Assembly (NCBI GenBank): GCA_963801605.1
Contig: CAWDFP010000006.1
Coordinates: 928,001 to 992,000 of the forward strand
From: an uncultured candidate division Zixibacteria bacterium
GTDB taxonomy: Bacteria > Zixibacteria > MSB-5A5 > UBA10806
Length of the DNA: 64,000 nucleotides
Reading direction: 5' to 3'
Under the pieces are notes generated by a model, which ran no database searches, was not told the origin of the DNA, and saw only the letters and a list, made by a program, of their open reading frames with translations. Below, piece after piece: positions 1 through 64,000 of this stretch; position 1 is the stretch's first letter; each line of letters starts with the position of its first letter. A program made the translations under genes and the position numbers.

Positions 1-74
1 CATCGCTCGATTACGAAAAGTACTATCCGGAAGCTCGTAAGAAAAACAAACAGCAGCCGGTTCGCGTAGGCTAA
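1..74 (+). CDS. 3' end of an unidentified upstream CDS (partial)
   Basis: Open frame from the window edge, ...SLDYEKYYPEARKKNKQQPVRVG*, with TAA at 72-74, co-oriented with the next gene. Confidence 0.5.
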   Translation, partial: SLDYEKYYPEARKKNKQQPVRVG

Positions 75-118
75 AATGATTTAGAAAGGCGCATTGGGGG
101 TAGTGGCGCTTAATTGAT

Positions 119-1123
119 ATGGAACACGTCAAAGCCATTGCTCTTTATTCTGGTGGCCTCGATTCGACGCTCGCCATTCTTCAGATGATGAAGTATGGAG
201 TCGAAATCGAGGCCATTACCTTTTTAACTCATTTTGGCTGCGATGCTACCGACTCATCGTCCTGCGGTTCAGACCCCTATCCGGCGGCGCAAAAATTCGG
301 GTTTAAAGTCAAGCTGGCACATCTGGGACAGAGATTCGTAGATATCGTCCGCAATCCACGATTCGGCCATGGTAAAAACATGAATCCCTGTATCGATTGC
401 CGCCTGATTATGATCGATGAGGCCCGACATTATATGGAAATGGTTGGCGCCGATTTCATTATCACAGGCGAGGTGTTGGGGCAACGTCCCATGTCGCAGA
501 GACGTTTCGCGATGGATTTAGTGGCTCGGGAATGCGGCTTGGCGGGCAAACTGGTCAGGCCCCTTTCCGGGCGGCTTCTGCCGGCAACTATTCCGGAAAA
601 AGAGGGCAAGATTAAGCGGGAATGGCTTCTCGACATAGAAGGGCGTTCTCGTAAACGTCAGATGCAGCTTGCAGCTGAATTTGGCCTGACCGAATATCCC
701 AACCCGGCTTCGGGATGCCTGCTAACTGATAAGCGCTATTCAGATAAACTTCGCGATCTCTTGAAATATACCCCCGATGCTGATTTCAATGAAATCAATC
801 TGCTTAAAATCGGACGACATTTCCGTCTGGGACCGAAAACCAAATTGGTGGTTGGCCGCGACGAACCGGAAAACAATACAATCGAATCGTTAACTCTTCA
901 GAACGATTATATACTTGAAGCAGTAGATTTTGAATCGCCTATCGGAATATTGCGGGGCGAAATAAATGACGATTTTATCGGAACCGCGGCATCTCTTGTA
1001 GCCCGTTATTGCGACGGTAAGAAAGAGAATGCACTAAGGGTTGAGGTTCGTAATGCGGGCCAGGCGCGTAATCTGGAAACATCGCCAGCTTCCGATTGGT
1101 TGTTAGAGCAAATTAGGATTTAG
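119..1123 (+). CDS. PP-loop tRNA sulfurtransferase-like protein (ThiI/MnmA-related) with C-terminal DUF814/NFACT-R-like RNA-binding domain
   Basis: SGGLDS PP-loop, NPCIDC, TGEVLGQRPMSQ, PASGCLLTD, GRHFRL...VGRDEPEN. Confidence 0.8.
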   Translation: MEHVKAIALYSGGLDSTLAILQMMKYGVEIEAITFLTHFGCDATDSSSCGSDPYPAAQKFGFKVKLAHLGQRFVDIVRNPRFGHGKNMNPCIDCRLIMIDEARHYMEMVGADFIITGEVLGQRPMSQRRFAMDLVARECGLAGKLVRPLSGRLLPATIPEKEGKIKREWLLDIEGRSRKRQMQLAAEFGLTEYPNPASGCLLTDKRYSDKLRDLLKYTPDADFNEINLLKIGRHFRLGPKTKLVVGRDEPENNTIESLTLQNDYILEAVDFESPIGILRGEINDDFIGTAASLVARYCDGKKENALRVEVRNAGQARNLETSPASDWLLEQIRI

Positions 1124-1163
1124 GCCATCATTGGGTTATTAAACCTGTTCGGGGGACACAAAG

Positions 1164-1222
1164 CCAGCCGGCAGCATCGAATCACCTCCTGTAAGGATAA
1201 GCTGCCGGCTGGTGTTTTTTTT
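1164..1222 (+). terminator. Intrinsic terminator-like hairpin with a 25-nt loop
   Basis: 12-bp perfect stem CCAGCCGGCAGC (1164-1175)/GCTGCCGGCTGG (1201-1212) followed by a T tract. Confidence 0.7.
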
Positions 1223-1432
1223 GCCTGCGATATAATTTCATGGTCGTTTTGCATAATTTGTAATATCAACATATTGATTATAAAGAGCGTAGCGCTGTCC
1301 CCAAATCTGTATAGGGAATGGGGAACCCCTCAATCTGCTCCCATTGTTCTAACATCGATAAGGATTGCCGAATTCACTTGGCGTCGGAGTATATCTTGTT
1401 TAAATTTGGACAAATAGAAAGGTGATATATAT

Positions 1433-2611
1433 ATGGCACTCTGGAATCGCAATAAACAAAAAATGCAAACAGCCACCGATACTGCTCATCTTGAACCGGG
1501 CTTAGCAGGTGTTAAGAATATTATCGCTATTGCCAGCGGCAAAGGTGGCGTGGGGAAATCGACTGTTGCTACCAATTTGGCTTATGCCCTGAAAGACGCC
1601 GGGCATACGGTCGGTCTTATGGATGCCGATATTTATGGCCCCAGTCAGCCCGGAATGCTGGGCGCGGAGCTTGAACCTCCGCATGTTGTCGGCGGACAGC
1701 TTCAGCCATCGAGTCAGCACGGCATGAGCTTTATCTCGATGGGCCTATTTCTGAGCGGCGGCGGGCCGGTTATTTGGCGCGCCCCTATTGCCATGAAGAT
1801 GATTCAGCAGTTTATCGCCAACGTTCTCTGGGGCGAGCTTGACTATCTCCTTATCGATCTTCCGCCCGGCACCGGAGACGTGCAACTTACGCTTGCCCAG
1901 CAGGCCCAATTGAGCGGAGCTATTATAGTCACCACTCCCCAGGAGGTTGCGATCGGCGTAGCTCGTAAAGGTCTTAAGATGTTCGAACAGGTCAATGTGC
2001 CAATTCTGGGGATAATCGAAAACATGAGCGGATTTATTTGCCAGCATTGTGGCAAAGAGACGGATATCTTTGGCGCCGGCGGCGGCAAGAAGATGGCTGT
2101 CGAATTAAACGTGCCATTTCTGGGCTCAATCCCCCTCGATACGGCGATTATGTCGAGCGGCGAGGATGGCGTTCCGGTGCTGGCGAGAGATCGAGAATCA
2201 ACTGCGGCTAAATCATATATCTCCCTGGCAGGAGCGGTTGAAAAGCAAATTGACGTTATGAAAGCATCGGGAAACCTAATCGAGCCTGAGCATGTAGAGC
2301 TTGTTGAAAATGGTGAGCTGCACATGCGCTGGCCTGATGGTCACCAGAGCGTCTATACGCCTTATCACCTTCGAGTCAATTGCCGCTGCGCAAATTGTAT
2401 AGATGAAAACACCGGTTTACAAACGCTCGATCCCGTCCTGATCCCTCTTGATATTAAAATAAACGACATCAAATCCGTCGGACGTTACGCTATAGCCATT
2501 GCGTTTTCCGATGGCCATAATACCGGAATTTATACTTTTAAGCGTCTTCGCGAACTTTGCGAGTGCCCGGAATGTACTAAGGATAGCAAGGGAGATTCTT
2601 TTGATGTATAA
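1433..2611 (+). CDS. mrp: Mrp/ApbC/NBP35 Fe-S cluster carrier ATPase fused to a C-terminal DUF971 (GBBH-like N-terminal) domain
   Basis: GKGGVGKST, DADIYGPS, DLPPGTGD, ENMSGFICQHC; C-terminal WPDGH...LRVNCRCANC...VGRYA...FSDGHNTGIY. Confidence 0.9.
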   Translation: MALWNRNKQKMQTATDTAHLEPGLAGVKNIIAIASGKGGVGKSTVATNLAYALKDAGHTVGLMDADIYGPSQPGMLGAELEPPHVVGGQLQPSSQHGMSFISMGLFLSGGGPVIWRAPIAMKMIQQFIANVLWGELDYLLIDLPPGTGDVQLTLAQQAQLSGAIIVTTPQEVAIGVARKGLKMFEQVNVPILGIIENMSGFICQHCGKETDIFGAGGGKKMAVELNVPFLGSIPLDTAIMSSGEDGVPVLARDRESTAAKSYISLAGAVEKQIDVMKASGNLIEPEHVELVENGELHMRWPDGHQSVYTPYHLRVNCRCANCIDENTGLQTLDPVLIPLDIKINDIKSVGRYAIAIAFSDGHNTGIYTFKRLRELCECPECTKDSKGDSFDV

Positions 2612-2678
2612 ATTATCCACTTGGATAGGTTAAGCCCCCAACGGTTTCGGTATACGCGATTAATTAGGATTTTAATAA

Positions 2679-3296
2679 ATGTCAAATTTGCCAATAAAAA
2701 TCACCGCTGAACCGACAGCCGATCCTTTCGTCTGCAAATTTATCGTAGATACTCCAATATTGGCGAATCGCACTATTGGTTGTCGAAACAAGGTGGCTGC
2801 AAGGGGCGCCCCGCTTCTGGAGGCGCTTTTTGAGATTGAAGGCGTACGCGAGGTACTGTTAACGGGCAATATTGTCACGATTGCCAAATCGGGAACAGAT
2901 TCGTGGCAGATATTGGGCAAAAAAATCGGGGCAGCCATCAGAAACGCAATCGAATCGGGTCAGCCGCTTATTCCTGATGATTGGGGCCAAAAGCCGCCGT
3001 CCGAAAACGATCTATATCAGGAAGTTGAACGCGTACTGGCCTCCAGGGTCAATCCGGGAATTTCAACTCATGGCGGACATGTGGAACTGGTCGATGTTAA
3101 GGGGACTTCGGTTTATCTTAGACTGAGCGGCGGTTGCCAGGGATGCGGAGCCGCTAACGTGACCTTACGTCAGGGAATTGAAAAAGCGATACGTTCGCAT
3201 GTTCCGGCTGTTACAGAAATTATCGATGTGACCGATCATGCTTCCGGTAAAAATCCTTATTATAGAAATAAAAGGACTGATGGTTCGCCGCTGTAA
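2679..3296 (+). CDS. nfuA: NfuA/NFU-type Fe-S carrier (Nfu_N scaffold + NifU C-terminal domain)
   Basis: N-terminal EPTADP..CKF...PLLEALFEIEGV; C-terminal VNPGISTHGG...LSGGCQGC...DVTDHASGKNPYY. Confidence 0.85.
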   Translation: MSNLPIKITAEPTADPFVCKFIVDTPILANRTIGCRNKVAARGAPLLEALFEIEGVREVLLTGNIVTIAKSGTDSWQILGKKIGAAIRNAIESGQPLIPDDWGQKPPSENDLYQEVERVLASRVNPGISTHGGHVELVDVKGTSVYLRLSGGCQGCGAANVTLRQGIEKAIRSHVPAVTEIIDVTDHASGKNPYYRNKRTDGSPL

Positions 3297-3334
3297 TTTA
3301 CTGTTACATTAAATCGTAGCCCGCAACATATTTC

Positions 3335-4732
3335 TCAAACTTCATATGTCTCCCCGGGCGCGGGGAACTCAACAGAACTATATCCCCGGCTCTTGATGGC
3401 ATCGCGCAGAGGCAAAGATTCATCCGGTTCGCCGTGCACGAGGAAAATATGCTTGAGCCGTTCTGTTGAGCTGGCTTTGACATAATTTATCAGGTCGTTT
3501 TTGTCGCCGTGAGCGCTGAATACATCCATGGTTTTAACCTGGGCGCGTACCCGGAACTCCTCGCCGAAAATCTTTACGACCTTTTCCCCGTCCATGATTT
3601 TTCTGGCGAGTGTCTCAGGCGCCGCATAACCTACAAACAGAATCGTATTGCGGTGATCCTCGATATTGTTCTTTAGATGATGCAATATGCGGCCGCCCTC
3701 CGCCATACCCGAGGCTGAGATAATAATCGCCGGATATTTCAACTGGTTGAGCGACTTGGATTCCTCGACACTCTCTACATATTTTAGTCTATAAAATCCG
3801 AACGGATCCTCATTTTGGCTCAAGAAAACCCGCTCAGTTTCACGATCGAAACATTCCGGGTGATGGCGGAATACCTCGGTGGCGTTTTTGGCTAATGGGC
3901 TATCGATATAAATCGGCATATCGGGTATGCGTCCCTGATCGCACAACTTGTGCAGGATATAGACCAGTAGCTGTGTTCGTCCGACTGCAAATGCCGGGAT
4001 GATGATCTTACCGCCGGATCTGGCAGCAGTTCTTACAACTTCAGCCAGTCCTTCCGCCATGTCTTCCGAACTTGGATGAGCACGGTTTCCGTAGGTGCTT
4101 TCCATAATTAGAACATCGAGATCGAGCAGCAGATTCGGGTCGCGCAGGATCGGCATATCGGCGCGGCCGATGTCACCGCTAAAACCGACTCTCAATTTGC
4201 GGCTATTTTCCGTAATTTCCAGAAGTATTCCCGCCGACCCCAGAATATGCCCCGCGTCCTGAAAAGTGACATTTACTCCCGGCGCAACTTTTATATTTTC
4301 GTTGTACTGCACGCCATTGAATGCTGCCAGCGACATCTCAACATCGGAAAGAGTATAAAGCGGCTCTACCGGCGGCTCATGATTCTTGCGATGAATTTTA
4401 TTGAGCCACTCCGCGTCTTTTTCCTGAAGGTAAGCTGTATCGCGAAGCATAATCTCGCAAAGATCAACCGTGGCGTAAGTGGCGAAAATTGGTCCTCGAT
4501 AACCGCATTTCACCAGGTTGGGGATATTGCCGCTATGGTCGATATGGGCATGTGAAAGCAACAAAGCATCAATTTTAGTCACATCAAACGGAAAAGCCCG
4601 GTTCTTTTCGTACGTATCTTTTCTTTTGCCCTGAAACATACCGCATTCGAGAAGAATCTTCTTGCCATTTATCGAAAGCAGATGCTCCGAACCAGTTACA
4701 GTTTGCGCACCACCCCAAAATTGTATCTTCAT
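3335..4732 (-). CDS. MBL-fold beta-CASP RNA-metabolising metallo-hydrolase
   Basis: GGAQTVTGS, SHAHIDHSG, AGHILGSA, MESTYG, PAFAVGRTQ, SAHGD, LVHGE motifs. Confidence 0.92.
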   Translation of the reverse strand: MKIQFWGGAQTVTGSEHLLSINGKKILLECGMFQGKRKDTYEKNRAFPFDVTKIDALLLSHAHIDHSGNIPNLVKCGYRGPIFATYATVDLCEIMLRDTAYLQEKDAEWLNKIHRKNHEPPVEPLYTLSDVEMSLAAFNGVQYNENIKVAPGVNVTFQDAGHILGSAGILLEITENSRKLRVGFSGDIGRADMPILRDPNLLLDLDVLIMESTYGNRAHPSSEDMAEGLAEVVRTAARSGGKIIIPAFAVGRTQLLVYILHKLCDQGRIPDMPIYIDSPLAKNATEVFRHHPECFDRETERVFLSQNEDPFGFYRLKYVESVEESKSLNQLKYPAIIISASGMAEGGRILHHLKNNIEDHRNTILFVGYAAPETLARKIMDGEKVVKIFGEEFRVRAQVKTMDVFSAHGDKNDLINYVKASSTERLKHIFLVHGEPDESLPLRDAIKSRGYSSVEFPAPGETYEV

Positions 4733-4965
4733 GAATATTTTTCCTGCGATTTATTTAATCCGGTTTGCATTATCAAACGCCTCATTAAGAAGCCAATAAC
4801 AATAAACGAGTTAGATGTCACTCTTGTCAATCGAAATAAGGCGATCTTATCAGGGTTCCGTGAATTCAAAAATTCGCAGTCTTCAGATTTCCGGGAATAA
4901 GCTTGCCGGTCTGACGTATGCTTTATAGAAAATAAATTGTTTCCACCCCTGACTGGAGGAAAAAT

Positions 4966-7490
4966 ATGAAACGGACAATCCTGACACTGGCATTGATATT
5001 AATAAGCGCTCAAGCACTTTGGGCTGATGGCATGCTTATACCCCGACCTATGCCCTGGATGCCGCCAAGCGCACAGGTTAATATCAAGTATCATGATGTT
5101 GATGTAGTAATCAACGATCCCGCGGCACTTACAAAAATTGACCAGGTATTCATTAATCCGTTCAATCGCGAAATCGAGGCCGATTATATTTTCCCGATCC
5201 CCGATAACGCCGCTATCAGTCATTTTACCGCCTGGCTTGGGGGTCACAAGATGGAAGCCGAGCTTTTAGATGCCACCGGCGCGCGCAAAATCTATGAGGA
5301 TATCGTTCGAGCCCGTAAAGACCCTGCTCTGTTGGAGTATGCCGGCCGCGGGATGTATCGTATGCGCGTTTATCCCATCCCGGCCAGGGGAGAGGTACGC
5401 ATTCAGATCGAATATGAACAAACTCTCAAGTCCGACAACGGCACGGTGGAATATATTTATCCTCTGAATACCGAAAAATATTCGGGCGCGAATTTAGAGC
5501 GTTGTAAGGTTACGGTTAATGTGAATTCGTTCGAAAATATCGGTTCCGTTTATAGTCCTACTCATCAAATGGCAATCGAGCGGCTGGGCGAAAAATCGAT
5601 GAAAGTTGTTTACAATGATGAAAATGTCAAACCCGATAAAGATTTGGTTGTTTATTTCACCCGCCAAACCAGCGATTTCGGTTTTCACCTTTTGAGCTAT
5701 GGCGAGCCGGGAAGAGAGGGTGGTTATTTTATGGGTATTCTATCGCCGCCGTTGGAAAGCCGTCGAGTTGAAACTAACAAAAATGTAATCTTCATTTTGG
5801 ATTCCTCGGGCAGCATGCGCGGCGAAAAATTCCAGCAGGCAATCGATGCCCTTAAATTTTGCCTCGGCGGCCTTAACCCGGGCGACCGTTTTAATGTGAT
5901 CGATTACGATGACGATATCCGTCCCTTTAAACCGGAACTGGTAACCGCGAATAAAATTAATATCGATGAAGCCTCCTCATTCGCCAATTTGGCCGAAGCC
6001 GCAGGCGGCACCAATATCTATGATGCTCTTGCGAGTGCCTGCCGAATGATCCGATCCAGCGTCAATCCGTCATATATCTTGTTTCTTACCGATGGCCAGC
6101 CGACCGTGGGCAATACAAGTATCGAGCAGATAATCAGCAATACATCCGCTTTAAACGAAGGCCGAGCGCACATATTTGTGTTTGGCGTGGGGTATGATGT
6201 CAACACCAATCTCCTTGATCGTCTGTCCGAACAGAATCATGGGCTGCCGGAATATGTCCTGCCTGATGAAAATATCGAATCCAAAATTTCTCGGGTAGCA
6301 TCCAAACTCAGCCATCCGGCCCTGACCGATGTTAATATCTCATTCGGAAACGCAAATGTCTCTCGTATCTATCCTGCTCCGATACCGGATCTATTCTACG
6401 GTTCAGAAATCATTGTAACCGGACGATTTGAAAGAAATGGAACCTCGCAAGCGGTCGTTACCGGCCAAGTTGGCGGAAAGAATGTCACCTTTGAATTTCC
6501 GGTTACTTTTTCCGATGGCGACAGTCGCGATGATTTTATCGCCTTGCTTTGGGCTAATCGACGAATCGGATATTTGTTGCAAGAATTGAAATCGCACGGC
6601 TCCAACCAGGAGCTGCTGACAGAGGTGATTGAACTTTCCAAAAAGTACGGCATATACAGAGTACACGTCTTTTTTGGTTGGTGCAGGAAAGCGTGCGCAT
6701 CTATCCGCTATTGATTTATTCTACGGTTCGGAAATTATAATAACCGGACGATTTGAAAGAAATGAAACCTCCAAGCGGTCGTAACCGGTAAAGTTGGCAG
6801 AAAGAATGTCACATTCGAATTCCCGGTTACTTTTTCCGAGGCGACAGCCGCGATGATTTTATCGCGTTGCTTTGGGCTAATCGACGAATCGGGTATTTGC
6901 TGCAGGAATTGAAATCGCACGGCTCCAACCAGGAGCTGCTGACAGAGGTGATTGAACTTTCCAAAAAGTATGGGATCATAACGGAATACACCTCGTTTTT
7001 GGTGACAGGTGATGAGAGAGATAGAGGAAGGTATCTGGCTCTGGAAGACAAAGCCCTTAGCGCCAAAAAGGGTAAGGATATATCCAGCTATATGGCGCCT
7101 CAGAGCGGCGAATCGGCAGTCAAGCAATCGAAGAATATACAGAAACAGTTTCGAGCCGATTTAGTTGCTCTTCCGATGGCTTTTAGCGCGGTCCCTGCCG
7201 AAGCATGGCAAACGGCAGCGCCCACGGTGACACAAGTTGGAGCGCAGGGCTTTTTCCGGGTCGGCGATAACTGGATACAGGGAAATCTCAAGGGTGATAA
7301 ATACGACATGCAAATCAAACGATTCTCTCGCGCCTATTTCCAGCTTCTGGAGAAAGACCCCAAGCTTGGCAAATACTTGGGATTGGGTAATGAGGTGCGC
7401 TTGCAGGTTGGCACTCAGGTGGTGCAGATTGCCGACAGCGGCCAGGAAACGCTTAGCGACAAGGACCTAAGGGTGCTGTTTCCGAAATAA
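4966..7490 (+). CDS. Secreted VIT + von Willebrand factor A domain protein (inter-alpha-trypsin inhibitor-like), interrupted by an internal duplication
   Basis: Signal peptide; VIT domain (YEDIVRARKDPALLEY); MIDAS DSSGSM, GGT, LTDG. The C-terminus resumes in ORF 6867-7490 after the duplicated block. Confidence 0.85.
6388..7005 (+). repeat. Imperfect tandem duplication of ~290 bp inside the VIT-vWA gene
   Basis: ~6388-6680 is repeated at ~6713-7005 with mostly third-position substitutions, a few indels and a scrambled junction. Confidence 0.9.
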
Positions 7491-7521
7491 TTAATTAAAA
7501 GCGAATAAGAAATTCTTGTAG

Positions 7522-7551
7522 CCGGGGACCCCTGTGGTCCCCGGTTTTTTT
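7522..7551. terminator. Intrinsic terminator between convergent genes
   Basis: CCGGGGACC-cctgt-GGTCCCCGG followed by T7. Confidence 0.8.
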
Positions 7552-7563
7552 ATGCCTCTGGCA

Positions 7564-8828
7564 TTATCCTCTAAAAAATATCAGCGTTATTATTACAAAA
7601 ATCGGCAGAAGTATCATAGCGCCGAATATGCCATATAGCCGAAGAAATGAGGTACTTTGTACCCCTGCTCCTCGGCGATCGATTTGACCATGAAATTGGG
7701 GCCATTACCGATATAAGTATTCGCCCCCATGAACACCGCCCCGCAGCTTATGGCCCGAAGGATATCCACATGCACCCCGGAGATGATGGCGCCTCCAGTT
7801 TCAGCAATTTTCGATGTTACGCTTTGACCAAGCGTAAAAAATGTCAGGTAGGTCGGGGCGTTATCCAAAAATGAACTCAAACCTCCGGTCCACCAGAAAA
7901 ATTGCCAGGGCTTCGTTATGCCCAGCGATGCTCCTTTTTCGTGCAGCATCATCAACATCGGGACCATAGTGATGAAAATACCTGCAAATAGAATGGCAAC
8001 CTCGCTGATAGGATAAAAGGTAAATCCATTCTCTTTCCGTAGTTTCTTCGATGTGAAAAACACAGACAACCCGGCCATGGCGATCATAATGATTTCCCGG
8101 TATGGCGCCGGTGTCTGGAAAAATACTGACAATACTACTCCGGCCAGGAAGAGAAAATTTATCTTGCCCGAAACTCCCAAGGGTACAATGGCGCTTTCAT
8201 CGCGGATAAGATCAGCCTGTGACTCCCTCGAGTAGGCGCGCTTATCCCAGATATAAAATAGGAGCAGTAGCATCGAAATTAGGGTCAGCCATTCCGGCCA
8301 AAGGCCAAGTGTCCACGTAAAGGGTATCCCGCGAAGGTAACCCAAAAATAGCGGGGGATCGCCCAATGGTGTCAGGCAACCACCGATATTCGATACCAGA
8401 AAAATAAAGAATACCGGAATATGAGCAGTAAAATTCCGTTCGCTATTAGTCTTAAGCATTGGACGTATTAGCAGCATGCTCGCCCCGGTGGTACCAATGA
8501 AATTGGCCAGAACCGCACCTATGGCCAGAAAGGTAGTATTGATCCGCGGGGTGGCGCGCAGGTCGCCAGTCATGGCAATTCCGCCTGAGATAATAAATAA
8601 CGAGCCTAATAAAATTATAAATGAAAGATAATCTTTGATATTTTGAACAAGCTCAAATTGGTAATTCGCAAGTAAGAAAATAAATATCGGCAGGCTGACT
8701 ATGCCAGTGATAATTGCTTTATTTCTGTTTTTCTCCCAAAAGCGGGGGAATGCCAAAGGCATTATAGCGATTAAAAGTAGAAGGACAACAAAGGGTATGC
8801 CGCTGTAGAGAGTGATAGAAACTGGCAT
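7564..8828 (-). CDS. Putative Na+/H+ antiporter (ion transporter superfamily, CitMHS_2-like); one frameshift near the C-terminus
   Basis: Multi-TM protein with IGTTGASMLLIRP, SNIGGCLTPLGDPPLFLG, SSFLDNAPTY, GAVFMGANTYIGNGPNFMV; last helix MILLPIFVIITLIFFRG* lies in a shifted frame ending at 7564; SD GGAGG. Confidence 0.85.
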
Positions 8829-8849
8829 GGCCTCCTCGGCCGCCGCAAT

Positions 8850-9533
8850 TTACGGCGCGGGAATGATAAGAGTCGGCAAGCCGGAATCGCTGGCTCGATA
8901 CAAAGTCAGAGCCTGGTCGGGATCCATTTTCAACATCAGCATCGATTCGCCGAATGGACGCTGTAAAACATGCTTAACCTCGGCGATCGTGTTCTTGAAC
9001 TTGGATTCGGCCTTACCGGCGACATCGGTGCGAATATCTATAATCAGGTTATTATCCCAGAGTATCTGAAATCGCTGCGGTACCTGGCGCTGCAAAAGCT
9101 GAGGATCGACGTTAACCGCTTTTCCAACAATGGCCAGAATTGAATCCGGTGTTTTTCCGGATGATGCGAACAGATGTTTCTCTAATACCGGCCTGATAAG
9201 AATATTGTCTTTTCCCTGGAATCGCTTGGAGAAATCCACCAGCGAGCCGTAATCGCCATCAATGGTTCGCAGCGGATTGTTCCATACCTCAGTACCCTTA
9301 AGCCTGATCTCAATTTCGCGCTTTTGAAAATCGAGAACCATATAAGGTTTGCCTGTTCGAGCCAACCTAAGTTCGGCCTGGATTAACTCGTATTCCTGCT
9401 CAGCTTGAGACCATTCCCATTTTTTCGTCTCATTTGGCTGAGATTCCTCGCTCTGCTCGCCTTTTTTTTGACAGGCGACGACCGATAGAAGCGCCAGAAT
9501 AGCCAGAGAATATGTCCAACTTTTTTTTGTCAT
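8850..9533 (-). CDS. Lipoprotein with a degenerate YkuD (L,D-transpeptidase-like) fold
   Basis: Lipobox VVAC21; PYMVLDFQKREI and MLKMDPDQALTLYRASDSGLPTLII align with the termini of the neighbouring YkuD domain; no HG..GC motif; TAATG overlap with the upstream gene. Confidence 0.6.
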   Translation of the reverse strand: MTKKSWTYSLAILALLSVVACQKKGEQSEESQPNETKKWEWSQAEQEYELIQAELRLARTGKPYMVLDFQKREIEIRLKGTEVWNNPLRTIDGDYGSLVDFSKRFQGKDNILIRPVLEKHLFASSGKTPDSILAIVGKAVNVDPQLLQRQVPQRFQILWDNNLIIDIRTDVAGKAESKFKNTIAEVKHVLQRPFGESMLMLKMDPDQALTLYRASDSGLPTLIIPAP

Positions 9534-10180
9534 TAGAATATGTAAACCGGTGTGCCCGGCTTTACCCTATCATAAATTAACTTGAGATCTTCGGAGCCTA
9601 AACGAACACAACCATGTGTCACACTCACCCCGAGCAATCTCTCATACACCGTTCCATGTATAAAATAACCGCTGCCAAATCCAAGCGCGAAATCACCTAA
9701 CATCTCCGGGTCAAGCCGTTCGCTTTCTTCCTTGGGAGGCTTTTCCCCTTCCTCGATAAATGCCCAGTCAGGTTTTCTCCACCAGGGCTGTTTGATCTTA
9801 TTGAGGATCTTGAATGCTCCCCGAGGCGTATTAAACTGCCATTTGCGGCCGGTCAGGCTGTCGACAAGGATTCCGCCGTTGCCGGTCGAGCAGGTAAACT
9901 TGTAAATCAACGAATCTTCGGTGCGATAACTTAATTTGTTGGCATGGGTATCGATAACGATATATGGCATTTTAGGCTTGAAAGCTTGAAGATCCTTACG
10001 CGCCTTGACAAGCTCTTTTTGGGCCAGTTTTTTATCGGCTGGTAAGGGCGCAAATGTGGTATCGCTTAGCATCGTCATGCTCTCGGATGGCGGTTTAGCA
10101 TCCCTGAATACGATGAAAGCGCCAAGAGCAGCCGCAACGATAAAAAGCGGTAAAATTACGAATAGAAACACCTTTTTCAT
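9533..10180 (-). CDS. L,D-transpeptidase, ErfK/YbiS/YcfS-like, with N-terminal membrane anchor
   Basis: TPRGAF, PWWRKPDW, LGDFAL..GYFIHGT...LGVSVTHGCVRL; start placed at ATG 10180 (ATGA overlap with the upstream stop). Confidence 0.9.
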   Translation of the reverse strand: MKKVFLFVILPLFIVAAALGAFIVFRDAKPPSESMTMLSDTTFAPLPADKKLAQKELVKARKDLQAFKPKMPYIVIDTHANKLSYRTEDSLIYKFTCSTGNGGILVDSLTGRKWQFNTPRGAFKILNKIKQPWWRKPDWAFIEEGEKPPKEESERLDPEMLGDFALGFGSGYFIHGTVYERLLGVSVTHGCVRLGSEDLKLIYDRVKPGTPVYIF

Positions 10181-11254
10181 GGCCATAAATCCGATCGACG
10201 GACTATGGTTATTGGCATGCCGACCGAGGCAAACTGCATTAGATGATCGATATCGCGATCCGAGAGGGCCACGCAACCATCAGTCCAGTCTTTGTTTTTG
10301 CCCCCTTGACCATGGATCTCAATTAAAGCGCCGGCCCGGGCATAACGGGAAATGATTCCCTTGGCTTTATTTTCCCGGAGGCGACGGAGATCCGTCTGGT
10401 TTGGGTAATTAATTAATAACGCATGGTGAAATTTGCTGCTAACTTTAACCTTTGTCACATAATATGTTCCTTCAGGCGTGGCACCGTCGCCGGCAAACAA
10501 GTTTTTGCCGGGCCGAATTGTAGCCCAATTCGCAATTATACGAGCGAACCAAATCTCCGCCCTTAACCAGGTGCGCCTTATGAGCACTTTTATCGATTAT
10601 TAGGGCATAAGTTCCGTTTGCCCGTGACTGCTTCAGAGTCTCTCTTACCCATTGACGCCAAACACCAATCTTTCTGGCCTCATCATTGGCATATTCGGCG
10701 ACTGTGTTTTCCATATTCCGCAATTCATCTCGTCCCTTTTCAAGGGTTTTGCGAGCCTCGTCAAATTCCTGTTTGCGAATGAGGTTATCGGCCTGGTTCA
10801 GTGCAAACTCGGCAGATGTCCAATGTCGTTCGGCCTGGAAATTTTCGAGAGAGCCATCCAGAGATTCGCGCCAGGTATGAAGCTCATCTAACAATTCTGC
10901 CCGTTCCGATAATGCCAACGAATCGAGATTGCGAATAGTTTCCATTGTCTGGCGCTGGGCGTCCCGGGCGGTTTGTGAGGCCAACTTGAGGAGCGAATCG
11001 GCGTGTTGGTAATCGCGAAATGGAGCCAATCGTCCTTTCTGATGGGCAATTTCAAGCCAGCCGTCCCGTAAATACTTCTCTGCATTGCGATATTGATCCT
11101 TGTGATATCGTAATGCCCCGGAATCAGCAGCCAATTTTAGAGCGGTTTTGGCACCATCATAAACGGCCATGGGAGGATCCTGACAACTTAAAGTTGCGAG
11201 AAATAAAATTATTATGATTGCCGATAAGGTTCGTGTTAAATGTCTCAACTTCAA
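10177..11254 (-). CDS. Lipoprotein with a helical DUF4398-like stalk and C-terminal YafK/DpaA/Csd6-type YkuD domain; frameshift near 10500
   Basis: Lipobox TLSC24; ORFs 10472-11254 and 10177-10587 join at RQK/LFAGD; GDGATPEGTY, LLINYPNQTD, IEIHG...WTDGCVAL. Confidence 0.85.
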
Positions 11255-11292
11255 ATGATTCCGATACTTAACTTAAAAATTTGTTCTCTTAA

Positions 11293-11329
11293 GGCAAGGG
11301 CCGCCTTAAAAAAGACGGCCCACATTGCC
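11293..11329 (-). terminator. Stable intercistronic hairpin (partial terminator or mRNA stabiliser)
   Basis: Minus strand GGCAA-tgt-GGGCCGTCTT-tttt-AAGGCGGCCC-TTGCC just after the lipoprotein stop; no clean U tract. Confidence 0.6.
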
Positions 11330-11347
11330 CAAATTATTACTATCTAA

Positions 11348-11947
11348 TTACTTGCCAGCTTTGCGAGCTTTAGCGGCGGCAATCTCTTCCATGATCTTAT
11401 GAGCGTTCAGTACGACGCTCTCGATCTTGGATTTGGCAACCATGTACTTACCGGTGTTAATGTCCGCCTCGGCATCGGCGTATCCGGTTTGAACATTAGC
11501 TAATTCACCTTTAATCAGTTCGATGTCTGCCTTGTCGCCTTTGCCACGGGGGGCTTTGGCCAGAGCGGCGCTAGCGGAATCAACGACTGCCTTGGCGGTA
11601 GCCAGAGCTGCGACCACTTCCTGGTGCACTCTTTCCTTCTCGGTGGCGGCTTCAGTAGCGACGTTATTGAACATCTCGGTCGCCTTAACGAACATCTCTT
11701 TGGACTTGCCATAGCTTCTGAAGAGAGCGAACTTGGAATCCTGCTCCTTCTTGGCAGCGTCGGCGGCGTTCAAAGTGTCCATAGCGGCCCGGAAGCTATC
11801 CGGAACGTAAGTTTCGGCTTCAGCAGTTTGAGCAGCTCTCATCGCTGAATTGGCAGCCTGCATTTCAACCTCTGGGGGTTTGCTGCAACCAACCATCAGT
11901 GCTAACAGTGCCAGAGCGGCAACAATCAGTGTAAGACGTTTAAACAT
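11348..11947 (-). CDS. Ala-rich helical lipoprotein (DUF4398-like repeats) with C-terminal Lys
   Basis: Lipobox MVGC21; PP...A..A...A....A..Y pattern; ends AAAKARKAGK; SD AAAGGA. Confidence 0.8.
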   Translation of the reverse strand: MFKRLTLIVAALALLALMVGCSKPPEVEMQAANSAMRAAQTAEAETYVPDSFRAAMDTLNAADAAKKEQDSKFALFRSYGKSKEMFVKATEMFNNVATEAATEKERVHQEVVAALATAKAVVDSASAALAKAPRGKGDKADIELIKGELANVQTGYADAEADINTGKYMVAKSKIESVVLNAHKIMEEIAAAKARKAGK

Positions 11948-11983
11948 TGGGTCATTCCTTTCTTAAAAAATGTAATCGGTATC

Positions 11984-12026
11984 AAAAAAAATAGGACACG
12001 CGCCAGACCCATGCCAGCACACATCC
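11984..12026 (-). terminator. Leader terminator upstream of the lipoprotein/LDT operon
   Basis: Minus-strand RNA GGAUGUGUGCUGG-CAUGGGU-CUGGCGCGUGUCC then UAUUUUUUUU; several pairs are G-U and so form only on this strand. Confidence 0.6.
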
Positions 12027-12078
12027 CGCTTGCTTATTTTTTCATCGTTTGATGTTCCGTCGGATGCCGGATCGCTAG

Positions 12079-12111
12079 TTAATCCAGCCACCTCCTTTCG
12101 ATACTAGACAT
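12079..12111 (-). CDS. Candidate leader peptide MSSIERRWLD
   Basis: GGAG 5 nt before ATG; contains AGG AGG TGG codons; lies upstream of the leader terminator. Confidence 0.4.
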   Translation of the reverse strand: MSSIERRWLD

Positions 12112-12568
12112 TTCCTCTCCAACATAAATTTCCCCTAATTTCTAAAAAGTTCTATCCTCATTACTTTAGGTTGAGGTGATTAATATTAACCAGCCGTATA
12201 GTTGTCAAGTCTTTTTTTATAAAATTAATGCCAATTCGAGTGATCGACAGCCCGCGTCTGGGTTCGGTAAAGATTTACATGCTATGAGGTTGAGTCTCCT
12301 GACCGACTGTCTTTTTTAACATGGCGGTACTTCTATATGATCCATGACTTTCGAAAAACATGGGCCTTCGAGGTCCCTATCTTGTGCCATTTTTCGCAAG
12401 TATCACAAAAAATTGACTAATAATCACGATTCAATAATCACTCGTCTCGACAGATATCTCCGTTTTTCGCTGGCAAAATTGCCTATCGTCATTTCAGCCT
12501 ATTAATTTTAATACCGCGCCAAATCCAAAATGACACTCGCTATCCACGATAAAATGACATCATTAGCA

Positions 12569-13039
12569 TTATATCAGCGGCGGTTTGATACCCAGAATAC
12601 GCAAATATTGATTTATCTGGCTGCGATGATGAATGTCATGCTCAAGAAGATGAAACATTATCCAATAACCGGGCAATTTATTTATTTTCCCTCCGCGCTC
12701 ACGATCGTAGGTGTTTTCAAATATTTCAGGGGCACGTTCGAAAAATTCCTCAATTCTCTGCCAATGACAATCGAGCATGGCGGCGATCTCGGCTTTAGGC
12801 GGGCACACGCAGGGAGTGTAATCGATTGAATCATTATGATCGATAACACTGGTAATCCAGAAGTCGGATGCCTCGGCAATGTGCATGAAGATATTACCCA
12901 GAGTAATCATTTTGGGCGCCGGGGTCCATTCGAGCTTATCATCAGGCGTGATCACCAGGGCGCGATCTATCGGCGGGCGGATCTCGTTAAGCCAGAAATT
13001 CGCGAGATTCTCGATTTTCATATTTCCATTAACGCTCAT
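12569..13039 (-). CDS. DinB family protein
   Basis: WTPAP.MITLGNIFMHIA...HLLEHDIHHRSQI..YLRILGIKPP; SD GAGGT. Confidence 0.85.
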   Translation of the reverse strand: MSVNGNMKIENLANFWLNEIRPPIDRALVITPDDKLEWTPAPKMITLGNIFMHIAEASDFWITSVIDHNDSIDYTPCVCPPKAEIAAMLDCHWQRIEEFFERAPEIFENTYDRERGGKINKLPGYWIMFHLLEHDIHHRSQINQYLRILGIKPPLI

Positions 13040-13118
13040 TTAACCTCACTTGAAACATGACTTGATTTTAATCAAAACTTGAGTTTCTAATTTAAAAGGT
13101 ATGTAGCTGCCGGTTAAT

Positions 13119-13643
13119 CTAATGTTTTGTAGTATCCGGGGATGGCGGTGGAACTGTAACGCCTGTATCCAATACATATTTCCAGATTCCATCCGCTTGT
13201 TTTTTCCAGATTGTCACATATAAGCCGTAAGATATTTTCTCCGCTCCTGTTGAATCTTTATAAACAAACTCTGATTTCCCCAGAGTGTAACCCAGATCAT
13301 TTGAAGCAGAAATATCGGAATAATAGGGAGCCCATCGAAGAGCTGTTCCTGCAGCATCGCCATAAAGCGCGCGAATAGCCTCCCGGCCAATAATCGGCCC
13401 GGAATTTCTCCTTAATATAGTGGCGGAATCGGCAGCATAGAATGCGAAGGCCTGGGCTATGCCGCTATCGGATGCCATCTTGGCAAATTCAAGATCAGCC
13501 TGAATTATAGCATGGTTGGGGATTTGAACCTCGGATATTGGAACTGCCTGCTGTCCCGACTGTGCCAGACAATTATTTGAAACAATTATACTTAACGAAA
13601 GTGAAGCTATTATTAACAAAACATTAAATAATTTGGATGACAT
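13119..13643 (-). CDS. Secreted NTF2-like/DUF4440 (SnoaL-like) protein
   Basis: Signal peptide from MSSKLF (SD GGAGG); GREAIRA, DLGYTLG, YVTIWKKQADGIWK. Confidence 0.8.
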   Translation of the reverse strand: MSSKLFNVLLIIASLSLSIIVSNNCLAQSGQQAVPISEVQIPNHAIIQADLEFAKMASDSGIAQAFAFYAADSATILRRNSGPIIGREAIRALYGDAAGTALRWAPYYSDISASNDLGYTLGKSEFVYKDSTGAEKISYGLYVTIWKKQADGIWKYVLDTGVTVPPPSPDTTKH

Positions 13644-13998
13644 AAGACCTCCTTCAATTCTGCCGGCATCATAGTTCGTTGGACTCATACAATAAACGCT
13701 TATTTCCCGCAACCATTTTTTATCTCCACGGCGGCAGGCCAATTAGCGTTTATTGCAATATTTATTAAAAATCTATTGAACTTTTTGATATTATATTATG
13801 TATTAGGTTATAGCTGACGGCGAAACACTCAAATATTACCTTTCAAAATTAACATCATTATAGTTGGCGTGATTTTTACCTTTATGGTAAAATTCCGCAT
13901 ACTTGGGATTTTTGGAAATAAAAATCTGGCGATGGCAGTGATCATTTAAGATAACGATGAGCAGCCAGAGAACGATAGGGCGATAAACGGAGGATCTA

Positions 13999-16900
13999 AT
14001 GAGCAGGGTGTTTCGGGATATGTTGAAAATTAAAAACCTGTTTGGGGCGGCGCTGCTGATTTTCTTAATAGTGTCCGTTACCACGGTTGTATTGATTCTG
14101 GCGCAACAGACCCAATCCAGGCCAGATTTAAAAGTCAAAGTTACTGATTTCAGGCCGAATGAGTATCTCAGTACTCTCGAACCGACCAATATCACAATCC
14201 GCTTTTCGCGGGACCTGATGTCTGATGATAGTCTCAATGTACTTTTTGCCGATGTTCCGATCGAAATAAATCCCCCAATTGAGGGATTGGGCAAATGGGT
14301 TGATAAAAATACCTTCACTTTTTATCCCAGTGGCCCGTTCAGGCCATCGACAGAATACATAATAAAAATCTCCAGCGCAAAAACTTATCTTTATGGCAAT
14401 CGTATCGACGAGCCGCGCACCTTTAAGATTAGGACCCCGACAATAGCCGTCAGCAATTTCTGGACTGAAATTGCGGATGTCCCCGAACCGCAATTCTGGA
14501 GCCGTCTGATAATTCACCTGACATTTACCTGCCCGGTGGATCCCAGCGAACTTAAAGAACATTTACCGTCGGTCTTAGGCGGCAAAGTGAAATTGAGCCT
14601 GATGGAACAGGCGCCTGCAAATGAGATGACTGTCGCATCAGAGCCATTCCGCAGCCAGGATTTCAATGGCAAATATGATTTTGTGATCTCCAAGGGGCTC
14701 AACTGTATAGGCGGTCAGATACCGCTTCAAGGAGATTATATCCAAAAGCTTGATATACCTAAGCCCGCGCCATTAGTAATTGAAAATGTGCGCTCCGAAG
14801 GTGCCGGCCCTAATTCGCATATCGTAATTCAACTCTCGCAATCAACCGCCCTGACCCAACTTGAGGATTTTATAACTCTGACACCCGGGATCGATTTTAC
14901 AATCAGCCAGTACTATAGCGAGATCGATTTGATCGGTAATTTCAAACCGCGCGAAACATATACTATCGCAATAAAAAAGGGACTTCGCTCCCTCGCCGGC
15001 CAGGAGTTGGAACGCGATTTCTCCGATCAGGTTATGATAGGTGATATGCCGCCGCGAATAACATTTCTCGATAACGGCGTTTTTATGTCGAAAAAAGGCG
15101 GCCAGCTTTTAGCGGTAGAAACTGTCAATATCGACGAGATCACCGTAGAGGTAGAACAGGTTTTTCCCAACAATATCGTTTATTATTTAGGCGATTACGG
15201 CCGCGGCTATCACGGTGAAGATAACGGCCGATTGGGCCGTCGAATATTCACCAAAGACTTCAAACTTACTCAAAATCTCAACGAACCCCTGACATCGACC
15301 ATAGATTTAGGCAAAATCGTGGGAGATACTCTGCATGGAGTCTACAGCGTGGCGGTGCGAAAAAAAGACCGCCGCTGGACCTACGACCAGCGTAAGGTTA
15401 TGATCAGCGATCTTGGTATTATGGCGCGCCTTTCGGATAACTATCTTATGGTTTGGATTAATACCCTCAGCGCCACTAAACCCGTGGATAATGCCAGCGT
15501 AACCCTGATTAGTCGCAATAACCAAGCTATCTTAGAGGGGAAAACCGATTCGCGAGGTCTGGCCATTTTCGAAAATATCGCTGAGAAGATCAAGAGATTT
15601 GATCCCTTTGTAATCACTGTCTCCAAGGATGGCGATCTTTCCTATTTGCAGTTTTCGGATTGCCTGATACCGACAACCGATTTCGATGTCTCTGGCAGAC
15701 CTTTTCTGGCCAAAGGTTATGAATCGTTTCTCTACTCAGATCGCGGGGTCTATCGTCCCGGCGAAACGGTTCATCTGGTTAGCGTGGTGCGTGGGGTGGA
15801 GGGTTCCGTCCCCCAGGAGTTCCCTTACAAGATAAAAATTACTGACCCCGAGGGGCGCGATTTCAAAGAGTATAAACTTGCCACGAAAGATGGCGGAATT
15901 TCCGCTCTCGATATTGAAATCCCATCATTCGCCAAAACCGGGGGCTATCTGCTGGCAGCCAAAATCGGCGATGAACTTATCGGCCAATACAATTTCCAGG
16001 TCGAGGAGTTTATGCCCGACCGCATTAAAACCGCTATCTCCACTGATAAGGAAAGTTATAACTCTGGGGATGAGGCCAGAATTGACGTCAACGGCGTTTA
16101 CTTGTTCGGGCCGCCTTGTGCGGGTAATGTGGTCGATGGCCATGTAACGCTTGAATCGGGCCTTTTCCAACCAAAAGGATTTTCGGAATATACCTTCTCG
16201 GATCCGGCAGTTGCATTTACACCTATCCAGGCGGACTTAGCATCGGATAGCCTCGACGCACAGGGCAATCACACTTATCATTACAAGGTCTCGCAAAATT
16301 TGAGGCCGCCCTCAGCTTTGAGAATGACAGTTTCCGCAACCATACGCGAAGATGGTGGCCGGGCAGTCAGCGCTTATAAGAGCGTGATGGTGAACCCCTA
16401 TAAAATTTATTTTGGTATCAAGCCCAATTTTGACGGATACGCGCGTTCAGGCGTCGCTGCTTCGTTTGGAGTGGTGGCGGTTAATGGCGATGGTCAGGGC
16501 GCTACAGCAGACTCGATCTGGGCAAAATTCTACAATATTACATATCAGAATATCATCAAGCGCGACCAGTACGGTATCTACCGATATGTCTCCGAGGAAA
16601 AAGACGTAATCATTGATTCATCACTCATCTCATTTTTCGGACAGGCTCAAACGGTTAATTTTACACCCAACGATTATGGCGCTTTCAGAGCCAGGATTGG
16701 AGTTCGAGGCGGGCATACGGCAACTGTAACATTTTATGTCCCCGGCTGGGGTTATTCTCCCTGGTCGATGGCGCATCCCGATAGAATTGATCTGACGCTT
16801 GATCGTAAAATTTATAAAGCAGGGGATAAGGCTCATCTTCTAGTTAAAGCTCCTTTTGAAGGAAAACTCCTCCTCACTTTTGAAAAAGACAAGGTACTGG

Positions 16901-19401
16901 AATTTAAAACTTACGATCTCGACAGCAACAGCGCCGAAATCGTGATTCCGGTTAAAAAAGATTATGCTCCCAATATCTATGTCACTGCCACGCTTATTAA
17001 ATCGACCACTTCTCTGGAGCGATTCTCTCCTGCCAGGGCTTTTGGCCTGGTGCCACTTTCGGTTGACAATTCCAGTATGAAGTTGTCAATGACCATCGAT
17101 GCACCCGACGTCATGAAGCCTCGGCAAAAGCTCGATTTGGCGATTAAGACCAATCTTGCTAAAGGCACCAGGCTAACGGTCGCGGCGGTCGATATTGGCA
17201 TTCTGCAATTGACTGATTTTCAGAGCCCCAATCCATTCGATTTCTTCTACGGCAAAAAGCGGCCCGGCCTGAATCCCTACGATATTTATTCATTGGTATA
17301 TCCCGATATCAAGGAGGCCGAATCGAAACTGACTCCAGGCGGCAGCAGCTACGAGGCCTCTCGAAAGCGACATCTTAATCCAATCAACGCCCGGAGAGTT
17401 AAACCTGTGGCGCTCTGGTCTGGAATTGTAGCAGTTGATGCCTCTGGATTAGCTCGCGTTTCGTTTGATGTCCCGCAATTTAACGGCAAGCTTTTGGTGA
17501 TGGCCACTGGTTTTAGCGCCGACAAGGTTGGTTCGGTATCCAAAGAGGTTACGGTTAGAGATAAGATTGTTATCCAGGAGGCACTACCGCGTTTTATTGC
17601 TGGAGGCGATACGATTCAAACCCGGGTCGTGGTATTCAACAACACGGGAGCGGATAATAATTTTGATATCACTATGGATATTACCGGCCCGGCTACGTTA
17701 ATCTCGAAAAAGAGCGCGAATGTATCCATTCCATCCAACAGTAAAGGTGTGGCTGATTTTGTAGTCCTGGCTAATGAAAAACCCGGCAAGGTTATCTTTT
17801 CTATCACGGCCTCGGGTGGGGGAGAGCAAGCGCTCGAAACTGTCGAGCTTGCTAACCGTCCCGGCCAACCCCTTTTGACCAAGCATGGCTCCGGCACAAT
17901 AAAATCCGGTACCTCGGCGCACATCAATATGTCCACAAGTTGGTTGGAGGGGACAGCCCAATACGATTTGAGAGTGTCGTCTCTTCCCACGGTGCGTCTT
18001 ACGGGAAGTATCCAATATCTTTTAACTTACCCTTATGGCTGCATGGAGCAAACAATCTCGAAACTTTTCCCGCTGCTCTATTTCAATGATCTTGCCAAAT
18101 TTCTGCAACCTGAGATTTTTGGCGGTAAGGGTCAGGATTACTTTATTGACGAGGGAATTGCCAAGCTTACGACCATGCAGCTGCCATCCGGTGCTTTCAT
18201 GTTCTGGCAAGGACAGCCGGTACCGAACCCCTGGGCAAGTATCTGGGCGACTCATTTTTTAGTCGAGGCCAGAAAGGTGGGCTACCAGGTTAGCGATGAT
18301 GTGTACGATAAGGCGATTGGAAACTTAGACCGCATGGCCAAAGATAATACTCTGGATAATAACAAAGGAGTTCTCCGCATTTACGCCGCCTATGTACTGG
18401 CCAAGGCGGGCAAGCTTGATAAAAGTGTTGTGAATAATCTCAAGCTTCTGAATATCGAAATCCTCCCGGTCTGGTCGCGCTTCCAGTTGGCCGGAACAAT
18501 TGCTATGACCAGCGGTGTCCAGGATGCCCTTTGGTTGATGCCTGCCGAGATTCACCCCATCAAGTATGAGCCTGAGACAGGAGGATATTTTGATTCCGAG
18601 ATCAGGGGGAATTCGATTCTTCTTGACGTTCTAAGCGATATTGCTCCGGATAATCCTGCCATCCCGGAACTTGTAAAGGAAGTTTCGGAAAATCTTTATG
18701 TGGGCGAGTGGTATACCACCCAAAGCAACGCTTTCGCGCTTTTGGCATTGGGACGATATTTCCATGCGCAGGAAAAACCGGATTATAACGGTTCAATAAT
18801 TGTTGACGGCAAAAAGTTTAAGCAGTTTGGAACTGAAGACCTCAACATTAATGATTTCGCCATAGGCGGTAAGGATATCGAGATCGCCATCAACGGAACC
18901 GGGACCTGCTACTACTGGTGGCAGGCCAGCGGCATAAGCGCCGATCGACAGGTGCGAGAATTTGACGATCGTTTGGTAGTAAGACGGGAGTATCTCGATA
19001 GCAAAGGCAGCCCGGTGAGCCTCGATGCACTTCAACTGGGAGATCAAATTGTGGCCAAAATAACATGCGAAGCACGTGATAAGGACCTCGATAATGTCGT
19101 TATTAACGATCTTCTACCATCCTGCCTGGAGATAGAAAATTCGCGGCTTGTTACAACCGGACGGCTTGCCTGGCTTCCCAATAGCGGAAATGGTCCTGCC
19201 TATATGGATATCAGAGATGATCGGATGCTGCTATTCGTAAACGATCTTCATCCAGGCAACCGCTTTACCTATTATTACTCGCTTCGGGTTGTTTCGAGGG
19301 GAGACTTCTTCGTGCCGCCGGTGGCCGCGGAGTGCATGTATGATCCGCTCATTGCCAGCGCAGCGTCATCGGGGCAGATGAAAGTTACTGATGCCAAATG
19401 A
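13999..19401 (+). CDS. yfhM: Bacterial alpha-2-macroglobulin (YfhM-like)
   Basis: 1800 aa; YSDRGVYRPGETV MG2 motif, FQVEEFMP, thioester YPYGCMEQ, DIRDDR, AECMYDP; followed by pbpC. Confidence 0.95.
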   Translation: MSRVFRDMLKIKNLFGAALLIFLIVSVTTVVLILAQQTQSRPDLKVKVTDFRPNEYLSTLEPTNITIRFSRDLMSDDSLNVLFADVPIEINPPIEGLGKWVDKNTFTFYPSGPFRPSTEYIIKISSAKTYLYGNRIDEPRTFKIRTPTIAVSNFWTEIADVPEPQFWSRLIIHLTFTCPVDPSELKEHLPSVLGGKVKLSLMEQAPANEMTVASEPFRSQDFNGKYDFVISKGLNCIGGQIPLQGDYIQKLDIPKPAPLVIENVRSEGAGPNSHIVIQLSQSTALTQLEDFITLTPGIDFTISQYYSEIDLIGNFKPRETYTIAIKKGLRSLAGQELERDFSDQVMIGDMPPRITFLDNGVFMSKKGGQLLAVETVNIDEITVEVEQVFPNNIVYYLGDYGRGYHGEDNGRLGRRIFTKDFKLTQNLNEPLTSTIDLGKIVGDTLHGVYSVAVRKKDRRWTYDQRKVMISDLGIMARLSDNYLMVWINTLSATKPVDNASVTLISRNNQAILEGKTDSRGLAIFENIAEKIKRFDPFVITVSKDGDLSYLQFSDCLIPTTDFDVSGRPFLAKGYESFLYSDRGVYRPGETVHLVSVVRGVEGSVPQEFPYKIKITDPEGRDFKEYKLATKDGGISALDIEIPSFAKTGGYLLAAKIGDELIGQYNFQVEEFMPDRIKTAISTDKESYNSGDEARIDVNGVYLFGPPCAGNVVDGHVTLESGLFQPKGFSEYTFSDPAVAFTPIQADLASDSLDAQGNHTYHYKVSQNLRPPSALRMTVSATIREDGGRAVSAYKSVMVNPYKIYFGIKPNFDGYARSGVAASFGVVAVNGDGQGATADSIWAKFYNITYQNIIKRDQYGIYRYVSEEKDVIIDSSLISFFGQAQTVNFTPNDYGAFRARIGVRGGHTATVTFYVPGWGYSPWSMAHPDRIDLTLDRKIYKAGDKAHLLVKAPFEGKLLLTFEKDKVLEFKTYDLDSNSAEIVIPVKKDYAPNIYVTATLIKSTTSLERFSPARAFGLVPLSVDNSSMKLSMTIDAPDVMKPRQKLDLAIKTNLAKGTRLTVAAVDIGILQLTDFQSPNPFDFFYGKKRPGLNPYDIYSLVYPDIKEAESKLTPGGSSYEASRKRHLNPINARRVKPVALWSGIVAVDASGLARVSFDVPQFNGKLLVMATGFSADKVGSVSKEVTVRDKIVIQEALPRFIAGGDTIQTRVVVFNNTGADNNFDITMDITGPATLISKKSANVSIPSNSKGVADFVVLANEKPGKVIFSITASGGGEQALETVELANRPGQPLLTKHGSGTIKSGTSAHINMSTSWLEGTAQYDLRVSSLPTVRLTGSIQYLLTYPYGCMEQTISKLFPLLYFNDLAKFLQPEIFGGKGQDYFIDEGIAKLTTMQLPSGAFMFWQGQPVPNPWASIWATHFLVEARKVGYQVSDDVYDKAIGNLDRMAKDNTLDNNKGVLRIYAAYVLAKAGKLDKSVVNNLKLLNIEILPVWSRFQLAGTIAMTSGVQDALWLMPAEIHPIKYEPETGGYFDSEIRGNSILLDVLSDIAPDNPAIPELVKEVSENLYVGEWYTTQSNAFALLALGRYFHAQEKPDYNGSIIVDGKKFKQFGTEDLNINDFAIGGKDIEIAINGTGTCYYWWQASGISADRQVREFDDRLVVRREYLDSKGSPVSLDALQLGDQIVAKITCEARDKDLDNVVINDLLPSCLEIENSRLVTTGRLAWLPNSGNGPAYMDIRDDRMLLFVNDLHPGNRFTYYYSLRVVSRGDFFVPPVAAECMYDPLIASAASSGQMKVTDAK

Positions 19402-21732
19402 AATTGCGGTATCCTAACATATCGCGAAGGCAAATCAGGAGCGGCCTGGCGGTCCTACTTATCCTCTTATTAATGGGGATATTCCTGGACCGCCTGGTCT
19501 TCCCCTTACCGCTTGATAGTCTTCATAAGCCATCGGCTACATTTGTTTATAGTCACGATGGCAATCTCATGAGCTGTTTTGCGGCCCGCGATAGCTACTG
19601 GCGAAAACCTGTCAAGCTTTCCGAAATATCGCCGCTTCTGGTGCGAAGCGTAATCGCCTGCGAGGATCGCTGGTTTTATTATCATCCCGGAGTAAATCCT
19701 ATCTCTCTTGTTTCTGCGGCGGTTGACGATCTCAAAGCCGGAAAGGTCGTCCGTGGAGGTTCCACGATCACCATGCAAATCGCGCGCATGATGGAGCCAA
19801 AATCAAGAACGCTTAAGGCCAAAGTGATTGAAATTTTACGCGCTTTCCAACTTGAATTGCATTACTCCAAGCGCGAACTACTCGAGCTTTATTTCAATAT
19901 GGCGCCGTACGGAGGGAATATCGAGGGAGTCGGAACCGCGGCATATTTTTATTTCGGAAAACGGCCGATAGAACTATCCGCTTCGCAGGCGGCGCTCCTG
20001 GTTTCAATTCCCAACTCTCCAACAGCGCTTCGACCCGATTTGTATCTTGAGCGCAGTCTTCGCGCCAGGAAACGCGTTCTGGAAATAATGCTTTCTCGCG
20101 GGATAATTTCTAGAAAGGTAAATATACCGAGGCCCTTGATGAGGAGATAAAATCAAAACGATATGAGCCGCCGGCCTTTGCGCCTCATCTTTCGAGAGAA
20201 CTTGCCCTAAAAAATCCCGGACGGCCTGAAATCGTTTCGACTATCGATCTTAGATTTCAAAATATCTGCGAGGGGATTGTTAAAAATCATAAGGATTATT
20301 TAGCGGCCAAAGGAATCAGTAATGCAGCGGTGGTCATCTTAAAAAACTCAACCTGCGAAGTTGTCTCAATGGTTGGATCGGCAAATTTTAACGATGTAGC
20401 GCATCAAGGACAAGTCAATGGGGCAACTTCACCTCGTTCGCCGGGTTCGGCGTTAAAACCGTTTCTGTACGCAATGGCACTCGATAAAGGTTTGTTTTCC
20501 CCAAGTTCGCTGGTAGAGGACCTGCCGGTTTATTTTGGAGGATATTCGCCGGAAAACTACGATAAAGAATACCGCGGCGCCGTCTCGATGGCTGAAGCTT
20601 TGAGGCTTTCGCTCAATATTCCGGCTGTAACGATTTGTTCGAAAGTTGGCCAGGACGATTTTTACAGACTTCTTAAAAGCGGAGGGATTTCAACTCTCTA
20701 TCGCAAAGATTATGATTATGGCCTGCCGATTGTACTAGGAGCTTGCGAAATCAAACTCGTTGAACTTTCTGCGCTTTATAGCTCCCTGGCCCGTGATGGC
20801 ATATATATTCCTTTTAAAACAGAGCTTGCGACAGAATCAGGCGATACTACCAAATTATTTTCGCCGGGCGCATCATATATTATATCCGAGATTTTGAGTG
20901 AGCTTGAGAGGCCTGATTTTCCGTCAAGCTGGGAATTTGCCCCGGATATTCCTAAGGTTGCCTGGAAAACAGGCACATCGTATGGCCGCAAAGATGCCTG
21001 GTCAATCGGCTACAATCCAGATTATACGGTTGGCGTTTGGACAGGAAATTTCTCAGGAGAATCGTCACCCGATCTGGTGGGCGCCGGGGCCGCCGCGCCA
21101 ATCCTTTTTGAAATATTCGAATCTCTTGGTAACGGCCGAAGCGCCGGATGGTTCTCGCAGCCATCCGATGTCGCCACTCGAACGGTATGCGCAGTTAGTG
21201 GATTGCCTCCAAACCCCAACTGCCCTACAACAATCACCGAATTATATCTCGCGGGAGTATCTCCGGTCCAAACGTGCGAAATCCATAAAATGATTTTGGT
21301 CGATTCAGTCAGTGGCTATCGTCTCTGCCGTTTTGCTCCCGGAGTAAAAAGATAATCGAAAAAGTATACGAGGACTGGCCCCCCAAGCTTGCTACCTGGT
21401 TTGCTCAATCGGGAAAATTGGCGCTCGATATTCCTGAACATAATCCCGATTGTACCGGCACTTATGCCGGAGAAGGGCCCGTAATCATCTCACCGAACGA
21501 CGACGCCGTTTATGTTTTCAGAGAGCATGTTCCAGCCAATGAACAGGAAATTGCACTGGAGGCCTCGGCTTCATCAGGAGCACATGAACTTTATTGGTTT
21601 ATCGACGGCGAACTGTACAGACAAGCCAAACCGGGCGAGAAAATATTCTATGCGCCGGAGCCGGGAATCCATAAGCTTATTTGCAGTGATGAGGAAGGTC
21701 GATCCAGCTCGCTAACTCTTCGAATCGAATAG
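19398..21732 (+). CDS. pbpC: Penicillin-binding protein 1C; frameshifts near 20110 and 21340
   Basis: Transglycosylase EDRWFYYHPG, GGSTITMQ; transpeptidase SALKP, SLN, KTGTS; C-terminal BiPBP_C (LYWFIDG); spread over three ORFs. Confidence 0.9.
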
Positions 21733-22048
21733 CCCCCTAATTGATATTCGCTCGCATATGTGTAAGTCGTTTATTTATATAGTATTATGCGGAAAATAAA
21801 TATTCTTATTGACAGCGGGTCTTAACTCCTTAATTTATTGGCCGGTGATGGGAAGATAATGTGTTGGTGGTTGATGATGGCAAGCTCAAATACCAAATCT
21901 AACGATTTCTATTCTTATAGTAAATATGGCGTTCGCCAAATTGGCTTGGGCCTATTTTATCTTGTCATAGAAGGAATCTCCATTTTCAAAGAAATTATGG
22001 CTTAATATTTCGGCCGCGAATGCCGATACTTAATAGTAATGGTAATTA

Positions 22049-22066
22049 TTGTGAAATAATTCACAT
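22049..22066. promoter_or_regulatory. Rex-like operator 1
   Basis: TTGTGAA-ATAA-TTCACAT versus Rex consensus TTGTGAA-N4-TTCACAA. Confidence 0.75.
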
Positions 22067-22154
22067 CAACGCAGCGTGCGATCTTAGAGATAATTAAGCC
22101 AATCAAGTGTAATAACCTGAAACTGATGATAATGAAACTAAAAATGCTTTTAAC

Positions 22155-22183
22155 TTGCTTTATGTGAAATATTTCACTATTAT
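22155..22183 (+). promoter_or_regulatory. Sigma70 promoter of the hdr-mvh operon overlapped by Rex-like operator 2 (22162-22179)
   Basis: TTGCTT-17bp-TATTAT; ATGTGAA-ATAT-TTCACTA fills the spacer. Confidence 0.75.
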
Positions 22184-22312
22184 TGCGGCAATGGGTAAGA
22201 TTAAAGAGTATTGAAATATGAGAAACTTACTCGGAATAACAGAAAAGATATCCTCAATGGGACGAAATGCCCGGCGCGGACTGATTTTCTATTGTTCTGA
22301 AAAGGAGGAAAT

Positions 22313-22939
22313 GTGACAGAAAGGCAGAAATGGGATAAGATCACTTACGAAGCCGAACTCGATCCCAGGTTTGCCGAGGAGATCGCCGCCTTTCCCGGCG
22401 GAGACAAGATCTTCAACTGCATCCAATGTGGCACTTGCAGCGGGATATGTCCGATGAGTACCTACATGGACTACACCCCTCGTCGCATAGTGGCCATGAT
22501 CCGAGCCGGATTCAAACAGGATGTGCTTAGAAGCCACACTACCTGGCTTTGTGCCTCCTGTTATGCTTGCACGGTCGAATGCCCCAAAGGGGTTAAAATC
22601 ACCGATGTTATGTACGCCTGCAAGCGCATGGCAATCAAAGAGGGAGTTTATCCCAAAGGGTTCCCAATCCCAGTTTTAGCCCGCGTCTTCTATAACGAGG
22701 TCGAAAAAATGGGCCGCAGCAACGAGGGACCGATAATCGTAAAACTTTATCTCAAAACCAAACCCTTGGCGATGTTCAAGCAAATGGGATTGGGCATGAA
22801 ACTCTTTTTCCAGGGGCGCATGGGACTTAAGATGGAATCGATCAAGAAAAAAGATGAGCTTAAAAAGATCTTAAGCTATTTCGAAAAAGAATCCAAGCCC
22901 GCTAAAATAGGCGGATCGATCCGGAAGGAGGTTGTGTGA
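22313..22939 (+). CDS. hdrC: Heterodisulfide reductase subunit C
   Basis: CIQCGTCSGICP and WLCASCYACTVECP 4Fe-4S motifs; GTG start with SD AAGGAGG. Confidence 0.92.
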   Translation: MTERQKWDKITYEAELDPRFAEEIAAFPGGDKIFNCIQCGTCSGICPMSTYMDYTPRRIVAMIRAGFKQDVLRSHTTWLCASCYACTVECPKGVKITDVMYACKRMAIKEGVYPKGFPIPVLARVFYNEVEKMGRSNEGPIIVKLYLKTKPLAMFKQMGLGMKLFFQGRMGLKMESIKKKDELKKILSYFEKESKPAKIGGSIRKEVV

Positions 22940-23820
22940 GCTATTTGTACTTCCCCGGATGCTCCCTTAAGGGCAGCGGTAAGGCTTACGAGGAATCGTT
23001 TTTGGCGGTTTCGAAGGCGCTGGGTGTCGGCTTAACTGAAATCGAAGATTGGAATTGTTGTGGGGCGACCGCTTATATGGCGGTTAATGAGCTTAACTCG
23101 TTTGCTCTGACCGCGCGCAACCTTGCAATCGCCGAAAAGCATGCCGATAAGCGTGGCAGTGTCGATATGATCGCCCCCTGCGCCGCTTGTTACCTGGTGT
23201 TGAATAAAACTCAGAAATATCTTTCAGAGTATGACGGTATATCGAACAAAGTTAATCAGGCGCTCAACGCCGCTGGACTAAGCTATGAAGGCCGAGTTAA
23301 AATCCGCCATCCCCTTGATGTCTATCTCAATGACGTCGGCGTTGAAAAAATGAAATCAATCGTTAAAAAGCCGCTGACGGGGATGAAGGTGGCCTGCTAT
23401 TATGGCTGCCAGATTGTTCGGCCCTTCGCGACGTTTGATGATCAATACAATCCGACCAGCATGGACAAGATATTACAAGCTATGGGGGCGGAAACAATTG
23501 ATTGGCCGCTTAAAACCCGCTGCTGTGGCGGCTCACTAACCGGCACGATCCAGGAAGTCGGTATGCGGCTAAGTTACGTGCTTCTGCGCGAGGCCAATCG
23601 GTTAGGCGCCGACGCCGTTGCCACGGCTTGTCCGCTTTGCCAGTTTAATCTTGAATGCTACCAAAAGGATATGACCAAAAGTTACCATGAAAAAGTCGAT
23701 TTGCCGGTAGTCTACTTTACTCAACTAATGGGAAAAGCCCTCGGCCTTGGCGAAAAGGAACTTGGACTACAAAGGGTTTTTGTGCCGCTTAAGCCTATTC
23801 GGGCGACTGTCACCGAATGA
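22936..23820 (+). CDS. hdrB: Heterodisulfide reductase subunit B
   Basis: Two CCG domains: YFPGCS, WNCCGA, PCAAC, YYGC, RCCGG, ACPLC. Confidence 0.93.
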   Translation: MSYLYFPGCSLKGSGKAYEESFLAVSKALGVGLTEIEDWNCCGATAYMAVNELNSFALTARNLAIAEKHADKRGSVDMIAPCAACYLVLNKTQKYLSEYDGISNKVNQALNAAGLSYEGRVKIRHPLDVYLNDVGVEKMKSIVKKPLTGMKVACYYGCQIVRPFATFDDQYNPTSMDKILQAMGAETIDWPLKTRCCGGSLTGTIQEVGMRLSYVLLREANRLGADAVATACPLCQFNLECYQKDMTKSYHEKVDLPVVYFTQLMGKALGLGEKELGLQRVFVPLKPIRATVTE

Positions 23821-23832
23821 AAGGAGCTGCAA

Positions 23833-25834
23833 ATGTCTGAGAATAAAAGTAATGGCGCTCCTAAAATTGGGGTTTATGTCTGCCATTGCGGAATTAATAT
23901 CGCCAGTAAAGTTAATATATCGGAGACTGTGGATTTTGCCAAAACCCTCCCAAATGTGACCGTAGCTCGCGAATACAAATTCATGTGCTCCGACCCCGGT
24001 CAGGATCTTATCGCTCAGGATATTAAAAGCGGTCTGGTCGATCGCGTCGTGGTGGCCTCTTGTTCGCCTCTAATGCACGAGGCAACGTTCCGCCGGGCCA
24101 CCGAGAAGGCCGGCGAGAATCCCTTCATGTTCCAGATGGCCAATATCCGCGAGCATGTGAGTTGGGTTACATCCGATAAAGAAGCGGCCACTCAAAAATC
24201 GAAAGCGTTGATAGCGGCCGCGGTCAGGCGAGTGGCCCTGCACCATCCGCTTGAGCAAAAGAAAGTGCCGGTTAATCCTAATGTAATGGTGGTTGGCGGC
24301 GGTATTGCCGGAATCCATGCCGCATTAACTCTGGCTGCGGCCGGCAAGAAGGTTTATCTCGTCGAACGCGAACCTACTATCGGCGGCCACATGGCCAAAT
24401 TCGATAAAACCTTCCCAACTCTCGATTGCGCTGCCTGTATTCTGACACCAAAAATGTCGCAGGTTAAGGGCAATAAGAATATCACCCTCTGGACATATTC
24501 CGAGGTTGACTCCGTTGAAGGTTATGTCGGAAATTTCAAAGTCAAGGTGAGGCGCAAACCACGTTATGTAATCGAGGACCTCTGCGTGGGATGCTCGGTT
24601 TGTATCGATGAATGCACGTATAAATCGGGCCGCTTCCCTGATGAATTCAACGAAGGTCTTTGCAAACGCAAACCGGTCTATATGCCTTTCCCGCAGGCCA
24701 CACCGTCGGTGGTCTTGATCGATCCCGAGACTTGCTTGAAGTTCCAAAAGGGAGGTAAGTGCAAAGCCCCTTGCGCCACATCGTGCGAACGGGAAGCTAT
24801 CGACTTTGAACAGAAGGACGAGATTAAGGAGATCGAGGTTGGCGCTATAATCATGGCCACTGGTTTCCAGACATTTAATGCTAAACAAATACCTCGCTAC
24901 GGTTACGGCAAATATTCACAAGTAATGACCAGCCTCGAAGTGGAGCGTCTGGTTAACGCCTCCGGCCCGACCGGCGGTGAGGTGGTTATGGCTGATGGCA
25001 AAAAACCGAAATCGGTTGGTATTGTGCATTGTGTGGGGAGCCGCGATGTCAACACTCACGCCTACTGCTCACGGGTTTGCTGCATGTATTCGCTCAAGTT
25101 AGCGCATCTGGTCAAAGAACGTACCGGAGCGGAGGTATACAACTTCTATATCGATATGCGAACTCCCGGCAAGGGATACGAGGAGTTTTACGATAAGCTC
25201 CTAAAAGAGGGCGTGCACTTTATCCGAGGGCGCGTGGCTGAGATTTCGGACTGGGCCATGACTCCCGAGGAAGAGGGTAAGCTCGTAATCAGGGCGGAGG
25301 ATACGTTGGTTGGCGTGGTTCGTCGTATACCGGTCGACATGGTTATCCTCTCTGTAGGCTTGGAGCCGCGCAAAGATGCCGATGATATGCGTCGTCAAAT
25401 TCAATATCAGTTGCAGCGCGGATGGTTGGTTCCTGGAACGTCATCCCAAGTTAGCGCCGGTATCAACCTTTACGGATGGCGTATACTTAGCCGGAGCATG
25501 CCAGGGTCCAAAGGATATCCCAGATACAGTTGCCCAGGCCGGCGCAGCCGCTGCCGAGGCTTTGGCGATTATTGATCGCGGTTATGTGGAACTTGAGCCG
25601 AATACTGTTTTCCTGCAAGATGAGTTCTGCTCGGGCTGCAGGACCTGTATCGGCCTCTGCCCTTACAGCGCCTTGAGTTTCGACGCCGAGAAAAACACTG
25701 CCGTCGTCAACGGCGCGCTCTGCAAAGGATGCGGCACCTGCGTGGCGGCTTGCCCGTCGGGAGCTTTGCAGCAAAACCTGTTTACAGATGAGGAAATTTA
25801 CGAAGAAATCAAGGGAGTATTAAATTATGTCTGA
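23833..25834 (+). CDS. hdrA: Heterodisulfide reductase subunit A; frameshift near 25397
   Basis: GVYVCHCG, VGGGIAG FAD site, KTFPTLDCAACI, HCVGSRD, YCSRVCCMY; C-terminal GACQGPKDIP and two ferredoxin motifs in ORF 25376-25834. Confidence 0.93.
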
Positions 25835-26297
25835 TAATGCTAAACCGTTCGAGCCCAGAATAGTGGCCTTCTTCTGCAATTGGTGTACTTACACCGGGGC
25901 CGATCTGGCTGGCATCTCGCGCATGACTTATGCCCCCAATGCCAGGATCGTACGTATTATGTGCTCCGGCCGCCTCGACCCGCAGTTTATCATGACAGCA
26001 TTCAGGGAGGGCGCCGATGGTGTCCTCATTGGCGGCTGTCATCCCGGCGATTGCCACTATCAGGAAGGAAACTACAAAGCCTTGCGTCGTTTCACGCTTC
26101 TGAAAAATGTCTTGAAAGATTTCGGAATCGATGAGAAGAGAGTTAGGCTGGAATGGATTTCGGCCTCCGAGGGAGATAGAGTTCAAAAGGTAATGAATGA
26201 AATGAGCGAAACAGTCCGTCAGCTTGGACCGCTTAGGCTTGAAATACCAACTGAGCATGAAGGGGCCGTTCATGCGGCCAAAGGAGGTGCCAAGTGA
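25827..26297 (+). CDS. mvhD: Methyl-viologen-reducing hydrogenase delta subunit
   Basis: FFCNWCTY.GAD, MCSGR, GCHPGDCHY, WISASEG. Confidence 0.93.
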   Translation: MSDNAKPFEPRIVAFFCNWCTYTGADLAGISRMTYAPNARIVRIMCSGRLDPQFIMTAFREGADGVLIGGCHPGDCHYQEGNYKALRRFTLLKNVLKDFGIDEKRVRLEWISASEGDRVQKVMNEMSETVRQLGPLRLEIPTEHEGAVHAAKGGAK

Positions 26298-27269
26298 GTA
26301 AGCCGAAAGTCGGATTTTATTGGTGCGCCTCCTGCGGTGGATGTGAGGAGGCTGTAGTCGATCTCAACGAGGATATCTTAAAGGTCGTCGATGCGGTCGA
26401 TATCGTCTTCTGGCCTGTAGCGCTTGATTTCAAGCGTGAGGATGTGGAGAAGATGGCAGGATGGCGAGATGGCGGTTTGCTTTGTAAATGGCGCTATCCG
26501 AAGCTCCGAACAGCTTGAAATGGCCGAACTGATGCGAAAAAAATCCGGACTGTTGGTGGCTTTTGGAAGCTGTGCCCAACTTGGTGGAATTCCCGGATTA
26601 GCAAATCTTAAAAGTCTTAATGGTATTCTGCAGCGCGCCTATATCGAGGCCCAAAGCGTAACTAACGATCAAAAGACGATTCCCCAATTGGAGACCATAG
26701 TTCCCGAGGGGAAAGTCTTTCTGCCTAAACTCTGGGAAACTGTAAAAACATTGGATCAGGTGGTCGATGTAGATTATTATTTACCAGGTTGCCCTCCTCC
26801 GACTAAGCTCATCGTGGGTGCAGTCATGGCGATTCTCGAAGGAAAGCTTCCGCCTAAGGGAGCGGTTCTCGCGCCGGATATCGCCCTCTGCGAGGAATGT
26901 CCTCGCAAGAAGACCAAACCGGATAAACCGTTGCTGAAGGATTATAAAAGGCCACATGAGATTATTATCGATCCGGAAAAATGCCTCCTATCTCAAGGCC
27001 TATTATGCCTGGGCGCCGCCACGCGTAGCGCCTGCGATTCGGCCTGTGTAAATGCTAATATGCCGTGTACTGGATGTATGGGCCCGACCAGCCATGTCAA
27101 AGATTATGGCGCCAAGGCTCTTTCGGCAATAACTTCGATACTTGATTCCAACGATGAGAAGGAAATCGCGGCAGCTATGGCGCATATAGTTGATCCGACC
27201 GGCACCTTCTATCGTTACAGCCTGCCGGCCTCACAGCTTCACAAGAGAGTCGGAAAGGAGAAGGTATGA
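26294..27269 (+). CDS. mvhG: [NiFe]-hydrogenase group 3c small subunit; frameshift near 26460
   Basis: CASCGGC, FGSCA, LPGCPP, CEEC, CLLSQG..CLG..TR..C...C....PCTGC. Confidence 0.9.
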
Positions 27270-28729
27270 AACGCGAAATAATAATTGACCCCATCACTCG
27301 GTTAGAGGGTCATGGCAAGATAAATATATTCCTCGATGATGCCGGGAACGTTGAAAAAGCATACTTTCAGGTTCCCGAACTAAGAGGTTTCGAGAAGTTT
27401 GCCGAGGGCCGTCCTGCCGAGGATATGCCGCAGATAACATCGCGTATCTGTGGAGTCTGCCCCACAGCACATCACATGGCTGCGACCAAAGCGCTGGATG
27501 ATCTCTACAAAGTCGATCCGCCATCGGCAGCCAAAAAAATCCGGGAGCTATTCTATAATGTCTTCTATGTAGAAGATCATGCTCTGCATTTCTTCTTCTT
27601 AGGCGGACCTGATTTTGTAGTCGGTCCCACTGCTCCCAAAGGCCAGAGAAATATCTTAGGTGTTTTGGGTAAAGTTGGCCTGGAGATCGGCAAGGAAGTC
27701 ATCGGGCTTCGTAAGCAAATGCGAGAGCTGATGGTTCTCACCGGCGGCAAAGCGATTCATCCAGTCCTGGGATTACCCGGCGGAGTTTCCAAGGCGATTT
27801 CGAAGGATGATCAGGTGAAGTTTATTGCGGCTGGTGAGCATGCGGTAAAATTCGCCGAATTCAGCCTCAAGATATTTGCTGATGTGGTTCTTAAAAACAA
27901 GCAGTATGTAGATTGGATTCTTTCCGATACCTACACCCATAAGACCTATTATATGGGCATGGTCGATAGCAAGAACAAGGTCAATTTCTACGATGGATTG
28001 ATTAGAGTTGTCGGCCCGGATGGCAAAGAGTTTCTGAAATTCAAAACTCAGGATTATCTCAAGCACGTGGCCGAACATGTCGAGCCCTGGAGCTATATCA
28101 AATTCTGTTATCTCAAAGATGTTGGCTGGAAAGGTTTCGAAGAAGGGCCGCGAAGCGGTATTTATGCGGTTGCGCCATTAGCTCGTCTCAACGCGTCCGA
28201 TGGCATGGCAACCCCTAAAGCTCAGGCTGCTTACGAAGAGTTTTTCAAAACACTCGGCGGAAAACCGGTGCATCACACACTGGCCAATCACTGGGCCAGG
28301 CTGGTCGAAATGCTCTATGCCGCAGAGAGAGTGCTCGAGCTCGCCAAAGACCCCGAAATAACCGATCCGAACGTTCGTACTCTTCCCGTTGAAACACCCA
28401 AAGAGGGTATCGGCATAGTTGAGGCTCCTCGGGGAACGCTTTTCCATCATTATCAATCTGATGATCGCGGAGTTGTTACCAAGGCCAATTTGATCGTAGC
28501 TACCCAGAATAACGCGGCGCGCATGGCAATGTCGGTCGATAAGGCGGCTCGTGGCCTGATTAAGAACGGTAAGGCCGATGACGGTATCCTGAATATGATC
28601 GAGATGGCATTCCGCGCCTACGATCCGTGCCATGGCTGCGCGACACATGCTCTTCCGGGACAGACACCAATCCTGGTGCGTATATATGGTAAAGATGGCC
28701 AGGTAAAACAGGAAATAAGACGGGACTAA
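27266..28729 (+). CDS. mvhA: [NiFe]-hydrogenase group 3c large subunit
   Basis: DPITRLEGH, L1 RICGVC, EAPRG, L2 DPCHGCATH plus cleavable C-terminal tail. Confidence 0.95.
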   Translation: MKREIIIDPITRLEGHGKINIFLDDAGNVEKAYFQVPELRGFEKFAEGRPAEDMPQITSRICGVCPTAHHMAATKALDDLYKVDPPSAAKKIRELFYNVFYVEDHALHFFFLGGPDFVVGPTAPKGQRNILGVLGKVGLEIGKEVIGLRKQMRELMVLTGGKAIHPVLGLPGGVSKAISKDDQVKFIAAGEHAVKFAEFSLKIFADVVLKNKQYVDWILSDTYTHKTYYMGMVDSKNKVNFYDGLIRVVGPDGKEFLKFKTQDYLKHVAEHVEPWSYIKFCYLKDVGWKGFEEGPRSGIYAVAPLARLNASDGMATPKAQAAYEEFFKTLGGKPVHHTLANHWARLVEMLYAAERVLELAKDPEITDPNVRTLPVETPKEGIGIVEAPRGTLFHHYQSDDRGVVTKANLIVATQNNAARMAMSVDKAARGLIKNGKADDGILNMIEMAFRAYDPCHGCATHALPGQTPILVRIYGKDGQVKQEIRRD

Positions 28730-28736
28730 TAAATTT

Positions 28737-29210
28737 GTGAAGACGCTTGTATTGGGACTCGGCAACGAGCTCATATCGGATGATGGCCTGGGGCTGTTGG
28801 CAGTACGACGGCTTAAAGAAGAAAATGGCACTTCCGCTGAGATTATCGAAAGCGGTTTGTGCGGTATGGCACTTCTCGATCTCTTCGTTGGCTTCGAGAG
28901 AGCCATTATCGTCGATGCAGTCAAGACTGGTCGCGGGGTTCCCGGTACCATCTATGAGTATAATCCGGATGATCTCGGGCCGGTGTTTGCGCCATCACCT
29001 CATTACAGCGGCCTTCCGGAATTATTGGATACGGCTGCCCAACTTGGGCTTGATTTTCCCGGTGAAATCAAGATATTTGCAATGGAGGTTTCCGATCCTT
29101 ATACTATAGGGGGCGGACTTACCAAACAGGTTGATGAGTCATTGGGAAATCTCGTTGAGAAAATCAGGACCCAGTTGCGTTACTGGGAAAAGGTGGAAAC
29201 TGATGCATGA
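28737..29210 (+). CDS. Hydrogenase maturation protease
   Basis: LGLGNELISDDGLG, IIVDAV, SPH. Confidence 0.9.
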   Translation: MKTLVLGLGNELISDDGLGLLAVRRLKEENGTSAEIIESGLCGMALLDLFVGFERAIIVDAVKTGRGVPGTIYEYNPDDLGPVFAPSPHYSGLPELLDTAAQLGLDFPGEIKIFAMEVSDPYTIGGGLTKQVDESLGNLVEKIRTQLRYWEKVETDA

Positions 29211-29547
29211 GTATTCGATAGTTCAAGATCTCGTGGAGCGGCTTCTTCATGAGATGGAAGAAAAAGGCGCAACAAGCGTTAAGCAAATTCGTTTGCGACG
29301 CGGCAGCACTTTCGCGGAGGCTCCGCTTCAACAGGCATTTCTAATTATGTCTGAAAATACTCCTTTAGAAGGCGCCGAGCTTGTAATCGAATCTTTCAAT
29401 GTCGAATACAAATGCAAATCCTGCAGTCATTCCCAGGTTGTAACAGCGGATGATCTCATCGGCCATTTGTTCGTTTGCCCCGAATGCGGCGAGGCGGTTG
29501 AGATGGACGAGGCCCACGGACTGGAACTTTTAGAAGTAGTTTATTAG
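29203..29547 (+). CDS. hypA: Hydrogenase nickel metallochaperone HypA
   Basis: MHE N-terminus at ATG 29203; CKSC and CPEC. Confidence 0.88.
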   Translation: MHEYSIVQDLVERLLHEMEEKGATSVKQIRLRRGSTFAEAPLQQAFLIMSENTPLEGAELVIESFNVEYKCKSCSHSQVVTADDLIGHLFVCPECGEAVEMDEAHGLELLEVVY

Positions 29548-29571
29548 TCGCGAGTTTAGAGTTATGATTTG

Positions 29572-29607
29572 AACGAGGTGTACGAAAGTATGCCTTGTTT
29601 TTATTTA
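29572..29607 (+). terminator. Terminator of the hdr-mvh operon
   Basis: AACGAGGTGTAC-GAAA-GTATGCCTTGTT then T-rich tail. Confidence 0.75.
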
Positions 29608-29621
29608 TATAATTGCTGGAT

Positions 29622-29780
29622 ATGGCGCGGGTTCCGCCTTTCGACCCTCTGGGTCGAAAGTAGGAAATCCGCATTGAAATTGTAAATACTGCAAGATGAA
29701 ATATTTGAGAGGCTTTCATCTCGAAGTTGAATTTCTTGTAGCGGATTTCCGCCCAAAGGGGAGCGGAACCCGCGTGCCAT
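29622..29780. repeat. Nested palindromic element (REPIN/MITE-like or structured ncRNA)
   Basis: Stems 29627-29637/29763-29773, 29638-29647/29651-29660, 29663-29672/29741-29750, 29694-29701/29714-29721. Confidence 0.65.
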
Positions 29781-29802
29781 GACTGCAATCGCGATTTTTA
29801 AT

Positions 29803-29874
29803 AAAAAAATATAACCGCATCCTTACTTGGGACGATTAATCGATCCAATCTTAAATGCGGTTATTTGTTTTTTT
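29803..29874. terminator. Bidirectional terminator downstream of the RRM gene
   Basis: ATAACCGCAT (29811-29820)/ATGCGGTTAT (29855-29864) flanked by A and T tracts. Confidence 0.65.
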
Positions 29875-29911
29875 ATATGCTACGCCGGACAATTCCGGTG
29901 CGAAGACCTAA

Positions 29912-30259
29912 TTAAAAGCCGCGACCTCCGCCTCTGCCGCCACGGTCACCGCCGCGATCGCCGCCGCGTCCGCCACGGAATCCGCCACCGCCGCCGCCGT
30001 CTCTATCGCCGCGGCTCTCACGAGGACGAGCTTCACTAACCTTAAGCGACCGGCCCTTTAGGTCTTGACCGTTAAGCCCGCTGATAGCCGCTGTGGCTTC
30101 AGCCTTGGTTGGCATCTCTACAAATGCGAATCCTCTCGATTCACCGCTGAATTTGTCTTTGATAATTGTTGCGCTTGTTACCTGTCCGAAGGCCTCGAAT
30201 GCCTGCCGTAAATCCTCATCGGTGGCATCATGCGCTAAGTTACCCACGTAAATGTTCAT
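29912..30259 (-). CDS. RRM RNA-binding protein with RGG tail
   Basis: RNP2 IYVGNL, RNP1 RGFAFVEM, Gly/Arg-rich C-terminus; SD AGGAGG. Confidence 0.95.
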   Translation of the reverse strand: MNIYVGNLAHDATDEDLRQAFEAFGQVTSATIIKDKFSGESRGFAFVEMPTKAEATAAISGLNGQDLKGRSLKVSEARPRESRGDRDGGGGGGFRGGRGGDRGGDRGGRGGGRGF

Positions 30260-30635
30260 TTCTTTCCTCCTAAATGGTTCGTCTCTTCGTGGTGTATAAA
30301 TGAAAATTATAATTTTTGAAATGTCAACAGACTTGGCTGTTAGCTCCGTTTGATTCTTAGGGGATTTTTATTTCGGATTGTGTGGTCGCAAAAACTTTCT
30401 TTCTCAATAATATCGTGCCGGAATAATAACCATGAGCTATTTCGGTGTCAAGTTATAAATGGTTATTTTCATTTTGTCGGCAGTTCCTTTTTACAACAAT
30501 TAATAACGTTATGGCCAAATGTTATGTTCCTTGTATGAATGCAAAATTGAATTTATGAGACTAAGGCCCTGTCTTACATAGCCTTATATCGATTTCAAAA
30601 ATCAGTTTAATAGATAATACTTTTCCAGCAAACGG

Positions 30636-31892
30636 TCAATCAAGTATGCCAATAAGGTATCTTCGAACCATCTCAAGAGCTATTGTCGCAGAGCGCTCGC
30701 GGTTTCGTTCCCTTTCCGTTCCGAAACGTTCCTCGCGCACCGCTACTTTATCGGCTGATGATAAACCGATATAGATTAGCCCTACCGGCTTTTCTGACGT
30801 TCCTCCGTCAGGCCCTGCAATTCCGGTTATGGATAGGGCGATATCCGAACCAAGATTTATTCGGGCGCCGTCAGCCATGAATCGGGCGCATTGCTCGCTA
30901 ACCGCTCCGTGTTTGCTAATTATTTCGGGCGGCACCGAAAGAAGCTTAATTTTCAGATCGTTTGAATATGCAATAACGCCGCCGGAGAAATAATCTGATG
31001 ATCCCGGTATATCGGTAATTAATTTACCCAGTAGCCCGCCTGTGCATGATTCAGCGACCGCTAATGTCAGCTTGCGTTGGCGAAGAAGCTCTCCTACTAT
31101 TTCCGGCAGTGTTTGATTATCATAGCCAAATATATATTTCCCGATTCGCTCATATATTTTCGATTCAAGCTCATTTATTGCACGTTGTCCTTCTTTCTGA
31201 TTGCGAGTCGTGACTGTGAGGCGCACATCAACACCGCGCGGCGATGGCAGAAAGGCAACGGTAAATTTCGATTCCGCCCCGATTTTAGTCTCAACCAGAT
31301 CGGCGATTTTTTCATAAAGGGCTGATTCAAAAATACCCGTGGCCCGAAGTTTACGATGAAGCGTTACGAAACCTCCGGACCGTTGGCGGATGGTATCAGT
31401 TATCCAGCCTGTTAACATCGCCTCCATCTCGTCGGGAACACCCGGCATGGATATAAATAGATGGCCGCCTTCCTCCAGTACTATCCCGACAGCCGATCCC
31501 CGCGTATTCGGAATGAATGTAGCTCCTTGGGGAAGCAGTGCCTGATTTTGGTTTATGGCCGGCATAACAATGCCCCGCGCTTTGAATCTGTTTTCGATAT
31601 TGCGCAGGATGTCATCATAAAAAATCAGGGGGCGTTTAAAATATTTGCAGATAGCCTTTTTGGTCAGGTCGTCACTGGTGGGGCCGAGGCCGCCAGTAGT
31701 TAACACAAGTTCTGCTCTTTGCATGGCGCGGGCAATAGCCTCGGTGATCTGATCGACATCGTCACCCACCGTAATCCGACGGGTCACTTGCGCACCGGCC
31801 GATGTGATTGCTTCTGATATAAAAGCGGCGTTGGTATCGATAATATGCCCGTAAAGAATCTCGTCGCCTATAGTGATTATTTCTGCGTTCGT
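30636..31892 (-). CDS. cinA: Competence/damage-inducible protein CinA (MoCF-binding + NMN deamidase PncC)
   Basis: In-frame (M)NAEIITIGDEILYGHIIDTN beginning at ACG 31892; TGGLGPTSDD, MPGVP, AESCTGG, SITGIAGP. Confidence 0.92.
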   Translation of the reverse strand, partial: TNAEIITIGDEILYGHIIDTNAAFISEAITSAGAQVTRRITVGDDVDQITEAIARAMQRAELVLTTGGLGPTSDDLTKKAICKYFKRPLIFYDDILRNIENRFKARGIVMPAINQNQALLPQGATFIPNTRGSAVGIVLEEGGHLFISMPGVPDEMEAMLTGWITDTIRQRSGGFVTLHRKLRATGIFESALYEKIADLVETKIGAESKFTVAFLPSPRGVDVRLTVTTRNQKEGQRAINELESKIYERIGKYIFGYDNQTLPEIVGELLRQRKLTLAVAESCTGGLLGKLITDIPGSSDYFSGGVIAYSNDLKIKLLSVPPEIISKHGAVSEQCARFMADGARINLGSDIALSITGIAGPDGGTSEKPVGLIYIGLSSADKVAVREERFGTERERNRERSATIALEMVRRYLIGILD

Positions 31893-31925
31893 AAGGCTTC
31901 CTCCCCCAAATATTCCAAATGGTAA

Positions 31926-32426
31926 TTAGAAATAATGTACGCCCCACTTACTTAAAAGCGCTAAAATGAAATTTAGTATTATAGCCGCATAGACGGCGGC
32001 TGCGATATCGTCGGCCATGACCCCCCAACCGCTTTGAAGCGATTCCCATTGCCTGGCTGGCGGAGGTTTGATAATATCAAAAACACGAAATAGTAAAAAT
32101 CCGAGTACGTAGGCAAGTATGTAATGAGGCGCCATGAATAAAGCGGTCATCTGGCCGGCGACTTCATCGATAACGATTTTTCGGCCATCATGGCCATAGT
32201 ACCGTTCGGCCTGTCCAGCAGCCCAGGCTCCAAATAAATATACCGCCAATATCAATATAAATTGTGCATACCAATGCTCCGGCCAGGTAAAGTACAGAAT
32301 TATTACCGTAATAGCCGAGGCCCAGGTACCGGGAGCTTTGGGAAGATACCCCGAGAAAAAGAACGTGGCGCATAGCTTGGTGAACAAACCGCCCGGCGCT
32401 ACAGTTTGCCTGTCGGCAGCACTCAT
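31926..32426 (-). CDS. pgpA: Phosphatidylglycerophosphatase A
   Basis: PKAPGTWAS, IVIDEVAG, FRVFDIIKP, GVMADD; start at the ATGA overlap with pgsA. Confidence 0.92.
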   Translation of the reverse strand: MSAADRQTVAPGGLFTKLCATFFFSGYLPKAPGTWASAITVIILYFTWPEHWYAQFILILAVYLFGAWAAGQAERYYGHDGRKIVIDEVAGQMTALFMAPHYILAYVLGFLLFRVFDIIKPPPARQWESLQSGWGVMADDIAAAVYAAIILNFILALLSKWGVHYF

Positions 32427-33028
32427 CCCAACATCCCCTTGAGAAGCCCACCCGATTTTATCAGATAGTCTATCCCCGTCCAAACCGTAAGGATTAGGGG
32501 CACAAAAAGAATGATATCGAAAAGATTGCATTGCCAGTACGTGATCGGCATGATCCAGACCAGGCTGTTTGCCTTGCCCTTTGGCGAAATTGATAACAGC
32601 GGATCTAAAGTCGCGTATAGTAGAATAACCGCGATTGCGACCATTTGTGAGACTGTCTTCCATTTTGCCAATATCGATGGTGCAATCACCATTCCGCGAT
32701 ACGCCGCTACCGAGCGCAAGCCTGTTATTAAAAATTCACGAACTATTATAATCATTACTATCCAGCCCCGAGCATAACCCAGAGTTACAAATGACAAAAA
32801 TGCCGTAGATACGAGAATCTTATCCGCCAGAGGATCCATGAATCGGCCAAATCCGGAATTCATCCCCCAGCGGCGCGCCAGATAACCGTCGGCTAAATCC
32901 GTCAGAGCGGCAATTATAAAGACAATGGTGGCAGCCAGTCGCCAGTAGAAACTTTCAAAAATGATAAGTATCATAAAGACCGGCGAGAGAAGAATCCTGG
33001 AAACGGTCAATAAATTGGGGAAATTCAT
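32423..33028 (-). CDS. pgsA: CDP-diacylglycerol--glycerol-3-phosphate 3-phosphatidyltransferase
   Basis: MNFPNLLT.SR, TDLADGYLAR...GRFMDPLADK. Confidence 0.95.
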   Translation of the reverse strand: MNFPNLLTVSRILLSPVFMILIIFESFYWRLAATIVFIIAALTDLADGYLARRWGMNSGFGRFMDPLADKILVSTAFLSFVTLGYARGWIVMIIIVREFLITGLRSVAAYRGMVIAPSILAKWKTVSQMVAIAVILLYATLDPLLSISPKGKANSLVWIMPITYWQCNLFDIILFVPLILTVWTGIDYLIKSGGLLKGMLG

Positions 33029-33085
33029 GCTCTCAATTTCCGGCTCGGATTAATTTTAACGGGTGTTTCAGCCTCACAGGGAATG

Positions 33086-33114
33086 AATTTAGCGGTAATT
33101 TGGCGGACAGTCAA
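33086..33114 (-). promoter_or_regulatory. Sigma70 promoter for pgsA-pgpA-cinA
   Basis: TTGACT-17bp-TAAATT on the minus strand. Confidence 0.5.
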
Positions 33115-33409
33115 GCAAATCGAAAATTATGGTTTATGTCTTTTTGGGGATAATAATGGCGAAGTCAACCCGGCTTATATTGTTTCAACTGAAGTTTATA
33201 TTAGATCTAAGAAACCATGTCATCAATGACAATCATGGCACGGAACAACCGGCCAGGGGTCTTTTCTAAAAATTGAAACTATTCAGGTAACAACCAAAGC
33301 TCTTGTTAATAGGGAAATTGTTGAATGCATTATACGCCAAAAATAAATCAAGAACCTGACGAGATTGATTTACCAAATCCTCATCCCCTAAGGCACGCTA
33401 AAATAGAGT

Positions 33410-33742
33410 TTAGGCTGGTGGGCAATCAGGGCATGGATGTACGGCTGGCTGCATGCCCTTGAAATAACACACCATATAAGTAACATCTAAGCCATTAAAA
33501 GAGCAGGATCCGTTCACATCTCCAGCTACAAACCAGGGAGGTGGACAATCACATATATACGGAGGAGGGGGACCGCCTTTGAAATAACAAACCGAATAGA
33601 CAACATCTAATCCATTGAATGCGCCGTTATTATTAACATCTCCAACAACGTATTGGCAGCCCGGCCCTTTCTGAGCTGGCGAATTTAATGAAAGTACGGC
33701 AAGCAACAAGATTGTTAATACCCAGAATCTATTAATCTTCAC
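33410..33742 (-). CDS. Small secreted dockerin-like protein (domain only)
   Basis: Signal peptide plus two GDVNxxxxFNGLDV Ca-binding loop-helix repeats, Cys/Pro-rich; GTG start with SD AGGAGG. Confidence 0.8.
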   Translation of the reverse strand: MKINRFWVLTILLLAVLSLNSPAQKGPGCQYVVGDVNNNGAFNGLDVVYSVCYFKGGPPPPYICDCPPPWFVAGDVNGSCSFNGLDVTYMVCYFKGMQPAVHPCPDCPPA

Positions 33743-33795
33743 AATTCCTCCTATCAGCTAAAGTAATTACCGCGAATAGCCTTTAACTTTGGGGT

Positions 33796-34128
33796 TTACA
33801 TGGGTGGGCAAGCAGGGCAAGGATGCGGGGCTGGCCCGCCCTTTAAGTAGGTCACCATATACGTGACATCTATGCCGTTAAAAGAGCAGGATCCGTTCAC
33901 ATCTCCAGCTACAAACCATGGTTCTTCTGGACAATAACAAATATATGGAGGAGGCGAACCGCCCTTGAAGTAGATGACTGCATAAGTCACATCTATCCCG
34001 TTGAATGAGCCATTGCCATTAACATCTCCAACAACGTATTGGCAGCTTCCAGCTTCCAGAATTGGTGAATTTACAAAAAGCAAAACCAGCATTAAAATTA
34101 CGCCCGCCCAAGATTCCCTACTTCTCAT
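33796..34128 (-). CDS. Small secreted dockerin-like protein (paralogue)
   Basis: Signal peptide plus GDVNGNGSFNGIDV and GDVNGSCSFNGIDV; SD GGAGG before ATG 34128. Confidence 0.8.
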   Translation of the reverse strand: MRSRESWAGVILMLVLLFVNSPILEAGSCQYVVGDVNGNGSFNGIDVTYAVIYFKGGSPPPYICYCPEEPWFVAGDVNGSCSFNGIDVTYMVTYLKGGPAPHPCPACPPM

Positions 34129-34394
34129 AATTCCTCCCATCAATTACCCCATTTTGCCTTGCGAATTATGGCAAAATGCTAAAGAGCGTCTGCTGTTTAT
34201 AAAGATTTTTGATATCCCAAACTGAAAGACAATAACAAATTACATAATTAATATAGCATGAGAAGAAATGGTGTCAATAATTATTTGCATTCAAACCAAT
34301 TCTACAACGAACTTAATATTCCGCTTGCCATTCTATCCGGAAAAACATTATTTGGTTTCCGGTTTGATGAACATGATTCTAAAGGAGTGTATAA

Positions 34395-36212
34395 ATGGTG
34401 CCAGAACAAAAAGCAAAGGCCCCCAGATGGGAAATAGATTCAATTTTCCCCGGTGGCTCAAAATCGCCCCAATTCGCTGAATTCCGTCAGAATATCGCCA
34501 GCGGAATAACAAAACTTACAAAGAGCTTCGATAAGCTGCCAAATAAACTCAATGAAGATTCCCGCGCCAAGTGGGCTAAATGGATACTGGAACTTCAAAA
34601 AACCTATGAAGAGCTGCACTTGGCCGGAGCCTTTGTCAGTTGCCTTACCAGTCAGAATGTCAATGATGAAGAAGCCATGCGAATCGATGCCGAGCTCGAT
34701 GAGATGGGGTCCAAATGGGGCATGCTAAAAGCCTCATTGGAATCTTTTTCGGTAAAACAATCGAACAAAGAGTGGCAAAAACTTATGGAGAAAAAGGGCA
34801 TCTCCGATATCAGCTTTTATCTTGACGAGATGCGCACCAAAGCCAAGCTTAAAATGCCAGAGGAGTTAGAAAAACTTGCCATTGAGCTTGCGGTTAATGG
34901 CTACCACACCTGGAATCGCATTTATGATAAAATGGCCGGTGACCTTCGAGTGACAATTGATGCCGATGGCCAGAAGAAAGAGATCTCTTTGGGCCAGAAC
35001 GCTCCCAGGATGTCTGATCCCAACCGTGACATTCGCCGCGAGGCTTTCGGGAAGATGGTTGGCGCCTGGGAAAGCCGAGCCAATTTGGCCGCTATAGCTC
35101 TTAATTCTCAGGCCGGTTTCCGTCTTTCAATCTATAAAAACCGCAATTGGGAATCACCTCTTTTTGAACCGCTGCTCAATGCCCGCATGAAACGCGAAAC
35201 TATTGATGCTATGTGGGATGCAGTTGTACAGGGCCGCCCCAAACTCGGGGCTTATATCAATTCCAAAAAAGCTCTAATGGGTACAGAAAAATTCTGCTGG
35301 TACGATCAGGAAGCGCCGCTTGGCAAATCGGTTAAAACCTTTTCGTTCGATGAAGCCGGCGATTTTATTGTTGAACACATTAAGAGCTTTTCCGACGAAA
35401 TGGGCCAATTTACTCGCAATGCTCTCGATAACCACTGGATCGAGGCCGAAGATCGTCCTGGAAAAGGAGCCGGCGGCTGGTGTTCCCGTATCCCAATCCG
35501 CAAGGAATCGCGTATCTTCATGACATTTACGGGAAATTTCCTGGGTCTAAGTACGTTGGCGCATGAACTGGGCCATGCCTATCATGGTTATGTGCTCAGA
35601 GAATCTCCGCCCTTTGCCTCGATTTATCCCATGAATCTGGCCGAAACCGCCTCGATCTTCAACGAACTTCGCGTAACTGATGCCGCATTTGCAACTGCCA
35701 CCGATTACGATGAAAAATTAATGCTTGCCGATCAGAAACTTTCGAGCGCGCTTTCGTTTCTTTCCAATATCCACGCCCGCTTCATTTTCGACAGCAGGTT
35801 TTATGAAGCGCGTAAAAAATCTGTTTTAACAAAAGATCAATTAAATGAGATGATGAAAGAGGCGCAGAAGGAAGCTTTCTTTGGTATCCTCGATGAAGAG
35901 GAAGGTTATCATCCGCTCTTCTGGGCATCGAAGCTGCATTTCTATATCACCGGCGCGCCATTCTATAATTTCCCCTATACTTTTGGCTATCTGTTCGCTA
36001 ACGGAGTATATGACCGTGCGGTTAAGGAGGGAAAAGCATTCGCCGGTTCATATCGGGCTCTTCTGGCCGATACCGGCCGCATGACGACTGAACAAGTGGC
36101 TCAAAAACATTTGGGAGTCGATCTTTCCAAGCCCGATTTCTGGCGTGATGCGGTCTCGCGCGTTCTGGCTAATGTCGAGCCGTTCGTTAAGCTGGTCAAC
36201 CAAAAAGGCTAA
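34395..36212 (+). CDS. pepF: M3B oligoendopeptidase (PepF-like)
   Basis: TLAHELGHAYH, LAETASIFNE, HFY...FYNFPYTFG. Confidence 0.92.
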   Translation: MVPEQKAKAPRWEIDSIFPGGSKSPQFAEFRQNIASGITKLTKSFDKLPNKLNEDSRAKWAKWILELQKTYEELHLAGAFVSCLTSQNVNDEEAMRIDAELDEMGSKWGMLKASLESFSVKQSNKEWQKLMEKKGISDISFYLDEMRTKAKLKMPEELEKLAIELAVNGYHTWNRIYDKMAGDLRVTIDADGQKKEISLGQNAPRMSDPNRDIRREAFGKMVGAWESRANLAAIALNSQAGFRLSIYKNRNWESPLFEPLLNARMKRETIDAMWDAVVQGRPKLGAYINSKKALMGTEKFCWYDQEAPLGKSVKTFSFDEAGDFIVEHIKSFSDEMGQFTRNALDNHWIEAEDRPGKGAGGWCSRIPIRKESRIFMTFTGNFLGLSTLAHELGHAYHGYVLRESPPFASIYPMNLAETASIFNELRVTDAAFATATDYDEKLMLADQKLSSALSFLSNIHARFIFDSRFYEARKKSVLTKDQLNEMMKEAQKEAFFGILDEEEGYHPLFWASKLHFYITGAPFYNFPYTFGYLFANGVYDRAVKEGKAFAGSYRALLADTGRMTTEQVAQKHLGVDLSKPDFWRDAVSRVLANVEPFVKLVNQKG

Positions 36213-36387
36213 TACTATACTTTTTTAATGCCCCGGGATGGAGCTTTGCGACATCCTGAGGCTTTAACTTTACCAAAAGCGGCATCTTATGTTGTCGCCT
36301 TTTGGCTTTTATAATCCCATTTTTTTAAGAGAATTCAATTGCCTTATTAATTATCTGTCCTTAGTTTGGCGCAGGTAGTAAAGGAGC

Positions 36388-36855
36388 GTGGTAATGCAGT
36401 ATCTAAGAGTATTATTCGGCTATAATGCGAAATTTGCAGACGATATAATTAAGGCGATGAGAACCCTCGATCAAAAAAGGTTTATCGAGGAAAAGGTATC
36501 GTCCTGGGGCTCGCTTCGAAATCTGGTAATGCATTTAATCGAAGTCGAAGACTACTGGATTAATAAGGTGATTACATCCGGCGAATTTCAACCATACAAT
36601 TTTGAAAACTTTACAGATCTCGATACGATCGAAAAGCAATGGAAACAAATTGACGCCGATATCATCCGTTTCCTTGAAAACCTGACGCCCGAGGAGCTTA
36701 ATACCGAAAGAGCTGTCCAGTGGGATAAGGAGTATTCCTACCCCCTTGAGAGGATTTTGCACCATCTCTATACTCATACTGCCCATACTCGGGGACAGGT
36801 AGTGGCCGGAATTCGTATCCTGGGCGGCGATGTCCCCTCCGTGGATATCATATAA
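36388..36855 (+). CDS. DinB family protein
   Basis: GSLRNLVMHLIEVEDYW; HLYTHTAHTRGQ. Confidence 0.85.
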   Translation: MVMQYLRVLFGYNAKFADDIIKAMRTLDQKRFIEEKVSSWGSLRNLVMHLIEVEDYWINKVITSGEFQPYNFENFTDLDTIEKQWKQIDADIIRFLENLTPEELNTERAVQWDKEYSYPLERILHHLYTHTAHTRGQVVAGIRILGGDVPSVDII

Positions 36856-37118
36856 TAGTTATGAGTTTCGAACTGTGAGTTGCGAAGGAATTACTGAAAG
36901 TTTCCAACATCGATAAACTGTACGCCATAAAAAACAGCTTTTTGCGCTTAGGATGCAATATTGTAACATATTGTTAGATGGTCGCATATCCCTATCAATC
37001 TGGCGATTTGACAGCGTTGACGGGGAACAACAAGATGCGAAAACAGTTTACATTAATGGATGATTGGGGTATATTATTTTTTTGGGAAAATTTGATGTGA
37101 CCAATAAAGGAGGCTGAT

Positions 37119-37436
37119 TTGCTAAGTGGATTGATTTTAATGGGTACTCCCCCGCAGGGCGGAGGATCCGGCGGTGCTGGTGGTGGAATATCGCTGATCA
37201 TAATGTTCGCGTTGATTTTTGGATTTATGTACTTTTTTATGATTCGGCCCCAGCAAAAAAAGGAAAAACAACGTCAAAAGATGATCGCCGAGCTTAAAAA
37301 AGGAGATAAGGTCCTGACTAATTCCGGGATTATCGGAGTTATTTGGAATATCAAAGATAACGCTATTGTCTTAAAAGTAGATGACGAAGCGAAAATCGAG
37401 TTTGTCAAAAGCGCCATAGCCGGCAAGATGGATTAA
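37119..37436 (+). CDS. yajC: Preprotein translocase subunit YajC
   Basis: YFFMIRPQQKK...LKKGDKVLT.SGI.G. Confidence 0.95.
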   Translation: MLSGLILMGTPPQGGGSGGAGGGISLIIMFALIFGFMYFFMIRPQQKKEKQRQKMIAELKKGDKVLTNSGIIGVIWNIKDNAIVLKVDDEAKIEFVKSAIAGKMD

Positions 37437-37446
37437 ATTTAAGGGG

Positions 37447-37971
37447 TTGTTAGGCTTGTCAGTAATATCTATTAAAATTTATGGAGAGCAAGTTCTCCGC
37501 GAGAAGTCAAAGGCTGTCGAGAATATCAACGGCGAATTAGTTAAGTTTTTGAACGATATGAACGAATCGATGCAGGCCGCTAAAGGATTGGGTCTCGCAG
37601 CCAATCAGGTTGGTAGAACGATCCGGGCCTTTGCAATTGATTTAAGCCATTTCGACGTTTTGGCCGAACCCAAGATCATTGTCAATCCCGAGATCATGGA
37701 AACGTCCGGGGAAATTATTACTGGCGAAGAGGGATGTTTGTCGTTCCCCGGATTATATCAGATGATCCCGCGGCCCAACAAAGTTACCATTAAAACGCTC
37801 AATCTCGATGGCAAAGAAAATTATTTTGAGGCCGAGGGACTGATCGCCAGAGTTATCCAGCATGAGATCGATCACCTCGACGGCGTGCTTTTTATCGATA
37901 AGCTCACGTCTGCGCAACGCAGCCTTATCAAGAGCAAGCTTACGAGGATAAAGGCCGGCGAAAGGGTATAA
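37447..37971 (+). CDS. def: Peptide deformylase
   Basis: GLGLAANQVG, EGCLS, QHEIDHLDG. Confidence 0.97.
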   Translation: MLGLSVISIKIYGEQVLREKSKAVENINGELVKFLNDMNESMQAAKGLGLAANQVGRTIRAFAIDLSHFDVLAEPKIIVNPEIMETSGEIITGEEGCLSFPGLYQMIPRPNKVTIKTLNLDGKENYFEAEGLIARVIQHEIDHLDGVLFIDKLTSAQRSLIKSKLTRIKAGERV

Positions 37972-38930
37972 TGAGGCTTGTCTATTTTGGGACACCTGAT
38001 TTTGCCTCACGATGCCTGGAAAAAATTTTATTATCGAAACACCAGGTGGTGGCTGTAGTAACCGCCCCCGATAAGCCCAGGGGACGTGGCATGAAAGTCG
38101 AACCGTCGGAGGTTAAACGATTTGCCCGGGAGCGAGGACTTGATATCCTCCAACCCGATAATCTTAAGGATGCGACGTTTCTCCAAAACTTATCGTCTTA
38201 TAAAGCTGACCTGTTTGTAGTGGTTGCTTTCAGGATTTTGCCTGAAGAGGTTTTTACGTTGCCGCCCAAAGGAAGTATCAACTTGCATGGTTCCCTGCTG
38301 CCCAAATATCGCGGCGCCGCTCCTATCAATTGGGCGATCATCAACGGAGAAAAGGAAACCGGGCTTACCACCTTCTTTCTCCGCAAATCGGTTGATACCG
38401 GAAATATAATCAAGCAGGCAAAAACTACGATTGGCCCGGATGAAACATTTGGGGAACTGCATGATCGCCTGGCGGCTCTCGGCGGAGAGCTATTGATTCA
38501 AACTATGGATTTGATAGACGCTGGCAATATAAATCCGCTTCTTCAGGATAGTAGTCAGGCTACACCAGCCCCCAAGCTTAATCCGGAGATGGGAAATATC
38601 GACTGGTCGAAATCCGCCCGTCAGGTTCATAACCTGGTACGTGGGCTATCGCCCCGTCCGGGAGCTTATTCTTTTAGAAATGATAAAAAGATTTTGATTC
38701 AGCGAACCCGGCCGATCGATCTCGATGTTGTGAATTGCAAGCCCGGTCAGGTGGTGCAGGCTGATCCTCAGAAAGGGATCGTTATAGCCTGCGGCGCGGG
38801 CGGAATCGAGATATTGGAACTGAAACCGCAATCCGGCAAGGCGATCACCGGAGCGGAATTTGTCAGAGGTTATAGAATGATCGTCGGAGAGGTATTTGAA
38901 AGAGAACTTGGAAACAAAAAAGAATTCTGA
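37971..38930 (+). CDS. fmt: Methionyl-tRNA formyltransferase
   Basis: FGTPDFA, NLHGSLLPKYRGAAPI, DTG. Confidence 0.97.
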   Translation: MRLVYFGTPDFASRCLEKILLSKHQVVAVVTAPDKPRGRGMKVEPSEVKRFARERGLDILQPDNLKDATFLQNLSSYKADLFVVVAFRILPEEVFTLPPKGSINLHGSLLPKYRGAAPINWAIINGEKETGLTTFFLRKSVDTGNIIKQAKTTIGPDETFGELHDRLAALGGELLIQTMDLIDAGNINPLLQDSSQATPAPKLNPEMGNIDWSKSARQVHNLVRGLSPRPGAYSFRNDKKILIQRTRPIDLDVVNCKPGQVVQADPQKGIVIACGAGGIEILELKPQSGKAITGAEFVRGYRMIVGEVFERELGNKKEF

Positions 38931-40477
38931 AATATATGTTAACGTAACCGATTACGAGACGCGTATCGGGGTGGTCGAACAGGGGAAGCTTGTCGAGCTC
39001 CTGGTTGAGCGTCCCGAAAAAGAGCGCATAGTCGGAAATATCTACAAGGGAAAGGTAACCGCTGTCCTGCCGGGAATACAGGCGGCCTTTGTCGATATCG
39101 GTATGGAAAAGGCGGGATTTCTGCATTTCTCCGACACCTCCGACTACCAGGGTGAGAAAAACCTTCTATTCGATATGGATTACGTCGATGAGGAAACTCT
39201 CGATACCCCGCGGGTGACCGCTCGCAGGAGATCATCGGTAATTACCGATTTTATCAAGAAGGGTCAGGAACTGCTGGTTCAGGTTATCAAAGGAACCTAT
39301 AAATAATAAAGGTCCTCGTCTGACAACCCAGATATCTCTTCCGGGTCGCTATGTAGTCATGGTTCCCGGCGGAAAACATGTGGGCATATCAAAAAAAATA
39401 TCGAATAGCACAGAAAAGAAAAGACTTCGCAAAATAGTAGGCGAGCTGAAGCCTCCTCATTTCGGAATCATTGTTCGGACCGTAGCCGAAGGAAAAGATC
39501 AGAAAGATTTCAAGGCCGATATGTCGCTTCTGACCAAACTTTGGTCGAAGATGAAGAAGAAGGTCGAGGAATCGAAAGCTCCTGACCTGGTACATAAAGA
39601 GATGGAGATTACAGGTGGGATCATCAGGGATCTCTTAACTCCCGATGTGACTCGCCTGGTGGTCGACAATAAAAAAGAGTATCTCCAAATCATAAAATAT
39701 CTACGAGTATTGGATCCCAGGCTCTGCTCCAGTGTCGAGCATTACCAGGACCCCGAACCGCTGTTCGATAAGTATGGAATCGAACCCGAGATCGACAAAA
39801 TGCTCGATCGCAAGGTTTGGCTTAAAGGTGGCGCTAATATTGTCATCGATCAGACCGAAGCTCTGGTAACAGTTGATGTCAATACCGGCCGTTTAAGCGC
39901 CAAAAGCAAAGGCGAGGACGCTATTTACCGCGCTAATATCGAGGCTGCCCGCGAAATCGCCCGTCAGATCAGGCTTCGCGATATTGGCGGTATCCTGATT
40001 ATCGATTTTATCGATATGCAGGATAGAGAAAACCGTCGGCGGGTTTACGATGAATTCAAAAACGCCCTGTCCCATGACCGTTCAGAAAATTACATTTCAT
40101 CGATCTCCGATTTGGGCCTGGTGGAAATGACCCGCGAACGAATCAGACCGTCGTTTATGCATACCTTTTCGGATTCCTGTCCGATATGCGGAGGCGTGGG
40201 ACGAGTTTTATCGCGGGAATCAATGGCGGTGAAGATCGAACGCTGGTTTAAGCGCGCCACAATGACCTCTCGCAACAGACATTACCAGCTCATCGCCAAT
40301 CCGCAGGTTGGCGAGATTCTTCTGGCGGGCAATCCAACGCGCATGCGAAATATGGAACGAAACAACAAACTCAAGATCGATCTCATAGTCGATACCTCGC
40401 TTCATCCGGAAATGTTCAAGGTAATTGATATGAATACCGAGGTCGACATGACAGAAAAATTTAAAGCGCCGGCATAA
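38896..40477 (+). CDS. rng: Ribonuclease G/E family; frameshift near 39295
   Basis: S1 domain GNIYKGKV...QAAFVDIG; TEALVTVDVNTG, QIRLRDIGG.LIIDFIDM, CPICGG. Confidence 0.92.
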
Positions 40478-40551
40478 TTTATCGGTAGCTTTTGTGTCAG
40501 ACGAAACATGAGCGATTTATATCAGCGTTAGTTCTTTAAGGCTCCCATCGA

Positions 40552-41709
40552 GTGCAAGATAAATCCAAAAGTTTATTGGTATTTCAGTTTGCCGTTTATG
40601 CGCTTGCAGTTACGGCTCCTCTATTACGAGCCTTAACTCAGGCACTGATAATTTCGGTTTTAATACTTGGAATTTGCCTCTGGATTCGACGCCAGAAAGC
40701 CCAGGTGTTGCCTCGCTGGGAATCGATTACCCTTATTATTTTCTTGGTGTTAATTATCGTCTCGGCTTTTGTCGGTGGGCTTAACATGTCGGGCCAGCAA
40801 ATGGGGAAGACCTTGGTTTTACTTGCTTTATTTCCCTTAATTGCCTATTCGGCGAATTTGTCAAAAAGAACGATTGTGGAATTGCTGCTTTGGGCAACAG
40901 TTATAGTTTCGGTGCTCGCAGTCTATAACTATTTCAAAGATAGTCTTGACCGGGCGGCGGCTCTTTCGAGCGGATATACAACCCTGGCTCTTTTTGAAGC
41001 TGCGATGCTTCCGTTGGGCTTAGTGTTTTTCTGGCAGGAACGGGGATTGAATAGATGGCTCTATGCCGGAGCTATCATAATAATGGCGCTGGGGCTTTTT
41101 TTGACGCAAACCAGATCCGGATGGCTGGCAGCGTTAATAGGTTTTGTAATCGTAGGATATTATCTCGCGAAAAAGGCAGCTGTTATCACGTTAATAGCCG
41201 TTCTGGCAATTGTGGCGATATTGCCTCAAACCAGATTTCTCATTGAAAAGAGGATTGGAAATGATAAGCCCGGAGGCTTTACCAGTGGCCGGGCGGTTCT
41301 CTGGAATTACGCTCTCACTCCTCTTTCGCATCTGCCCCCGATGGGATATGGCCCGGGAAGCTTTACCAGGCTGATGCCGCCGGAGGAGTTGAAAAAGACC
41401 GGCGATCTCAGCATAAGAAGCTGGCATTCGACGCCGCTTGAAATTTTGCTGGAATCCGGCCCTCTGGCGCTTTTGGCCTTTCTCATTTTCATGGGTTTTG
41501 CTATAGCGCGCTCCTGGCGGAGCTATTTTAGGGCTCAAACGCGGAATCCTATTTATTTGGGAATTTTCGCATCCCTCATAGTTTTGTATATTTCGAGCCT
41601 CACGACCAATATTTTCCGTGATTTAATGCTAACCGTGTGTCTGACGATCCTATTGTCGCTGGCTCTAAAACCGATTGAAATAATTGACGATATTCAGGTT
41701 TACCATTAA
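40552..41709 (+). CDS. O-antigen ligase (WaaL/Wzy_C) family membrane protein
   Basis: Multi-TM; LTQTRSGW, SGR..LW, GYGPG, H....ILLESG. Confidence 0.8.
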   Translation: MQDKSKSLLVFQFAVYALAVTAPLLRALTQALIISVLILGICLWIRRQKAQVLPRWESITLIIFLVLIIVSAFVGGLNMSGQQMGKTLVLLALFPLIAYSANLSKRTIVELLLWATVIVSVLAVYNYFKDSLDRAAALSSGYTTLALFEAAMLPLGLVFFWQERGLNRWLYAGAIIIMALGLFLTQTRSGWLAALIGFVIVGYYLAKKAAVITLIAVLAIVAILPQTRFLIEKRIGNDKPGGFTSGRAVLWNYALTPLSHLPPMGYGPGSFTRLMPPEELKKTGDLSIRSWHSTPLEILLESGPLALLAFLIFMGFAIARSWRSYFRAQTRNPIYLGIFASLIVLYISSLTTNIFRDLMLTVCLTILLSLALKPIEIIDDIQVYH

Positions 41710-41738
41710 AGTTATGATTGAAAGGTGATGATTGCAAA

Positions 41739-42260
41739 ATGAATACTGCTGTGCTACAGGTGGCGTCCCTCATGGAACTCGCGGCCAGAACCGCGCCCAA
41801 GACCAAAGGTGAAGATTTCGTGCAGGTTAAGATTGTTTCAGGTGATAAACTTCGAGAACTTGCCGATGGAATGGTTAAATTCGGAATTGAAAAAAAGAAG
41901 GCCAGATTTGATCGCGATGGCGGCAATGTTGCATCCTCGAATGCCGTGCTTCTGATTGGCCTCAAGGATGCCTTAGCCGCAGGGCTTGATTGCGGCGCTT
42001 GCGGTTTTCCAAATTGCGAGGCTTTAAAGGCGGCCAGGCCGGTGGATACCGAATTTAAGGGTCCAATCTGTGCCTATCGGCATATCGATCTGGGAATCGC
42101 GATTGGCTCGGCGGTCAAAACGGCCCAGATTTTTAACGTCGATAACCGGGTTATGTATCGTGTTGGAGCGGCTGCACGCTGGATGGGTCTGGTCGATTGG
42201 GATTATGTTTTGGGTATTCCTCTATCGGCAACAGGAAAAAGCCCCTTTTTCGACCGTTAA
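41739..42260 (+). CDS. Ferredoxin-domain protein (DUF2148)
   Basis: AARTAPK.KG, DCGACG...C, GPIC...DLGIAIGSA, VDNRVMY. Confidence 0.85.
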   Translation: MNTAVLQVASLMELAARTAPKTKGEDFVQVKIVSGDKLRELADGMVKFGIEKKKARFDRDGGNVASSNAVLLIGLKDALAAGLDCGACGFPNCEALKAARPVDTEFKGPICAYRHIDLGIAIGSAVKTAQIFNVDNRVMYRVGAAARWMGLVDWDYVLGIPLSATGKSPFFDR

Positions 42261-42311
42261 AGAGAACAAAATTGCCCATGAGGGGTTTAAGCACTTGGAA
42301 GGTTTATAACC

Positions 42312-42339
42312 TTGACGAGGGCGGGATTCTTGTTATATT
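42312..42339 (+). promoter_or_regulatory. Sigma70 promoter for rplU-bamA-skp-lpxD
   Basis: TTGACG-16bp-TATATT with extended -10 TG. Confidence 0.55.
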
Positions 42340-42385
42340 TAAGGTTTTCTGATCCCGGTAGGAATTGATACTGACAGGAGGAATG

Positions 42386-42697
42386 ATGCGCGCAATAATA
42401 GAAACGAACGGAACCCAGGTAGCGGTTGAGCCAAACGCCAAACTCAAGGTTCCTTGTCTCAAGGCCGAAGTCGGCAAAGAGATTAATTTCGATAAAGTTT
42501 TGCTTATCTCCGATGGCGCCACGCCTATTGTAGGCAAACCATATATCGAGGGCGCCAATGTCACGGCCGAAGTTGTAGGTCATGGTAAAGGTGATAAAAT
42601 CGTGGTTTTCAAGTTTAAGAGACGTACTAAATATCGTCGCACAACCGGCCACCGCCAGGAATATACCGAAATCCTCGTAAAGAAGATTACGCATTGA
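42386..42697 (+). CDS. rplU: 50S ribosomal protein L21
   Basis: AIIET.G.Q, GKPYIEGA.V.AEV, KIVVFKFKRR..YRR..GHRQ.YT. Confidence 0.95.
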   Translation: MRAIIETNGTQVAVEPNAKLKVPCLKAEVGKEINFDKVLLISDGATPIVGKPYIEGANVTAEVVGHGKGDKIVVFKFKRRTKYRRTTGHRQEYTEILVKKITH

Positions 42698-45000
42698 TTA
42701 ACCGATTCCTTGCCATACTAATTCTACTTTGCACTGCCGCTATTTCCGAGGCTCAGGATAATAAAATCCCGATGCCCGGGGCTGGCTCCGACGTTTGGGG
42801 CAAGTCGGTAGCGGGGGTTAAAGTCGACGGAATACAAAGCGCTGATACTTTTCTTGTTATAAACTCTTCCGGTATCGTTATTGGCGATCAGTTATCTCCC
42901 GGGATAATACAGGACGCTGTCAAGGGCGTTTATGCATTGGGGCTCTTTTCCGACGTTCAAATCGATACCGAGCCGGCCAGAAACGGGATCGATGTAACAA
43001 TAAAAGTCACTGAATATCCGAAACTCAGCAAGCTTAGCGTTACCGGCAATAAAAAAATCAAGACCAAAAAAATCAAAGAGAGCCTGACTCTCTTCGAGGG
43101 CAGATTGGTCACCCCTGAAGCGATTAAGAATAATATCGAAAAAATCAAATCGCTTTACTCCGATAAGGGGTTCCTTATGGTCGATGTCGATATCAAGCAA
43201 ACCCCGATTGAGGGTTCTCCCGGGCAAGTCGATGTTACCATGAATATCTCTGAAGGCGGAAAAGTAAAGATCGAGGCTATTACCTTTCAGGGAAATAAGC
43301 ATTTTTCTGCCGGGAAACTCCGCCATCAGATGTCGACCAAAGAGAAATCGTTTTTCCGCGGCGGCAACTTTAGCCGCGAAAAATATGTCGAAGATAAAGA
43401 TAAAATCATCGCTTTCTATAAAAATCAGGGTTTTATCGACGCCGTAGTGACCGGGGATTCCCTCTGGTACAATTCCGATAAAACCAGAATGTTTATTCAT
43501 CTCAATCTTAAAGAAGGCAGCCGTTATTATTTTGGTAATGTTACCTGGGACGGAAACAAGATATTAAGTGATCAGCGGATTAAAAAGACCATTCAATTTG
43601 ATCCGGGCAAGATTTATAATCAGAAAAAATATGATGAATCGATTGCCAAGCTTCACGAGACTTATCAGGATGAAGGTTATTGGTACGCCCAGGTTGACGA
43701 AAAAAACGTTCCCCAGGGCGACACAGTTAATTTTCATTGGGCTATTGCTGAGGGCAATCCGGTACACGTCCGCCTGGTAAATATCGAGGGTAATACCAAG
43801 ACCCGCGAGAAAGTAATCAGGCGCGAACTGACAGTATTGCCCGGAACCGTTTTCAAGCGATCCGTATTGGGCAGATCTCTTCGCGATTTGATGATCACCA
43901 ATTTCTACGCCAACGCCGAGCCCAATTGGGATATCCTGCCCAACGGCGATATTGATCTTAAAATCAAGGTAACCGAAAAGGAAACCGGGCAATTCTCGGT
44001 AGGGGCCGGATATTCGCAGGTCGATAAACTCACAGGCACGGTGGGAGTGGGAATTCCAAATATTTTCGGCACCGGACAAACTGCATCGCTCGACGTGCAA
44101 TTTGGGCAAACCACCAACAATTTTGATTTCAGTTATATGGAGCCCTGGTTTTTGGATACCCCCACCTCGCTTTCGGGAAGCGCTTATTTTACGAAACGCC
44201 AATGGTACTCGCTTTACGATCAGCATAACGAGGGTGGTACATTTCAGGTTGGACGCCGTCTTCGTTGGCCCGATAACTATTTCCGTATATATGGATCTTA
44301 CGCCCTGGATCGATTGCGCTATTCTGCTATCGTAGATACTAACTATGCCAAGCTTCTCAACCAGAACTGGCTGACTCAATCATCGATAACGCTGACGATC
44401 GTTCGTGATTCGCGCGATTTACCGCAGTTTGCTACCAAGGGATCGGTGCTTACCAGCCAAACAGATTTGTCGGGTACGTTTTTGGGCGGAAACTGGAATT
44501 ATTTTAAGCAGCAATTTATTGCGGAATATTATAAAAAGGTGTTCTGGAAATTTGTGATCATGGGCCGTGCCAAGTTTGGTTCGATGGGCGGCATCTATCA
44601 CGGCGATAAAGATCTTCCCTATGGCCAGAAATTCTCGCCCGGAGGAGTTGATCCCGATGGCACTATCAGAGGCTATGACGATGGCCTGGTGGGCCCCTAC
44701 GATTCAAATGGCACATTCCTGCGAGGACGATTCGATCTAATCTACAACCTCGAATTGACTATTCCCATATCGGATCAGCAATTCTATATCATTTTATTCG
44801 CCGACGCTGGAAATTCTTACCGGACAAGAAGTGATATCCATCTCTTCAGGGATTATAAGCGCTCATTTGGACCCGGCTTCCGCATCCTCATTCCGATGGT
44901 AGGAATTATGGGATTTGATTTTGGATATCCTCTTGATAGCGTCAACGGATCGAAAAAGGGAGTGTGGAAAACTCATTTCCAGATTGGCAGAGGCTTCTAA
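42694..45000 (+). CDS. bamA: Outer membrane protein assembly factor BamA
   Basis: POTRA repeats, GNTKTR..VIRRE, IRGY motif, C-terminal FQIGRGF. Confidence 0.95.
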   Translation: MINRFLAILILLCTAAISEAQDNKIPMPGAGSDVWGKSVAGVKVDGIQSADTFLVINSSGIVIGDQLSPGIIQDAVKGVYALGLFSDVQIDTEPARNGIDVTIKVTEYPKLSKLSVTGNKKIKTKKIKESLTLFEGRLVTPEAIKNNIEKIKSLYSDKGFLMVDVDIKQTPIEGSPGQVDVTMNISEGGKVKIEAITFQGNKHFSAGKLRHQMSTKEKSFFRGGNFSREKYVEDKDKIIAFYKNQGFIDAVVTGDSLWYNSDKTRMFIHLNLKEGSRYYFGNVTWDGNKILSDQRIKKTIQFDPGKIYNQKKYDESIAKLHETYQDEGYWYAQVDEKNVPQGDTVNFHWAIAEGNPVHVRLVNIEGNTKTREKVIRRELTVLPGTVFKRSVLGRSLRDLMITNFYANAEPNWDILPNGDIDLKIKVTEKETGQFSVGAGYSQVDKLTGTVGVGIPNIFGTGQTASLDVQFGQTTNNFDFSYMEPWFLDTPTSLSGSAYFTKRQWYSLYDQHNEGGTFQVGRRLRWPDNYFRIYGSYALDRLRYSAIVDTNYAKLLNQNWLTQSSITLTIVRDSRDLPQFATKGSVLTSQTDLSGTFLGGNWNYFKQQFIAEYYKKVFWKFVIMGRAKFGSMGGIYHGDKDLPYGQKFSPGGVDPDGTIRGYDDGLVGPYDSNGTFLRGRFDLIYNLELTIPISDQQFYIILFADAGNSYRTRSDIHLFRDYKRSFGPGFRILIPMVGIMGFDFGYPLDSVNGSKKGVWKTHFQIGRGF

Positions 45001-45035
45001 TTTAGTCAGATTAATATTATCTATAAGGAGAATTT

Positions 45036-45551
45036 ATGAGGCATTTATTTTTAGCGGTTGGCTTGATGCTCGTTGCTGCTTTTCCCGCGCTGGCTCAGCA
45101 GAAGATTGGTTACGTAGATTCCCAGAAAATCTTCGCTCAGTCTCCGGAATATCAGGAGGCTCAGGCTAAGTTTGATAAAGAAGTCGAAGATTGGAATACC
45201 CAGGCCGGCGCTATGAATGACGAAGTTGAAAAGCTAAAAGAGGATCAACAAAAGAACTCGCTGGTTTGGTCCCAGGCCAAAAAGAAAGAAGCCGATGATA
45301 AGCTCAAGGCTAAACAGGACACTTTGCAGCAATATCTCGATTCCACTTTCGGGGCTAATGGCAAAGCTGAAAAAAGAATGGCCGAGCTTTCCAAACCAAT
45401 TAAGGATAAAATCGTCGGGGCTATTAAAAAAGTCGCTATTGAAAACGATTTCGAAATGGTGTTGGATGCTGCCAACGTAAGCATCGCTTACGCCAAGGAA
45501 AGCCTCGATATAACTGATGACGTCATAGCAGAGCTGGCTAAAGAGAAATAA
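45036..45551 (+). CDS. skp: Skp/OmpH periplasmic chaperone
   Basis: KIGYVDSQKI, helical body, LDITDDV; downstream of bamA. Confidence 0.92.
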   Translation: MRHLFLAVGLMLVAAFPALAQQKIGYVDSQKIFAQSPEYQEAQAKFDKEVEDWNTQAGAMNDEVEKLKEDQQKNSLVWSQAKKKEADDKLKAKQDTLQQYLDSTFGANGKAEKRMAELSKPIKDKIVGAIKKVAIENDFEMVLDAANVSIAYAKESLDITDDVIAELAKEK

Positions 45552-45554
45552 CCG

Positions 45555-46574
45555 ATGCAATTTCATCTGGGAGAACTTGCCCAAAAGATCGGAGCCGAAC
45601 TCAACGGCAGCTCCGATCTCGTCATTTTCGGCCTGGCAACTCTTGAAGATGCCAAAGCAGGCGAACTCTCTTATGTGGCCACTCCCAAGTTTAGAAAAAT
45701 AGCCGAATCGAGCAAAGCCTCAGCGCTTATCGCCTATCCCGGATTTGATGACAAGACCAGGCCGCTCCTTTTAATGAAAAATCCTTATCTGGGATTTGCC
45801 CTGGCCATGCGAATATTCTATCGGCTCTATCCACAGGCGGAGCCTGGAATCGAATCATCTGCTATGATTGCCAATGATGTTTCTGTGCCGAAAAGTGCCC
45901 ATATCGGGCATAACGCTGTGATTTCAAAAGGGGTAAAACTTGGCGAAGGCGTGGCGATACTTCCAGGTGTTTTTATCGGCGAAAACACCACAATCGGGGA
46001 AAAGTCCTATATATTTTCCAATGTCACTATCAGGGAAAATATAAGAATCGGAAATAACGTCGTTATCTATCCCAATGCCGTTATCGGCTCCGACGGTTTC
46101 GGCTATTGTTGGGATGGCAATCATCATATTAAAATTCCCCAGGCGGGCACTGTTATTATTGAAGATGATGTTGAGATCGGGGCCGGCACAACTATCGATA
46201 GAGCTACCCTTGGCGAAACTATCATCGGCCGCGGGACCATAATAGATAATCTGGTACAAATAGCTCATAACTGCAAGATCGGGGAATATTCAGTAATTTG
46301 TGCTCAGGTCGGTCTGGCCGGAACTACGACGCTTAACCGTCATGTAACCTTGGCAGGTCAGGTGGGCGTAGCCGGGCATTTAACGATAGGAGACAACGCT
46401 ATAATTGAGGCCCAATCAGGGGTGCCCGGCGATGTGCCCGCGGGCGAAGTCCATTTTGGCTATCCCGCCCGGGAGTTCAGGCAGGCGCATAAAATCAACG
46501 CTATTATAGCCCGTTTGCCGGAATATATCGCTCGTCTCAGGAAACTCGAATCGAATATTAAGAAAGACGATTAA
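45555..46574 (+). CDS. lpxD: UDP-3-O-acylglucosamine N-acyltransferase
   Basis: Hexapeptide repeats, [22 protein letters not shown]. Confidence 0.95.
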
Positions 46575-46653
46575 CCGCCTACGGGGGAACCATTTCCCAT
46601 CGCCTTTCGTTTCTATTTTGTAATGTTGTTTTGATTTAAGAAAGGAAGTTGTA

Positions 46654-46989
46654 ATGTCCAAGATCATCGAAATTGATGAATCCAATTTTGAAACCGAAGT
46701 TAAGAAATCCGAGATGCCCGTCATGATAGATTTTTGGGCTACCTGGTGCGGTCCCTGCAAGATGATTGCTCCGCATGTAGAAGAGGCCTCCAATATTTAC
46801 TCTGGCAAGCTTAAAGTCGGTAAAATCGACGTTGATAATAATCAGCAAATTGCATCGCAATACTCGATCATGTCCATCCCGGCAGTGATGTTCTTTAAAA
46901 ATGGCGCGGTGGTGGATCAGATAATCGGGGCCGTACCCAAAAAGGCTCTTTTCGAAAGAATTGACAGGATTCTATCGCGTGAAGGCTGA
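46654..46989 (+). CDS. trxA: Thioredoxin
   Basis: WATWCGPC. Confidence 0.97.
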   Translation: MSKIIEIDESNFETEVKKSEMPVMIDFWATWCGPCKMIAPHVEEASNIYSGKLKVGKIDVDNNQQIASQYSIMSIPAVMFFKNGAVVDQIIGAVPKKALFERIDRILSREG

Positions 46990-46996
46990 ACCTAAA

Positions 46997-47401
46997 ATGA
47001 TTGATATCATCGATCGCATCTTAGGCGAGTCGCATACGATAGCCGTAGTGGGGCTATCCAATAAACCCGAACGTGCCAGTTATGACGTTGCTAAATACCT
47101 GCAATCTCATGGATATAAAATTATCCCGGTAAACCCGATGCTTACCGAAGTACTTGGAGAGAAATCATATCCAAATCTGGTATCGGTGCCGGATAAGATC
47201 GATGTAGTCGATATCTTCCGTAAGAGCGACGAAGTCGAACCGATCGTTGACGAGGCCATTAAAAAGGGCGCCAAGGTAGTCTGGATGCAGCTCGGAGTTG
47301 TAAACGATCAAGCTACTCAAAAAGCAAAGGCCGCCGGGCTGGAGGTGATCATGGATCACTGCATGAAACATGAGCATCACATTCGTCATGGCGAGGAATA
47401 A
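46997..47401 (+). CDS. CoA-binding protein (YccU-like)
   Basis: IAVVGLS.KP.R.S, IIPVNP, DVVDIFR, VWMQLG. Confidence 0.9.
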   Translation: MIDIIDRILGESHTIAVVGLSNKPERASYDVAKYLQSHGYKIIPVNPMLTEVLGEKSYPNLVSVPDKIDVVDIFRKSDEVEPIVDEAIKKGAKVVWMQLGVVNDQATQKAKAAGLEVIMDHCMKHEHHIRHGEE

Positions 47402-47441
47402 ATTTGGCGAGTTGACAATAATACACCAATAATAAAAATTT

Positions 47442-47472
47442 AGGCGACTTTCCCTTAAGTCGTCTTTTTTTT
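47442..47472 (+). terminator. Intrinsic terminator
   Basis: AGGCGACTT-tccctt-AAGTCGTCT then T tract. Confidence 0.75.
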
Positions 47473-47616
47473 CGATTACGATAGGTTTCATTCGGAAATG
47501 GGTGCTATGAAAGGTTACGAATTATGTCATTTTTTATAACGCTTGCCCAAAATTTGCCGATGGTATATATTATTGGGCACATGTAAAACGAACAGAAAAA
47601 TTACATTTGGTGAACG

Positions 47617-48090
47617 ATGAAAATCAAAGAACCCTACAAAAAGATTCCTAAAGTCGTCGGAGCTACCATAGAGTGGAATGGCAAAATGGGTTTCAAATGC
47701 CAATCCGATTCCGGACATGAGGTTATCGTCGATGCCTCGCGCGCGCACGGCGGCGATGATTCCGGCGCCAGGCCGATGGAGTTTCTGCTGTTTTCCCTTT
47801 CAGGCTGCACGGGCATGGATGTAACCATGATCTTGAAGAAAAAGAAACGCGACCTGCAAGGCCTGAAAATCAAGGTTCACGGTCAGAGAGCTCCCAATCA
47901 CCCGCACGTCTATGAAGCGATAACTCTGGAATATATTGTAACAGGTTCTGATTTGACTGATGATGATATCCGCTGGGCAATCGATCTTTCTCTCGATAAA
48001 TACTGTTCCGTGGCAGGCATGCTAAAGAAGATCTGCAAGCTTAATTATCGCTGGAAGATTATCAAAAGCCCGCCCGGAGGCTCGGCATGA
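47617..48090 (+). CDS. OsmC/YhfA family protein
   Basis: GARPME.LL.SL.GCTGMDV, KYCSV. Confidence 0.9.
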   Translation: MKIKEPYKKIPKVVGATIEWNGKMGFKCQSDSGHEVIVDASRAHGGDDSGARPMEFLLFSLSGCTGMDVTMILKKKKRDLQGLKIKVHGQRAPNHPHVYEAITLEYIVTGSDLTDDDIRWAIDLSLDKYCSVAGMLKKICKLNYRWKIIKSPPGGSA

Positions 48091-48923
48091 ACAGCTACGG
48101 ACCGCAGGGCGGCAGTTATTTTGACCGCTACAGCGGCCTTTTTCCTCCCGCCATCAAATGGCTTCTGATCGCCAACGCGGCCATGTTTTTTGCGCCGCGT
48201 ATCCTCTTTGCCGATCTCGAACCGTTCCATAGATTATTAGGTTTGGTCCCGGGATTAGTATGGGGCAAGGCATTTGTCTGGCAGCTTGTCACCTACATGT
48301 TTCTGCATGGCAGTTTTTGGCATATCCTCATGAATATGTTTATCCTCTGGATGTTCGGCGCCGAGTTGGAGCGTACCTGGGGCAGCCGCGAATTTACCAA
48401 GTTTTACTTTGTAGCCGGGATCGGGGCAGGGGTCATCAATGTCCTTTTTGCGGCTCTCAGACCATCAATGGCAAATGTGCCTATTATCGGAGCTTCGGGT
48501 GCAATCTATGGCCTTCTGGTCGCTTATGCCATGCTCTTCCCCGAACGTTATGTTTATGTCTACTTCTTGATTCCCGTAAAGGTCAAATATCTGGTTATGT
48601 TTCTGGTGGCGATCGAATTTTTCTCTACCTACCAACCGGATGGTGTCGCTCATTTCGCCCATCTTGGCGGCGCTTTGGTGGGATTTCTCTATTTGAGATA
48701 CGATCTCAGATGGCGGCTCAATCGCTGGTCGCCGCTCGATTTCTACCAGCGGATAAAAGCTGAGGCCATGGCCAAGAAGAGGCAGGAAGGCCTCAAGCTA
48801 ATGGACGAGGTTGATGCTATTCTCGATAAGATCAATCAGGTCGGTTACGACAATCTTTCAAAAAAAGAAAAGAAGATATTAGAGAAGGCTTCCGATAAAT
48901 TATCCAAGCATGAACAAAAGTAA
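48087..48923 (+). CDS. Rhomboid intramembrane serine protease
   Basis: WQLVTYMFLH, HILMNM, GASG, AHLGG; C-terminal DAILDKI...G...LS..EK tail. Confidence 0.92.
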   Translation: MNSYGPQGGSYFDRYSGLFPPAIKWLLIANAAMFFAPRILFADLEPFHRLLGLVPGLVWGKAFVWQLVTYMFLHGSFWHILMNMFILWMFGAELERTWGSREFTKFYFVAGIGAGVINVLFAALRPSMANVPIIGASGAIYGLLVAYAMLFPERYVYVYFLIPVKVKYLVMFLVAIEFFSTYQPDGVAHFAHLGGALVGFLYLRYDLRWRLNRWSPLDFYQRIKAEAMAKKRQEGLKLMDEVDAILDKINQVGYDNLSKKEKKILEKASDKLSKHEQK

Positions 48924-48992
48924 TGCTTAAGTGCCCGGTCAAATGGCCGATGATAATATTGCGCCATAGGTTTTAACCTCAGTGGAGGATTG

Positions 48993-50066
48993 ATGAAAAA
49001 GGTAGTAGTGGCCGAGGCCTCTCCCACCATAAAAAGCGTAGCCGATTCGCTTTTAAGGCAGATCGGGTTCGACGTAGTATGCACATCCGACGGGCTTCAA
49101 GCCTGGGAGGTTATCTCTGCCGAGAGACCAGACCTGGTCTTGGTAGGCCAGGGGCTTTCAGGTCTATCGGGTCTGGAGCTATGCAGTCAAATAGCATCCG
49201 ACCGCCTCACTGGAGGTATTCCAGTTGTTCTAATGATTGGCGCCAAAGACGCCATCACTGAGGAACAAATTCTTGCTTCCGGAGCCCGCGGTAAGCTGCG
49301 AAAGCCCTTTTCGCCAAAAGATTTATTAGATGTAGCTGAACGTCTGGCAGGCCAGGGACCAGTTTTGGCGCCGAAAATTCCGGTCGTCAAAGCTCAACCG
49401 GAGACCAAATATAATTCTCAAGTCTCTTCTACTCAACACCTTCACGAAAAGAAGGAACCTTATAATCTGGGATGGCTGGATTTAAGTGAAAGTAATCCAA
49501 CCAGCTCAATTTCAAAAGTAGTCAGTTTTGATCTCGGCGCTGATGACCAGAGCCTGATTATCGACGATGATCAGTACGGTCTGGCCAATCCCCAACCTCC
49601 GCCAGTGGAAGAAACTATTCAATCGCAGCCAACTCCAGTAGAAAAGGATGAGGATTACGAGTGGTTTTTGGGCGAGTTTAAGAAAGAAATGGAGGGTAAG
49701 GCAAAATTGGAGAATCAAATCGAACCTAACCCTGCTCGTGCGTCTGCATCGTCATTATCCGCTAATTCAACTCCTGAAAAAATCAAGTTTGATGACATTA
49801 TTTCCGCCGATGAACCTCATAATTCTGTCACCAGTCCTAAGATCCGCGATGCATCGTTGCCAATTTCCCAAAATTCTTCGAGCAAGCCGAAAGTTGGCGA
49901 TTCTTCCGCCAAAATCGAATCCGAATCTCCCGGCCAGGCTAGAAAGTTGTCGGAAGAAGAAATCGCCATGATGGCCGATAGGATTGCCTTGAGATTGGCC
50001 GCTTATTTGGCATCCAAACTTGATAAAAATTTGATAATCGAGGCAATCAGAGCAGCATTCAAATAA
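48993..50066 (+). CDS. Atypical response regulator (pseudo-receiver + disordered linker + C-terminal helix)
   Basis: REC fold with KPF but AEA and DLVLVG in place of the acidic pocket and phospho-Asp. Confidence 0.75.
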   Translation: MKKVVVAEASPTIKSVADSLLRQIGFDVVCTSDGLQAWEVISAERPDLVLVGQGLSGLSGLELCSQIASDRLTGGIPVVLMIGAKDAITEEQILASGARGKLRKPFSPKDLLDVAERLAGQGPVLAPKIPVVKAQPETKYNSQVSSTQHLHEKKEPYNLGWLDLSESNPTSSISKVVSFDLGADDQSLIIDDDQYGLANPQPPPVEETIQSQPTPVEKDEDYEWFLGEFKKEMEGKAKLENQIEPNPARASASSLSANSTPEKIKFDDIISADEPHNSVTSPKIRDASLPISQNSSSKPKVGDSSAKIESESPGQARKLSEEEIAMMADRIALRLAAYLASKLDKNLIIEAIRAAFK

Positions 50067-50286
50067 AAAATCTTGTTAGCAGTACGCGATAGTCCCCGGA
50101 GTCTAATAAATTCCCCCCGTATTTGTCTTGATATATTCCGTGGTGTTTGCCCCAAAACAATTTCTTTCTTGCGTTCACGAATTTGAGTCTTATCTTAATA
50201 TAAGACATTGATAATTGATATTACCAGGAGCAGCAATGCACTTGTTTTTATGATCTTCTGCTGCAAATTTCCATAGGCACAGCTAT

Positions 50287-51081
50287 GTGCAGTCAAATAA
50301 TATTGCAAAGAAGGTAGGACGGGCGGTAATTAGGAATGCCCGCATCCCGTTGTTTATGAAAAGCGGTAATGCAATTTGCATATTGGCGAAAAATCCTCGA
50401 ACCGGACTGGTTAAGAACGGCCTGGAATGTTTGATAGGCGACAAGCAGGCGGCTCTCTTGGCCCGCGCCCTATTGTTTGACGTTATCGCCGCTTCGCTTA
50501 AAATCCCCAAATGTGACGTTTATATCGCTCACTGGCCGCCGGACAGTGCAAAGGATTTCGAAAATATCCTTTACCTGTTTAAATCCGAAGAAAAAAATAA
50601 AAAAATTGCCCAACGATCCGACGATATAATGCTTATTCCGCAACGAGGTGAAAAAATCTGCGAGAGAATGGCGAACATTTTTGATGCCCTGTTTAAAATG
50701 GGTAACGACAAAATACTATTTGTTTGTTCGGATAATCCGCTTTTAGACCCGATGATCTTCAAAATTGCCTTTGAGCTTCTAAAAGAGAACCGGGCGGTTC
50801 TGGGTCCCACTTTTGACGGTGGTTTTTATATTCTTGGTTTTAGCAATTGCATTCCGGGGATATTTGATAATATAAATTGGGTGCCGGGCAATGTATATCG
50901 AGAACTTAAGACCAGGTTCGAGGCCGGCGGTTTCCCCTGGCAAGAACTTGAGTTGTCTTATGATATCGACCGCCCTGAAGAGCTCGAACAGCTTTATAAC
51001 GATATCGATACACTGCGCTTAACCGGTATAAACGATTTAGGATACCATACTGAAAAATGCCTCGAAAATCTAAAGAAATAG
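50287..51081 (+). CDS. DUF2064/TIGR04282-like GT-A fold transferase
   Basis: AKNP..G.VK, PQRG..I.ERM, SDNP, LGPTFDGGFY, DIDRPE; true start may be downstream (MKSGNA). Confidence 0.75.
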   Translation: MQSNNIAKKVGRAVIRNARIPLFMKSGNAICILAKNPRTGLVKNGLECLIGDKQAALLARALLFDVIAASLKIPKCDVYIAHWPPDSAKDFENILYLFKSEEKNKKIAQRSDDIMLIPQRGEKICERMANIFDALFKMGNDKILFVCSDNPLLDPMIFKIAFELLKENRAVLGPTFDGGFYILGFSNCIPGIFDNINWVPGNVYRELKTRFEAGGFPWQELELSYDIDRPEELEQLYNDIDTLRLTGINDLGYHTEKCLENLKK

Positions 51082-52205
51082 TCAATAGTCCGGTAGTAAC
51101 TCCGATCTACCAGAGTTCCACATTTATTTTCCCCAATACCGACGCTCTCAAGGATTATCAGCTCGGTAAAAAGGGCGGTTATCTATATTCACGCTATAGC
51201 AATCCCACATTGGATTCAACTCAGCGTCTCCTGGCAAAACTCGAAGGAGCTCCTGCAAGTCTGGTGCTTTCATCGGGGATGGCCGCGATTAGTACCGCCT
51301 GCCTCACTATGCTAAAACCGAAAGATCAGGTAGTATCTTCATATCCGCTTTACGGCGGGACAACCAAGCTCTTTACCACTATCTTCAAGAAGTTGGGCAT
51401 TGAAGTCCGATTCTTTCCCGCTGGAAATGTCGAGAAACTCGAGCGGCTAATTACTTCGAAAACCAGGCTTATTTATCTCGAATCTCCTACAAATCCCAAT
51501 TTGCAGATAATCGATCTTAATGCGATCTCAGAGATCGCTTCGCGGAAACGTATTTTCACAATTATAGACTCGACCTTCGCCACTCCTATAAATCAAAAAC
51601 CCCTGACATTTGGTATCAAAGCGGTAGTACACTCTGCAACCAAATATCTCGGAGGGCATTCGGATCTTATCGGAGGAGTAATTTCCGGAGATAACGCTTT
51701 TATATCTGCAACTATCGAAACGATGAAATTATTGGGAGGATGTGCCGACCCTCATCAAGCTTTTCTGATAGAACGCGGCCTAAAAACCCTTCCGGTTCGA
51801 ATGGCGCGGCATAACGAAAATGCTATGAAAGTTGCATTATTCCTCGATAGGGAGCCTCGTCTTTCGCGTGTTATCTATCCCGGCCTTACGAACCATCCTC
51901 AGCACATTCTGGCGGCCTCCCAAATGTCGGGATTCGGCGGTATGGTAAGTTTTGATTTTGGCTCGGTGCAAAAGGCCGTCAAATTTGTCGATTCGCTTAA
52001 AGTTGTAAAAAACGCCGTTAGCCTGGGCGGTACGGAATCCTTAATATCTATCCCGATCTGGACATCCCACATGGGCCTTGCCAAAAATGAGCTATCGAAA
52101 TCAGGCGTGACTCCCGGCATGGTTCGGCTTAGTGTCGGCCTTGAAGATCCTGATGAACTAATTGATGATTTAAAACAAGCGCTCAGGGCTACCTATAAAA
52201 AGTAA
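51057..52205 (+). CDS. Cys/Met metabolism PLP enzyme (cystathionine or methionine gamma-lyase family)
   Basis: YSRYSNPT, SGMAAI, ESPTNP, DSTFATP, HSATKYLGGHSD, SLGG.ES. Confidence 0.92.
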   Translation: MPRKSKEIVNSPVVTPIYQSSTFIFPNTDALKDYQLGKKGGYLYSRYSNPTLDSTQRLLAKLEGAPASLVLSSGMAAISTACLTMLKPKDQVVSSYPLYGGTTKLFTTIFKKLGIEVRFFPAGNVEKLERLITSKTRLIYLESPTNPNLQIIDLNAISEIASRKRIFTIIDSTFATPINQKPLTFGIKAVVHSATKYLGGHSDLIGGVISGDNAFISATIETMKLLGGCADPHQAFLIERGLKTLPVRMARHNENAMKVALFLDREPRLSRVIYPGLTNHPQHILAASQMSGFGGMVSFDFGSVQKAVKFVDSLKVVKNAVSLGGTESLISIPIWTSHMGLAKNELSKSGVTPGMVRLSVGLEDPDELIDDLKQALRATYKK

Positions 52206-52356
52206 TATCTTCCCAAATTAACAAATCTAATAGATTTATACTGAATTATTAAAATCATCCTTGCACCTGAATGATTACATCTCTATTTTCCCCATCGATG
52301 ATAAATACTATACTCCATAAGGAATTAATTTTGATATCTCAAAGGGGCGGTAAATA

Positions 52357-53263
52357 TTGATCACTACAAAACAGGATGCCCCGCAAAACTATCTTCCGGA
52401 TATTTCGCTATTTTTGTGTACTGTGATCTGGGGTATTTCTTTTACCGTCATAAAAGATATCCTTGGCAAAGATATATCTTTAGTCCTGTTCATCTTTGTT
52501 AGATTCGCAATCGCTTCAATTCTAATCTACCCCCTATGCCGAAAAAGCTCTGCCAACAATGGGTTGGGATGGCGTCAAAGCCGGCATATTATTGGGTCTT
52601 TTGCTTTTCGTAGGATTTGTTACCCAGACAGCCGGCTTGCTGTACACAACGGCCTCAAAATCTGCCTTTATAACTGGTCTTTCATCGTTGTTAATCCCAT
52701 TTATCCTTCTCTTTCATAAAAAAATCCTACCCGAATTGCTTGTGATTATGGCGTTGGTAGTGGCTGCGATAGGGCTATATTTACTTACCGGTCCGGCTGG
52801 GGGCGGATTTAATTTTGGGGATTTTTTGACTCTTCTTTGTGCAATTGCTTTTGGTGCTCAGATCTATCTAATGGGAATTGTGACAGTACGATATGATTCG
52901 CTCAGTTTGACTTTTATAGAACTTGTCACTATGACTGTACTTTCGGCGGTTGTACTGCCGTTTGAAAATATTATATTTGTGCCATCGGCGAAAATAATAA
53001 TCGCCGTAATCTTTATGGCAATAGTTGCCACGGCAATGACGCTTTCTGTTCAGACCTGGGCCCAGAAACGGACAACTGCTGTCAGAGCGGGGCTTTTGTT
53101 TTGCGCCGAGCCAGTTTTTGCTTATATGATCGCTTTTGTCGCATTGGGGGAACGATTCAACCTTGTTCAAATGATAGGTGGAGCGACAATTATTGTTGCT
53201 ATCGTTGGTTCGGAGCTTATTCCGTTAATATTGAACGCTGCAAGCGCTAAACCTATGGATTAA
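52357..53263 (+). CDS. EamA/DMT transporter; frameshift near 52550
   Basis: WGISF..K, RF.IA; QTAGL.YTTASKSAFITG; EPVFA. Confidence 0.85.
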
Positions 53264-53376
53264 ATTTACTTAAATGCGGCTTTGTGATTTGAACAGTTGG
53301 CCTTATAATCTTGTTAATGATTAAATTTTGATATTGAGGAATGTATTTTATCAGATGAAAAGAATGTGCTCCAGTT

Positions 53377-54312
53377 ATGTCTGAAAAACTTGGCATAGTA
53401 TTAGACCCCGTATTTTACATGCACGATCCTGGGCCGACTCATCCGGAATCTCCAAAGAGACTGCGGGCAGTTGAGGAGGGCATCAAGGCCTTTGATTTAC
53501 CAATTACCCCGATACCCGCTCGTCCGGCCACCAGAGAAGAAATTTGCCTGGTGCATTCTCCCGAATATGTGGATAGTATCCTAAATATGCAGATTGACGG
53601 TATAGTTCAGCTCGATCCCGATACGGCCGCCTCGACTCACAGCCCGGAAGCCGCCAGAAAAGCTGTCGGTGGCGTCATCGAGGCCATTGATCGAATTATG
53701 CAGGGAGAACTTAAAAAGGCTTTCTGCGCCGTCAGGCCGCCGGGCCATCATGCCGAGCCGGATCATGCCATGGGTTTTTGCATATTCAACAATATCGCGA
53801 TTGGTGCTGCCCACGCCCTTTCACGCTGGCAACTCGAACGCGTAGCCATCATAGATTGGGATTTGCATCATGGCAATGGCACACAGGATACATTTTACGA
53901 TACTGACGAAGTCCTTTATATCTCGCTTCACCAATCTCCTTTTTATCCGGGGACTGGCAAAGAAATCGAAAAAGGCGATGGGAAAGGATTGGGTTTTAAT
54001 ATCAATATCCCGATGGCGCCCGGATCATCAGACGAGGATTTCAGGGAGGCTTTCCGAGAGATAGTTATTCCCGCCCTCTCAAATTACGAACCGCAGCTTC
54101 TCCTGATTTCGGCCGGTTTCGATTCACACCGTGACGACCCCCTGGGCGATCTCTATCTTACCACTGAGTATTTTGGCGAGATGACCTCGAAATTAAACGA
54201 GATCGCCGGTCAGTATTGCGACGGCCGCGTGGTTTCGGTTCTTGAGGGCGGCTACAATCTTCAAATTCTTAAAGAATGCGTGACACTTCATTTGAAGGAG
54301 TTGGCTGGATGA
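53377..54312 (+). CDS. Histone deacetylase family amidohydrolase
   Basis: HPE...RL, RPPGHHA, GFCIFNN, DWDLHHGNGTQ, SAGFD, LEGGY. Confidence 0.95.
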   Translation: MSEKLGIVLDPVFYMHDPGPTHPESPKRLRAVEEGIKAFDLPITPIPARPATREEICLVHSPEYVDSILNMQIDGIVQLDPDTAASTHSPEAARKAVGGVIEAIDRIMQGELKKAFCAVRPPGHHAEPDHAMGFCIFNNIAIGAAHALSRWQLERVAIIDWDLHHGNGTQDTFYDTDEVLYISLHQSPFYPGTGKEIEKGDGKGLGFNINIPMAPGSSDEDFREAFREIVIPALSNYEPQLLLISAGFDSHRDDPLGDLYLTTEYFGEMTSKLNEIAGQYCDGRVVSVLEGGYNLQILKECVTLHLKELAG

Positions 54313-55081
54313 ATAAATATGTCAGAATAAAGGAATATGACGGGATATTTTGGGGCCGAGTCCATGAAAACGAGGTCATATTACTGGACAATGCCCCCTG
54401 GGAAAGCCCCCGGGACATGGGACGGAAAGTAAAACTGGAGATGGGCAAACTTGCTGCCCCTGTTACGCCATCGAAGATCGTTTTGATTGGCAAAAACTAT
54501 CCGGAGCATATCAAAGAGATGTCAAATCTCGCGGGAACGCCATCCGAAGAGCCTATTATTTTCATGAAACCGCCAACCGCCGTAATAGGCCCCAACGATT
54601 CCATACCCAGATATTCTCAACTGGATCGAGTCGATTACGAAGGGGAGCTGGCTGCGGTCATCGGACGGAAAATATTCCGAGGCGGATCTTGGTAAAGTAA
54701 AGGAAAGTATATTTCGGATATACCTGTGTTAATGATGTCACTGCCAGGAATTTACAAAAGAAGGATGGCCAATGGACTCGCGCCAAAGGATTCGATGGCT
54801 TTTGTCCGGTTGGTCCCTGGATTGTGACGGACATCGATCCTCTTGACCTTAAAATTGAGACATATTTGAATGGTGAGCGCAAGCAGTCTGGAAGATCATC
54901 CGAACAACTCTGGAATATCTTTGAACTTATTATTTTTGTATCGAGTGTCATGACACTTTTGCCGGGCGATCTTATTTCCACTGGAACGCCCCGCGGAGTC
55001 GCACCTATGATGCCGGGGGACGTGGTGAGAGTTGAAATTGAAAAAATCGGAATACTTGAAAATAAGGTTGTATCCGCATGA
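54309..55081 (+). CDS. Fumarylacetoacetate hydrolase family protein; frameshift near 54680
   Basis: [34 protein letters not shown]. Confidence 0.88.
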
Positions 55082-56894
55082 TCGGACTTTCGGGCATCGT
55101 TGCCAATATTACTGCGGCCGGCGCTGATATCACTTTCGCCTGAATTGCCGGCGTCATATCGAATGGATGTTAAGCTCGATACCTCTAACAACAATATAAC
55201 CGGATTCGAGAATATCGAGTTTATGAATCCGACCTCGGATACTCTTTCTCAAATCTGTTTTCATCTTTATCCCAACGCATTCAAGGATACATCCAGCGCC
55301 TTCTGCCGGGAAAACTCGGAGATAAGATCAGAGGTGGCTGCAGGCAATACGTCTGAGCTTAAAATTTCAAACCTTACCATCGATTCGCTGTCTATCGATT
55401 CCAACGGCATCGAGGAGTCCGGCACGCTTTTATACGTTAATCTTCCAACGAAATTGCCACCCCTGAAAACGATTTCAATTTCGCTAAAGTTCGAACTGAA
55501 GATACCCAAAACCTTGATGCGTTTTGGCTATAACGATCTGGGCAATTACCTCCTTTCACACTGGCACCCCATTCTTTGCGGCTACCAGAAAGGTGTTCTG
55601 CAGGATTTCGAATATCATTCCAATAGCGAGTTTTTCTCAAATTTCTCGAGCTATGATGTCAGGCTCGATGTTCCGCTGGGTTTCGCGGTTGGCTCCACGG
55701 GGGAATTAACCGAGGTTTCGCGCGATAGCAGTCGTACCATTTGGAATGCCCACGCCGATACCGTTATCGATTTCGCGTTTGTCTGCGGACCGGGTTTCGA
55801 GGTAATCGAGTCTGATACACTCGGGATAAAAATCCGCTATCTGCTTGAAAAACGTCACTTAAAATATGCGACCGTTTACGGATGACTTGACCAAATTATC
55901 CCTTTGTTATGATTCCGAAAAATTCTTCAAATATCCTTATAAAACATTTACTTTAGTTGATTTTCAATCTGGCGCCTCCGGGATGGAGCTTCCCGGTATG
56001 GTGGTAATCAGCTATCCCGGCACAAGATTATTCTCTTTTGGGAAGTCAATTTTGGCGCTAACCATCGCTCATGAAATCACTCACGAATGGTTTTATGCTA
56101 CTGTTGCCACCAATGAAGCCATTGAACCGTGGCTTGATGAGGGCCTGACCAGCTACGTAACCGAACGTCTGCTGTCATCGGGCGGAGATAGTCTAAGTCA
56201 ACTAAACTTTATGGGATACAAATTTAGTTTTCCAATTTTCGAACACTTGAGCGCGATCATGGTTAAGGGTGAATATCCGATTGACCTGAAAAGCTGGGAC
56301 TATCCTGACGAAATGTCTTATGCCACTGCCGTCTACAACCGAAGCAGCCTGGTGCTTAAAACCCTTGAAAATCTGATTGGGCGGGATAAGTTCGATACAT
56401 TTTTGAAAGCCTATTCCAACAATTTTCGATTTAAGCATCCTCAAAAAGATGATTTTGTTAATCTCAGCGCTATCTATGCCGGTGCCGAAATGAGCCGTTT
56501 TGCCGGCCAATTTATCAATGGTACGACGCGACTTGACTATGCTATTAAAAATATCAAATACAAATCATTTCAAAATTCGGATTCGACAAAAGAATACGAG
56601 ATTACAGTTACAGTTGTGCGCGAACTCGATGGTGTCCTGCCTGAGAAAATCAGGCTAAGCCTTGAGGACGGCACTACCATAGATACCACCATCATGGAGA
56701 ATAATCTGAAAATCGTAGATCTGAAGTTTGTTGCGTCTTCCCGTCCGCTGTCCGCCGAACTGGTCAATCAATATGCGCTTGATGAAAATATTGCCAATAA
56801 CACCTTTTCCGAAAAATCGTTTGGCTCGCGCCTGATATCATTCGAATGGGATATGGTTTTTGGTGTGGAATTTTTACTATCGCTTATACTATGA
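55078..56894 (+). CDS. M1 family metallo-aminopeptidase; frameshifts near 55105 and 55880
   Basis: [21 protein letters not shown]...WLDEG; Y.RSSLVL. Confidence 0.85.
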
Positions 56895-57755
56895 AAAATA
56901 TTCTTAAAAACAGGCTCATTGCGGCAACGCTCATGTTTCTCCTGCTGAATTTAACTGGAGCCTTTCTGATTATGGCCCCGATCCTGGTAATTCTTCGCAA
57001 TCGCTATGATCATTCCCAGGCCGCCCTGAGCCTCTGGCCGGTTATCTCACCGCTCATGTTGAGCGATATCCTGATCAATGATGCTCAAATGCTCGGCACA
57101 TTCATCATTTCAGCTGTGGTAATATTGACTTTTTACATGCTTCTTCGGACATATTTTTCCGGCGGAATATACGGCGTGATCATTTTAGATAACAATAAAG
57201 CCACACTTGATGCCAACAATCCTTTGAAAGATTTTCTAATTCGATGTGCTTCATTCTGGCCGGGCTTTATCAAAGCGTCGCTCTTTTCAATCCTGGTATA
57301 TTTAATTACCATCTTTCTTGGAGTTTTCTTTGCGAAACTTATATCGATACTTGGAATATTCTGGCAGATCGTAATTTTTCTTTTCTTCATGCTGCTTGGT
57401 TCGACTTATATCCAGCTTCTCAAGGCCCGGCTCGTTTCAGGAGACACTGGTTCTGTCACAGAGGCAATTCGCTTTACACGCCCGATGATCGCGAAATCGG
57501 CTTTCAGACTTATCGCGGGGAATCTTGCGGTTGTGGTTGTCGGCGCTTTGATCATATTCATCTTGTGGAAAATTCTGAACGGCTCTTCGCGGCTTGGGCT
57601 GGAACATAGGTCTTGCCGTGCTTTCAATTGTTTTGGAGCAAGGAATTGTTTTTGTAATTTGCATTATGCAGGTGATAAGGATAAATTTTAATTATTCAAT
57701 AATCAAAAGAGGTGAACTCGATGTTGTGGGAAGAACTGAACTGGGCGGAGTTTGA
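56891..57755 (+). CDS. Hypothetical integral membrane protein; frameshift near 57590
   Basis: Several hydrophobic helices; ATGA overlap with the peptidase; last helix in a shifted frame ending at 57755. Confidence 0.65.
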
Positions 57756-58443
57756 AAAACTCGTCCCCGAAAAATACGATACAGCCATACTGCCGGTAGG
57801 TACTATCGAAGCCCACGGCGTAGCCCCGTTGGGAACTGACGATCTCATTCCCATGGAAATGGCCAAAAGAATTGCCGACGATTTACACGCCATCATCGCG
57901 CCGATTGTAAACCACGGAATCACCAGGACTCTTCTGGCTTATCCGGGTTCGCTTTCGGTGTCTGCTGATACTTTCGAGAAATATGTGATCGAATAATGAT
58001 CTCAATCGCCGATTGCAAATTCAAGAAGCTCGTTATCCTCAATGGCCACGGCGGCAATACCGAACGTCTGGCACGGGCTGTTCGCGAGGTCTGGCACGCC
58101 AAGCGCATCAAAATTGTATCGGTGGATTGGTGGACATGTTGCTGACGATCTCGTCGAGAAGATTTATGGACGAGCAGGCGGCCATGCTGCTACTGACGAA
58201 AACGCGGTAGTTCAGGCGTTTCGCCCGGAGCTTATTAAAAAAGAATTTTATTCCGATGAAATGGTTTATCTTCAGCCGCCTGGTTTCTCGGTCTATCCCA
58301 ATCCCGGTACAATTCTTTCCTATAAGGAAGGAGCCGGTTTCCTCGATTTCGATCAGAAAAAAGCCGAGCAATTTTTCAACGCTGTCACTGAACGAATAAA
58401 AACGCATATCCTCGATATATTTAAGCGCTGGGAACGGCTATAA
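57721..58443 (+). CDS. Creatininase family amidohydrolase; two frameshifts
   Basis: LPVGTIEAHG..PLGTD, NGHGGN (middle frame), GGHAATDE. Confidence 0.85.
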
Positions 58444-58558
58444 GATTGTGCGAAAAGGAGTTCCCGTGCACAGAATATTGTGCGCGGGAACTGGCGGAAT
58501 ACCTTCATTTTCTCGTATAACCATCAACAATTCATATCCTTATGACGTATAATATATC

Positions 58559-58574
58559 GGGCACAAGGTTTGCT
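58559..58574 (+). promoter_or_regulatory. Candidate sigma54 -24/-12 promoter
   Basis: GGGCAC-AAGGT-TTGCT (GG-N10-GC). Confidence 0.45.
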
Positions 58575-58628
58575 CTTCACGTATTTAGGTAAGTTTAGTT
58601 CTTTGATAATAGAATCGAGTTAATTTAT

Positions 58629-58657
58629 TTGACAGTCGATCGGCTTTGTGTTACAAT
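58629..58657 (+). promoter_or_regulatory. Strong sigma70 promoter, probably giving a leaderless mRNA
   Basis: TTGACA-17bp-TACAAT with TG extension; ATG begins 7 nt after the -10 box. Confidence 0.75.
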
Positions 58658-58663
58658 CGGCCC

Positions 58664-59468
58664 ATGAATCGTACGATGGCCAAATTAATGGCTCTCCTGC
58701 TCTTGATCTCCGCGCCGGTTCTGGCGCAGCATGAAACTGCTGATGATTCCGCCTACGCCTTCGCCAATATACCGCGAACGCCTATTCGCTGGACCATCAG
58801 ATACCCCGACAGCGGGTATGCTTCCCAAAGGTTCATTCGATCTCGATATGCGTACTTTTTCCGGTGGCGGACTGCAGGCCCAATTGGGCATCGGCTTGAT
58901 GAATCGATTTTCAATCGGCCTTGGCTTATGGAGCATCCTCGGTTCTTTCCGATACCACACCGAACTGGGCTCCACGTTTGGAATTTCAAATGCGCCTGAC
59001 CGGCTTCTTGAAGAGGGTCACGGTTTTCCGGCAGTCGCAATAGGCTTCAATTCGCAAGGGTTTGGGCCTTATGATGATTCATTAAAGCGCTACCAGGTAA
59101 AATCGACCGGTTTTTACGTGGCTTTTACCTCCAATTTCCAGTTTTACTCCAATAATGCCGGCTTGAGTTGGGGTGCAAACTACAGTCTCGAAAACGAACG
59201 AGACAGTGACCCATCCGCCTTTGTGGGATTCAACGCCGATCTTGGTAATAACATGCTTTTCTTAACCGAATACGATTTAGCTTTAAACGATAACACCCGC
59301 TATTCTGTCTATGGAAGAGGACGAGGCTTCTTCAATATGGGGTTGGTCTGGTATCTTACCGATGGACTGTCATTGGAACTCGATCTCAAGGATCTTTTAC
59401 GAAACCGGACAAATGCCAGCTCGATAGATCGAGAGGCTCGCCTGGTTTATACAGAGTTCTTTTATTAA
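58664..59468 (+). CDS. Outer membrane beta-barrel-like protein (YjbH-like); frameshifted
   Basis: Signal peptide; DTPTAGMLPKG; alternating beta strands; C-terminal LVYTEFFY. Confidence 0.6.
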
Positions 59469-59484
59469 CGCAGGAGCGGTTACT

Positions 59485-59979
59485 ATGAATAGAACGTACA
59501 TTACCGTCCTGGTGGCGGTTTTTTTATCGCTGACCATAGCGGGATGTTATACCAAACTTAAGGGGCCGGAACCGGGGACCGGGGTATATGACAACTATTA
59601 TTATGAATATCCCTATTATTATGACGGTTTCTACAATCCCTACTCGTTACAGTACGGATGGTATAGCCCGTTCTTTTTCGGTTACCCGTCCTACTATGGC
59701 AATTTTTATTATCCCTGGTGGTACGATCCTTATTATGGCGATGGAGGCTACGGTCATGGCGGTCAAAACCTGCCTGGTAAGGACGTAAGAACCCGTCGGG
59801 GAGGTGAGCCGAGTACAATGCCAAATGTTCCGGGAAGCAGCTATTCGCCTCCACCATCTTCACCGGGACCGAGCGATACTGGCACTCGAACGCCGTCCAC
59901 GCCATCATCCGGCAATCAGGGAACATCAAGCGGTGATGATAATTCATCTGGCGGCAAATCAACCAGAGGCAGACGATAG
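59485..59979 (+). CDS. Tyr-rich low-complexity lipoprotein
   Basis: Lipobox IAGC21; Tyr/Trp/Pro/Gly-rich core; Ser/Pro/Gly tail ending RGRR; SD AGGAG. Confidence 0.75.
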   Translation: MNRTYITVLVAVFLSLTIAGCYTKLKGPEPGTGVYDNYYYEYPYYYDGFYNPYSLQYGWYSPFFFGYPSYYGNFYYPWWYDPYYGDGGYGHGGQNLPGKDVRTRRGGEPSTMPNVPGSSYSPPPSSPGPSDTGTRTPSTPSSGNQGTSSGDDNSSGGKSTRGRR

Positions 59980-59987
59980 GAGAAAAG

Positions 59988-61273
59988 ATGAAAATTCTAT
60001 TCTAACCGCGGGCAACGGTTTTACTTTGCCCTGGCACTTACAGCGCTTTTTATAACTTTTGGATATTCGATTTCGTAGGCGCAATATTCGCAGGATTCTC
60101 TTTAGAGGTTTACGAACCGGCGACCGAAAATAATTTCCCCGTTGGCGGCCGGGCTTCTGGCATGGGCGGAGCGCAGATTCGGCGCCGGCGATGATGGTTC
60201 GGTTCTTTATTATAATCCCGCTCTTTTAACCAGAATTCGAAGCACCGAAATCTCGGGTACTCTGACCCAGCAGAGATTTAACAATAAGACCTCTATATAT
60301 GGAATTAACACGCCCGAGGCGCGACTCAACAACACCTGCGTTAGGGAGCCTTTGGGCCATTTTTCCTATTCCCACTGAGCGGGGTGGCATGTCGGTTGGA
60401 ATTGCTGTCAACCGCGTGAAAAGCTTCGATAGAATTTTCCGCTATTCTTCCAGTAATAATTGGTTTGATAATCCCAATTTGAATGGTTATGGCGGTGGTG
60501 AGGACGAAACCGGCAGTATTTGGGATTGGTCTTTTGGCGGCGCTATTGAGGTTTCGCCTAAATCCTCGGTTGGTCTTTCGCTGGATATTTTCGATGGTCA
60601 TGATGATTATTCAGCATTTTTTGATTCCACTTTTGGTGGCGCGACCTATCATTATCGCCATGAATATCAACGATAGCTACACCGGTATTTCCGGTAAGCT
60701 CGGCGCCACCTATGCCGCCACGAATTGGCTCAACTTGGGTGCTGTAATAAGATTTCCAACCTCGCTTTCGATTGATCAGTCGTCTTCAACATCTGACGGC
60801 GGAAATATCAGTAATGGCGAATTCTCTTATCGTTACACCCTCCCTTTTTCATTCGGTTTGGGAAGCGAATTTAATATCCGAGACCTCACTCTTGCCGCGG
60901 ATATCAGTTATCTCGACTATACTCAATTGAGCTATCAGAAGGGGTTCGAGGACCTCTCCGCGGCTGATCGTTTGGTGAGGCAGTACTATCGCGATGTTTT
61001 AAGTTATCATCTTGGGGCTGAATACCTGATTCGTTCTGCGGGCATCAGCCTTCGTGCCGGATATTTCAGCGAACCGATTCCTTTAAAGGATACCCTGTAG
61101 TTCGCGATCCCAAATTTTTCACGGTTGGCGCCGGAATAGTAATTGAAAACTCGGCCAATTTCGATTTAGCTTTCGTTGGCGGCTCCTGGAAACGCCAGGA
61201 CCCCTCAATTGGCAGCACCGAGGAGTACAACGCTCAAAGATTTTTGGCTACGCTATCATTTAGGATAAAGTAG
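59988..61273 (+). CDS. FadL/Toluene_X-like outer membrane transport protein; multiple frameshifts
   Basis: Pieces GGRA..MGGA, SVLYYNPALL, YTLPFSFGLG, YHLGAEY, LRAGYF..P; ends FLATLSFRIK*. Confidence 0.7.
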
Positions 61274-61321
61274 TATCGTGATGTACCGTCGAGCCTCAAA
61301 CTCGGCAGTGACATTTCCCGG

Positions 61322-61351
61322 CCGGGGTTCTGCAAGAACCCCGGTTTTTTT
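61322..61351 (+). terminator. Intrinsic terminator
   Basis: CCGGGGTTCT-gca-AGAACCCCGG then T7. Confidence 0.85.
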
Positions 61352-61546
61352 ATTACAAATGGGCTATGGAACTCGGCTAGGTCGGACAGATCTCAGTCTT
61401 GTTCATTTTGAATGTTCAATAATATTGAACAAGGGGAGATAATGAACAATAATGGACTCGTGGTCAAGACCCAGTGGCATTGACAAGGGCTTTTTATTTG
61501 ACTTTCCCTCGTATTCGCATACTTTACCGCGCGGAGATATGTTGAC

Positions 61547-62734
61547 GTGATACCGCTTTTTTTGCTCTTTGTCCTAACTGTAGTACTAATCAGATTTAAG
61601 ATTCCTATTGGAGTGGCCCTGATCTCAGGCGCAATCTTCCTTGGCGTTTATCATTTCGGGCTTACTGGCGAATTATGGGAAATGCTTTGGAAGGCCCTGA
61701 TCAGCCTTAATACCTGGAAACTTGTACTGACTGTCGCCCTGATCCTAACCTTTGCCAATATCTTTGAATCGGCCGGCTATGTGCGCTCGATGGTGGCTTC
61801 GCTTGAATCATTTCTGTCGCCAGGCTGGGTAACCCGAATCGCGCCGGCGATAATCGGTCTTCTTCCAATGCCGGGTGGGGCCATGGTTTCTGCACCTATT
61901 GTAAAACAAATGGGGGAGGGCTCGAATACCTCGCCTGAACAATATACAGCTGCCAACTATTGGTGGCGCCACGTCTGGGAAACTACCTGGCCGCTCTATC
62001 CCAGTATAATTTTAGCTGCCGCGGTTCTTAATGTTTCAGTTTGGGATGTTGCCCGTATCAATTTCCCGATTTCGCTGACTTGCATAGTTTCAGGTTTCAT
62101 CCTCAAACGGATCGGTTCGCCAGTGAGGTCCGGCAACAAAATCAATTGGTTAAATCTTTTGGGTTCGCTCTGGCCTATAATTCTGATTGTCCTCTTGAGC
62201 CTGCTCTTCAAAGTCGATCTGGTTCTTGCAGTCATCCTGGTTTTGGTCGTTGTGATAATAAAGAAGCAGGTCTCACGTCCCATAGTATTCGACGGTCTTA
62301 AGCAGGGCTTTTCGCTCGATATCATCGCCCTTATTTTCGGAGTTATGACATTAATGTATGCTATCGAAACAACCAAAGTGGCGATGGTTTTTTATGGAGA
62401 ACTCCTGGAGTTCGGTATCGCGCCTATGATGGTCGTTTTCGTGGTGCCATTTGTGGTCGGGCTTTTGACCGGAGTGACGTCGGCATATATAGGAGTCGGA
62501 TTTCCTATCGTTCTACCGCTTTTGGGCACGGCGCAGGTATCGCAAAATGCGGGGATGCTTTTGGCTTTCGCTGGCGGTTTCATGGGTGTCATGGCTTCGC
62601 CGGTGCATCTTTGCCTGGTACTTACCAATGAGTATTTTAAAGCCTCGCTTATAAAAACCCTGACCCTGCTAATATTGCCAATTTTATTGACCTCTTTGAT
62701 CTCCTGGGTAATGGCCTTGGCGGTTTATCATTAG
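61547..62734 (+). CDS. DUF401 family membrane protein
   Basis: PAIIGLLPMPGGAMVSAP, NYWWRHVWE..WPLYP, SPVHLCL.LTNEYF. Confidence 0.85.
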   Translation: MIPLFLLFVLTVVLIRFKIPIGVALISGAIFLGVYHFGLTGELWEMLWKALISLNTWKLVLTVALILTFANIFESAGYVRSMVASLESFLSPGWVTRIAPAIIGLLPMPGGAMVSAPIVKQMGEGSNTSPEQYTAANYWWRHVWETTWPLYPSIILAAAVLNVSVWDVARINFPISLTCIVSGFILKRIGSPVRSGNKINWLNLLGSLWPIILIVLLSLLFKVDLVLAVILVLVVVIIKKQVSRPIVFDGLKQGFSLDIIALIFGVMTLMYAIETTKVAMVFYGELLEFGIAPMMVVFVVPFVVGLLTGVTSAYIGVGFPIVLPLLGTAQVSQNAGMLLAFAGGFMGVMASPVHLCLVLTNEYFKASLIKTLTLLILPILLTSLISWVMALAVYH

Positions 62735-62847
62735 GTTTTGATTTAGCCGCTGTCCTCCGGGAAAAAATTCCTCATCACTGATGTTATTTGACCCACCTGC
62801 TAAAGTATCCCTTTTTATATCCGATAACCCTATTGAAAGGGGAAAAC

Positions 62848-63042
62848 ATGGGAGATCTGACTTCAATACTTTTAGGGGCATCGGTGGTAGTGCTATCCTG
62901 GACTGTGGCTAAGCTAAACGAGAAAGTCGACAAGCAAATAAAGAAATTCAAAAAGTTCGAAGAGGCCCTCAAAAAGAACGCCACGGGTGGGGTCAAAACC
63001 AGCACCAACTACAAGGGATACCCGCAAGACATTTATAAATAA
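62848..63042 (+). CDS. Small single-TM protein with basic coiled-coil
   Basis: SD AAGGGG; MGDLTSILLGASVVVLSWTV followed by a Lys-rich helix; 64 aa. Confidence 0.5.
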   Translation: MGDLTSILLGASVVVLSWTVAKLNEKVDKQIKKFKKFEEALKKNATGGVKTSTNYKGYPQDIYK

Positions 63043-63074
63043 TAGGTTAGCTTAAAACCTTATATTTGCATTAG

Positions 63075-63105
63075 ATTCCCGGAACACTTTCCGGGAATTT
63101 TTGTA
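63075..63105 (+). promoter_or_regulatory. Candidate ECF promoter with an overlapping perfect inverted repeat
   Basis: GGAAC-16bp-TGTA; ATTCCCGGAA-CACT-TTCCGGGAAT. Confidence 0.5.
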
Positions 63106-63128
63106 TAATTATATGAGTTTATAATGCC

Positions 63129-63767
63129 TTGCAAAGGAGAACCGTGAATAACGGTATTAAAGAAAAAAAACATCCAAAAGTATCAGACAAAGAAATTATG
63201 GAGTTGATCCAGGCTGGCGACGAGCACGCCTTTACGGAATTGGTGTCTCGTTATCAGGATCGTCTCCTTAACTTCGTTGGTCGAATTGTGATCGACCAGG
63301 AAACTGCCGAAGAATTAATTCAGGAAACCTTCTTACGCATTTATAATCAAAAGCACAGCTATACCCCCGAATATGCTGTCTCAACCTGGATTTATACAAT
63401 TGCTTTAAATCTGGCACGGTCCGAACTTCGTAAAAGGAAATTGAGGAAGTTTCTTAGCCTGGATTTTCTGAAGGAGGAATCGGATATCGAACTTGCCGAT
63501 AAAACAAGTTTTACAGGAGAAAGCCTGGCGCCGATATTACAAAAGGCTATCGACTCCTTGCCGGAGGACTATAAAACGGCTTTTGTCCTCTGCGATATCC
63601 AAAGATTGCCATATCAGCAAATCGCCGAAATCCTCCGGGTGCCTGTGGGTACAGTGAAATCCAGGATTAATAGAGCCAGAGCAATGTTGAGAGATAAACT
63701 AAAACCATATAAGGAGATCTACTATGAACTGTCGAGGGGTATCCCACAGGTTATCAGCCTACATTGA
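63129..63767 (+). CDS. ECF RNA polymerase sigma factor
   Basis: AEELIQETFL, STWIYTIA.N, YQQIAEIL.VPVGTVKSRINRAR. Confidence 0.95.
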   Translation: MQRRTVNNGIKEKKHPKVSDKEIMELIQAGDEHAFTELVSRYQDRLLNFVGRIVIDQETAEELIQETFLRIYNQKHSYTPEYAVSTWIYTIALNLARSELRKRKLRKFLSLDFLKEESDIELADKTSFTGESLAPILQKAIDSLPEDYKTAFVLCDIQRLPYQQIAEILRVPVGTVKSRINRARAMLRDKLKPYKEIYYELSRGIPQVISLH

Positions 63768-64000
63768 TAATGATCTATCTCCCGGCATAAAGCAGGGAGT
63801 GGAAGATCATTTGCAGTATTGCATTTCATGTAAACGCAAACTGTCGGAGTTTCGGGCCATAGTTATTGCGGCTCAACAGCTTAAGCCTATGGCTGTATCT
63901 CGGGGATTCGAAAATAGAGTACTCCAGGCAATCCACAACAGGCAGGAAACTCGTGAAGTCCTAAGCAACTTTCGTTACCGATTAACCTTGGCCGGAGTCG
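63724..64000 (+). CDS. Zinc-finger (zf-HC2) anti-sigma factor, partial
   Basis: MNCRGVSHRLSAYIDNDL...HLQYCISC (HxxxCxxC); overlaps the sigma stop; runs off the window. Confidence 0.85.
   Translation, partial: MNCRGVSHRLSAYIDNDLSPGIKQGVEDHLQYCISCKRKLSEFRAIVIAAQQLKPMAVSRGFENRVLQAIHNRQETREVLSNFRYRLTLAGV

Follow-up and report, generated by a model that had tools for sequence, protein, structure and literature searches.

A conserved four-gene cassette in Zixibacteria encodes a candidate reversible membrane-peptidoglycan tether

Introduction

Covalent tethers between a membrane and the cell wall are described for proteobacteria only, as far as the accessible part of PMC12729407 states, and many DpaA-like enzymes occur in species that lack Lpp, where their substrates are unknown (accessible part of PMC8263019). 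A locus of an uncultured Zixibacteria bacterium, located within a window of 64,000 nucleotides (the whole stretch of DNA analysed), raises the question of whether such a link could be built around a different lipoprotein. The preliminary description of this locus had read five adjacent genes as a tether operon, i.e., a helical lipoprotein, an enzyme attaching its C-terminal lysine to peptidoglycan, an enzyme removing it, a pseudo-enzyme and an ion antiporter. We asked which of these genes belong together and which residue might carry the bond. Genes 1-4 are a real, conserved four-gene unit across several uncultured bacterial groups. From sequence and predicted structure, we consider this unit a candidate for a self-contained system that reversibly and covalently links peptidoglycan to a membrane, probably the outer membrane, through the internal residue Lys136 of gene 1, and we assign this reading a probability of roughly 45%.

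Results

Genes 1-4 form a conserved unit

The locus contains the following features, listed in the order of transcription:

11348..11947, minus strand: gene 1, DUF4398-like all-helical lipoprotein and candidate tether, 199 aa, lipobox Cys21
11531..11554, minus strand: gene 1 residues 132-139, the APRGKGDK loop with the proposed peptidoglycan acceptor Lys136 (11540-11542)
11292..11330, minus strand: GC-rich hairpin 3' of gene 1 (z -3.7), a leaky terminator or an mRNA-stabilising stem
10177..11254, minus strand: gene 2, membrane-anchored helical stalk with a hydrolase-type (DpaA/Csd6-like) YkuD domain
9533..10180, minus strand: gene 3, YkuD enzyme of the transpeptidase type, with a hydrophobic anchor at its N-terminus; His175, Cys191, Arg193
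8850..9533, minus strand: gene 4, paralogue of gene 3, an exported pseudo-enzyme with a YkuD fold
7564..8828, minus strand: gene 5, CitMHS_2 transporter, a local neighbour only, with a frame change near 7620

As described, all five genes share one orientation, with an ATGA overlap between genes 2 and 3 and a TAATG overlap between genes 3 and 4. The proposed neighbourhood search was run on 80 near loci, fetched with two patterns of which one contained GK, and on distant loci fetched with a pattern lacking the APxGK motif. At the near loci, gene 1 is followed by gene 2 in 80/80, gene 3 in 73/80 and gene 4 in 72/80 cases, and every missing gene 3 or gene 4 falls at a contig end. Among distant contigs reaching far enough, gene 2 is present in 31/32, gene 3 in 27/27 and gene 4 in 19/19. 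Gene 5, a CitMHS_2 transporter rather than a part of the system, adjoins the cassette at only 3/80 near loci, once on the opposite strand, which rules it out as a member; the presumed five-gene operon thus reduces to genes 1-4.

In this assembly, frame changes interrupt gene 2 near 10500 and gene 5 near 7620. A programmed frameshift in gene 2 is unlikely, because the gene is intact in relatives and essential genes are likewise broken here; the break is probably an assembly error. The assembly is rich in indels, with frame changes at 9/49 test loci (some of these false) and murE in four pieces.

Across 151 genomes of the phylum, genes 1 and 4 occur together in 64, are both missing from 84 and occur singly in 3. 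Gene 4 is patchily distributed (65/151 phylum genomes; one of six other members of the same family), and therefore the cassette is not an essential tether. Gene 1-type proteins were also seen of the KSB1/Bacteroidales type. No description of the cassette was found in the open literature searched, including that on DUF4398 and on Zixibacteria peptidoglycan transpeptidases.

Gene 1 encodes a rod-like lipoprotein

Gene 1 is an all-helical lipoprotein with a mature chain of 179 residues ending in KARKAGK, as first described. Its predicted structure (pLDDT 86) consists of five main helices joined by turns (residues 26-41, 49-70, 80-130, 139-164 and 168-196), and the lipobox residue Cys21 is present in 158/158 non-redundant homologues. 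The match to DUF4398 (Pfam PF14346) over residues 28-72 reaches 26.4 bits against a gathering score of 27.9, and several relatives carry the DUF4398 label. One weak relative, L107, carries an OmpA domain.

Sequence and fold searches bear out that the protein has no evident similarity to Lpp. PF04728 (Lpp) matched neither gene 1 nor any other protein of the genome, while an E. coli control was matched. A fold search gave no match at E<=0.001, its weak rows including Borrelia BB0323 and generic helical bundles, and a search of PDB sequences with the gene 1 profile returned signal-peptide or coiled-coil matches only.

The hairpin 3' of gene 1 has a z below -2 in 65/76 loci, compared to 2/76 coding controls. 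Furthermore, codon use of gene 1 is ribosomal-like (98th percentile), with genes 2-5 at the 19th-64th percentile. Together, the conserved hairpin and the codon use suggest that gene 1 is an abundant structural protein. A promoter scan stayed at chance level.

Genes 2-4 comprise a hydrolase-type enzyme, a transpeptidase and a pseudo-enzyme

The YkuD domains of genes 2 and 3 were recovered by domain search, and the stalk of gene 2 is paralogous to gene 1 (HHalign 99.1%). The proposed lipid anchor of gene 2 is not conserved: a lipobox pattern is present in 43/74 cases, and the protein is often TM-anchored. The residue at Cys+2 is Ala in 103/103 sequences rather than the transpeptidase Arg, and the K-x3-GD-x2-TPEG loop, including the equivalent of DpaA Lys83, is present in 104/104. 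According to the accessible parts of PMC8263019 and PMC10434034, Arg versus Ala/Asn at Cys+2 separates transpeptidases from hydrolases. The best matches among solved structures include the carboxypeptidases Csd6 and Pgp2, and gene 2 shares its loop and the lack of the Arg with Csd6, Pgp2 and Bd1075. In D-Ala carboxypeptidases, the D-Ala pocket contains a Trp that precedes the catalytic His by two residues (PMC10653827). In contrast, this Trp of Csd6/Pgp2 was not found in 103 gene 2 sequences, which have Glu (100/103) or Gln (3/103) at this position, and no NTF2-type tail was seen. Gene 2 has the Cys+2 Ala and the Lys83 equivalent, but DpaA cleft residues Lys130, Tyr131 and Met133 were not found (G-L-I-E-I-H replaces K-Y-L-M-I-H), the DpaA Tyr109 position is Tyr or Phe, and the C-terminal fragment scores 21.7 bits against the DpaA equivalog cut-off of 365.

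Gene 3 fits the motif HG..(S/T)xGChR; His175, Cys191 and Arg193 are invariant, and Cys+2 is Arg in 100/100. The reading as a membrane-anchored YkuD transpeptidase stands, but the attribute 'ErfK/YbiS/YcfS-type' was too specific, as the LdtA/B/C (ErfK/YbiS/YcfS) equivalogs are matched with 30-33 bits against cut-offs of 480-583 and at the catalytic end only. Gene 3 stops near profile position 231 of 306, without the C-terminal region found in LdtA-C.

Gene 4 is a YkuD-fold pseudo-enzyme, judging from sequence and fold comparisons, in agreement with its first reading. It is paralogous to gene 3 (HHalign 94.6%), and all seven Foldseek matches at E<=0.001 are L,D-transpeptidases. A VIA comparison aligned 103 residues to YkuD (Z 8.3, rmsd 3.6), with the best 19 rows all of YkuD type. 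Across 85 rows, Cys reaches at most 10 and His at most 32 in any column of the mature chain.

Lys136 is a better acceptor candidate than the C-terminal lysine

Lack of a conserved terminal Lys had been named beforehand as an outcome that would refute the first reading, and this outcome is what was observed. Lys is the last residue of gene 1 in 49/80 near loci and 39/76 distant loci. Of 158 non-redundant homologues, 47 end in Lys, which is thus not conserved, and equally many (49) in Arg. Within complete cassettes, 47/85 end in Lys and 38/85 in R, M, H, N, Q, L, G or S, and the last five residues contain no Lys in 8/80 near and 11/76 distant loci. The 17 standalone, enzyme-free gene 1 paralogues end in Lys more often (12/17). 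We therefore regard a bond through the terminal Lys as very improbable, even though Lys is enriched there in close relatives (88/120 versus a genome background of 16-21%), the tail is expected close to the far end of the rod, and Lpp-box attachment tolerates substitutions (accessible part of PMC12274547).

Lys136, in the APxGK loop between helices 80-130 and 139-164, ranks after only Cys21 and Pro25 in conservation. It is Lys in 156 and Arg in 2 of the 158 non-redundant homologues, whereas other Lys columns accept Arg freely (Lys72: 121 K/27 R; Lys139: 76/39). Lys136 is present in 85/85 cassette-complete loci, and the motif in 80/80 distant loci. It is missing from the gene 2 stalk and from 15/17 of the enzyme-free paralogues. 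The motif-less paralogues form two supported lineages in the tree and so amount to about two independent losses only, which counts against the tether, as does the retention of Lys136 in four standalone close copies (L103, L108, L193 and L195). For one of these four copies, genes 3 and 4 were not found in its 98% complete genome (G087). From the helix order in the predicted structure, we infer that Lys136 sits at the far end of the ~76 Å main helix. Thus, Lys136 is the better acceptor candidate, and K199A is probably the wrong control because the terminal Lys is not conserved.

An invariant surface lysine could just as well contact a partner protein or a carboxylate of peptidoglycan. In the main alternative, the gene 1/gene 2-stalk and gene 3/gene 4 pairs form a non-covalent scaffold, a membrane-anchored complex for peptidoglycan remodelling by local 3-3 cross-linking and stem trimming, in which Lys136 contacts wall or partner without a covalent bond. 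Two paralogous pairs are a layout typical of hetero-oligomers, in Leptospira LipL71 a DUF4398 stalk carries a LysM domain that binds the wall non-covalently (accessible part of PMC5406399), and the OmpA domain of L107 and the resemblance of gene 2 to Csd6/Pgp2 fit as well. However, hairpin and codon use point to a large excess of gene 1 over the enzymes rather than a 1:1 ratio, a salt bridge would usually allow Arg where Lys136 is hardly ever replaced, and gene 2 lacks the carboxypeptidase Trp. We consider a scaffold of this kind rather unlikely.

The membrane carrying gene 1

The covalent chemistry at Lys136 might also operate with gene 1 in the inner membrane, tying that membrane to the wall. 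The accessible part of PMC12274547 offers Dickeya OutB as a precedent. All parts could share the inner membrane, given the TM anchor of gene 3 and, frequently, of gene 2, and no LolA match was found in this 87% complete genome, which counts against outer-membrane sorting. In contrast, the residue at +2 is Ser/Ala/Gly in 74/74 gene 1 proteins and Gln/Glu/Asp in 41/43 lipidated gene 2 proteins. Under the E. coli +2 rule, which may not hold in these phyla, these differences suggest different membranes. We judge the inner-membrane arrangement improbable. The genome encodes DapF and a MurE with DNPR, which speaks for the tether through Lys136 in general.

Comparison with known systems

With E. coli Lpp, LdtA/B/C (ErfK, YbiS, YcfS) and DpaA (YafK, LdtF), and with P. 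aeruginosa OprI and LdtPae2/LdtPae3, the cassette shares a helical lipoprotein with signs of high expression, a transpeptidase with Arg at Cys+2 and a hydrolase with Ala at Cys+2 and the DpaA Lys83 equivalent. The gene 1 main helix (~76 Å) is near the E. coli spacing of ~85 Å (accessible part of PMC12729407). Gene 1 is a folded helical bundle of 179 residues without detectable relation to Lpp, a single-helix trimer, and its terminal Lys varies, whereas E. coli attaches through the last residue. Moreover, the cassette enzymes are membrane-anchored and share an operon with the lipoprotein, the hydrolase bears a tether-like stalk, a pseudo-enzyme is added and gene 3 is shorter than LdtA-C.

An internal acceptor Lys for an L,D-transpeptidase, as proposed for gene 1, is known by description from Coxiella LimB and Legionella Lpg1810 (non-terminal Lys). 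LimB is linked to meso-DAP via the internal Lys21 (accessible parts of PMC12729407 and PMC12274547). Unlike the cassette, LimB is described in the accessible text as specific to Coxiella, with short spacing and attached by an unknown enzyme, and this text describes no dedicated operon, hydrolase or pseudo-enzyme for LimB/Lpg1810. Leptospira LipL71/LruA (DUF4398+LysM) has a DUF4398-type helical lipoprotein stalk in common with gene 1, which in place of a wall-binding domain combines the APxGK loop with neighbouring dedicated enzymes.

Discussion

The reading of the locus as lipoprotein, attaching enzyme, detaching enzyme and pseudo-enzyme fits the catalytic signatures, synteny and co-occurrence; what falls away is the antiporter and, probably, the terminal-Lys anchor. 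In the tether proposed here, gene 1 would be made in excess as a lipid-hung rod that carries its APxGK loop and basic tail some 7-8 nm away from the membrane. The gene 3 enzyme, held in the inner membrane, would remove D-Ala from a tetrapeptide stem and transfer the tripeptide to the side-chain amine of Lys136, and gene 2 would hydrolyse the resulting tripeptide-Lys136 amide. The loop-less, gene-1-like stalk of gene 2 may keep its catalytic domain about as far from the membrane in which gene 2 is anchored. In the weakest step, gene 4 would be a non-catalytic partner aiding recognition of gene 1 by gene 3, possibly standing in for the C-terminal region of the E. coli Lpp-attaching enzymes that gene 3 lacks. 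More speculatively, and in our view doubtful in its full extent, the cassette could be a mobile four-gene envelope tether of Zixibacteria, Calditrichota and Eisenbacteria, with a DUF4398 rod stapled via the APxGK lysine, gene 4 as substrate adaptor of the attaching enzyme and a detaching enzyme whose copy of the rod acts as a built-in ruler.

Within a single operon shared by several uncultured phyla, the cassette provides a substrate with a named acceptor residue, the two enzymes and an accessory factor, which makes the question testable in E. coli. If the proposed tether is real, part of DUF4398 would gain a function, as would a conserved family of YkuD pseudo-enzymes that is unrecognised by Pfam and NCBIfam.

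Genes 1–4 form a tightly linked unit

The five genes of the preliminary description, the middle three joined by ATGA and TAATG overlaps, were confirmed on the minus strand of the window, with a 93-base gap 3' of gene 1 and a 21-base gap ahead of gene 5. We examined two sets: 80 near loci, the best among 340 that gene 1 retrieved from genomes, and 80 loci of a distant clade, the best among 250 from metagenomes. Downstream of gene 1, the near loci carry gene 2 in 80/80, gene 3 in 73/80 and gene 4 in 72/80 cases, and all missing cases of genes 3 and 4 fall at contig ends. In the distant set, counting loci long enough to hold each gene, the gene 2 catalytic domain is present in 31/32, gene 3 in 27/27 and gene 4 in 19/19. 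Synteny elsewhere had been named as a check; genes 1–4 are linked in both sets, and the gene 5 transporter, listed earlier as the fifth gene, lies nearby in just 3/80 near loci and drops out. Of 151 genomes sampled from the phylum to which the window belongs, 66 show a strong match to gene 1 and 65 contain gene 4; 64 genomes hold both and 84 neither, and in two of the three odd cases the locus runs out at a contig edge. Gene 1 also matches in 6/18 and 17/61 genomes of two further groups. The nearest relatives are mostly labelled Zixibacteria. Taken together, synteny and co-occurrence define genes 1–4 as a tightly linked unit of patchy distribution.

Within the window, gene 2 is not a single open frame: the frame changes near 10500, immediately ahead of the GDGATPEG motif, and that of gene 5 changes near 7620. 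Gene 2 of relatives is a single protein of 350-370 residues. The window's genome assembly (87% complete) is indel-prone, with a frame change in 9/49 test loci (some of these false) and murE split into four pieces, and the gene 2 break is probably an assembly error. Further features of the window and of relatives' loci are as follows.

Window 6388-6976: ~325-base tandem duplication (90% identity), probably an assembly artefact; a VIT/vWA-domain gene is split into 4966-6714 and 6867-7490
Window 11993-12027, minus strand: terminator-like hairpin immediately upstream of the gene 1 ribosome-binding site
Window 13999-19401, opposite strand: 1800-residue bacterial alpha-2-macroglobulin gene, 2 kb from the cassette
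L018 7668-9401: genes 2 and 3 in one 577-residue frame, a fusion or an indel
L102 4753-6464 and L150 4872-8705: one cassette with two tandem gene 1 copies, both retaining Lys136, the other with gene 4 shifted upstream of gene 1
L107 4882-6438: 518-residue protein whose helical N-terminus weakly resembles gene 1 and whose C-terminal part is an OmpA domain; it may act as a non-covalent tether

Lys136 of gene 1 as candidate acceptor

Attachment had been proposed to occur through the C-terminal Lys of gene 1. The terminal residue varies, being Lys in 47 of 158 non-redundant homologues (395 proteins clustered at 60%) at a genome background of 16-21%. It is Lys in 88/120 close proteins, 49/80 near loci, 39/76 closed distant loci and 33/115 members of a third clade (KSB1, Bacteroidales and Fibrobacteres labels). 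Frequent as the residue is among close proteins, its variation makes a terminal acceptor very improbable. A subclade (L031, L032, L039, L041, L042, L044, L045, L047, L051, L053, L055) carries two Cys in the gene 1 tail (…ICKAYEAKGKKCM-like). A disulfide between them may close the C-terminus, and this too would speak against the terminal residue as acceptor.

Lys136 in the APxGK loop is retained in 156 of the 158 homologues and replaced by Arg in the remaining two, and the other Lys columns show Arg far more often. It is present in 85/85 cassette-complete loci, the near loci having been fetched by two patterns, one including GK, and the distant loci by a pattern without GK. In the gene 1 model (pLDDT 86), the Lys136 loop follows a 51-residue helix (~76 Å by rise per residue) that begins at the conserved KFALFR loop. 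Judging from helix order, the hydrophobic KFALFR loop would lie next to the membrane, and the opposite end would bear the APxGK loop. Attachment through an internal Lys has precedents in Coxiella LimB and Legionella Lpg1810 (PMC12729407, PMC12274547, PMC11841132).

Among 17 standalone gene 1 paralogues, the motif is missing in 15, and 12 of the 17 end in Lys; those without the motif fall into two supported lineages in a tree that included 14 of them. Against Lys136 as acceptor, four standalone close copies retain it, and the genome of one of these four yielded neither gene 3 nor gene 4. A non-covalent remodelling scaffold is the main alternative, though a less probable one.

Two paralogous pairs and their enzymes

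The unit consists of two paralogous pairs: HHalign matches the N-terminal ~180 residues of gene 2, its stalk, to gene 1 at 99.1%, and gene 4 to gene 3 at 94.6%. Gene 4 has no match in Pfam or NCBIfam; its model (pLDDT 87) matches L,D-transpeptidases and no His/Cys is conserved, in agreement with its earlier description as YkuD-like without catalytic residues. Gene 3 carries the complete transpeptidase motif, Arg occupying the Cys+2 position in 100/100. It scores below every equivalog cut-off, and the earlier ErfK/YbiS/YcfS-type label is too specific. Lineage does not separate anchoring from cross-linking enzymes (PMC10434034).

Gene 2 shows Ala at Cys+2 in 103/103, the DpaA Lys83 equivalent in 104/104 and, two residues ahead of the catalytic His, Glu in 100/103, and reaches no equivalog cut-off. 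The position ahead of the His is the D-Ala-pocket Trp in Csd6 and Met in DpaA (PMC10653827, PMC8263019). By these residues, gene 2 encodes an enzyme of the hydrolase type, distinct both from true DpaA and from typical carboxypeptidases. A pocket made acidic by this Glu would favour a basic leaving group. The third YkuD protein of the genome (contig C6, 848-1309) is of the gene-2-like hydrolase type (GDGGTPEG, IRIHG, WTKGCVG), with Arg replacing Glu ahead of His and a different N-terminal domain.

Abundance, wall type and membrane location

A strong hairpin of varying sequence lies 3' of gene 1 in 65/76 loci versus 2/76 coding controls. When 1099 long frames are ranked by synonymous codon use, with 20 ribosomal-operon genes as reference, gene 1 falls at the 98th percentile, and the range for genes 2-5 is the 19th-64th. 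Hairpin and codon use are consistent with a structural protein that outnumbers its enzymes. The genome encodes DapF and a DNPR-type MurE, consistent with meso-DAP peptidoglycan, of which we take the DNPR motif to be a mark; Lpp and LolA gave no match in this 87% complete assembly.

In E. coli, the +2 residue of a lipoprotein relates to inner versus outer membrane location. This position holds a small residue in 74/74 copies of gene 1 and Gln/Glu/Asp in 41/43 lipidated copies of gene 2; the lipobox pattern is missing in 31/74 gene 2 copies, many of which show a TM anchor instead. By the E. coli rule, these sequence features hint at gene 1 in the outer membrane and the enzymes in the inner membrane. 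The same Lys136 chemistry on the inner membrane appears improbable.

Relation to known systems

No paper on the four-gene cassette was found among openly readable main texts. It differs from Lpp/LdtA-C/DpaA in three respects: similarity to Lpp is not evident, as already described for gene 1, the terminal Lys is not conserved, and the enzymes stay below the equivalog cut-offs. The cassette would work like that system but is not a member of it. In the most likely reading, to which we assign a probability of roughly 0.45, gene 3 would attach gene 1 to stem tripeptides via Lys136, gene 2 would release the attached protein and gene 4 would assist.
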